In this document: one piece after another, positions 1-32,000 of the stretch | How the letters are laid out: the number at the start of each line of letters is the position of its first letter | Position numbering within the stretch: the stretch's first letter is position 1 | Assembly: GCF_036917375.1 (NCBI RefSeq) | Contig: NZ_JBALDN010000078.1 | Location: forward strand, 36,511 to 68,510 | Direction of reading: 5' to 3' | Source: Nostoc sp. | GTDB lineage: Bacteria; Cyanobacteriota; Cyanobacteriia; Cyanobacteriales; Nostocaceae | Length of the DNA: 32,000 bases | The notes under the pieces: model-generated | Seen by the model: only the letters and a program-made list of their open reading frames with translations | Told to the model about the DNA's origin: nothing | Databases searched by the model: none | Position numbers and translations under genes: made by a program

Positions 1-210
1 GGTAGTTAACGGTTGGGGTTGTCCGCTGATGTAACTTGCAACACGGGACTGCTTAGATGACACCAAACCAGTTCGCGTGCGTCGGTATCGAGCTAACTCT
101 TGATCTAGCGGCACCTCTAAACTTGCTAGTGCTGCTGCTAGTACTGGTTTCAACCCAGGTGTTTTAGACGATTGATGAGTACTGGAGTCGTTCAGGGGGT
201 TTTGAGTCAT
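1..210 (-). CDS. 5' part of an unassigned protein-coding gene that runs off the left edge
   Basis: Not in the ORF track because there is no stop inside the window. A reverse-strand ATG at 208-210 is followed by 70 open codons to position 1 (MTQNPLNDSSTHQSSKTPGLKPVLAAALASLEVPLDQELARYRRTRTG...). No family recognised. Confidence 0.35.
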   Translation of the reverse strand, partial: MTQNPLNDSSTHQSSKTPGLKPVLAAALASLEVPLDQELARYRRTRTGLVSSKQSRVASYISGQPQPLTT

Positions 211-299
211 TGTCTTTGTGCCTCAAACGTAGATTACTGGAATCAACTTTTAGATATATTTTGTGACAATAGTAGCGGAAATTATTTAAATAGATAGAG

Positions 300-423
300 T
301 GGGCATTGGGCACAAGAGGCAGAGGTGCGGAGGAGCAGAGGGGCAGAGGGGAAAGACTTACTGCTACTTCTCCTCTGCTCCCCTGCTCCCTTGCTCCCCT
401 GCTTTCCACTCTTCACTCCCCAC
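300..423. repeat. G-rich octamer-like array (GCAGAGG-type units) facing a C-rich array (TGCTCCCY units), giving an imperfect long hairpin preceded by a GGGCATT heptamer
   Basis: Read directly: 'ggcagaggtgcggaggagcagaggggcagagggg' at 316-354 is partly complementary to 'ctcctctgctcccctgctcccttgctcccctgc' at 368-403. It lies in the divergent intergenic region. Confidence 0.5.
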
Positions 424-431
424 TTTGAATA

Positions 432-986
432 ATGTCGTTGAAATCAATTAATGATGTTTTAAGGATTCTGGAAAAGCAGTCGAAATGGCAGGAGCAACCA
501 TTTCAACGCCTGCTCAAGTGTTGGGCAGAAGTTGTTGGCCCAGTGGTTGCCGCAAATACTCGACCATTATCGATTCAACGTGATGTTTTGTCGGTAGCAA
601 CTTCTAGTGCTGCTTGGGCACAAAACCTGACTTTTGGCCGCACATCTCTACTTTTAAAGTTGAATAAAAAGCTGCCAACGCCTTTGGTTGATATTCGCTT
701 CTCTACTGCTGGCTGGCAGAATCCGTCGGTAGAAAGAAAACAGCAACAAACGGTTTCGCCCCATGAGCATCCCAGTTACCTTGGTGATGAGATTAACCGC
801 CCTGATGCTATACCCGTTAAAGATGTGAATGCGGCTTTTGGACATTGGACGAAGATTGTGCGATCGCGATCGCATGGCTTACCCCTTTGTCCCCAGTGCC
901 AATCTCCCACCCCACCCGGTGAACTCCAGCGCTGGGAAGTCTGTTCTGTCTGTGCTGCTAAACAGTTTTCAAAGCAAAATAGTTGA
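432..986 (+). CDS. DUF721 (DciA-like) protein with a C-terminal CxxC...CxxC zinc ribbon
   Basis: The N-terminal region (INDVLRILEKQSKWQE...LLKCWAEVVGPVVAANTRPLSIQRDVLSVATSSAAWAQNL) matches my recollection of the DUF721 family. The C-terminus has CPQC...CSVC. Confidence 0.6.
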   Translation: MSLKSINDVLRILEKQSKWQEQPFQRLLKCWAEVVGPVVAANTRPLSIQRDVLSVATSSAAWAQNLTFGRTSLLLKLNKKLPTPLVDIRFSTAGWQNPSVERKQQQTVSPHEHPSYLGDEINRPDAIPVKDVNAAFGHWTKIVRSRSHGLPLCPQCQSPTPPGELQRWEVCSVCAAKQFSKQNS

Positions 987-1413
987 GCGATTATTCGTTG
1001 AGCAGAGTTTATCCTGAAATAACTTGCTGCCATTACATCAAATTTTTCTGATTCTTGAGAAAAAGTATAATTTGCCGATAAAATATGTCAAATGTGGTAT
1101 GTCAAGCAGACTATTTATGCGAAATTCTATGCCTTAAGCCATCCTTAAGGAGGAATTTAAAAGCCTGAATAAATCAAAAGCTTTAGTTTTAGTCTTGATC
1201 CCTAATAAGTTTTAGACGATACCTATATGTAAATGCTCTAGGAATTATTTAAATATATAACAAGATTATAAAAATATCCTGAAGTTTATTTTTTACTTGG
1301 GATCGCTGAAACCTATAGAAAATAATGACTTTTTGGCTTTTCTCCGTCTTTATATATAGAAGCAGAATATAAAGATGAAATTCAGCCAGAAACAACATTA
1401 AAGATGAATCCGA

Positions 1414-1728
1414 ATGAAACCCATTAAAGTTTTAGCATCTGCCTGTAGATATTGTCGTCATTACCAGCCAGAAGGTCGCCGTGGTGGAACGTGCCAGCAG
1501 TTGGGCGCACCAGTTCAAGCGACTTGGAAGGCTTGCTCCTTGGCGCTTCCACCTTTTGCACCTTCTTGGGAAACCTTAGAAGATGCTTGGGGTTTACCAG
1601 ATGCAGCTCCAGTTTTAACATCTTGTCAATCTCTAGCCTCAGATTTAGATAATGTTGCTCTTGCCCCTCTAGAGGAAATAACGGCCTCTATATCTGAACA
1701 GGTAAAAACTAAAGCAGTGGTCATTTAG
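1414..1728 (+). CDS. Small Cys-rich conserved cyanobacterial hypothetical protein
   Basis: 104-aa ORF with an ATG start and the pattern CRYCRHY...GTCQQL...KAC. A hairpin terminator follows at 1817-1849. Confidence 0.5.
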   Translation: MKPIKVLASACRYCRHYQPEGRRGGTCQQLGAPVQATWKACSLALPPFAPSWETLEDAWGLPDAAPVLTSCQSLASDLDNVALAPLEEITASISEQVKTKAVVI

Positions 1729-1816
1729 TTATCCTTTATTACTGGACTGAGTTTGTAGTCTGCTTAAAATAAGATTTGTTTTTAAGATTTTTAGTACTGT
1801 AAAAGTTGATATCTAC

Positions 1817-1849
1817 AAAAATCGCATCTCATTGAAGGGTGCGATTTTT
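1817..1849. terminator. Bidirectional rho-independent terminator between the convergent 1414-1728 ORF and menB
   Basis: A perfect 10-bp stem, 'aaaaatcgca' (1817-1826) with 'tgcgattttt' (1840-1849), and a 13-nt loop. T-runs are available on both strands. Confidence 0.6.
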
Positions 1850-1855
1850 GCAATT

Positions 1856-2689
1856 TTAAGGCAACCAAGGAAAAGAGCGGAAATCTGGTGGACGCTTTTC
1901 GAGAAAGGCTTGTTTACCCTCAGCTCCTTCTTCTGTCATGTAATAAAGTAGGGTGGCGTTGCCAGCGAGTTCTTGTAAACCAGCTTGTCCATCACAATCA
2001 GCGTTAAAGGCGGCTTTGAGACATCGAATTGCGATCGGACTTTTTTCTAAAATCTCCTGTGCCCATTGAATACCTTCCGCTTCTAGTTGTTCTACTGGGA
2101 CTATGCAATTAATTAAGCCCATATCTAGCGCTTGTTGTGCATCATATTGGCGGCAGAGAAACCAAATTTCTCTAGCTTTTTTTTGTCCCACAACGCGGGC
2201 GAGATAGCTGGCTCCAAAACCACCGTCGAAACTGCCGACTTTCGGGCCAGTCTGTCCGAAAATAGCGTTATCGGCGGCAATGGTAAGGTCGCAAATTAAG
2301 TGTAGGACGTGTCCACCACCGATCGCATATCCAGCTACTAGGGCAATCACTACTTTCGGCATCGAACGAATCAGGCGTTGTAAGTCCAGCACATTTAAGC
2401 GGGGGATGCCAGTATCGTCCACATAACCCGCATGTCCCCGCACACTTTGATCGCCACCAGAACAGAAGGCATATTTGCCATCAGTATGTGGGCCATAACC
2501 AGTAAATAGGACAACACCAATAGTAGTATCTTCACGAGCATTACAGAAAGCGTCGTACAGTTCAAAGACTGTTTCAGGACGGAAAGCATTGCGTTTATGG
2601 GGACGGTTGATGGTGATTTTCGCAATGCCATCGGTTTTTTGATACAGAATATCTTCGTAGGTTTTGGCAGTTTGCCAGTTAATTTGCAT
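1856..2689 (-). CDS. menB: 1,4-dihydroxy-2-naphthoyl-CoA synthase (crotonase family, phylloquinone pathway)
   Basis: [38 protein letters not shown]...FCSGGDQ...[11 protein letters not shown] is typical MenB sequence. The start is set at the internal ATG (2687-2689) rather than the ORF-track start at 2740. Confidence 0.9.
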
Positions 2690-2830
2690 TGGTATGGAGT
2701 GCGCTGTTGTGCTTGAGAATTTTATCGCGGACGTAGGCACAAGCGATACCTGCGGTAGGCTACGCCTACGCTAAAATTAGTGTCTCAAGCCTTTACAATC
2801 TGGTGATTGTCTGGGTGTTGAGGAATAAAA

Positions 2831-3655
2831 ATGCGACGTGACACCATCTTCTATAAATTATTTAAGCAATTTCCTGGTTTGCTATTTGAATTAGTAGATG
2901 AACCACCCCCAGAAGCGGAGAACTACCAGTTTGAATCAGTTGAGGTGAAAGAAACGGCGTTTCGGATTGATGGAGTATTTTTACCTCCCGCTAATGCAGT
3001 TTCCAAAACCGTCTTTTTTGCAGAAGTCCAGTTTCAGAAGGACGAAGACTTATATCACCGCTTCTTTAGTGAATTGTTTTTGTTTCTCTACCGCCACTCT
3101 ATCCGCTACGATGACTGGTTTGGAGTCATAATTTTTGGTTCTCGCAGCCTGGAACCTTCTTCCTCTTCGATTCACCGTACTTTGTTGGAAAGTGGTCAAG
3201 TCAGGCGGGTTTATCTGGATGAGTTGGGGGATTTGCGACAACAATCTTTGGGATTAGGTTTGATGTTGCTGACAAATGTTACTTCTGAAACCGAAGCAGT
3301 GGAAGGGGCACGGTTTTTGCTAGAACAAGCACGGCAACAATCGGAGCAAGCGATAATTGATTTAGTGACGACGATTATCGTCTACAAATTTTCTAACCTG
3401 AGTCGAGAGGAGATTGCAGCAATGTTGGGACTGAATTTGGAAGAACCACGGGCGATTCGGGAAGCGAAGGAAGAAGAAGCGCGATCGCTCATCTTACGAC
3501 TGTTAAACCGACGGGTAGGTGCGGTTCCTGAACAGCTTCAGCGCCAGATTCAAGTGTTGTCGCTAGAACAGTCTGAAGCTTTATGTGATGCTTTGTTAGA
3601 TTTCTCTACTCTTGCTGATTTGGAAGGGTGGTTACAAGGTGAAGTAAGGGGGTAA
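2831..3655 (+). CDS. Rpn-family / DUF2887 PD-(D/E)XK nuclease-like protein with a DUF4351-like C-terminal domain
   Basis: The N-terminus MRRDTIFYKLFKQFPGLLFEL...FRIDGVFLPP...FFAEVQFQKD is typical of cyanobacterial Rpn/DUF2887 proteins. It is a paralogue of 27755-28576. Confidence 0.75.
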   Translation: MRRDTIFYKLFKQFPGLLFELVDEPPPEAENYQFESVEVKETAFRIDGVFLPPANAVSKTVFFAEVQFQKDEDLYHRFFSELFLFLYRHSIRYDDWFGVIIFGSRSLEPSSSSIHRTLLESGQVRRVYLDELGDLRQQSLGLGLMLLTNVTSETEAVEGARFLLEQARQQSEQAIIDLVTTIIVYKFSNLSREEIAAMLGLNLEEPRAIREAKEEEARSLILRLLNRRVGAVPEQLQRQIQVLSLEQSEALCDALLDFSTLADLEGWLQGEVRG

Positions 3656-3696
3656 GTTTCACCCACAGACGCAAAGGAGGAGAGCGATCGCTAAAA

Positions 3697-3957
3697 TTGT
3701 TGGTAACGACGATTATTGTCTACAAGTTTTCTACCCTAAGTCGAGACGAGATTGCAACGATGTTGGGACTGAATTTGGAAGAACCACGGGCTATTCGGGA
3801 AGCGAAGGAAGAAGGAGAAAGAACGATCGTTTTACGGCTATTAAATCGGCGCGTGGGTAATATTTCTGATGCGCTTCTGTCCCAGATGCAAGGGTTATCG
3901 GTGGAACAGTTGGAAGCGTTAGCTTTGGTGTTTTTTATAGAGTTATGTGCTTTATAG
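3697..3957 (+). pseudogene. Free-standing copy of only the C-terminal (DUF4351-like) part of an Rpn/DUF2887 gene. It is either a truncated paralogue or a small stand-alone ORF.
   Basis: Nucleotides ~3675-3815 resemble 3345-3480 of the upstream gene at roughly 90% identity by eye (LVTTIIVYKFS.LSR.EIA.MLGLNLEEPRAIREAKEE). The N-terminal nuclease part is absent. Homology is lost near 3935, where low-GC DNA begins. Confidence 0.6.
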
Positions 3958-3996
3958 TTAAAAGATTGTATCGATTATGGCATTGGAGATTGTCCT

Positions 3997-4857
3997 TTGA
4001 TTTCATTCAGTAGCTACAAAGTAACTGCATCTAAGTGGATTACCATATTTGACTCACCATTTTACCCTGATTCTTTAGATGAAGCTAAAATGCTCTACGA
4101 GAAAGTTTTGGAGCGTTTCATAGAATTGGTAGACGAAGCAACAAACTCTGCAAATTTACTCGAAATCATTACAAAAGAGCCTGATCCTTTACGTATTCAA
4201 CTTCTTAGAGTATTTCGGAGGTATGTATCACCAGATACGACAGTAGAAATGACCAAGAAAAAACGTGATATTCCTAATATAATTAACGACTTTGGTGATA
4301 GATTTCGTAGTTTAGAAGAGGTTAGAAGAAACTTGCAAAGTCGTCCTGTACCCGATGAAACTCTAATGGCTCTTCTTTTAGAACAGAGTAAACGGGGACA
4401 AAAAGGCTATGACTTGACAGAAGCGTTTTTCTTATGGTTTGACAGAGTATTTGGTAAAAACTATATAATTCGGGGGCCAGTTCGTGCTGGAAAAGATGTA
4501 ATGCTTGATAAGGTTTTGGATAATTGGGAAGCTCAAACTCCAGCAGATATTTTTATATCTCGATTAGATGGAACCCCCTTAGTAGTTGGATTTGCTCGGT
4601 ATGACTCTGATAGAGGAGGTTCTCAAGAAGATGATCGGACTGGTGGAAATCGAGATAAAGCAACTGATATTCTCAGATATGCTGATACATATAAAGTGGC
4701 TTTAAAAGTATTTTTTTTGAATGATGGGCCAGGATTACTACTAGGATCTATGTGGAATGATTATGCTCGTCTAGAAAGTTATGGTAGTGGCAAAATAATG
4801 GTATGCACTCTGAAAATGCTTGATGAGAGATTTACACAAGATTGGCTTGAAAGTTGA
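3997..4857 (+). CDS. Putative type II restriction endonuclease, called by context only
   Basis: 286-aa ORF with no recognisable family. It is convergent with, and overlaps by 26 bp, a DPPY DNA methyltransferase, and both lie in the same low-GC, HIP1-free block. The start is uncertain: TTG at 3997 or ATG at 4090. Confidence 0.45.
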   Translation: MISFSSYKVTASKWITIFDSPFYPDSLDEAKMLYEKVLERFIELVDEATNSANLLEIITKEPDPLRIQLLRVFRRYVSPDTTVEMTKKKRDIPNIINDFGDRFRSLEEVRRNLQSRPVPDETLMALLLEQSKRGQKGYDLTEAFFLWFDRVFGKNYIIRGPVRAGKDVMLDKVLDNWEAQTPADIFISRLDGTPLVVGFARYDSDRGGSQEDDRTGGNRDKATDILRYADTYKVALKVFFLNDGPGLLLGSMWNDYARLESYGSGKIMVCTLKMLDERFTQDWLES

Positions 4858-6145
4858 GTTTTCTATCCCACTCATGTATTACAGTATCAGAGATAAACTC
4901 TAATTCTGGTGTTTCTTCAATATATAAATCTAGACCACTTCGTAAAATTCTATTTATACCTATCAAGCACTTTTGTTCATGTTTAGGGGAACTATTTCCG
5001 TTAATGAAGTCACCCATTATTTCTGTTCCGTTAACTAAACGCTGAACTATTGTAGCTATAGCAAGTTGCGAATTATCAATAGCTATCCATTTTCTACCTA
5101 ACTCTTCAGCTACAGCAGCAGTAGTACCACTTCCCGCGAATGCATCTAACACAATATCTCCCTGATTAGATGAGGCTAGAATTATTCGTTTGATCATATC
5201 TGGATTTTTTTCTGTTGGATAGCCAGTAATTTTAATATTTTGATTGTGAGCGTCCTTGAAGTCAAGCCAAATATCTTGGACTGAAATACCCTGGCTATTA
5301 TCTAAATAAACTTTTCTTCTTGGGTTCCCTGTTGGTGACCAGTAAATCTCTCCGCGTGCATCCATTTCGTCTAAAGTTTCTGGAGTATATTGCCAGTGTT
5401 TACCTGGAGGAGGTAATATTCCTCTCCAGGGTTGACCTGTTGCACCTTTTCTTACACCTGGTGCATGAACAGGAACTTTCTTATAAACTCTTCCAGTCTC
5501 CTTTTCAACATATTGATACTCTTTCTTTGCAGTAGTTTCAGTCCAAGGGTTAAAAGGCTGATTCCATATATAATTATCTGTTTTTGTGTAAAATAGAATG
5601 TAGTCAGCGGTGTTTCCGTACTGTTTACGTGTATAGTTTTTTGGGTTACATTTTTTTCTTGTAATCAAATTGCGAAAGTTTTTAGAACCAAAAATTTCAT
5701 CCATTATAATTTTGACAGCACAAGCCATCTTGTCATCTAAATGTATATAAATAGAACCTTCATCTGATAAAAGTTCTCTTAATAAAACCAGTCGTTGACG
5801 TAAAAACTCTAAATATTCTGCACCTTCCATTAGGTCGTGGTAAGCATGGTCTCTTTGACGAGACTCAAAACTACTCCCTGTTGCATAGGGGGGGTCAATA
5901 TAAATCAAACTAACTTTACCCGCGATAGTATCATCGTTCAAGAATGAACTAAGAACTCTTAAATTCTCTCCATAGATGAGTCTGTTTCTTGGATGTTCAT
6001 CTATACTGATTATGCGATTTAACTTGGCTACAGGAATTTTTAATATATCCTCTATAGGAATTTTCCCTTCATATTCCAGACGAAAAGGAATTACATTTTG
6101 TTTTTGACTTTTACGACTATTTCGACTAGGTATTCCTGTTGCCAT
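4832..6145 (-). CDS. Beta-class DNA methyltransferase (N-4/N-6 MTase family). The DPPY motif points to N6-adenine specificity.
   Basis: Motif IV 'LIYIDPPYATGS' precedes motif I 'VLDAFAGSGTTAAVAEELGRKWIAIDNS' near the C-terminus. This IV-then-I order is the beta-group order. Confidence 0.85.
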   Translation of the reverse strand: MATGIPSRNSRKSQKQNVIPFRLEYEGKIPIEDILKIPVAKLNRIISIDEHPRNRLIYGENLRVLSSFLNDDTIAGKVSLIYIDPPYATGSSFESRQRDHAYHDLMEGAEYLEFLRQRLVLLRELLSDEGSIYIHLDDKMACAVKIIMDEIFGSKNFRNLITRKKCNPKNYTRKQYGNTADYILFYTKTDNYIWNQPFNPWTETTAKKEYQYVEKETGRVYKKVPVHAPGVRKGATGQPWRGILPPPGKHWQYTPETLDEMDARGEIYWSPTGNPRRKVYLDNSQGISVQDIWLDFKDAHNQNIKITGYPTEKNPDMIKRIILASSNQGDIVLDAFAGSGTTAAVAEELGRKWIAIDNSQLAIATIVQRLVNGTEIMGDFINGNSSPKHEQKCLIGINRILRSGLDLYIEETPELEFISDTVIHEWDRKLNFQANLV

Positions 6146-6533
6146 TTGAGTTAATATTTTATTCTACTTCTTTTCTACTATTATTTATTTATAAAAACTT
6201 ATCTAAGTCTTTTTGTCTGATACGCCAAATTCTTGACCCCACTTTTGTAGCTTTAAGATTATTTGATAATATCCATCTTTGCAGAGTTATTTGGTAAATA
6301 CAAAGAAGTTAAGCTACTTCAATAGTTGTCAAAAACAAAATATCTTCTTCATTATTGTTATATTTTGCATTTTGTTGCATTTGTCGCTGAACTCGCTATT
6401 GTACTACTAATTCTAATACTTTGCAAGGGTGAGCAACGCTAGTAATTAAAACACTTGTGGTCAAGTGATTTTAAATTTGATGCCACAAATGCTGTGTTTT
6501 TATACTCCTATTCAGTAACACCTAATGAGATAG

Positions 6534-8312
6534 TTAAATTGCAATATTTGCAGCAAAATTTTTCAATTTATCTTGTCGCCACTTAGCATCTAGTTTCCGA
6601 TTTGTCTGCAACTCTAAAACCCGAATTCCTGTAGCTGGTAGCGAGTTTAATCTTTGCTGCAACTGCTGCCAAGAAGTGATCAAGTCATGCTGCACATTAT
6701 AAGTAGCGCACAACTGAGCAAAATCAATATCCTGGGGAGTGCCAAAAAACTCTTCAAATGGTGGGTCAAATTTGGCAATGGGTAACATTTCAAAAATACC
6801 ACCGCCATTGTTATTGATTAACACAATCGTGAGATGTCCGACAAACTTATTGCGGATTAAATAACCATTGGTGTCATGTAAAAGAGCTAAATCTCCTGTT
6901 AACATCACACTACTTTGCTGGCGATGGGCAATTCCTAAAGCTGTGGATAATGTACCATCAATGCCATTTGCACCCCGGTTAAAGTGCGATCGCACTCCTA
7001 AATTATTCGGTTTCCAGAAATATTCTACATCCCGCACAGGCATACTATTGGCAATAAACAGAGGCGTTCCTGGCGGTAAAAGCTGAGAAATTAACCAAGC
7101 TGCTTTACTCTCAATGATTTCATCTATTTTCCCCATCGTCTGGTCAACAACTAACCTGACTTTAGCTTCCGCATCGCACCATTGCTGCAAATAGTCTGAG
7201 GAAAAAGATAAATTTATCTCCTCTGCTTTTATATCTTCTACAAATATCCGTAAATGCGTCGTCCTCCCGTGCAAAGGGTCGAGGTTTTGGTCGCTGGGAT
7301 CAATTATCCAGCGTCGCGGTTGGGTTACATCTATCCAGGTACGTAATTCTTTACTCGTAGGCATTTCTCCCACCTGAATCACCATTTCGGGCGCTAACTG
7401 CTTTGCTAGTTGCTGATTTCGCAAAATCAGGTCATAGGTAGAAATTAAATAAGGATTGAGTTCGGCATAATTTCTCACTGGGGAGAGTCCCTCAGCTAGC
7501 ACTGGCCATTTGAGAGTTTGGGAAAGTTGGGCGATCGCTCTACAATATTCCTCTGGTTGCGACGGTTGGGCAACACCTGCGATGATGATACCGCGATCGC
7601 ATTCTTTCCATTCTTTGGGTATGGGGCATGGGGAACTTGTACTGAGCGCAGTCGAAGTATTGGGCATGGGGGATGGATTTGCTATTCCTGCGAAAAAGTC
7701 TTCTGATTCCAAGTGCGATCGCAAATAACTCAAGTCAGTTCCATCAGGTAGAGGCGCTAAAGGATCGCGAAAGGGAATATTTAAATGTACTGGCCCCTTT
7801 GTAGGAGTTTGCGCCCTTTCCCAGCTATGAATTACCGTTTGTCGCAGATAAGCTAGCATTCCCAGATCGGCGGAGGGTAAGGCTAACTCTGTTTGCCAAT
7901 TTGGGTAGCTTCCATATAATCTCAACTGATCTATAGTTTGCCCAGAGTGACAATCTCGCAATTCTGGCGGTCTATCGGTGGTTAATATCAACAGTGGTAC
8001 GCGACTATATGAGGCTTCTATGACTGCTGAATAAAAATTTGCTCCTGCTGTACCAGAGGTACAAACTAGTACTACAGGGCGACCGATTGCTTTGGCTTGT
8101 CCCAAGGCAAAAAAGGCGGCGGAACGTTCATCGAGAATGGAAATCGCTTCAATCTCAGGTGCTTGTTGAGCAAAGGCGATCGCTAAGGGTGTAGAGCGCG
8201 ATCCAGGACAAATGATGGCACAAGTCAATCCCAACCGCTTTAGGGTCTCTGTTAAAATATAAGCCCAAAGTTGATTAACATTCCTATAAGCGATCGGCAT
8301 TAAATCAAACAT
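6534..8312 (-). CDS. menD: 2-succinyl-5-enolpyruvyl-6-hydroxy-3-cyclohexene-1-carboxylate (SEPHCHC) synthase, ThDP-dependent
   Basis: 592 aa. The N-terminus NQLWAYILTETLKRLGLTCAIICPGSRSTPLAIAF...GTAGANF and the C-terminal GDLALLHDTNG...NNNGGGIF ThDP-binding motif fit MenD. Confidence 0.9.
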   Translation of the reverse strand: MFDLMPIAYRNVNQLWAYILTETLKRLGLTCAIICPGSRSTPLAIAFAQQAPEIEAISILDERSAAFFALGQAKAIGRPVVLVCTSGTAGANFYSAVIEASYSRVPLLILTTDRPPELRDCHSGQTIDQLRLYGSYPNWQTELALPSADLGMLAYLRQTVIHSWERAQTPTKGPVHLNIPFRDPLAPLPDGTDLSYLRSHLESEDFFAGIANPSPMPNTSTALSTSSPCPIPKEWKECDRGIIIAGVAQPSQPEEYCRAIAQLSQTLKWPVLAEGLSPVRNYAELNPYLISTYDLILRNQQLAKQLAPEMVIQVGEMPTSKELRTWIDVTQPRRWIIDPSDQNLDPLHGRTTHLRIFVEDIKAEEINLSFSSDYLQQWCDAEAKVRLVVDQTMGKIDEIIESKAAWLISQLLPPGTPLFIANSMPVRDVEYFWKPNNLGVRSHFNRGANGIDGTLSTALGIAHRQQSSVMLTGDLALLHDTNGYLIRNKFVGHLTIVLINNNGGGIFEMLPIAKFDPPFEEFFGTPQDIDFAQLCATYNVQHDLITSWQQLQQRLNSLPATGIRVLELQTNRKLDAKWRQDKLKNFAANIAI

Positions 8313-8479
8313 AGCTATAAAACAATCTTAAATTTTAGATTTTGTCTAGGGAAATTCAATTTAAAATCCATCAATGCGGTGTTGGGTTCAATCACCGCCA
8401 CGCAAGTTTCTAGGAAGGAAAACCTCCTAGCAAACTTGCTCAACTTTCTACAAAATGCACAATTTGCTCTCAAACTTTT

Positions 8480-8848
8480 ATGGACTGCATTCATTTAACG
8501 GGAATTCGCGGCTATGGCTACACTGGGTATCTACCAGAAGAACAGGTGCTAGGACAATGGTTTGAGGTGGATGTGAGGTTATGGTTGGATATCTCCACAG
8601 CGGCCAAGACTGACGCGATCGAAGACACTTTAGATTATCGCAGCGTCATTAGCTTGACACAACATCTGATCAAAACGTCTAAATTTGTTTTGGTGGAGAA
8701 ATTGGTAACAACGATCGCAGATTCTATCCTCCAAGAGTGCGATCGTGTAACAAAAGTCCAAGTCACTCTCAGCAAACCTGCTGCACCTATTCCAGACTTC
8801 GGTGGCAAAATTAGCATTGAACTGACTAAAATCAAGTCCAACCTTTAA
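8480..8848 (+). CDS. folB: Dihydroneopterin aldolase
   Basis: 122 aa. 'IHLTGIRGYGYTGYLPEEQVLGQWFEVDV...DTLDYRSV...LVEKLV' is typical FolB sequence. Confidence 0.85.
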   Translation: MDCIHLTGIRGYGYTGYLPEEQVLGQWFEVDVRLWLDISTAAKTDAIEDTLDYRSVISLTQHLIKTSKFVLVEKLVTTIADSILQECDRVTKVQVTLSKPAAPIPDFGGKISIELTKIKSNL

Positions 8849-9821
8849 TTCGCAAAATGTGTTTTTTTCAATATCTATCAGCTAGCAAAAAACTGGGGGT
8901 TTACGTGGAGCTTGGAAGTGTCTCACAATCAGAATCTTTCTTGCCATTGGCACCAGTACCTACTGATTAGATTACCAAAAAACTAAAAAATATCGCGAGC
9001 GGCTGATGATCATTTAACTTACATATTTTCAGAGGAGAGGAATTGTGATTAAGTATTAACCAAAAACTATAGGACTAGTATTTTATTTTTAAAATACGCG
9101 TAGTGGCGTGGCAAGGCTTAAATAGTGCATCAAAAATATCTCAAATATTAATATTTGAGAAAATAACTAATTTTATATTGCACATATTTAGGCTTACCAT
9201 GCTATTACCATAATGCTGATTTTTAATCATGGTTGTTATATTAATATTTTTAAGTAATACGATTTTACTAATATTTCAGATAGCTTTAGACCGCAATCTA
9301 GACCTTATCTGATATAAAAGCTGTTTACAGGTAAAACAGCATTAAACTCATTAATTACAGATGAAGATTAATTATTATTAATAATTAAGTGAATGTAGAT
9401 TAATATATTACATACAAGACTTTCTAGATTTTTTCAATTATATTAAAGTAATATACTATGCTTTTACGATAAATTTTTCTTGATTAATTTGTATATAGAT
9501 ATTATACTTAGTATTTATACTTTGCCAAAAAAAATTATTGTATACATTTTAAAATCAGTTTTTGAGTGCTTGATAATTGCATTATAATTTGATTTTGATG
9601 TTAGTAGCATCATATTAGCTATATGAATTAATCAAAATTAGTTTTGATAAACATAGAAATTTCCAGACATTAATAACATGATGTTATTTACTCCTTAGTC
9701 AGTATTAATATCAAGCAAGAATACAGGGTAGTTAGAAATTGTTTATGATAAGATAAGCACTTTTGACTTGAGTAGACACTGACAACAAGAATCTGAACCT
9801 TAGCAAACAGGTTATCGTAAC

Positions 9822-11105
9822 ATGTTCGCCCACAAAATCCTAGTTGTTGAGGATGAAAAAAATCTAACCTCAAATATTAGAAAAACTTTACAAAAATTAG
9901 GTTATCTAGTATCAGAAATAACTGAATCTGGTGAAGAGGTAATAAAAAAGGTAGCAGAAACTCATCCACATTTAGTATTAATTGATATCTGTTTAGCTGG
10001 AGAAATAGATGGTCTCCACGTAGCGGATATTATCCAGAATCAATTCCATGTGCCTGTAGTATATCTAACAGAGTGTTCGGAATATAAAGCATTACATAAA
10101 AATCAGCTAAGTGAGCCTTTTAGTTACATAGCCAAACCATTTCTTGAAAGTGATTTACATTTTGTGATTGAAATGACACTGTACAAACATCAGAGCAAAA
10201 AAACATTATACGAAGAAAAACAGAGGTTGATGACAATTATTAATAGTATGGGTTGTGCAGTGATTGTTACCTATGCAAATGGTTGTATTGAAATGATGAA
10301 TCCCATAGCAGAACTAATCACTGGTTGGAAGCAAAGTGAAGCGTTGGGGAAAGATTTAATAGAAGTCGTTAACTTAGTTAATAAAGATGTAGGAGAAAAA
10401 ATTGAAAATTTAGCCACTTATGTAATCGAAGCAGGTAAAGTTTTCAATTTACCAGAAAACTGTACATTAATTACCAAAGATGGTAAAGAAATAGCGATTG
10501 GGGATAATGTTGCACCTATCCGCGATCGAGATGGCAATATTACTGGCGCGGTTTTAGTTTTTCAAGACATCACTAAACGTAAGCAGACAGAGGCACAACT
10601 GATCCGCAATGCATTTTATGATGGGTTAACAGAATTACCGAATCGTGTTTTATTTTTAGATCGGCTCAGACAAACTATTGAACGTAGCAAACGCAGAAGC
10701 GATTATTATTTTGCAGTTTTATTTTTGGATTTAGATGGCTTCAAAGAGATTAACGATCGCTTTGGGCATGGAATAGGAGATGATTTTTTAGTAGCGATCG
10801 CTAGACGTTTAGAGTCATGCTTACGTAGTGGCGATACTGTAGCACGATTTGGTGGTGATGAGTTTACTGTTCTTTTGGAGGATATTAAAGACATAACCGA
10901 CGCTACCAATGTTGCCAAACGTATTCAAGACTCCTTAAGATTGCCAGTTAACCTGAATGGATATCAATTATCTGCTACGGCTAGCATTGGTATTACTTGG
11001 AATTTTAATAATTATGAGGAGCCTGCAACTCTACTACGGGATGCTGATATTGCGATGTACCAAGCTAAACGCCAGGGAAAAGCTACTTATGCCATATTTA
11101 GTTAA
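9822..11105 (+). CDS. Response regulator (REC)-PAS-GGDEF diguanylate cyclase
   Basis: The REC domain has the acidic pocket (VVEDE), acceptor Asp (LVLIDICL) and AKPF. A PAS region follows. The GGDEF motif 'RFGGDEF' has an RxxD I-site (RSGD) at the canonical spacing. Confidence 0.9.
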   Translation: MFAHKILVVEDEKNLTSNIRKTLQKLGYLVSEITESGEEVIKKVAETHPHLVLIDICLAGEIDGLHVADIIQNQFHVPVVYLTECSEYKALHKNQLSEPFSYIAKPFLESDLHFVIEMTLYKHQSKKTLYEEKQRLMTIINSMGCAVIVTYANGCIEMMNPIAELITGWKQSEALGKDLIEVVNLVNKDVGEKIENLATYVIEAGKVFNLPENCTLITKDGKEIAIGDNVAPIRDRDGNITGAVLVFQDITKRKQTEAQLIRNAFYDGLTELPNRVLFLDRLRQTIERSKRRSDYYFAVLFLDLDGFKEINDRFGHGIGDDFLVAIARRLESCLRSGDTVARFGGDEFTVLLEDIKDITDATNVAKRIQDSLRLPVNLNGYQLSATASIGITWNFNNYEEPATLLRDADIAMYQAKRQGKATYAIFS

Positions 11106-11174
11106 GGATAGAATATGATACTCTAGGCGCTACTTAGGTTATGGTATACAACCGAGAAGCCCTATAATTCTGTC

Positions 11175-11735
11175 ATGGAAAAAACCGAAAAACAGAAAAT
11201 GCTTGCAGGCGAATTATATCTGGCCGAAGATCCAGAATTGGCTGCCGACATGAAGCGAGCTAGTCGTCTGTTGCGAAGATACAATTCTACAACCGAAGAA
11301 CAGCAAGAGCAACGGCAGCAAATTTTGCAAGAATTATTTGGAAAAATTGGTCAAAAAGCAGCAATTGTGCCACCCTTTCACTGTGACTATGGCAGTAATA
11401 TTTTTGCTGGCGACAAATTGTATATGAACTATGGCTGTGTAATTTTAGACTGTAATACAGTTCACATTGGTGAAAATGTTTTATGCGCTCCCTATGTGCA
11501 AATTTATACCGCTTATCATCCTCTAGAGCCAGAAATTCGTCTTTCTGGTAGAGAATTAGCTGCCCCAATTAACATTGGTAATAATGTCTGGATTGGTGGC
11601 AATGCAATTATTTGTCCAGGTGTAACTATTGGTGATAACACAACCATTGGTGCTGGTAGTGTAGTTGTCAAAGATATACCTGAGAATGTTGTCGCTGCTG
11701 GCAATCCCTGCCGTGTCATTCGGTATTTATCCTAG
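11175..11735 (+). CDS. maa: Maltose/galactoside O-acetyltransferase (left-handed beta-helix, hexapeptide repeat)
   Basis: The N-terminal Mac-like segment (KMLAGELYLAEDPELAADMKRASRLLRRYN) is followed by hexapeptide repeats (IGNNVWIGGNAIICPGVTIGDNTTIGAGSVV). Confidence 0.85.
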   Translation: MEKTEKQKMLAGELYLAEDPELAADMKRASRLLRRYNSTTEEQQEQRQQILQELFGKIGQKAAIVPPFHCDYGSNIFAGDKLYMNYGCVILDCNTVHIGENVLCAPYVQIYTAYHPLEPEIRLSGRELAAPINIGNNVWIGGNAIICPGVTIGDNTTIGAGSVVVKDIPENVVAAGNPCRVIRYLS

Positions 11736-11738
11736 AGT

Positions 11739-12119
11739 TTAAAATTTATAACCTCTAGCAATCCAATAGAGCCAGTCTGCGATCGCTTCTTGAGTTTCAC
11801 TGTCAGCATCAATGGCTGCTATTTCAGATAACTTTGCAGAATATACATCATCATCCTTACCATTAATATAAGCCACTTCTACAAACATATCTTTCAAGCA
11901 CTCATCGTCTGGGGCCATTCCCAATACTTCCACTTGTTTCTCCTCGACAGCACCTGATTTGCGTCCCTTCTTCGTCCATGTAGCCAAAAAGGGAAAATTC
12001 AGAGCCTCTTCGAGGTAGTAGTACCAACCCATAGCCCGGTCTTCTTTGTCTTCAGCATCTACAATAATTTCTGTTTTAATGCGATGCTCTCGGTTTTCGT
12101 CGGCTTCAACACTAGGCAT
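11739..12119 (-). CDS. ccbP: CcbP-type acidic calcium-binding protein
   Basis: 126 aa and very acidic. The strings 'REHRI.TEIIVDAEDKE.RAMGWYYYL' and 'VEVLGMAPDDECLKDM...QEAIADWLYW.ARGYKF' match my recollection of Anabaena CcbP, which is also 126 aa. Confidence 0.7.
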   Translation of the reverse strand: MPSVEADENREHRIKTEIIVDAEDKEDRAMGWYYYLEEALNFPFLATWTKKGRKSGAVEEKQVEVLGMAPDDECLKDMFVEVAYINGKDDDVYSAKLSEIAAIDADSETQEAIADWLYWIARGYKF

Positions 12120-12265
12120 AAGATAACACTTTGCGTATAATTCATTTTGATAATACTACCAAAATGTTTCTAAAATCATACTTAAATATATCTATGATGT
12201 CCGCTTAATTACTTATTAACCTCCCATCACCCCACCCTTTAATCGCTTCTTTGCAAACTCTCCAC

Positions 12266-12295
12266 AAAAAACCGCTTGTCAATGACAAGCGGGTT
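12266..12295 (-). terminator. Rho-independent terminator of the DUF1517 gene
   Basis: A 10-bp stem, 'ccgcttgtca'/'tgacaagcgg' (12272-12292), is followed on the minus strand by a T6 run (A-run 12266-12271). It lies 65 nt after the stop codon. Confidence 0.7.
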
Positions 12296-12356
12296 TCTAG
12301 TTATGGTTCTTAAGGGGAACTTATTCGTTGCACTAAGATGCAAAATTTTTCAGAGA

Positions 12357-13352
12357 TTAAACAAGTCTTAAGTCAGGATAATTTGCTAACACATCATCAG
12401 ATGTGAGAGTATCATTTTCAGCTTGAGGAGTCCAAAGAACTTCAATTGCTAGAAGCTTGTCGCTAGGGATACTACCAATTTGCCGCAAAGCTTGACGCAA
12501 ATCATCAGCACTATTAATAGCTGTGGGGATGTCAAACTTACCTAGTGTCGCCGCCAGCAAGGTGACAACAATGTATTCGCCAGGGCCTTCGGTAAATAGA
12601 CGCGTGGGGTTGTCGAGTTCGCCAGCCGGAGGTAAAGCATCTTTGGCAAGGGCTGCTCTTAGCTGGTTGTTGACATTAGAAAGAGTTTCTTCGCTAAACT
12701 TGCTGCGTTCTGCCAGTGACAGTCGATTAAACTGACTTTCGGCTGAATTCAAGCTGGCTTGTTGAGTGCCACCACCTGCATATACAAAGTATTCGGGATG
12801 GCGGAGTAAAGCTAGACTGGCTTCTTGGAGAATTTCTGCTCTGCCTTCGGGAGTATTAGTATCAGCAGTTTCAGCAATGTGGTTGAGTTCATTTTGCAAT
12901 TCACGGGCTTGAGCTAACAAACCTACTTGCAAACGAGTTACAGAAACAGGAGAGTTACTGCTGTAATCTGCTTCTGGTGTTTCACCGCTAGAGACGCGGC
13001 GGAAAGTTTGCAATAAGAAATTAGCGATCGCAAAGAAGATTAAGATGCTAAACAGACCACCAAATCCTCCGCCAATACCCCAGAAGGGAAGTAGGAAGGG
13101 AAAGCCAAAACCACCACCAAAGCCACCACCATAACCACCCCCAGGATAGTATCCGCCTCCGCCAGGAGGTGCATAGGTGCGCGGTGTATAGGTGCGGCTA
13201 GAAGGCGCTCTAAAGGAGCCACCACCGATACGACCCCCACTGCGGGCTGCTAACGCGCCGTCAGCGTGACCAAGAGCCAAAGCTAACACCAAGCTTAGGG
13301 CTAAGAAGGTTTTTAACAGCGGCTTGATGGTTTGTTGTAGTTTTTTACGCAT
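12357..13352 (-). CDS. DUF1517 membrane protein with a Gly-rich N-terminal region
   Basis: A signal or anchor segment is followed by GGGYYPGGGYGGGFGGGFGFPFLLPFWGIGGGFGG, a TM segment, and then the conserved soluble domain typical of cyanobacterial and plastid DUF1517. Confidence 0.7.
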   Translation of the reverse strand: MRKKLQQTIKPLLKTFLALSLVLALALGHADGALAARSGGRIGGGSFRAPSSRTYTPRTYAPPGGGGYYPGGGYGGGFGGGFGFPFLLPFWGIGGGFGGLFSILIFFAIANFLLQTFRRVSSGETPEADYSSNSPVSVTRLQVGLLAQARELQNELNHIAETADTNTPEGRAEILQEASLALLRHPEYFVYAGGGTQQASLNSAESQFNRLSLAERSKFSEETLSNVNNQLRAALAKDALPPAGELDNPTRLFTEGPGEYIVVTLLAATLGKFDIPTAINSADDLRQALRQIGSIPSDKLLAIEVLWTPQAENDTLTSDDVLANYPDLRLV

Positions 13353-14020
13353 AAGACAATCGCTTGAAAAACGAAATTATTATTTATGATTTCTCCCGAT
13401 GGTGGGAGCAGTGTTACAGGATGTTGCTAAGGCTAGCCCGTAACAAGCAAGTTTGTAGCATTCACGTAGCATTGCTTTTTAGAGACTACATATTCAATTT
13501 ACCGCGTCTTATCTTGGGTAAGTAGCGATCGCAGGGGGGATTTCTCGACTGGGGAACCGTACCTGAAGACATGTTTATCCTCACAGAAATTGCGATGTCT
13601 ACGATGGACTACGCCTACGGGCAATGGTTTGCTATGCCTTGGACTAGTTTCAGACTACAGTTTTGAATTATACAGATGATTTTAATTTTTAGTGATTATT
13701 TTGACTAATTTTTTAATCCTTCACTGAATAAGTAGTACTATCGAAATTTTTGTAGCAGCTGTTCACTGAGCAATTTCGCTACAAGTGTTAACTTTGATTT
13801 TTTGTTCATTATGCACAGAAACTCTCAAATAATGATAAATTTGCAACAAAAATAAAATCAACACAATAAAAAAACAATCTTTCTAGCTAATCTTCTAAAA
13901 TAAGCTTCAAATTTGTCTACCAAATTCGTTTTAAAAGAAATAAAATAATAATGATGGCTTTGAAAGTAATTCTAATTGTAGATATTAAAAACTATTTGAA
14001 ATATAGTCATCAACTTTATT

Positions 14021-15253
14021 ATGGAACATATTTCTCAACTAACAGCCGAAATCAGAGATAAAGCTGCATACCCAGATATCCTAGTCATATCCCGGATCTT
14101 TCTGCCGAAAGAAGCTGTAATTGGGGAATATATCTACAATCGTTGTCTGCAAGATCCAGAACGAATAATTGTGCTGGCAGCTAGTTGCTCAGGAGATCGA
14201 GTATTTGACAAGAGTCAACAGTTTCCTGTGTATCGCTGGTATTATCCTAAATATTGGCGTAGTGGCTATATAGGAAATATCCTAAAGCCTTTGGCCAATA
14301 TCGTCTGCTCATTTGTCCTAGCAATTAAACTCTATTTTCGCTATCACTATCGTTACATAGAGTGGGGCCACGGCTATGATTTTCCTTCACTGTTGCTATT
14401 GAGCTATTTGTTACCTATTCGCTTTTTTATCTATCTGCACGGCAACGATCTTCTTTGCACTTTACACAATCCCGTGCTGCGATCGCTATTTAAATTAACA
14501 CTCAAACGCGCCGAAGGCATTGTTTGTAACAGTTCTTATACAAGAGATTACCTGAGAACTGCTTTCCGATTAGATACTCCTACCCACGTCATTAACCCCG
14601 TAATCAGACCAGAAAAATTTGGTAATAATGTAGCCAGTCCCAGTAGCCTGGATGATTTACGGGTTCGCGTGCGTCAGGCATACAACATTCCGGATTCAGC
14701 AATAGTTATTCTCTCCATCGGCAGACTAGTAAAACATAAAGGTTTCGACCGAGTAATTGATAACATCCCAATACTGCTAACTTTTGGGGTCGATGTTCAC
14801 TATATACTTTGCGGTCAAGGGTCAAGTGAATCGGAACTGAAATCTCTGGCGCATCGTTTGCGGGTTGATAAGCGCGTCCACTTTGCTGGATATGTGCCAG
14901 AGCGAGAATTAGCAGGTTATTATGCAGCTTGCGACATATTTGCCATGCTGACTCTATCGGATACTAAACCTAATAATATGGAAGGTTTTGGTATGGCTTA
15001 TTTAGAAGCAAGTTACTTCGGAAAGCCGATAATTGCCCCTCGTTTAGGCGGTGTTCTAGATACAGTTCAGCATGAAGAAAATGGGATACTGGTTAATCCC
15101 AATTCTGGTTATGAAGTTTTTCAAGCTTTCAATCGGTTGTGCAAAGACCAACAACTACGCGAGCAACTCGGTCGTAAAGGTAAAGAATTAGCCAAGCGTA
15201 GAACTCTTCATCGATCGCTTTATAAATCAGATGGGAAAAATGCAATTTTGTGA
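14021..15253 (+). CDS. GT4-family glycosyltransferase (Glycos_transf_1 domain)
   Basis: The C-terminal half has 'EGFGMAYLEASYFGKPIIAPRLGGVLDTVQHEENGILVNP', the EX7E-type retaining GT-B signature. Confidence 0.8.
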   Translation: MEHISQLTAEIRDKAAYPDILVISRIFLPKEAVIGEYIYNRCLQDPERIIVLAASCSGDRVFDKSQQFPVYRWYYPKYWRSGYIGNILKPLANIVCSFVLAIKLYFRYHYRYIEWGHGYDFPSLLLLSYLLPIRFFIYLHGNDLLCTLHNPVLRSLFKLTLKRAEGIVCNSSYTRDYLRTAFRLDTPTHVINPVIRPEKFGNNVASPSSLDDLRVRVRQAYNIPDSAIVILSIGRLVKHKGFDRVIDNIPILLTFGVDVHYILCGQGSSESELKSLAHRLRVDKRVHFAGYVPERELAGYYAACDIFAMLTLSDTKPNNMEGFGMAYLEASYFGKPIIAPRLGGVLDTVQHEENGILVNPNSGYEVFQAFNRLCKDQQLREQLGRKGKELAKRRTLHRSLYKSDGKNAIL

Positions 15254-15414
15254 AATGATTTTATTAACTAAATCGGATTGAATCATAAAATTCAAAAAAT
15301 ACCAAAAAGGGTAATTTACTATAAGTCATATTTCTGCATAACCTTTAACAAATTGCTTCATAAAAGAGCGAGGCTACAGTGTAAAATCTCGCTGGTGATG
15401 CGATAAAATGTGCA

Positions 15415-16326
15415 ATGAAAAATATCTGGTTGAACATAGATCAATTCCTTCGGCGTTACACAAAGCACCGAATGCAATCTTTCGTGTTTACAGTGATTGG
15501 ATGTCTTGCTGTAGTTAATGTGATTACCTTTGGGGCAATGTATGTTGTGGCTCAACCTGCTTCAACTTCATCTGAACGTCCCGCTGTTAAAACGCCAAAT
15601 TTCGGGCGACACTTTCAAGAATTTGGGCGTGAAGGCTCTATCTTGATTTACGACTCAAAAAATAACCGCATCTATGAACACAATCCTCAACGTAATGCAA
15701 CTGCCATCGCACCAGCTTCAACATTCAAAATTTTTAACGCGCTGGTGGCATTAGAAACAGGTGTAGTTCCTGATGATGTGGCAGTTCTCACTTGGGATGG
15801 AATTCACCGAGATATTGATGCCTGGAATCATGATACAAATTTGCGTCAAGCCTTTAAGGATTCAACTGTTTGGTTCTATCAAGTATTGGCACGTAGGGCT
15901 GGATATGAACGGATGCAGCAATTTATTAATAAAGTAGGTTACGGGAACCGTCAGATTGGCACTGTCGCAGACATCGATCGTTTTTGGCTACAACCGCAGT
16001 TATTGCAAATTACACCCAAAGAGCAAATTAAGTTTTTGCAACGGTTATATCAAGGCGATTTGCCTTTCTCGCAACGGACAATAAATCTTGTCAAAGACAT
16101 TATGATACGCGAACAAACTCCAGACTACACACTGCGAGGAAAGACAGGATGGTTAACGAGTACTCAACCAAATGTTGGTTGGTTTGTGGGTTATTTAGAG
16201 CAAAACAAAAACGTCTACTTTTTCGCGACAACCCTTGATATGCAAAAATCGGAAGATGCACCCGCTCGCATTGAGATTACACGACGTAGCCTCAAGGATT
16301 TGGGCTTGCTGGCTCAAATCAACTAA
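15415..16326 (+). CDS. Class D (OXA-like) beta-lactamase with an N-terminal signal or anchor
   Basis: All class D boxes are present in the right order: S-T-F-K (ASTFKIFNAL), S-x-V (DSTVWFYQ), Y-G-N (VGYGNRQIG), the W-containing 'FWLQPQLLQITPKEQIKFLQRLY', and K-T-G (RGKTGW). An alternative start is the ATG at 15472. Confidence 0.8.
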   Translation: MKNIWLNIDQFLRRYTKHRMQSFVFTVIGCLAVVNVITFGAMYVVAQPASTSSERPAVKTPNFGRHFQEFGREGSILIYDSKNNRIYEHNPQRNATAIAPASTFKIFNALVALETGVVPDDVAVLTWDGIHRDIDAWNHDTNLRQAFKDSTVWFYQVLARRAGYERMQQFINKVGYGNRQIGTVADIDRFWLQPQLLQITPKEQIKFLQRLYQGDLPFSQRTINLVKDIMIREQTPDYTLRGKTGWLTSTQPNVGWFVGYLEQNKNVYFFATTLDMQKSEDAPARIEITRRSLKDLGLLAQIN

Positions 16327-16535
16327 CCACCACCGACAATAGTTACCACTTCTAAGCGATCGCCTGGCTGCACTTTTGTTTGCGGCCAAAACTGGCGGTG
16401 TAAAATTTCACCGTTATACTCCACAGCCACCAATCGGGGGTTAAAACCCAACTGTTGGAGTAAATCGGGTAAAGAAGTTTGAAATGAGCAGCTATGGGTT
16501 TCCCCATTTACCTGAATCGTAATCTCATTAGACAT
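16323..16535 (-). CDS. thiS: Thiamine biosynthesis sulfur-carrier protein
   Basis: ~70 aa, ending in ...VVTIVGGG* (C-terminal Gly-Gly), and located downstream of thiE. The start is moved to the ATG at 16533-16535 because the track's N-terminal extension only translates the heptamer repeat. Confidence 0.85.
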   Translation of the reverse strand: MSNEITIQVNGETHSCSFQTSLPDLLQQLGFNPRLVAVEYNGEILHRQFWPQTKVQPGDRLEVVTIVGGG

Positions 16536-16544
16536 AAATGTGTG

Positions 16545-16617
16545 GGGCATTGGGCATTGGGAATAGGGCATTGGAAATTGGGTATTGGTTACTCACTTTA
16601 GACAAATGACAAATGAC
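16545..16617. repeat. Heptamer tandem repeats (STRR-like): GGGCATT-type x6, then GACAAAT x2.4
   Basis: Read directly: 'gggcatt gggcatt gggaata gggcatt ggaaatt gggtatt' at 16545-16586 and 'gacaaatgacaaatgac' at 16601-16617. They fill the thiE-thiS spacer. Confidence 0.85.
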
Positions 16618-16621
16618 TATT

Positions 16622-17737
16622 TTAAAGTGCTGGTTTAATGCGATTGAGTTGAGAGAGCAAATATTGCGTTACTAGGGTAGGCTGTTCGGCTTGCATAAGC
16701 GATCGCACCACCGCTACACGTTCGGCTCCAGCATCGATCGCATCATTGATATTATTCGCATCTATTCCCCCAATCGCAAACCAGGGAATTGAGCAATTTT
16801 TGGCGGCATAGCTGACATATTCTAGCCCTGTTGCTGCCTTACCTACTTTCGTGGGAGTTTCATAAACTGGCCCCACGCCAATATAATCTACACCTTCAGT
16901 AATTGCTGCTTGCATTTCTTCTTTATTTGTGGTGGAAAGACCGATCAGACGTTGCGAACCCAGTAATTGCCGAGCAACAGCAATAGGCATATCTTGTTGT
17001 CCTAGATGCACGCCATCGGCATCGACAGCTAAAGCTACATCCACGCGATCGTTAACAATAAACAAAGCACCGTAGATGTGGCATAACTGCCGTAATTTTC
17101 TCGCTTGTTCTAGACGCAAAGAATCATCGGCAGTTTTGTCGCGGTATTGTAAAAGTGTTAATCCGCCTTTGAGTGCAGCTTCAACAGTGTTCAACAAATT
17201 TTCACTAGGGGAAGTCACAAGATACAAACGCGATCGCCACAACAATTGATGGCGCTGATGACCCATTAAACTACTTTCTAGGGTATAAACCTGATAGCGC
17301 ATCTGCTTACAAGCTTTAGCCATACTTGGTTGGTAAAGCTTGCTGTATTCTTCCAACACCCGTAATGCTTCTTCTATCCGGCAAAAGTTAGCTTGCAAGA
17401 CCGATTTTATACTAGCTCGTTGTTCTTCTTGAGGATGGGTTAACTCAGTCCCAAGATCGCCTGGTGTATCTCGCGCCGCCCGTAATTCTGGGGTATGCCA
17501 CTTAGCTACCTCTTGTCGCAGCCGCTTGCATTCAAGAGCCAACTGGGCATCATTCAACCCAAATCGGCACCATTCCTCGATAATTCGCAAGCCCTCACGA
17601 GCGCGGTCTAAATTGGCATCTAAAATGCGGTAAACAACTTGCTGTGTTTGCTCTTTTTGGCTGTATGGCTCGACCATCACAACAACCCCATTAGTGCTTT
17701 CATCGAAGTGTGAATTATCATAAGTCCTAGTAACCAT
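16622..17737 (-). CDS. thiE: Thiamine-phosphate synthase with the long N-terminal extension typical of cyanobacteria
   Basis: The C-terminal ~210 aa is a ThiE TIM barrel (LYLVTSP...LLQYRDK...FIVNDRVDVALAVDADGVHLGQQD...GLSTT...DYIGVGPVYETPTK...AIGGI). The start is uncertain: M1 or M21. Confidence 0.85.
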   Translation of the reverse strand: MVTRTYDNSHFDESTNGVVVMVEPYSQKEQTQQVVYRILDANLDRAREGLRIIEEWCRFGLNDAQLALECKRLRQEVAKWHTPELRAARDTPGDLGTELTHPQEEQRASIKSVLQANFCRIEEALRVLEEYSKLYQPSMAKACKQMRYQVYTLESSLMGHQRHQLLWRSRLYLVTSPSENLLNTVEAALKGGLTLLQYRDKTADDSLRLEQARKLRQLCHIYGALFIVNDRVDVALAVDADGVHLGQQDMPIAVARQLLGSQRLIGLSTTNKEEMQAAITEGVDYIGVGPVYETPTKVGKAATGLEYVSYAAKNCSIPWFAIGGIDANNINDAIDAGAERVAVVRSLMQAEQPTLVTQYLLSQLNRIKPAL

Positions 17738-17749
17738 AAGTTAATTAAT

Positions 17750-17953
17750 TTGCTTTTTTTTACTAATTTTTGCGGAATCTACGCAAAACAACGTAGTAGT
17801 GAGGGTTACGGTAAATTATCCCATGTTCCTATAGACAGTGATAAGGGTAGTTTGAGGCTACAGTTTCGCACTGAGCTTAGTCAAGTGTTTTACGATAGAC
17901 AACGAGCTTACAAAAGACTGACAAAAGAGAATACACCAGAAAATTCACAATAG
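17750..17953 (+). pseudogene. Possible remnant of the N-terminal (Arm/DUF3596-like) part of a tyrosine integrase
   Basis: The 67-aa ORF 'GSLRLQFR...KRLTKENTPEN' resembles the G.L.L.FR ... TPEN pattern I recall from N-termini of cyanobacterial phage-type integrases. It stops just before a MITE-like element and no catalytic domain follows. Confidence 0.25.
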
Positions 17954-17972
17954 ATATGTAGCACTATCCCGC

Positions 17973-18089
17973 CTCGGAATAAATTCCGAGTCTCATAACG
18001 AAAGTCCTCTAAAAGAGGACTAAACTAAATTTCTTGTTTAGTCCTCTTTTAGAGGACTTTAGCTATCAGCCCGGAACTTTAGTTCTGGG
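17973..18089. mobile_element. MITE-like nested-hairpin intergenic repeat
   Basis: There are three hairpins. The first is 'ctcggaat aa attccgag' (17973-17990). The second is a perfect 25-bp inverted repeat, 'aaagtcctctaaaagaggactaaac' (18001-18025) with 'gtttagtcctcttttagaggacttt' (18036-18060), in which each arm is itself a hairpin. The third is 'cccggaac ttt agttctggg' (18070-18089). There is no coding capacity. Confidence 0.55.
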
Positions 18090-18508
18090 CAGTATATTTG
18101 CTCAGTGTGGGACTTTCACTTGAACAGAAATTTTGGGTGGGTAGGATTTTTAGAGATGTGTGTACACCGTAGCTTCTTAAGGACTTCCAAATTAAAAAAT
18201 ATCCAATTAATTCTTGTGGGGTGGGTAACATGATGTTACGTCTCTACAAGGGTTCTGGATAACGCATATTTAATTTCACTCTTATATCTAACTCTTATAT
18301 CTATTAGATAAATGATATAGGCACAATTCATGAATTGTGCCTACAAATTATTTTGGGCAATGCATAATTAATTTCTGGAGATGTCTACTATCGTTTATTA
18401 CTATGTATTAAATATGGCTAATCGGTCAATATATGGGTAATATTATCGACATAATACTCTCTAGAGAGTATAAGAATTTATGATTACTTATAAGGAGTAG
18501 TGTTAAAT

Positions 18509-20392
18509 ATGATTCTCGCTCGTGTGTTTCCTGAGTACCGTAGAGTAGATGTTTTATTTGCAAAGCTGAAGTTTCTGAAATCAGCAAAGCTTTTATTTTT
18601 TAGTTTTTCAGTCTTATCTTTTACTGTAGGGATGGGGGCGGCAAGTATAGTGTTCCTGGTTACAAGCCTGGATAGTGCAATCGCTCAAATTCCATCGACA
18701 CCAAATTCAGCGCCTCTGAATCAGAAAACACCTTCTCAGGCTAATGTGCTATTTGTCAATCCTGGTGTTGGAGATGACAAAGCAGACAATGGCAGCGAAT
18801 CCGCTCCTGTAAAAACGATTACCCAAGCGCTGCGATTAGCTAATGGCAATACTGTAATTATGCTCTCTACGGGCACTTATAGCGCCGAGACAGGAGAGGA
18901 ATTTCCCTTAATACTGAAACCGGGTATTTCAATTCAAGGCAACCCCAGCAATCAAGGTAAAGACATTATCATTCAGGGAGGCGGTGATTACCTGAGTCGG
19001 AGCTTTGGCGGTCAAAACGTCACAATTGTTGGAGCAAACCAAGCCTTGCTGACTGGGGTAACGGTGACGAACCCTAATCGCCGTGGTTACGGTTTATGGA
19101 TTGAATCTAGCAATCCGGTAGTTGCAGAAAATACATTTACTGGTAGTACTCAAGATGGAATTTCCGTTAGTGGTAATGCCACACCTACCATTAGCAAGAA
19201 TTACTTCGATCGCAATGGAGCCAATGGCATCACAATTGCTGGTAATTCTAATCCCCAAGTGAAAGAAAATATCTTTCACCAAACGGGTTTTGGGATTAAT
19301 ATTGCCCAAAATGCTGCTCCTATAGTCATAGGTAATCAAATTCAAAACAATAGATCGGGAATTATTGTACAAGCAAATGCCCGCCCGATTTTGCGGAATA
19401 ATTCTATTCAAGATAATAAAGAAGATGGTTTAGTAGCGATCGCTCAAGCAATGCCAGATTTGGGTAGTGCATCCGAACCTGGGGGTAATACATTTCAAAA
19501 TAATGGCCGCCACGACATTAACGCCAGCGCTGCTAAACAGGTGATTTCTGCTGCTGGTAACAACCTTGTAAGCGATCGCATCATTGGCAAGGTAGATATT
19601 AACGGGACAACAGCACTAGCAACTCCAAATTCTCAACCAGTTCCCAACAACGTATTACGACAAATACCATCAACTGGAGAAATCACCTTCTCGGCTCCTG
19701 AAATCTCTGAAACTACTAATGGGCAAACCAGCAACAGCATTTCAGCAAATAATCCTGTTTCTGGGCAATTAAACAGTCAACTGCTGCCATTAAGGCCAGC
19801 AAATAATGTACCGCCTTCGCCGCCTATATCCAAACAACCACCCACTTCTAAAGTCGCCGGATTTCCTACTCCTAGCAGCTTGTCAGGTAGACAAATACCA
19901 ATTAACGCACAGCCACCTGATACACCACAGTTAAATTACGTGCGGATAGATCCTAATACCGTTGAGTTTACTGCCCCTGAGTCTTCATCCAATTCAGTTG
20001 CACAGCCACCAGTTTCAAGTATGAAGAATCAAACACAGCAGCCATTACCAATACCAGAAACTACTGCCCCAGGTGCTTCAGAACTTTTACCACTTCCCGA
20101 TCGCAATATCCCTATTGTTAATACTCGCAATCTGCAAACAAGTTCTGCAAGTATTCCCTATGGTGGTAACTCTGCAAGACAATTTGGTATACGTTATCGC
20201 GTAGTAGTGCCACTTGCAACCGATCGGGATCGAGATTTAGTAAGATTCCTTGCTCCTGGTGCGTTTCCCACAGTTTGGGAAGGTCAAAAAGTTATGCAAG
20301 CAGGAGTATTTAGCAGTGAATATAACGCTAAAGAAATGCTCAAAACACTCTCTAGCAATGGTTTAAGAGCCATTATGGAGCCGTTGAATTAA
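18509..20392 (+). CDS. Secreted or anchored right-handed parallel beta-helix protein (DUF1565 / pectin-lyase fold) with a Pro-rich linker and a SPOR-like C-terminus
   Basis: The N-terminal TM or signal segment is followed by repeated PbH1-type units (NTFTGSTQDGISVSGNATPTISKNYF.., ANGITIAGNSNPQVKENIF.., GINIAQNAAPIVIGNQI.., SGIIVQANARPILRNNSI). A P/S/Q-rich linker and a ~75-aa alpha/beta tail come next. The start is set at ATG 18509, 11 nt after 'taaggag'; the track start at 18500 is GTG. Confidence 0.75.
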   Translation: MILARVFPEYRRVDVLFAKLKFLKSAKLLFFSFSVLSFTVGMGAASIVFLVTSLDSAIAQIPSTPNSAPLNQKTPSQANVLFVNPGVGDDKADNGSESAPVKTITQALRLANGNTVIMLSTGTYSAETGEEFPLILKPGISIQGNPSNQGKDIIIQGGGDYLSRSFGGQNVTIVGANQALLTGVTVTNPNRRGYGLWIESSNPVVAENTFTGSTQDGISVSGNATPTISKNYFDRNGANGITIAGNSNPQVKENIFHQTGFGINIAQNAAPIVIGNQIQNNRSGIIVQANARPILRNNSIQDNKEDGLVAIAQAMPDLGSASEPGGNTFQNNGRHDINASAAKQVISAAGNNLVSDRIIGKVDINGTTALATPNSQPVPNNVLRQIPSTGEITFSAPEISETTNGQTSNSISANNPVSGQLNSQLLPLRPANNVPPSPPISKQPPTSKVAGFPTPSSLSGRQIPINAQPPDTPQLNYVRIDPNTVEFTAPESSSNSVAQPPVSSMKNQTQQPLPIPETTAPGASELLPLPDRNIPIVNTRNLQTSSASIPYGGNSARQFGIRYRVVVPLATDRDRDLVRFLAPGAFPTVWEGQKVMQAGVFSSEYNAKEMLKTLSSNGLRAIMEPLN

Positions 20393-20393
20393 T

Positions 20394-20420
20394 TGGGCAT
20401 TGGGCATTGGGAATCAAGAC
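20394..20420. repeat. GGGCATT-type heptamer repeats, with a further cluster at 20524-20548
   Basis: 'attgggcattgggcattgggaat' is read directly. It belongs to the same family as 300-312 and 16545-16586. Confidence 0.8.
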
Positions 20421-21029
20421 TTTTCGGGTTTTGGGGGAAAGGGTTTGAATTTACCTTTCCCCCTTTGCCCTTTAACCTTTTCCCAGACCAAAAGAGAAAT
20501 TGTTAGGCTTATCCGAAAAGTATTGCATTGGGAATTAGGCATTGGGCAAAAGGGGTCTTTTTCCTCAATTTTGAATTTTGATGTAAGGGCGATCGCGGGT
20601 CAAAATGAAATCAATTGCTTTAAGAGAGCGATCGCTTTTCTAATGTGGAGAAGGCAATCGCAGTTTAATCAAAGGAGCGATCGCACACCCTTCCCTTATA
20701 TCTGCGCTGATTTGGCGACTTGCGTCTGGATACAGCAGGCTCAGTTTTTTTATTTTCCCAATTACTGAAAAGTGATTGCCCTATTAGACTTGCCCCTTAC
20801 CCCCATTAATCTATGATGGCGGATTATTTTCGATAAGCTCGCTGCGCGAACCGACGAAATGTAAACCGTTCTAGAGATGTGTTCCACCTTATAGCCCAAT
20901 CGTGTAATGCTGGATGACTCAAAAGGCGTAACAATGAGCTAACTACAAATTTTTACCTTAATTGCGAAATTTAGCCTAGAAACCATGTAGTAATAGGTAA
21001 AATAGGATGCCGCGCTTACGAGGTAGCAC

Positions 21030-21452
21030 ATGGAGCCATTAACAGCTGGTGCGATCGCTTTCACAACTTGGGTAGTGGGTAAAATCATTGACTGGTCAAC
21101 AGACAAAACCTTCGATATAGCTTCAGAAAGGCTGATGCAACTCCTGAAGCAGAAATCGCCAGATACAGCCAAAGCCTTAACGTTAGCTAAGGAAAACGCC
21201 GCCTTACCACTAGGCGAACGAGAAGATATTGGTGAAGCTGTTTTGGTAGAAGAAGTGAAAAAGGCAGCAGCCACAAACCCAGAAATTAAAGCAGCAGTAG
21301 AAGCTTTAGGAAATGATATAAATCTTGCTGTAACTGAGAATCCCGAAGTAGAAAAGCGGTTAACAACTGTGATTGAAAATTGGCAAGGGATAAATATTAA
21401 AGGCGGAAAGCCAACTATCAAGAACAACACCCTTAACTTTGGCAGCAAATGA
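21030..21452 (+). CDS. Small helical protein with a hydrophobic N-terminal helix and a C-terminal N/G/K-rich motif shared with the downstream NLR. It is a candidate Bell/HeLo-like membrane-targeting effector.
   Basis: 140 aa. 'MEPLTAGAIAFTTWVVGKIIDW' is hydrophobic. The middle is charged and helical by composition. The C-terminus 'ENWQGINIKGGKPTIKNNTLNFG' repeats the N-terminus of the next gene. 'gagg' lies 7 nt upstream of the ATG, and the stop overlaps the next start (ATGA). Confidence 0.7.
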   Translation: MEPLTAGAIAFTTWVVGKIIDWSTDKTFDIASERLMQLLKQKSPDTAKALTLAKENAALPLGEREDIGEAVLVEEVKKAAATNPEIKAAVEALGNDINLAVTENPEVEKRLTTVIENWQGINIKGGKPTIKNNTLNFGSK

Positions 21453-21526
21453 CTAGCGAAAATTGGCAAGGGATAAATATTAAAGGCGGAAAGCCAACTA
21501 TCAAGGACAATACCTTCATCTTTGAG
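21375..21526 (+). repeat. Direct repeat with an 83-nt offset that encodes the shared motif
   Basis: 21375-21422 and 21458-21505 are 48/48 identical ('gaaaattggcaagggataaatattaaaggcggaaagccaactatcaag'). The next 19 nt match at 14/19. Beyond that, similarity stops. Confidence 0.95.
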
Positions 21527-23983
21527 TCGCCTAAACAAAATTCCCCAAACAATCTTCTATACTCCGGCTCTGCTAACTTTGTTGGTAGAGAGTATGAACT
21601 CAGCCAAGTGAGTGAAAAATTACAAAAACAAGATTTTGTAGCAATTTCTGCTGTGTCTGGTATGGGTGGAGTTGGCAAAACCGAATTAGCACTCAGATAT
21701 GCACGTCAGCATGAAGCTGATTACCCTGGTGGTATTTGCTGGTTAAATGCGAGAGATTCAAATTTAGCTGCTGAAATTGTGCAGTTTGCCCAAATTTACA
21801 TGAAACTGGAAGTACAGCAGCAGGATTTTCGTGGAAGGGCGCTGAGTCTAACTGAACAGGTAGCTTGGTGTTGGCAGCATTGGCAGCCAGCAGAGGGACG
21901 GGTGCTAATTGTACTAGATGATGTGACATCTTTAGAGGGTTGTCGAGATGTTCTACCAAGGGCTAACCGTTTTCGGGTGTTGATGACAACGCGATCACGG
22001 AATCTAGACTCCAATATTGAGGAAATTTCCTTAGATGTACTCTTACCAAAAGAAGCTTTGGAACTATTGACAGTACTCGTGGGTACTAAACGAGTACAAA
22101 AAGAACTCTCAGTAGCTAAACAATTGTGTGAATGGTTGGGATATCTACCTTTAGGGTTGGAGTTGGTTGGGAGGTATTTGGCGAAAAAACCTCCCAACTG
22201 GTCTTTAGCTCGTATGTTGCAACAACTCAAAGAACAACTGCTGGAAAATGTTGCCCTCAAATTGTCGCAACAGCAAACCCTAAGCACTGCACAGCGAGGT
22301 GTTTTAGTAGCATTTGAATTAAGCTGGCTTGAACTTTCTCATACGACGCAGCGTGTTGCCGCATTATTAAGCTTATTTGCAGCAAATATTTTTGCGATTG
22401 AATGGGTAGAGTCTGCAACTGGATTACTCAATTGGACGAGTGATGATGTTAAGACAGCTAACGACCAACTATATGAACTCCATTTGATTCAATGGGTAGA
22501 AGATACAGAAGGTGAGTCTAAAATTAGAATTCATCCCTTAATTCGGGAGTTTTTGAAAGTTAAACTAGATGCTATTGAACAAGCTTTTCAATTCAAGCAG
22601 GCTTTTGCAGAGACTATTGTTGCGATCGCTCAAGATATTCCCTATTCACCAACTCAGGAGTTGATTAGGCGTGTCAAAGATGCTATCCCACATTTAGCAG
22701 AGGTGGCACAAAATCTGACTGATGCAGTCAGTGATGAAAATTTACTTTCGGTATTTGTTGGATTAGATGGATTTTATTCTGGACAGGGATTATATGCGCT
22801 TGCTCAATCTTGGTGTGAGCAGTGTATATCAGTACTACAATTCCGCTTGGGAGAAGACCATCCCGATGTCGCCGACAGTTACAACAACCTGGCAGCACTC
22901 TACGAATCCCAAGGTCGGTACAGCGAGGCAGAGCCACTGTATGAAAGAGCGTTAGAACTATGGCAACGGATCTTCGGAGAAGAGCATTCCTATGTCGCCA
23001 CCAGTTACAACAACCTGGCTCTACTCTACTATCACCAAGGTCGGTACAGCGAGGCAGAGCCACTGTATAAAAGAGCATTAGAACTATGGCAACGGATCTT
23101 CGGAGAAGAGCATCACTCTGTCGCCACCAGTTACAACAACCTGGCTCTACTCTACTCATCCCAAGGGCGGTACAGCGAAGCAGAGCCACTGTATGAAAAA
23201 GCATTAAAACTCCGGCAACATCTGCTGGGAGAAGAGCATCCCTCTGTCGCCACCAGTTACAACAACCTGGCTCTACTCTACTTCTACCAAGGACGGTACA
23301 GCGAAGCAGAGCCACTGTATAAAAAAGCATTAGAACTCCAGCAACGGCTGCTGGGAGAAAAGCATCCCTCTGTCGCCAACAGTTACAACAACCTTGGAGG
23401 ACTCTACAAGAATCAAGGACGGTACAGCGAAGCGGAACTACTGTATAAAAAAGCATTAGAACTCCAGCAACGGCTGCTGGGAGAAGAGCATCCCTCTGTC
23501 GCCACTAGTTACAACAACCTAGCAGCACTCTACGACTCCCAAGGACGGTACAGCGAAGCGGAACTACTGTATAAAAAAGCACTAGAACTCCAGCAACGGC
23601 TGCTGGGAGAAGAGCATCCCGATGTCGCCAACAGTTACAACAACCTTGGAGGACTTTACAAGAACCAAGGACGGTACAGCGAAGCGGAGCCACTGTATAA
23701 AAAAGCATTAGAACTCCGGCAACATCTGCTGGGAGAAGAGCATCCCTCTGTCGCCACTAGTTACAACAACCTGGCTCTACTATACTCATCCCAAGGACAG
23801 TACAGCGAAGCGGAACTACTGTTCCAAAAAGCTTTGCAACTTTATGAGCAACAGTTAGGTGTAGGTCATTCAGAAACAATAATAGCTAGAAAAAATTACG
23901 CAGAGTTTTTGCGTGATTATGCAAATTTTTTAAGGAGCAAACTAAGTGGCAGTAATATTCCACCTTTGAGCCATTACGTGTAA
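21449..23983 (+). CDS. NLR-like STAND NTPase: N-terminal short motif, NB-ARC domain, then about 9 TPR (TPR_10/12-type) repeats
   Basis: NB-ARC signatures appear in order: Walker A 'SGMGGVGKTELA' (nt 21659-21682), Walker B 'RVLIVLDDV', 'RVLMTTRSRN', the GLPL-like 'LGYLPLGLELVG', and the MHD-like 'IRIHPLIREFL'. These are followed by 42-aa repeats 'VA.SYNNLA.LY..QGRYSEAEPLY.KALEL.Q.LLGEEHP'. Confidence 0.9.
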   Translation: MTSENWQGINIKGGKPTIKDNTFIFESPKQNSPNNLLYSGSANFVGREYELSQVSEKLQKQDFVAISAVSGMGGVGKTELALRYARQHEADYPGGICWLNARDSNLAAEIVQFAQIYMKLEVQQQDFRGRALSLTEQVAWCWQHWQPAEGRVLIVLDDVTSLEGCRDVLPRANRFRVLMTTRSRNLDSNIEEISLDVLLPKEALELLTVLVGTKRVQKELSVAKQLCEWLGYLPLGLELVGRYLAKKPPNWSLARMLQQLKEQLLENVALKLSQQQTLSTAQRGVLVAFELSWLELSHTTQRVAALLSLFAANIFAIEWVESATGLLNWTSDDVKTANDQLYELHLIQWVEDTEGESKIRIHPLIREFLKVKLDAIEQAFQFKQAFAETIVAIAQDIPYSPTQELIRRVKDAIPHLAEVAQNLTDAVSDENLLSVFVGLDGFYSGQGLYALAQSWCEQCISVLQFRLGEDHPDVADSYNNLAALYESQGRYSEAEPLYERALELWQRIFGEEHSYVATSYNNLALLYYHQGRYSEAEPLYKRALELWQRIFGEEHHSVATSYNNLALLYSSQGRYSEAEPLYEKALKLRQHLLGEEHPSVATSYNNLALLYFYQGRYSEAEPLYKKALELQQRLLGEKHPSVANSYNNLGGLYKNQGRYSEAELLYKKALELQQRLLGEEHPSVATSYNNLAALYDSQGRYSEAELLYKKALELQQRLLGEEHPDVANSYNNLGGLYKNQGRYSEAEPLYKKALELRQHLLGEEHPSVATSYNNLALLYSSQGQYSEAELLFQKALQLYEQQLGVGHSETIIARKNYAEFLRDYANFLRSKLSGSNIPPLSHYV
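22868..23875 (+). repeat. Eight tandem 126-bp units (42-aa TPR pairs) with very high nucleotide identity inside the NLR gene
   Basis: The 'gtcgcc' unit starts at 22868, 22994, 23120, 23246, 23372, 23498, 23624 and 23750, an exact 126-nt period. A degenerate unit precedes them at 22742-22867. Confidence 0.95.
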
Positions 23984-24174
23984 TGGGGGGCGAAAAGTAT
24001 TATTTTCTCCTGGTTGTGAGCAGCGTCACTAACCTTGAGTATTTTCCCAACTTAGGATCATAAGTTGGGATTTGAGTTCTGACTGGATTAAATAGTTGAA
24101 TTATATTTATGATACTTTTGAGCGCGATCGCCTTCGCCGTAAATCGGGTTAAGGCAAAAAAACTCATCATCTAA

Positions 24175-24410
24175 TACCTCAAAACGACTTTCAGGTACCT
24201 CAAAACGACTTTGAAGTACCTCAACACGACTTTGAAGTACCTCAAAACGACTTTGGAGTACCTCAACACGACTTTGAAGTACCTCAAAACGACTTTCAGG
24301 TACCTCAAAACGACTTTTAAGTACCTCAAAACGACTTTGAAGTACCTCGAAACGACTTTCAGGTACCTCAAAACGACTTTTAAGTACCTCAAAACGACTT
24401 TCAGGTACCT
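24175..24410. repeat. 21-bp tandem repeat, 11 full copies plus a partial copy (consensus TACCTCAAAACGACTTTSARG)
   Basis: Units start at 24175, 24196, 24217, 24238, 24259, 24280, 24301, 24322, 24343, 24364 and 24385, with the partial copy at 24406-24410. Variation is confined to unit positions 7 and 9 and the last 4 nt (cagg/gaag/ggag/taag). Confidence 0.95.
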
Positions 24411-24593
24411 GTTGCTTACTTTAATGTTATTTTTTTTGACAAATTTAATAAAAACCTCAGTACAATCAACTAAAAATAATTAGGTCGCTCTTAGTTTGCT
24501 TTAATTTTTCCGAATTATCTCTCAGAGAAGTTTATTGTTGCATTGGCTAGAGTACATGCAGTAATCCTATAACCTCCTTCAGGAGCGCATTTT

Positions 24594-25007
24594 ATGGCAC
24601 GACTAAAACGCAGTTCACCCACTCTCGAAAACGCTCTCCGTCGAATTGCAGGAATGCGATCGATTAGCCCAACGCTAGAATTTGGCAACGGATTAAATTT
24701 GACAGACTACGACAGCCGCATCCAAACCTTGCAAACCCAGCTATCTACATACAACACTTTACTCTCTACTCTAGATGAAATGGCAGGTCGTCTCTCTCTA
24801 ATTGAAGAAGAATTGCGCGGCTACTCTGAAAAGATGTTAATGAGTGTGGCAACCCATTATGGCAAAGACAGTTTGCAATATATCCAGGCGGGAGGCAAGC
24901 CACGCAAGAAATTATCACGCCGTTCGAGCAACACCCAATCCCCATCTGAGAGTACAGCTACAACCTTGAATGGTGCAAACAATGGTAAAAGAACCTCTAT
25001 TGTTTGA
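24594..25007 (+). CDS. Hypothetical protein with a predicted coiled-coil centre and a basic, Ser-rich tail
   Basis: 137-aa ORF with an ATG start. No family recognised. The composition is coding-like and no competing ORF is present. Confidence 0.5.
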   Translation: MARLKRSSPTLENALRRIAGMRSISPTLEFGNGLNLTDYDSRIQTLQTQLSTYNTLLSTLDEMAGRLSLIEEELRGYSEKMLMSVATHYGKDSLQYIQAGGKPRKKLSRRSSNTQSPSESTATTLNGANNGKRTSIV

Positions 25008-25218
25008 TTTTAATTATTTAACTGCATCATGCTAATGAATCCTTAATTACGAATTACGTAGCTTGCTTCTCGCCTTTAGTGAGTATTACTAATTACGAAT
25101 TACTAATTATTCGATCGCTGGCTCTGCGTCGGAAAACGCCACCTGATACTCCTTATACCAATTTGAAAAAAATGCGACAGATACATAGGGACATACGTTT
25201 GTTCTGTCTAGCTTACCT

Positions 25219-25250
25219 AATTTTGAATTTTGAATTTTGAATTTTGAATT
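25219..25250. repeat. AATTTTG heptamer x4.5 (STRR-like)
   Basis: 'aattttgaattttgaattttgaattttgaatt' is read directly. Shorter copies occur at 20569-20582 and 29821-29832. Confidence 0.85.
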
Positions 25251-25269
25251 GGTATTATTTCCCTACTGC

Positions 25270-26499
25270 TTATCCTGGCTTATGATCCAATCGGGTAGCT
25301 TGCTCTAGGGCAGATTTTTCTTTGGCTCGGCGGACATAGGGTTGTAATTGGGTGCGATCGCAAGCTGTAAAAATACTCAGGTTTTCCAAGGTAATCCCCC
25401 GCATTAACATTTCTACGCGCCAGGTTTGTTGTGCTTGGGCGATCGCTGGCGTTTGTCCTTGGGGAGTCAACAATCCTTCACTCCATACTTGCCAACGTGT
25501 CTCAAGTTCTGATTCTGAGATGGGTGTACCTGTTTCATTCAGAAACATCGCTGTTTGAGCATCTTTACGACTTTTCAGCCATTTGATTAAGGGGTTATTG
25601 GTAAAAGAACCATAGCGTTTGCCCAAAATCCATTGATTCACAGGCACTTGACGAACAAATCCGGGGATTGTGATTTGTAAGAAGTGCCCTTGAGTATCGT
25701 AAATTTGGTGCGATCGCTCCAAGCTAGTTATTTCTGTAGCGGATAACCCAGCCCCAAATAATACGTAAGCTAAGGCATAATCTCGTACTCCAAATTTCCT
25801 GGCCTGTTGCAGAATTTCGTGAACCAAACTAGCTGGTAAATCAGCTATTTCTGTGGTGGTGAACCCTCCCTGTAAGGAGTTTATTGCTGATTCTGTTGAA
25901 GATGACATGGCTCCATGTAAAAACAACTCCACCAAATTTTCGAGAAAATCATCCCGATCCTCCCAAAGTTCGTGAAATTCGCTGGTGAACTCAATTACGG
26001 CATATCCCAAAATCATCCCATTCAGCAAACTGGCTAATTTTTCTGCGGGTAAATAGGTATTTAGGTGTCCTTGCTGGATTACAGTAGCTAAATACTGAGC
26101 TACATAACGGTTTGCCTCTGTTACTCCCCTGCCTAGTGCGCGGCGATTTTCTGCCGGGAATTGGTCGGCTTCACCTACCACAGATCGGACGAACTCTGGT
26201 ACTCGTTCTAATGCATGTAAGCTATCACTTGCATAATCTTTAAGAGCTTGGTAAACATTGCCGGGAGGTGTTGCTCGCCGTACCAGCGATTCACCTAAAT
26301 CCTTGAAAGCTGCGGACTCTTCCAGCACAGCTAAAAGTAATCCATGCTTATTGCCAAAATTCCGAAATAGAGTCACTTCATTTACTTCGGCTTTTTCAGC
26401 AATTTGGCGGGTTGTGGTAGCGCTTACTCCCTGAGCAGAAAACAACTCAAGTGCAGCTTGAATCAGGCGTTGACGAGTGGAAATGAGTTGAGACGACAT
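25270..26499 (-). CDS. TetR/AcrR-family regulator with an unusually long (~200 aa) extra C-terminal domain
   Basis: The N-terminal HTH is 'RQRLIQAALELFSAQGVSATTTRQIAEKAEVNEVTLFRNFGNKHGLLLAV'. The start is set at ATG 26497-26499; the track start at 26511 is TTG. Total length is ~409 aa against ~200 aa for a typical TetR. Confidence 0.8.
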   Translation of the reverse strand: MSSQLISTRQRLIQAALELFSAQGVSATTTRQIAEKAEVNEVTLFRNFGNKHGLLLAVLEESAAFKDLGESLVRRATPPGNVYQALKDYASDSLHALERVPEFVRSVVGEADQFPAENRRALGRGVTEANRYVAQYLATVIQQGHLNTYLPAEKLASLLNGMILGYAVIEFTSEFHELWEDRDDFLENLVELFLHGAMSSSTESAINSLQGGFTTTEIADLPASLVHEILQQARKFGVRDYALAYVLFGAGLSATEITSLERSHQIYDTQGHFLQITIPGFVRQVPVNQWILGKRYGSFTNNPLIKWLKSRKDAQTAMFLNETGTPISESELETRWQVWSEGLLTPQGQTPAIAQAQQTWRVEMLMRGITLENLSIFTACDRTQLQPYVRRAKEKSALEQATRLDHKPG

Positions 26500-26507
26500 A
26501 GAAAAAT

Positions 26508-26570
26508 GCAAGTGGCACTTGCAGAAAGTATCAGAGTTCTGCTAGCATAACAAATGTAAGTGATACTTGC
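26508..26570. promoter_or_regulatory. Two copies of a 15-bp palindromic operator-like motif in the TetR/desaturase divergent region
   Basis: The copies are 'gcaagtggcacttgc' (26508-26522, a perfect 7-1-7 palindrome) and 'gtaagtgatacttgc' (26556-26570, 12/15 identical), 48 bp apart. Assigning them as TetR operators is inference. Confidence 0.4.
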
Positions 26571-26672
26571 TTTACTCTACTGTAACGAACTAGTATACAG
26601 GGCGGGTAAATCCTAGTGGGATTATGCCCAAGAAAAGGTAAATCGCTTCATCATCCATCAACAGGAATTTTT

Positions 26673-27530
26673 ATGACCGCAAATTTTGGGGCGATCGCCC
26701 CTGAGAGAGGCAACTCACCTCAACTCAGTTGGACGAATGTAGTATTTTTTGCTACATTTCATGCCTTAGCACTTCTGTCTCCTTGGTTTTTCTCCTGGTC
26801 AGCATTAGGTTTGCTAGTGTTTCTCCACTGGTTATTCGGGAGCATTGGTATTTGCCTGGGATATCATAGACTACTGAGCCATCGAAGTTTCCAAGTTCCG
26901 AAGTGGTTAGAGTATGCGATCGCCCTCATTGGAGCGTTGGCTTTGCAAGGGGGGCCAATTTTTTGGGTAGGTGGACACCGCCAACATCACGCCCACACAG
27001 AAGATATCAATTTAGACCCCTATTCTGCTCAAAGAGGATTTTGGTGGAGCCATATACTGTGGATTTTCTACCCACGTCCAGAATTTTTTGACTATGACAC
27101 CTATAAAAAATATGCCCCTGACTTAGCCAGACAACCCTTTTATTGTTGGCTAGATCGCTACTTCTTGCTATTGCAAATACCCTTCGGACTGCTGCTTTAT
27201 GCTCTAGGAGGATGGTCTTTTGTATTCTACGGAGTGTTTCTCAGATGTGTCTTGCTTTGGCACTCAACCTGGTTTGTAAACTCAGCATCACACCTGTGGG
27301 GTTATCGCACCTTTGATGCTAATGATGGCGCTCGTAATCTTTGGTGGGTATCTCTCGTCACTTATGGAGAAGGCTGGCACAACAACCATCATACTTATCC
27401 CCACATGGCAAAATCTGGGTTCTCTTGGTGGGAGATTGATGTTACCTGGTGGAGCATCCTAGTTTTGCAGACTTTGGGTTTAGCTAAAAAAGTTGTCTCG
27501 CATCCTCCTCAAGGTGCAACTCACGGCTAA
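26673..27530 (+). CDS. desC: Acyl-lipid/acyl-CoA Delta9 fatty-acid desaturase
   Basis: Three His boxes are present: 'HRLLSH', 'HRQHH' and 'HNNHH', with hydrophobic spans between them. The start is set at ATG 26673; the track start at 26616 is GTG. Confidence 0.85.
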   Translation: MTANFGAIAPERGNSPQLSWTNVVFFATFHALALLSPWFFSWSALGLLVFLHWLFGSIGICLGYHRLLSHRSFQVPKWLEYAIALIGALALQGGPIFWVGGHRQHHAHTEDINLDPYSAQRGFWWSHILWIFYPRPEFFDYDTYKKYAPDLARQPFYCWLDRYFLLLQIPFGLLLYALGGWSFVFYGVFLRCVLLWHSTWFVNSASHLWGYRTFDANDGARNLWWVSLVTYGEGWHNNHHTYPHMAKSGFSWWEIDVTWWSILVLQTLGLAKKVVSHPPQGATHG

Positions 27531-27560
27531 ATTGCAACTAAACGATCGTGAATTTGCGAT

Positions 27561-27583
27561 GCCGATTGCTTCTTGCAGTCGGC
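27561..27583 (+). terminator. Candidate rho-independent terminator after the desaturase gene
   Basis: 'gccgattgc ttctt gcagtcggc' forms a 9-bp stem with one G-U pair, followed by the T-rich 'ttactaattttta'. Confidence 0.45.
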
Positions 27584-27754
27584 TTACTAATTTTTATAAA
27601 GAAGGGGAAGGGGGACTGGGGTTGGGGGAAAGGTAAAAACCTCGCCCGCAAGTGGCGCGACAATCATCATCCCTTTCCCCTTTAACCTTTTCCCTTTTAT
27701 CAGTAGTATTTCACGGTAAAATCTAACGGATTAAATCACCGTAGTGCATCAAGC

Positions 27755-28576
27755 GTGAAAACTGACAGCATTTTTTATCGTCTTTTTCAAGAACTTCCTG
27801 GCATCTTTTTTGAATTAATTGGTAATCCACCCCAAACGGCAGAGGGTTATAAATTCTCCTCAATTGAAATCAAGCAAACGGCATTCCGTATAGATGGTGT
27901 TTTTCTCCCAACACAAGGAGAAGAAAATCCGATTTATTGTGTTGAAGTCCAGTTTCAAACTGACACAGAAATTTATTCACGTTTATTTTCAGAAATTTAT
28001 TTATACTTACGCCAAAATAAACCGAAAAATTCTTGGCGAGGAGTAGTTATCTATCCCAATCGCAGTTTAGATACAGCAGATATCAAGAATTACAGTGAAA
28101 TTTTCACCAGTCAGCGCGTCAGTCGCATTTATCTTAATGAATTAGGTGAAACTGCATCATTGCCAGTTGGAATTGCTACGATGAAATTAGTGGTCGATGA
28201 AGAGGAGACAGCAATTCTAGCTGCTAGGCAGTTAATAGAAAGAACCCAGCAAGAAATCAACATCGAACCACAACGGCGACAGTTACTAGAATTGATAGAG
28301 ACAATATTAGTTTATAAGTTTCCGGCAATGAGTCGAGAGGAGATTGAAGGTATGTTTGGGTTAAGTGATTTGAAACAAACACGAGTTTATCAAGAAGGCA
28401 AACAAGAAGGCAAACAAGAAGGCAAGCAAGAAGGAGCGCGTGAAGAAAAGTTTAGAATGATACCTTTGTTGTTGAGATTGGGATTGAGTTTTGAAGAAAC
28501 TGCGAAAGAGTTAGGTTTGAGCCTAGAAGAGATTCAGCAAGAAATGCAAAAACAGCCTCCAAGTCAGGATATGTAA
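27755..28576 (+). CDS. Rpn-family / DUF2887 PD-(D/E)XK nuclease-like protein with a DUF4351-like C-terminus (second paralogue)
   Basis: 'MKTDSIFYRLFQELPGIFFEL...FRIDGVFLPT...YCVEVQFQTD' parallels 2831-3655. It has a GTG start. Confidence 0.75.
   Translation: MKTDSIFYRLFQELPGIFFELIGNPPQTAEGYKFSSIEIKQTAFRIDGVFLPTQGEENPIYCVEVQFQTDTEIYSRLFSEIYLYLRQNKPKNSWRGVVIYPNRSLDTADIKNYSEIFTSQRVSRIYLNELGETASLPVGIATMKLVVDEEETAILAARQLIERTQQEINIEPQRRQLLELIETILVYKFPAMSREEIEGMFGLSDLKQTRVYQEGKQEGKQEGKQEGAREEKFRMIPLLLRLGLSFEETAKELGLSLEEIQQEMQKQPPSQDM
28391..28435 (+). repeat. In-frame 12-nt microsatellite (CAAGAAGGCAAA x3.7) encoding (QEGK)n
   Basis: 'caagaaggcaaacaagaaggcaaacaagaaggcaagcaagaagga' is read directly inside the Rpn-like CDS. 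Confidence 0.9.
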
Positions 28577-28653
28577 CCTACAATTAGCACCAATCACAGA
28601 TACCTCTAAATATTCCTGCTATTTTCCATTACCATTAATTTTTAATTTTTTGT

Positions 28654-29709
28654 ATGATTTCGCTCTCTCCTATTCTCCAAGCTAGACTCTCGCAACCCCT
28701 CAAAATTGGCTCGTTTGAGGTAAAAAGTCGGGTTCTCCAGTCGCCTCTATCTGGAGTGACAGATATGGTGTTTCGCCGTCTCGTGCGTCGCTATGCACCA
28801 GATTCAATGATGTATACCGAAATGGTGAATGCTACGGGGTTGCATTATGTAAAGCAGTTACCCAAAATCATGGAGGTAGACCCCAACGAACGCCCAATTA
28901 GCGTTCAACTATTTGATTGCCGTCCAGATTTCTTAGCAGAAGCAGCAATAAAGGCAGTTGCCGAAGGTGCTGATACTGTTGATATTAATATGGGTTGTCC
29001 GGTTAATAAAATCACTAAAAATGGTGGCGGTTCTTCATTGTTGCGGCAACCAGAAGTAGCAGAAGCAATTGTACGGGAAGTGGTGAAAGCTGTTGATGTA
29101 CCTGTGACAGTAAAAACCCGTATTGGCTGGAATGACAACGAAATTACTATTCTCGACTTTGCCAAGCGGATGGAAGATGCTGGGGCACAAATGATCACAG
29201 TCCACGGACGCACCCGCGCTCAAGGCTACAATGGCAATGCCCGTTGGGAATGGATTGCCCGTGTCAAAGAAGTGCTTTCTATCCCAGTGATTGGGAATGG
29301 AGATATTTTTTCCGTTGAAGCGGCGGTGAGATGTTTAGAACAAACTGGCGCAGATGGCGTTATGTGTTCTCGTGGAACTTTGGGTTATCCGTTTTTGGTG
29401 GGAGAAATCGATCATTTTCTGAAAACAGGGGAGATGTTAGCATCACCAACCCCGATTCAGCGCTTGGAATGTGCAAGAGATCATTTACAAGCCTTGTGGG
29501 AATATAAAGGCGATCGCGGTGTACGTCAAGCCCGTAAGCACATGACTTGGTATGCTAAAGGTTTCGTTGGTGCTGCCGAACTCCGAGGACAGTTAAGTTT
29601 AGTTGAAAAAGTAGATCAGGGTTTGGCAATGATTGATCGAGCAATTGAAAAATTGGCTAATGGTTATGAATTAGAAGAAGAAGCAGAAGGTAGTTTAGTA
29701 ATGCTTTAA
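28654..29709 (+). CDS. dusB: tRNA-dihydrouridine synthase
   Basis: 'SPLSGVTDMVFRRL...VDINMGCPVNKITKNGGGSSLL...VTVKTRIGW...ITVHGRTRAQGY...VIGNGDI' is a typical Dus TIM barrel followed by a helical tail. Confidence 0.9.
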   Translation: MISLSPILQARLSQPLKIGSFEVKSRVLQSPLSGVTDMVFRRLVRRYAPDSMMYTEMVNATGLHYVKQLPKIMEVDPNERPISVQLFDCRPDFLAEAAIKAVAEGADTVDINMGCPVNKITKNGGGSSLLRQPEVAEAIVREVVKAVDVPVTVKTRIGWNDNEITILDFAKRMEDAGAQMITVHGRTRAQGYNGNARWEWIARVKEVLSIPVIGNGDIFSVEAAVRCLEQTGADGVMCSRGTLGYPFLVGEIDHFLKTGEMLASPTPIQRLECARDHLQALWEYKGDRGVRQARKHMTWYAKGFVGAAELRGQLSLVEKVDQGLAMIDRAIEKLANGYELEEEAEGSLVML

Positions 29710-29859
29710 AAAGTTGATTTTAACCTAGCTTGGGGTGATATTGCTGGTTGCTAAAAGTGACGCGATCGCTTGGATACCAATATTTCAATTAGGATTTAAA
29801 TCTCCTGATGTAACTCTCTTGAATTTTGAATGTTTAACTAGCCAAAATAGAGGCTCACA

Positions 29860-30414
29860 ATGTTAGTTTCCAAACACAACGATGTTGTAACCGTCCCCGA
29901 AATCCTTTCATTAGAAGACTTCATGGCAAATCCTCCAGAGGGCATGGAGTGGGTAGACGAGCAATTAGTAGAAAAAACAGGGATGACATTAAAACATAGT
30001 GAAATTCAATTGAATATTGGTTTTTTCTGGAGAAGTTACATCAATTCCAATCAACAAGGTGGGAAAGTTTACACTGAAGTACCTTGTCGTACATATAAAC
30101 AGGGTCGTCGTCCTGATGTAGCTTATCTAACGCCTGAGTTGGTAACTGAGTTTGGCGATCTTCCCACTTTGCCACAGAGTTTCCCGTTGATTGCTGAGAT
30201 AGTTTCACCCACCGATTTAGCTGAAGAATTATTTCTCAACGCGCAGGAGTATTTGCAGTCTGGTTGCGAGGAAGTTTGGCTATTATTTCCTGAAAGCCGA
30301 TTAGTTTTTGTAATGACTGATAATCAGCTTTTGGGATTTAAAGCTGGTGATGTGGTTAGTACTCAAAAAGTATTACTCGGTTTTAGTGTAGCCATAGATG
30401 AATTGTTGGGTTGA
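29860..30414 (+). CDS. Uma2-family (DUF820) PD-(D/E)XK endonuclease-like protein
   Basis: 'RRPDVAYL...AEIVSPTD...K...Y...G..EVWLL' matches the pattern typical of the abundant cyanobacterial Uma2 family. Confidence 0.75.
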   Translation: MLVSKHNDVVTVPEILSLEDFMANPPEGMEWVDEQLVEKTGMTLKHSEIQLNIGFFWRSYINSNQQGGKVYTEVPCRTYKQGRRPDVAYLTPELVTEFGDLPTLPQSFPLIAEIVSPTDLAEELFLNAQEYLQSGCEEVWLLFPESRLVFVMTDNQLLGFKAGDVVSTQKVLLGFSVAIDELLG

Positions 30415-30760
30415 AAAAGCGATCCATCTAACTAATAACCTGCAACTTGGGTTAATAGAGATTTTATCGAATTTAGTTAATTGCAATCGTTAGTAGTTTC
30501 AGTAGACCGAAAACTTTTGCGATCGCCCAACTGACAGATAATAATACTTATTGCCAGAAGCTACTTCATGTAGAGAAAGTTACTCCTATGCAATAGTGCT
30601 GCACGTCAAGCTTCCAGATTGAAGAAGAGTGATTACCGCCAAGGCTATCTTGTTCAGAGGAGAAACTAAGGATGTAATTAACTCAGAACCAGCGGCTTCC
30701 TTCAATCCGTTGCACCGCAATTGTTATGCAGCAACCGAGCACCGTCTTAACGATGCTGCC

Positions 30761-31435
30761 TCAAGCAGACTCCAAGAGCGCGATCATCTTCTCTGCGACA
30801 CCTTTGGCAGAAGCAGGATTCTGTCCGGTGACAAGATTTCCATCAGCGATGCTGAATGCCTGCCAGGGTGCCGTCTTGTGGAAGAGTGCGCCTTGTTTGG
30901 TGAGCGCCGTTTCCAACTCGAAAGGCACATCAGCTTTTGCGTAGTTTTCTTCCTCGTCGTTCGTAAATGAACTGATATTCTTCCCGGCGAGCAGGAGAGT
31001 GTCGTTGCTCAGTTTGACGTTCAGCAACGAAACTGGACCGTGACAAACAGCCCCAACAACAGCGCCTCGCTCGTATGTCTCTTTCACAACCTTTTTGAGA
31101 AGTGGATGCTCAGGCATATCGACCATCGGTGCCAAACCGCCAGGCATAAAGATCGCATCGTACTGGCTAACGTCCACGTCTGAGAGCTTCTTCGCTTTCT
31201 GCATTGAGGCCCACCCTTTTCCTACCAAGAAGGCTAGGTTGTCAGGGTCGTCAGCAAGATTGAGCGCATCCAGAAACGGCGTATCTCCTGTGAGACTTGC
31301 GAAATCAATTTGGTATTTTGCTCTGTCAAATTCAGCATAAGGATGTGCAACCTCTGGCAGGAAATTTCCCGTCCTGCGGTTGTTCGGACCAATAACGTAC
31401 GCGTTCGATACGATAATGAGAATCTTCTTTGACAT
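30761..31435 (-). CDS. DJ-1/PfpI-family (class I glutamine amidotransferase-like) protein
   Basis: 'KKILIIVSN...DFASL.G......YDAIFMPGG...AVCHGP' includes the nucleophile-elbow Cys-His. 224 aa. Confidence 0.8.
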   Translation of the reverse strand: MSKKILIIVSNAYVIGPNNRRTGNFLPEVAHPYAEFDRAKYQIDFASLTGDTPFLDALNLADDPDNLAFLVGKGWASMQKAKKLSDVDVSQYDAIFMPGGLAPMVDMPEHPLLKKVVKETYERGAVVGAVCHGPVSLLNVKLSNDTLLLAGKNISSFTNDEEENYAKADVPFELETALTKQGALFHKTAPWQAFSIADGNLVTGQNPASAKGVAEKMIALLESA

Positions 31436-31475
31436 AACTTCTCCTTAGTACGGTTGTTTGGTTCGGGACAGAGCT

Positions 31476-31766
31476 TTAAACAAGCTTCTTCACCAATATC
31501 ACCTTGCGGCCTTCAAGATGGGGGATGATCTCTTCTGCGACGATTCTTTTATAGTGTTCCGATCGCCTGTGAGATTCTGCGGCAGAGGTGTCGGTGTAGT
31601 GTTCGCAAAGAATGAGTTCGCAAGGATCGCTTTCCGACTGATAAATCGTGTAGGAAACGTTGCCTTCCTCCGATCTGGTCTTCTCGGCCAGTTCCGGTAG
31701 CAATTTCAGTATCCGGGACGTTTCCGACTCCTTAATTCTCCATTTCACGATAACGATCTTTTCCAT
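31476..31766 (-). CDS. ABM-domain (antibiotic biosynthesis monooxygenase / quinol monooxygenase-like) protein
   Basis: 96 aa with the ferredoxin-like pattern 'IVIVKWRIKE...E.GNVSYTIYQS..DP.E..L.E.Y.D..A...H..S.H'. It lies 40 nt upstream of, and is co-oriented with, the DJ-1-like gene. Confidence 0.7.
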   Translation of the reverse strand: MEKIVIVKWRIKESETSRILKLLPELAEKTRSEEGNVSYTIYQSESDPCELILCEHYTDTSAAESHRRSEHYKRIVAEEIIPHLEGRKVILVKKLV

Positions 31767-32000
31767 GTGCTTACTGCTCTCTTACAAGACAAGCGTACTA
31801 ACACCCCAGTAGCTTGCGAAACAGTTGTCGTGCCGTCTGTAAACGCTTAACTGCGATTAAGATATTCGGCCTTTTATCGCTGGATAATTGGGTATTATAC
31901 CGAATTTTTCCGTATAATCACCTTTTACTGAAGGATTATCAAGAATTTTCCGTATAACAAATTTCAGTAGATCGAAAAGATTTCTAAAAGCCTTACCAAC

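Follow-up and report, generated by a model that had tools for sequence, protein, structure and literature searches.

Amyloid-based signaling from an NLR to an effector encoded next to it is known from bacteria and fungi. Dyrka et al. (2020) report that the bacterial motifs BASS1 and BASS3 form fibrils and prions and that the motif on the NLR side converts the motif on the Bell side. Bell proteins are defined there by a length of ~120 to 140 aa, an N-terminal hydrophobic α-helix, and an acidic residue at position 2 or 3, and a collinear, overlapping gene arrangement is given for 42% of the published pairs. In E. coli ECOR25, the BASS11 pair Bab/Agp mediates amyloid-dependent abortive infection with membrane relocalization (10.1101/2024.11.07.622273). 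In fungal HET-S/NWD2, the effector is a helical, membrane-targeting product of the gene next to that of the NLR, and its C-terminal motif is templated by the one at the N terminus of the NLR.

Here, we analyzed a 32,000-nt stretch of Nostoc DNA (the window) and found that it carries a self-contained two-gene Bell/BASS7-NLR cassette of ~3.1 kb in the Nostoc chromosome. Since the shared motif is assigned to BASS7 and the small protein shares 96% identity with the published OYE01691.1, the locus is of a kind that is already known and was catalogued in 2020. What goes beyond the published catalogue is the co-variation and gene conversion of the motif copies, together with an in-frame UGA architecture in relatives.

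Relation to described amyloid-signaling pairs

The closest published pair is the BASS7 pair with OYE01691.1 in Table S2 of Dyrka et al. (2020), which comes from another genome and strain. As listed there, it has the same motif, the same overlapping collinear layout, and an N-terminal BASS7 on the NLR, and its Bell protein matches ours at 135 of 140 residues. The two motif copies of the published pair differ at 2 of 20 aligned residues (K/E and I/T), whereas those of the window are identical over the first 16. The BASS1 pair CAB66307.1/CAB66306.1 of Streptomyces coelicolor and the BASS3 pairs are reported with the same architecture, Bell-motif and motif-NB-ARC/TPR in overlapping ORFs. However, the BASS1 motif (...ASGSARIYQAGRDQHI...) is unrelated to the BASS7 of the window, and the phylum differs.

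Like the window pair, Bab/Agp combines a sensor and an adjoining small helical effector. The effector has a conserved hydrophobic helix at its N terminus and an amyloid motif at its C terminus, and the sensor bears the motif at its N terminus. The Bab/Agp sensor has a TPR-GreA/B-C-PIN architecture in contrast to NB-ARC/TPR in the window; its effector is a "Babybell" of ~80 aa against a Bell body of ~115 aa; and the pair lies in a prophage defense hotspot, whereas the window cassette has ordinary chromosomal neighbors. By analogy, the locus would work like Bab/Agp without being a member of that system. The likeness to HET-S/NWD2 lies in the templating of an effector by the product of a neighboring gene. 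HET-S has a HeLo Pfam domain, for which the small protein gave no Pfam match, and two HRAM pseudorepeats, in contrast to a single motif copy in the window effector. NWD2 is a NACHT/WD protein as opposed to NB-ARC/TPR, and the window genes are bacterial, co-directional, and overlapping. With neither HeLo nor a two-repeat HRAM, the relation to HET-S/NWD2 is one of analogy only.

Two overlapping genes form the cassette

The small ORF (21030..21452, + strand) encodes 140 aa ending in ...ENWQGINIKGGKPTIKNNTLNFGSK, and the large ORF (21449..23983, +) encodes 844 aa starting with MTSENWQGINIKGGKPTIKDNTFIFE. They join at AAATGACTAGC, where a 4-nt ATGA stop/start overlap (21449..21452, +) suggests translational coupling. 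Both ORFs and their overlap are exactly as given in a preliminary description made from the sequence, and NCBI annotates them as consecutive separate genes, MEH2175192.1 ("hypothetical protein [Nostoc sp.]") and MEH2175193.1 ("tetratricopeptide repeat protein").

Nucleotide homology to orthologous cassettes starts at 20877-20978 despite differing neighbor genes. The conserved upstream block (20877..21029, +), a putative promoter and 5′ leader, includes TTAATTGCGAAATTTAG and AGAAACCATGTAGTAATA, and an SD-like GAGG lies at 21020-21023, 6 nt 5′ of the ATG of the small gene. A terminator-like hairpin with a 10-bp stem and a T-rich tail, identified by pattern match, lies 62 nt past the NLR stop (24045..24080, +). 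The segment ~20880-24030 is retained across differing genomic contexts, which is cassette behavior, and in some relatives it adjoins plasmid and mobile genes. In the window, the neighbors form no defense island, which counts against the Bell/BASS7 reading of the pair. Rfam over the whole window matched no family. Two antisense ORFs, at 20939-21538 and 22728-23456, were set aside as presumed consequences of the coding strand and its repeats.

The small protein is assigned to the Bell domain

Homology to proteins listed as Bell in Table S2 of Dyrka et al. (2020) identified the small gene as a probable Bell-domain effector gene. The protein falls into one 90% cluster with OYE01691.1 and is homologous to AKG20974.1 (P0055, E = 1.2e-23) and OUL32057.1 (P0027, E = 2.7e-33); the motif strings and positions of P0055 and P0027 are exactly those listed for these two accessions in that table. 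Its length, its N-terminal hydrophobic helix, and the acidic residue at position 2 are those of a Bell protein, and on these grounds we assign it to the Bell domain. The N terminus, M-E-P-L-T-A-G-A-I-A, fits the "MEPIS" type described in 10.1101/2024.11.07.622273. Across the family, M1, T5, G7, and I9 are invariant, and E2, P3, A8, and A10 are conserved at 90% or more.

A hydrophobic N-terminal helix followed by a helical body had been proposed for this protein, and both predictions agree with it: hydropathy peaks at residues 2-22, and the AF2 model (pLDDT 75, pTM 0.72) is all-helical, with six helices at 3-15, 26-42, 44-57, 69-82, 84-103, and 105-116 and a Bell body of ~115 aa. Residues 3-20 (21036..21089, +), which follow M-E-P, would be the membrane-inserting helix. 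In the AF2 monomer, the tail at 120-140 is unstructured and pLDDT is below 50 over the Bell-side motif. The model has no β structure in the small protein; this is expected of an amyloid segment and is thus uninformative.

No model of Pfam (E up to 1), NCBIfam, or PADLOC matched the small protein, and this counts against the Bell/BASS7 reading; an NCBIfam WhiG sigma-factor line at E = 0.11 was regarded as noise. When the AF2 model was compared with the PDB by Foldseek, nothing scored below E = 1 (best E, 1.2), HeLo, MLKL, and CC included, with the Rx CC domain at E = 6.6. A profile search of PDB sequences with the small protein was empty, and a Bab/Babybell relative was not detectable. Both outcomes likewise weigh against that reading. 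According to the literature, helical-bundle topology varies.

The large protein is an NLR-like STAND NTPase

The 844-aa product of 21449..23983 (+) consists of a BASS7 motif, an NB-ARC domain, and TPR repeats. The NB-ARC NTPase domain at residues 48-276 (21590..22276, +) scores 75.1 bits against a Pfam cutoff of 23.5. Walker A is GMGGVGKT at residue 71 (21659-21682, +), and Walker B is LIVLDDV at residue 153 (21905-21925, +); LMTTR at 178, IHPL at 361, and LPLGL are also present in the translation, so that every signature named in the preliminary description was found. The nearest solved NODs are those of AfsR (9.5e-19) and Apaf-1 (1.3e-06).

Eight near-identical 42-aa TPR units, presumed to form the ligand-sensing surface, occupy residues 469-804 (22853..23860, +). 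Pfam places TPR_12 (495.9 bits) and TPR_10 in eight to nine stretches, and the nine of TPR_10 agree with the earlier estimate of about nine units. As DNA, the array has a 126-nt period with 7.7 copies and 87% matches. The units are highly conserved internally, and their variation falls mostly at unit positions 18, 19, 37, 39, and 15. With NB-ARC above threshold, Walker A and B, and C-terminal repeats, the protein has the defining features of an NLR-like STAND NTPase.

The shared motif matches BASS7

The effector carries ENWQGINIKGGKPTIKNNTLNF at residues 116-137 (21375..21440, +), and the NLR carries ENWQGINIKGGKPTIKDNTFIF at residues 4-25 (21458..21523, +). The two copies agree at 19 of 22 residues and 61 of 66 nt, which bears out the ~22-aa motif that had been noted in both proteins, and their first 16 residues (48 nt) match throughout. 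As a direct repeat in the DNA, they span 21375-21441 and 21458-21524 at 93% identity. Chance cannot account for an exact 48-nt repeat at a distance of 83 nt.

The motif had been thought unassignable to a named BASS family. Direct comparison with the seven BASS7 rows in Table S2 of Dyrka et al. (2020) showed otherwise, as it matches the instances listed there, (N)ENWQGINIKGGxxTIxxNTFNF. It also has the BASS7 layout, lying at the C terminus of an effector and the N terminus of an adjacent, collinear, and closely spaced NLR, and by this comparison we identify it as the BASS7 of that catalogue, a cyanobacterium-specific motif class. BASS motifs as a class are reportedly depleted in K and P (Dyrka et al. 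2020); the window motif has three Lys and one Pro, which counts against an amyloid function.

The motif copies co-vary and are homogenized by gene conversion

Scans for related loci yielded at least 2 in metagenomes and at least 15 in genomes. Whether orthologous pairs conserve and co-vary the motif had been singled out as a decisive check, and they do: among 18 distinct pairs, the two copies of a pair agree at 15.6/22 residues, as against 13.65/22 for copies from different pairs (permutation P of ~5e-5, a value that ignores shared ancestry). The excess is also present in the variable half of the motif.

The ATGA overlap and the 83-nt copy spacing recur together in at least eight further distinct loci, from Nostoc, Komarekiella, Calothrix, Gloeotrichia, Aetokthonos, and one metagenome contig, most with diverged synonymous sites. 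The overlap is seen at L016, L020, L021, L022, L026, L028, and L030 and probably at L019, where the gene caller starts at this position though an in-frame ATG lies 6 nt upstream. L016, the closest orthologue among the matches listed, has five differences in the 48-nt tract, among them a K-to-E change; published strain 232 carries the same E. The identity of the window copies over 16 residues and 48 nt is due to a gene conversion event, in which copy 2 was overwritten by copy 1. Motif compatibility is maintained in part by gene conversion between copies 83 nt apart. Inspection by eye for an 83-nt tandem duplication revealed no flank homology beyond the motif, which indicates that the duplication is old and that only the motif has been homogenized. 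In the closest relative among the matches listed, the NLR is truncated to 321 aa; the system is hence dispensable there, a point against the Bell/BASS7 reading.

An in-frame UGA in related loci

At least 12 related loci, including that of Cylindrospermum stagnale PCC 7417 (NLR 68% identical to that of the window), carry one motif copy only, behind which an in-frame TGA-CTN and a 42-nt element are both conserved. The element is conserved even at third codon positions, and a 5-bp stem begins 8 nt past the stop. An NB-ARC or NACHT protein runs on in frame at these loci, and a canonical start codon is absent before its conserved N-terminal residues; at L008, there is none ahead of Walker A. In E. 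coli, UGA-C is reportedly leaky (Poole et al. 1995, as cited in PMC9841425).

These features raise the tentative possibility, which we would put at a little under an even chance, that the lineage uses two ways to tag sensor and executioner. One would be a duplicated motif with AUGA coupling and gene conversion; the other, programmed UGA readthrough, in which termination gives abundant Bell-BASS and rare readthrough gives Bell-BASS-NLR. Stoichiometry control of this kind, by recoding in a bacterial immune receptor, was not described in the literature searched. An Rfam search of the L024 post-stop region (E up to 1) found no family and neither SECIS nor a known recoding element, and a scan of viral contigs for the post-stop element gave zero matches. 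No uninterrupted Bell-BASS-NB-ARC fusion occurred in the best 150 of 218 profile matches (1.84 billion representatives), and the four long matches within that set were other proteins. Readthrough in the window itself was rejected, since its Bell stop, though likewise TGA-CTA, is followed by an in-frame extension of no more than seven codons.

Discussion

The locus had been put forward as a candidate amyloid-signaling pair, and its BASS7 family and the co-variation of its copies support a place within that class. We consider it probable that the Bell/BASS7-NLR pair signals as follows, with the steps drawn from homology and from analogy with the tested BASS1, BASS3, BASS11, and fungal HET-S/NWD2 systems. 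Binding of a cue to its variable TPR surface would release the NB-ARC/TPR protein from an inactive state, whereupon nucleotide-dependent oligomerization would gather several N-terminal BASS7 segments. These would fold cooperatively into a cross-β nucleus. The 140-aa Bell protein would be the more abundant partner, and its identical BASS7 tail would be templated by this nucleus. Polymerization of the tails would free the N-terminal hydrophobic helix (MEPLTAGAIAFTTWVVGKII) from its helical sheath, and the helix would then enter the membrane, leading to cell death. The likely role would be abortive infection or non-self-triggered cell death within the filament.

The same mechanism could serve an end other than antiviral defense, such as allorecognition or developmental or stress-induced cell death in the filament upon a self-derived or symbiosis-related cue. 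Bell and BASS are reported almost only from multicellular bacteria (Dyrka et al. 2020), the locus lies outside any defense island and has no PADLOC match, and the 90% cluster of the Bell protein includes one from a lichen (Peltigera) cyanobiont. Nevertheless, we regard this role as rather unlikely, as phage defense was the outcome of the one Bell-type/BASS system put to a functional test (10.1101/2024.11.07.622273), and TPR hypervariability and plasmid or mobile-gene association in relatives are typical of immune genes. It is less probable still that the motif is a non-amyloid docking tag, that is, a finite hetero-oligomeric β-strand contact or a resistosome-like ring co-assembly without self-propagating templating. 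Such a tag would suit the atypical K and P content, and the relatives that apparently need one motif between Bell domain and NOD fit a linker or oligomerization role too. Moreover, BASS7 appeared only in computational papers within the literature searched, and no experimental test or fibril, toxicity, or phage data were found. However, amyloid formation and prion behavior are reported for every tested BASS family (1, 3, and 11), and templating accounts better than docking for the N/G-rich strand-turn-strand pattern and for the requirement that the copies be nearly identical.

It is hardly credible that the two ORFs stem from faulty assembly or annotation or are a relic in decay, with one gene split by an 83-nt tandem duplication and no signaling function, even though the copies are nearly identical as DNA and the NLR of the closest orthologue among the matches listed is truncated. 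The preliminary description had allowed for a single split gene, which is excluded by the overlap and spacing shared with at least eight other loci, most of which have diverged synonymous sites; both ORFs are intact, the copies co-vary, and two genes are annotated by NCBI.

Read as a probable Bell/BASS7-NLR pair, the locus represents no new kind of system; it is an intact, textbook-quality case of bacterial NLR-to-effector amyloid signaling and a reasonable candidate for bench tests of BASS7. It provides direct sequence evidence that gene conversion between motif copies keeps sensor and effector compatible. If readthrough proves true in its relatives, rare C-terminal extension of the executioner would be one way to produce a sensor, and the stoichiometry of a bacterial immune receptor would be set by recoding. 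This would also explain the many cyanobacterial Bell-BASS proteins that seemingly have no motif-bearing NLR partner.

A Bell/BASS7-NLR gene pair

The pair under study consists of a small-protein gene (21030..21452, plus strand, 140 aa) and an NLR gene (21449..23983, plus strand, 844 aa), and the two ORFs overlap by ATGA. The small protein ends in ...TTVIENWQGINIKGGKPTIKNNTLNFGSK, and the NLR starts with MTSENWQGINIKGGKPTIKDNTFIFE. At the DNA level, the shared motif is a direct repeat (21375-21441 and 21458-21524) with a spacing of 83 nt and an identity of 93%, and the first 48 nt of the two copies (21375-21422 and 21458-21505) are identical, synonymous sites included. ORF calling and the direct repeat thus returned both ORFs, their sizes, their overlap, and the shared motif exactly as set out in the preliminary description. 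The sole annotation of the two proteins at NCBI is "hypothetical protein" (MEH2175192.1) and "tetratricopeptide repeat protein" (MEH2175193.1).

No match to the small protein was found in Pfam, NCBIfam, or PADLOC. Its AlphaFold model (pLDDT 75 and pTM 0.72, from a 21-sequence alignment) predicts a hydrophobic N-terminal helix at residues 3 to 15 and five more helices up to residue 116, with a tail of pLDDT below 50 from residue 120 that contains most of the motif. Together with a hydropathy maximum at residues 2 to 22, the model agrees with the hydrophobic N-terminal helix and helical body proposed earlier; a fold search with it spoke neither for nor against a HeLo-like fold. The Bell signature, which calls for an acidic residue at position 2 or 3 and a hydrophobic first helix (the "MEPIS" region), is matched by the N-terminus MEPLTAGAIA. 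We obtained 138 word-indexed homologs and 218 profile matches among 1.84 billion representatives. With few exceptions, these are 57 to 170 aa long, and all named ones are cyanobacterial, mostly from filamentous genera.

In 2020, Dyrka et al. (bioRxiv 10.1101/2020.01.06.895854) defined the Bell domain along with ten families of BASS motifs, and class bass_07 in their Table S2 comprises seven pairs. The window small protein is identical at 135 of 140 positions to a Bell protein given there as a BASS7 example, OYE01691.1, with which it shares a 90% cluster. Two of its homologs (P0055 and P0027) carry motif strings and coordinates exactly as the table gives for AKG20974.1 and OUL32057.1. Whereas the motif had been regarded as not assignable to a named BASS family, it can be assigned to BASS7, and the reading of the locus as an NLR/effector pair of the amyloid-signaling type is supported. 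By every sequence criterion tried, membership of the locus in the Bell/BASS7-NLR family is nearly certain. This kind of system has been catalogued since 2020, with a 96%-identical example, and a specialist would recognize the locus at once.

The NLR and its TPR array

Pfam detects an NB-ARC domain at NLR residues 48 to 276 (plus strand, 75.1 bits) and 8 to 9 stretches of TPR_12/TPR_10. Walker A GMGGVGKT (residue 71), Walker B LIVLDDV (residue 153), LMTTR (residue 178), and IHPL (residue 361), all encoded on the plus strand, were located in the protein, which bears out the NB-ARC signatures and TPR array first noticed in the sequence. AfsR and Apaf-1 are the nearest NODs of solved structure. 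The array is made up of eight near-identical 42-aa units (22853-23860, plus strand; residues 469 to 804) with a 126-nt period, 87% matches, and 80 to 88% DNA identity among the eight. Differences between units cluster at unit positions 18, 19, 37, 39, and 15, and the codon differences in units 2 to 8 (204 nonsynonymous versus 116 synonymous) cluster at five or six positions. The unit number varies among orthologs, whose NLRs range from 697 to 1258 aa. Such a pattern is consistent with shuffling of the repeats and a diversifying, putative sensor surface.

Co-variation and gene conversion of the motif copies

For comparison, 46 related loci (L-numbers) were fetched. The ATGA overlap and the 83-nt copy spacing recur in at least 8 further distinct loci; in other related loci, the genes lie 57 to 211 nt apart or nearly abut (-7 to +7 nt). 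Co-variation of the two copies across orthologous pairs, raised in the preliminary description, was borne out: the Bell-side motif matches its own NLR-side partner at 15.6 of 22 residues versus 13.65 of 22 for other partners (permutation p ~5e-5 over 18 distinct two-copy pairs, a value uncorrected for shared ancestry). Taken alone, the motif's second, variable half shows this excess too.

Among the loci listed, the window holds the most homogenized pair, with identical codons at 18 of the 19 sites where both copies encode the same residue. In its closest ortholog among these loci, L016, copy 1 (Bell side) is identical to that of the window, and copy 2 (NLR side) differs at five positions within nt 27 to 42, including one K-to-E change. 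Because L016 copy 2 has diverged and the published NLR of strain 232 carries the same E, copy 2 of the window was overwritten by copy 1. The sequences thus indicate a recent gene conversion, with the Bell-side copy as donor and the NLR-side copy as recipient. Comparable homogenized tracts occur in L022, where 46/48 nt match, and in L019, where the first 37 nt are identical.

Another pairing was observed in L035 to L044 (e.g., L035:3001-4004), where a gene for a 202-aa TIR_2 protein begins 5 nt after the Bell-BASS7 gene. The TIR_2 protein has a GTG start and a BASS7 copy of its own at the N-terminus (VTTEDWKGINIKGGKLIINNPTFNI), at a copy spacing of 83 nt, and a second TIR-like gene follows. Since BASS7 is present in both the Bell and TIR_2 proteins and the 3 kb fetched contain no NLR, the motif in this group is common to two proteins of effector type.

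Proposed mechanism

For BASS1 and BASS3, Dyrka et al. (10.1101/2020.01.06.895854) describe motifs that assemble into fibrils and behave as prions, with conversion of the Bell-side motif by the NLR-side one. Bab/Agp (BASS11) of E. coli is an abortive infection system, in which amyloid assembly of the motif common to both proteins turns on a Bell-like effector, which relocates to the cell periphery (10.1101/2024.11.07.622273). In the literature searched, BASS7 is the subject of no experimental study. Genes, domains, motif identity, co-variation, and cassette behavior were observed directly; by analogy, we consider the following mechanism as a whole quite probable. The variable TPR surface would bind a ligand and the NB-ARC domain would oligomerize; the clustered N-terminal BASS7 segments would nucleate a cross-beta fold, which would template the Bell tail and set helix 1 free to attack the membrane. 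The locus would work like Bab/Agp and the fungal HET-S/NWD2, but it is a member of neither.

A cassette with variable surroundings

Nucleotide homology between cassettes extends from about 20880 to about 24030, and the flanks of relatives differ by genome, with Mob_Pre, relaxase/TraG/ParA, integrase, or toxin-antitoxin genes. In L019, L020, L022, and L023, Mob_Pre, relaxase, TraG/TrwB, ParA, Prim-Pol, or integrase genes adjoin the cassettes, a setting that points to plasmids or integrative elements. The cassette seems able to move horizontally. Its neighbors in the window are ordinary chromosomal genes: DciA, MenD-like, GGDEF regulator, glycosyltransferase, PBP, ThiE, and DUF1565 protein genes upstream, and TetR, desaturase, DUF2887, Dus, and Uma2 genes downstream.

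In the closest relatives among the loci listed (L016:4420-5385, L017, and L018; Bell 95% identical), the NLR is 321 aa long, an NB-ARC without TPR; L016, which alone among the three extends that far, has a Phage_integrase fragment ~650 nt downstream. The L028 NLR has 513 aa versus 852 aa in its sister genome, L029. Judging from these gene lengths, the sensor is repeatedly truncated in nature.

Just 3' of the NLR gene and a terminator-like hairpin, a 21-nt tandem repeat, TACCTCAAAACGACTTTGAAG, occupies 24175-24410 (11.2 copies, 90% matches); it gives heptad ORFs (RYLKVVL...) on both strands and is probably non-coding cyanobacterial repeat DNA. Elsewhere in the window, there are two DUF2887 paralogs (2831-3655 and 27755-28576), one also with DUF4351, and a gene of the putative restriction endonuclease family Uma2 (29860-30414). 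An N6_N4 DNA methylase gene (4832-6145, minus strand) is convergent with an unannotated 286-aa ORF (3997-4857), with a slight overlap; the two may be a restriction-modification pair. The segment 9001-10000, upstream of a response-regulator/PAS/GGDEF gene (9822-11105), has a GC content of 0.26 versus ~0.42 elsewhere and no ORF of at least 150 aa.

In-frame UGA architecture in relatives

In at least 12 distinct related loci, we found an architecture that is absent from the window: TGA closes the Bell-BASS ORF, and the coding sequence of a STAND protein runs on directly in the same frame. The TGA is located at L002:6397, L005:6054, L007:6376, L008:6484, L009:6376, L010:6484, L011:6376, L012:1254, L023:4412, L024:4379, L033:993, and L045:3397. 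The protein is of the NACHT/HEAT type in L010 and of the NB-ARC/TPR type in the other 11, and these NLRs carry no motif copy of their own. Several features, given here and in the next two paragraphs, speak for a functional junction. CTA, CTG, or CTC follows the TGA in all 12; distinct loci with separate genes (spaced, abutting, or out of frame) have a TAA stop (9/9). The two architectures interleave in the Bell-domain tree, with L023 and L024 nested in the clade of the window, and no uninterrupted fusion was found among the best 150 of the 218 profile matches.

Beyond the stop, the NLR lacks ATG, GTG, and TTG for 17 to 38 codons, with no canonical start before the conserved N-terminal residues and, in L008, none before Walker A. 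A conserved post-stop peptide, L(Q/K)SPE(R/W/G)ER(V/A)K(L/S)NPP...FVGRE.EL, is part of the NLR. The Pfam NB-ARC match already begins before the first canonical start codon, at post-stop residue 29. Aligned with the window NLR from its residue 26 on, directly after the window motif, the post-stop ORF of L024 shows 68% identity. Since Walker A lies 48 to 55 codons after the stop, depending on the locus, the indels are multiples of three and the frame is kept.

Loci with the SPE.ER.K.NPP peptide have in common a 42-nt post-stop element, which is absent from two-ORF NLRs, that of the window included. Third-codon-position identity is 0.77 in these 42 nt versus 0.45 over the 16 codons that precede the stop; the element keeps the rare codons TCG and CGG, and its codon 6 encodes W, R, or G, yet NGG is kept. 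Both RNAalifold and a manual structure predict a hairpin, GAC-N4-GUC, of which the GA of the stop forms part, and a 5-bp stem, GCCCG/CGGGU, that starts 8 nt after the UGA; L023 has two compensatory pairs (UCCU/AGGA), and covariation support for the predicted structure is weak (17/500 shuffles).

The most economical reading, which we put forward tentatively, is programmed UGA readthrough, by which an abundant Bell-BASS protein and a rare Bell-BASS-NLR protein would be made. Non-canonical internal initiation of the NLR is an alternative. Another is selenocysteine at the UGA, against which stands the lack of an Rfam SECIS match; Nostocales are not known to decode Sec. As for readthrough, UGA-CUA(G) is a readthrough-prone signal in mammals (PMC9841425), and bacterial UGA readthrough via near-cognate Trp or Cys tRNAs is real but rare (PMC5373646). 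The literature searched on readthrough or recoding in combination with NLR, NB-ARC, or amyloid signaling describes no such architecture, and the text of Dyrka et al. (10.1101/2020.01.06.895854) contains no readthrough or recoding term.

Three things thus lie outside the catalogue: the evidence for gene conversion, the Bell-BASS7/BASS7-TIR pair of the L035 group, and the in-frame UGA architecture of the relatives, which is the part worth following up.

Follow-up and report, generated by a model that had tools for sequence, protein, structure and literature searches.

Previously described effector/receptor pairs

In HET-S/NWD2 of Podospora anserina and in the fungal HRAM pairs, effector and NLR genes are adjacent and have a motif of ~21 aa in common (PMC4344463, PMC4518210). 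In HET-S/NWD2, the motif copy of the NLR templates the copy of the effector, and concerted evolution of the motif within fungal pairs is documented for the proteins (Daskalov et al. 2015, PMC4344463, PMC4518210); this work did not include an analysis of conversion at the DNA level. Among bacterial pairs, a function has been demonstrated only for Bab/Agp of E. coli ECOR25, an antiphage abortive-infection pair with the motif BASS11, which was assayed as an amyloid motif in E. coli (Ibarlosa et al. 2024, bioRxiv 10.1101/2024.11.07.622273). Bell/NLR pairs with the motif BASS7 were catalogued by Dyrka et al. (2020), who found 4-bp gene overlaps to be typical of such pairs. Their amyloid assays covered BASS1 and BASS3 only, and nucleotide sequences and gene conversion were not analysed.

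Gene organization of the locus

A locus of this known kind was found in the window, i.e. the whole analysed stretch of 32,000 nt from Nostoc sp. Judged by its sequence, it is a Bell effector/NLR pair with the BASS7 amyloid signalling motif, and it has the following features.

21030..21452, + strand: effector gene, 140 aa, with a Bell-type helical domain, a C-terminal BASS7 motif and the stop codon TGA (ORF)
21030..21374, + strand: helical (Bell-like) domain, residues 1–115, with a hydrophobic N-terminal helix (AF2 model)
21375..21440, + strand: BASS7 copy A, codons 116–137, ENWQGINIKGGKPTIKNNTLNF (repeat comparison, bass_07 match)
21449..21452, + strand: ATGA overlap, NLR start over effector stop (ORF coordinates)
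21449..23983, + strand: NLR gene, 844 aa, with an N-terminal BASS7 motif, a linker, NB-ARC and a TPR array (ORF, Pfam)
21458..21523, + strand: BASS7 copy B, NLR codons 4–25, ENWQGINIKGGKPTIKDNTFIF (repeat comparison)
21590..22276, + strand: NB-ARC domain, residues 48–276 (Pfam)
~21659-21682, + strand: P-loop GMGGVGKT in NB-ARC (sequence)
22848..23822, + strand: TPR array, internally conserved, 7.7 copies of a 126-nt period with 87% matches (repeat scan, Pfam TPR)
24045..24070, + strand: terminator-like hairpin, 10 pairs and a T-rich tail (consensus scan only)

A small helical effector next to an NB-ARC/TPR NLR with a common motif had been described from the sequence, and the ORFs, Pfam and the AF2 model bore this out. 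The two genes are adjacent and collinear on the same strand and overlap by 4 nt, which suggests translational coupling through the ATGA. Pfam assigned NB-ARC (6.6e-21, residues 48–276) and TPR_12 (2.3e-152, eight stretches) to the NLR. The hairpin, predicted by the consensus scan only, begins 62 nt past the NLR stop and probably marks the end of the operon.

The effector is a small protein of 140 aa with a helical domain of ~115 aa and a hydrophobic N-terminal helix. Its AF2 model (pLDDT 75.7) contained six helices spanning residues 3–117 (3–15, 26–42, 44–57, 69–82, 84–103 and 105–117), and residues 120–140, the region of BASS7 copy A, were disordered. The N-terminus reads MEPLTAGAIA; the start (MEPLTAGAIAFTTWVVGKII) is MEPIS-like, with an acidic residue at position 2–3, and M1, E2 and P3 were invariant or nearly so across 42 effector homologues. 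A total of 138 homologues were found, all of them small and from filamentous cyanobacteria. Searches of the effector protein against Pfam, NCBIfam and PADLOC gave no match; to our knowledge, no Pfam model of the Bell domain exists. Since a Foldseek search of the AF2 model against the PDB returned nothing significant (best E-value 1.1), no structural assignment of the fold was possible. The C-terminal sequence of the effector recurs, at identical coordinates, in the catalogued Bell protein OYE01691.1. These sequence features and the near-identical catalogued C-terminus suggest that the effector is of Bell type.

The shared motif is 22 aa long (effector residues 116–137, NLR residues 4–25), in the range of ~20–25 aa looked for in such pairs. 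Its core, ENWQGINIKGG, and its length fit the bass_07 rows of Table S2 in Dyrka et al. (2020), where one listed pair is nearly identical. The motif string had no match in a literature search, and BASS7 was recognized through the supplementary table alone. Like the window pair, the BASS7 pair of Dyrka et al. has a helical-domain effector of ~140 aa with almost the same motif sequence (residues 112–137), an adjacent, collinear and overlapping NB-ARC/TPR gene with the motif at residues 2–25, and a heterocystous cyanobacterium as the host. Unlike that pair, the window pair has motif copies with 16 codons of identical DNA sequence, and position 12 of the NLR motif is K instead of E. With Bab/Agp, the window pair shares a Bell-related helical effector with a 'MEPIS'-type N-terminus and a C-terminal amyloid motif that recurs N-terminally in the adjacent sensor. 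However, the sensor of Bab/Agp is a TPR-GreA/B-PIN protein and not an NB-ARC NLR, its effector domain is shorter (~80 aa) and its motif family differs from BASS7. The role in phage defence belongs to Bab/Agp and would be a conjecture for the cyanobacterial pairs. HET-S/NWD2 differs in that its motif belongs to an unrelated family, its effector carries two pseudorepeats, and the genes are eukaryotic and do not overlap.

Nucleotide identity of the two motif copies

Direct comparison showed that positions 21375–21422 and 21458–21505 are identical (48/48 nt) at a start-to-start offset of 83 nt. The following 19 nt matched at 14/19 positions, so that the whole direct repeat (21375–21441 and 21458–21524) comprises 67 nt with 62/67 identical. 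There was no similarity between the upstream flanks (ACTGTGATT and ATGACTAGC) or the downstream flanks (GGCAGCAAATGA and GAGTCGCCTAAA). Both copies start on the first position of a codon, i.e. codon 116 of the effector (21375) and codon 4 of the NLR (21458), and the encoded peptides were identical at 19/22 residues. In silico removal of one 83-nt unit yielded an ORF of 956 aa with 0 internal stops. The stepped identity, the codon positions and the in-frame product had all been noted in the preliminary description and were reproduced here.

The preliminary description had also argued against a recent simple tandem duplication of the 83-nt unit, and our data agree. The direct orientation and close spacing of the copies are what a duplication in the window strain would leave, but the flanks inside the 83-nt unit are unrelated, and Komarekiella, Aulosira, Mojavia, Calothrix and other Nostoc share this offset and the ATGA junction. 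Moreover, the 3' part of copy B resembles orthologous B copies and not copy A. We therefore regard such a duplication as highly improbable.

An artefact of assembly or consensus calling that equalized both copies is extremely improbable. Polishing can homogenize short repeats, and the k-mer assembly of one related locus (L060; related loci are numbered with the prefix L) has a suspicious join inside the repeat. However, the 83-nt unit is shorter than a read, and L060, from another sample and strain, has the same copy B and the 3' half of copy A; its contig matches the window at 95.4% over 822 nt, of which nearly all is NLR gene. Because the 83-nt layout was present in the independent assemblies L002, L003, L004, L007, L008, L047, L054 and L055, an assembly error is unlikely.

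Probable gene conversion between the motif copies

According to the preliminary description, either gene conversion or selection keeps the motif cores identical. Purifying selection on the peptide, combined with codon bias, could make the 48-nt identity with no copying of DNA: the core ENWQGINIKGG is conserved throughout the family, and codon usage in the genome is biased. However, under the codon usage of the window, 16 codons that encode one peptide would all agree with a probability of 3.8e-6, and relatives with the same core peptide shared only 22–29 of the 33 core nucleotides, with about half of their synonymous codons differing. Selection on the peptide is therefore insufficient on its own. 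Synonymous states also co-varied between the two copies within loci, and an origin of the identity by selection and codon bias alone is very unlikely.

The comparison of synonymous sites in homologous loci, suggested in the preliminary description, supported conversion in some loci. Across 18 loci, copies within a locus shared more synonymous codons than copies from different loci (permutation p = 5e-5), although these loci are phylogenetically non-independent and the p-values are thus indicative only. Among codons for the same amino acid, copies A and B were identical at 17/18 in the window, 16/18 in L055, 15/16 in L054 and 13/14 in L005, compared with ~50% in L002, L003/4/8, L012/13 and L018. 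The copies of the window differed at 0 sites and those of L055 at 2 sites, versus 9–20 in non-converted loci. In the window, L055, L054, L005 and L015, copy B had its own copy A as the nearest sequence; in L047, its own copy A was nearest, tied with the copies of the window. In the same nearest-neighbour analysis, orthologous copies of L003/4/8 and L012/13/14 clustered instead. The states shared within a locus differed between loci: the codon of Gly5 was GGG in both copies of the window and L047, GGA in both of L054 and GGT in both of L055, and L055 had AAG CCT AAG ATC AGC (KPKIS) in both motif copies. Since copy B is nearest to its own copy A in several loci, we read this pattern as gene conversion. 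Both marks of concerted evolution were observed, i.e. within-genome likeness that includes synonymous sites and discrete tract edges. Judged from the sequences, conversion is episodic and not universal, with L002, L003/4/8 and L012/13 at background.

Taken together, the locus is most probably a coupled Bell/NLR pair that carries BASS7 twice, with the peptide under selection and the 48-nt match left by a recent short-tract conversion. The match between the motif peptides would be upheld by selection, and the DNA match would most likely have arisen by copying from the effector copy to the NLR copy. The tract would cover at least nt 27–42 of the motif and at most 48 nt; its 5' edge would coincide with the end of homology and its 3' edge with the return of copy B to the NLR-type GAC AAT ACC TTC ATC. 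In the orthologous locus L047, copy A is that of the window, and copy B departs from it at 5 positions in nt 27–42; at every one of them, copy B of the window carries the A state. The NLR of L047 is ~75–80% identical to that of the window and truncated at 321 aa, and its copy B may therefore have drifted or been recombined in; the direction given above, and the timing, are tentative.

Proposed signalling by the pair

What the sequences show directly is the architecture of the genes, the family of the motif and the signature of conversion. Amyloid formation by BASS7, a cell-death function, the coupling of the two genes and the direction of conversion are inferred. The effector and the NLR, with one BASS7 each at the C-terminus and the adjacent N-terminus, would be co-transcribed and coupled through the ATGA, and the Bell-type effector would target the membrane. 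As proposed by analogy with HET-S/NWD2 and Bab/Agp, a ligand would drive oligomerization of the NLR, so that the N-terminal motifs meet. The clustered motifs would form an amyloid nucleus and template the same motif on the effector, and the templated effector would free its hydrophobic N-terminal helix, which would damage the membrane. The two halves of the window pair would thus be matched by selection on the peptide plus occasional copying of DNA between them. In genomes with many such pairs, motif copying would help to keep each pair private. We consider the comparative result more important than that from the window, which contributes a single point to a system already known.

Split and fused architectures

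The preliminary description had further proposed that the repeat could act as a recombination switch between split and fused architectures. In such a switch, an 83-nt deletion, mediated by RecA or by slippage, would toggle between the split pair and an all-in-one NLR of 956 aa. Two perfect 48-nt copies separated by 35 nt could plausibly undergo deletion, and the deletion product is in frame and stop-free. All-in-one Bell-NLR proteins are known in general (Dyrka et al. 2020). However, when 5.8 billion proteins were queried with the in silico fusion, none covered >73% of it and none spanned Bell and NB-ARC. Close Bell homologues were all 58–168 aa long, and HMMER searches with the Bell domain (31 representatives) found no long protein except for one weak match to an internal stretch of a 1373-aa protein. 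The fused junction was also sought in metagenomes, with 0 matches; this null is weak because the positive control recovered only 1 split locus. The split 83-nt layout was kept in nine loci from different genera in which Bell identity ranged from ~96% down to ~50%, and most relatives were without long perfect repeats, the longest runs being 5–14 nt. Additionally, the 83-nt deletion is irreversible; such a loss would run in one direction only and would not amount to a switch. With no fused protein or junction in public proteins and assemblies and a conserved 83-nt layout, the proposed switch is very unlikely. The fused versions expected among relatives were likewise not found as stop-free homologues; relatives with effector and receptor in one frame retain a UGA between them.

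One-copy layout in related loci

In 27 related loci, there was a single motif copy and then an invariant UGA, after which the receptor continued in the same frame; a conserved hairpin (GCCCG/CGGGY) lay 8 nt past the UGA. One such locus is at 41715–44168 of plasmid NZ_CP091916.1 from Nostoc sp. UHCC 0870. The window lacks this layout: its motif occurs twice, and the NLR has a start codon of its own. An origin of the UGA layout by the 83-nt deletion was rejected, as the deletion reads F-E-S-P with no stop and the UGA layout reads F-UGA-CUA-CAG-UCG. A stem sequestering the UGA (UUGACU/AGUYAA), suggested by single-sequence folds, was also rejected, since the pairing is disrupted in L030, L037 and L041 and RNAalifold did not recover the stem. 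At the UGA junction, an Rfam search at gathering thresholds found nothing and an E-value search gave only a chance lncRNA match (E = 1.9); as Rfam found no family, a known SECIS or recoding element is absent from the junction. Searches of the literature on Bell/NLR systems returned nothing relevant to readthrough.

Programmed UGA readthrough is known from the coat/A1 gene of phage Q-beta. The 27 relatives resemble coat/A1 in that the UGA is followed by C and by a hairpin 8 nt downstream, and their single frame would give, through a leaky UGA, an abundant short and a rare extended product. Unlike Q-beta, the genes are cellular or on plasmids and not from a phage, and here readthrough is a candidate from sequence. 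The one-copy layout is accordingly a candidate programmed readthrough architecture, in which a little Bell-BASS-receptor fusion would be made beside much free Bell-BASS.

The two-copy and one-copy layouts were interleaved on the Bell tree, which suggests repeated switching of layout among lineages. A tentative reading, which we hold to be possible though somewhat short of even odds, is that the two layouts are interchangeable means of equipping effector and receptor with one amyloid motif, the two-copy layout being kept matched by motif copying and the one-copy layout relying on UGA-C readthrough, and that the 48-nt identity is a fresh trace of the copying that links them. If so, the idea of split and fused states would be right on an evolutionary timescale, with the fused state recoded and not made by deletion. 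If the readthrough is real, the one-copy loci would join the few bacterial genes, cellular or on plasmids, in which readthrough is programmed. Signalling by receptors that have no motif or start codon of their own would then have an explanation, and the ratio of sensor to effector would be built into the locus. Many cyanobacterial NLRs, e.g. WP_237997356.1, would then be annotated with truncated N-termini.

The gene pair and its direct repeat

The effector and NLR genes of the window were co-directional, with ATGA as their overlap:

21030-21452, + strand, effector ORF (140 aa)
21449-23983, + strand, NLR ORF (844 aa)
22848-23822, TPR-coding tandem array within the NLR gene (126-nt period, 7.7 copies, 87% identity)

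A direct repeat (21375-21441 versus 21458-21524) placed one motif copy at the 3' end of the effector gene (copy A) and one at the 5' end of the NLR gene (copy B). Every factual part of the preliminary description of this repeat was confirmed. Repeat comparison within the window gave perfect identity over 48 nt at an 83-nt offset, followed by 14/19 identical positions over the next 19 nt and no similarity in the flanks. Copy A began at codon 116 of the small gene (21375) and copy B at codon 4 of the large gene (21458), and in-silico removal of one 83-nt unit left a 956-aa ORF without a stop. Given the codon usage of the window, the probability that all 16 same-peptide codons are identical was 3.8e-6.

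A known kind of putative amyloid signalling pair

In the NLR, an NB-ARC domain at residues 48-276 (6.6e-21) was accompanied by eight TPR_12/TPR_10 units. Fungal and bacterial NLRs have been reported to carry highly conserved internal repeats like those of the TPR array, which is itself likely to be a substrate for repeat reshuffling. The effector had no match in Pfam, NCBIfam or PADLOC. Its homologues (n = 138) were all small and came from filamentous, mostly heterocystous cyanobacteria; M1, E2 and P3 of the N-terminus (MEPLTAGAIA) were nearly invariant in an alignment of 42 homologues. An AlphaFold model predicted a six-helix domain (residues 3-117) and a disordered tail (residues 120-140), which is the motif encoded by the repeat. 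A Foldseek search of this model against the PDB returned nothing significant. The gene pair showed the features that Dyrka et al. (2020) gave for Bell domain/BASS/NLR pairs, and the effector start resembled the 'MEPIS' N-terminus pointed out by Ibarlosa et al. (2024). By its sequence, the shared motif belongs to the amyloid signalling motif family BASS7. Seven bass_07 pairs are given by Dyrka et al. (2020, Table S2). One of them, in a Nostoc Peltigera cyanobiont, consists of OYE01691.1 (residues 112-137, TTVIENWQGINIKGGKPIIKNNTLNF) and OYE01692.1 (SENWQGINIKGGEPTIKDNT), and the motif coordinates of OYE01691.1 are those of the window effector. Since motif and coordinates match, the window system is of a kind already catalogued, a putative BASS7 Bell/NB-ARC-TPR amyloid signalling pair.

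In three related proteins (P0008, P0012 and P0028; alignment A1, columns 120-178), a helical domain 55-83% identical to that of the window effector was followed by an unrelated C-terminal motif (e.g. NNIEKVVNLAQGIESSINIQNQTVNL); effector motifs appear to be swapped as modules. Some closely related NB-ARC proteins (P0163, P0166, P0167 and P0198) had the N-terminal Pfam domain EAD10 (PF19954, 'effector-associated domain 10') in place of the BASS motif. These proteins thus share the NLR chassis but have a different module for pairing.

Probable gene conversion between the motif copies

Among 62 related loci collected (L-numbers), 18 had an ENWQGI-type motif on both genes, and nine of the 18 shared the exact window layout, with ATGA overlap and 83-nt offset: the window, L002 (Komarekiella), L003 (Aulosira), L004 and L007 (Nostoc), L008 (Mojavia), L047, L054 (Nostoc FACHB-87) and L055 (Calothrix FACHB-156). 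The arrangement is therefore old and stable, and a recent simple tandem duplication, already doubted in the preliminary description, is very unlikely. The longest perfect run between copies A and B was 48 nt in the window, 37 nt in L054, 26 nt in L047 and L015, and 22 nt in L005; runs were just 5-14 nt in L002, L003, L004, L008, L006, L010, L012-14, L018, L026 and L029.

The codon comparison was limited to positions where copies A and B share a degenerate amino acid. Nearly all of these codons were identical in the window (17/18), L055 (16/18), L054 (15/16) and L005 (13/14), and about half in L002 (7/14), L003/4/8 (7-8/16), L012/13 (5/12) and L018 (6/15). Shuffling of NLR copies among loci gave p = 5e-5 over 22 codons and p = 0.0017 over the 11-codon core; as the loci are not phylogenetically independent, these values are indicative. 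The preliminary description had proposed gene conversion or selection behind the identity; this synonymous sharing favours conversion over peptide selection alone. The copies covaried within loci in synonymous and non-synonymous states alike. The Gly5 codons of A and B were GGG/GGG in the window and L047, GGA/GGA in L054 and GGT/GGT in L055, while both L055 copies read AAG CCT AAG ATC AGC (KPKIS) and both window copies AAG CCA ACT ATC AAG (KPTIK). When distances over the 48-nt core were tabulated, the closest sequence to copy B was its own locus's copy A in five loci: the window (0 differences), L055 (2), L054 (6), L005 (6) and L015 (7); in L047, its own copy A was nearest at 5 differences, tied with both window copies. 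Orthologous copies of L003/4/8 and of L012/13/14 grouped together rather than by locus. The A/B pattern over the loci is apparently one of episodic gene conversion.

Copy A of the window was identical to that of L047, the closest Bell orthologue. Their B copies differed at five sites (four synonymous, all in motif nt 27-42), at each of which window B carried the A state; from motif nt 49 on, window B was NLR-type sequence common to L047, L002 and L055. This favours a putative A-to-B conversion over 16-48 nt, which would explain the stepped identity. The L047 differences could also stem from drift or allele replacement, since its NLR is only ~75-80% identical and truncated (321 aa). Divergence between window 20877-22177 and L047:3848-5148 was mosaic: the effector gene was ~96% identical, but identity fell to ~60-80% in the NLR gene immediately past motif B. 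The motif region may thus be a breakpoint behind which NLR modules are replaced or degenerate while the effector is conserved. A Logan contig from another sample (L060, SRR28386252) matched the window at 95.4% identity across 822 nt, almost entirely within the NLR gene, and had the window's copy B; the identical state is therefore not private to the window assembly. In L060:1-285, unrelated sequence was joined partway through copy A, at AAAGGCGGAAAGCC. The join is probably an artefact of de Bruijn graph assembly, as the k-mer is shorter than the 48-nt repeat. For fungal HRAMs, 'concerted evolution' of the motifs of effector and NLR is already on record at the protein level, but nucleotides were not part of that analysis. 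For the window, the best explanation of the 48-nt identity is a recent gene conversion of short tract on top of selection for a matched peptide.

Search for a fused form

The repeat had also been proposed as a switch, with deletion of 83 nt toggling between split and fused states. Such a deletion is mechanistically possible and its product is in frame, but the switch was unsupported, as no fused version was found in the proteins or metagenome contigs searched for fused proteins and junctions. Effector homologues in a collection of 5.8 billion proteins were ≤177 aa among the 120 listed. An exhaustive HMMER search with effector residues 1-115 yielded 31 representatives of 58-168 aa, bar one weak match to an internal stretch of a 1373-aa protein. 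When the N-terminal 257 aa of the in-silico fusion served as query, no match covered >73%, and none of the matching proteins spanned Bell and NB-ARC. Metagenome contigs gave 0 matches to a degenerate DNA pattern of the junction expected in a fused gene; the split-form positive control found one locus only, and this null is therefore weak.

A one-copy layout with a conserved UGA

The most interesting result lies outside the window, in a candidate readthrough layout of relatives. In 27 related loci, the sole motif copy was on the effector (L009, L011, L016, L017, L019-L024, L028, L030, L034-L037, L040-L045, L056-L058, L061 (NZ_CP091916.1, 41715-44168) and L062 (AP018211.1, 68791-70581)). The receptor followed in the effector's frame, stop-free for hundreds of codons, and was of the NB-ARC/TPR type in 19 loci, a CHASE2 sensor in L062 and a transmembrane/TPR protein in L058. 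The effector stop was TGA in 27/27 and TGA-C in 25/27, never TAA or TAG, whereas it was TAA in 13/15 two-copy loci with an intergenic spacer (Fisher 3e-10). UGA followed by C is reportedly the weakest bacterial termination signal (Poole, Brown & Tate 1995).

The junction was conserved in nucleotides (TGA CTA CAG TCG CCC GAA CGG GAA CGG GTA AAG TTA AAT CCC CCA), with no relaxation at third codon positions. This GC-rich junction (CTACAGTCGCCCGAACGGGAACGGGTAAAG, e.g. L034:4433-4502) includes a 5-bp hairpin (GCCCG/CGGGY), predicted by RNAalifold to start 8 nt after the UGA, with a compensatory C-G to U-A change in five sequences. A structure 8 nt downstream is at the classic site of a recoding stimulator. 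A hairpin regex matched 22/27 one-copy and 0/17 two-copy loci. Covariance model R1, trained on 19 junctions, gave 24 matches in 433 kb, all at effector stop codons and five in loci outside the training set; it had no match in the window or the two-copy loci.

In 13/19 one-copy NB-ARC loci, no in-frame ATG, GTG or TTG occurred from the UGA to FVGR, a conserved motif at the NB-ARC N-terminus, and the RefSeq start of one receptor lay 114 nt past the stop, just ahead of the P-loop. The simplest reading of the junction is a candidate programmed UGA readthrough, in which a leaky UGA would yield much free Bell-BASS and little Bell-BASS-receptor fusion. Selenocysteine at the UGA is a rival, but an Rfam search of the junction gave no family and no SECIS match. 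Non-canonical reinitiation is another, and a role as recombination junction for module shuffling a third. No mention of the one-copy UGA layout was found in Dyrka et al. (2020), Ibarlosa et al. (2024) or the searchable literature.

In a neighbour-joining tree of Bell domains, the two layouts were interleaved: in the window clade, two-copy L002 and one-copy L056 were sisters, and one-copy L057 adjoined the cluster formed by the window, L047 and L054. Lineages have therefore switched layout repeatedly. TGACTA followed the effector and AGTCGCC preceded the linker in both layouts, which would fit a motif copy having been inserted or lost downstream of the effector stop. An origin of the one-copy layout by the 83-nt deletion was rejected, as that deletion gives F-E-S-P without a stop.

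Genomic setting, mobility and decay

The genes around the window pair are ordinary chromosomal genes (ThiD2/TMP-TENI thiamine biosynthesis, penicillin-binding transpeptidase, glycosyltransferase, Dus and fatty-acid desaturase). A terminator-like hairpin was predicted 3' of the NLR. Directly downstream of the NLR operon, 24175-24410 held 11.2 copies of a 21-nt tandem unit (TACCTCAAAACGACTTTGAAG, 90% identity), open on both strands and encoding heptad-like peptides (RYLKVVL...).

Many related pairs were on plasmids or plasmid-like contigs, with relaxase, Mob_Pre, TraG/TrwB, ParA and DUF3854 genes in the flanks of L054, L055, L056, L058, L061 and L062. Homology between the window and its relatives began only ~150 nt upstream of the effector. 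By these sequence comparisons, the pair behaves like a mobile cassette. The closest Bell orthologue in the genome collection (96%; L001:4411-4620, Nostoc sp. NMS7) shared only 20882-21440 with the window, homology stopping exactly after motif A, and had no NLR downstream. Its effector gene was interrupted right after the motif by a ~200-nt MITE-like insert flanked by TGTACAGTGAC/GTCACTGTACA inverted repeats. In L050-L053, the NLR was lost except for a stub, with copy B decaying to EEWKGINIKGGKPIVRDNTFIF; the effector, intact and 91% identical (L050:1065-1150, likewise L051-L053), is orphaned.
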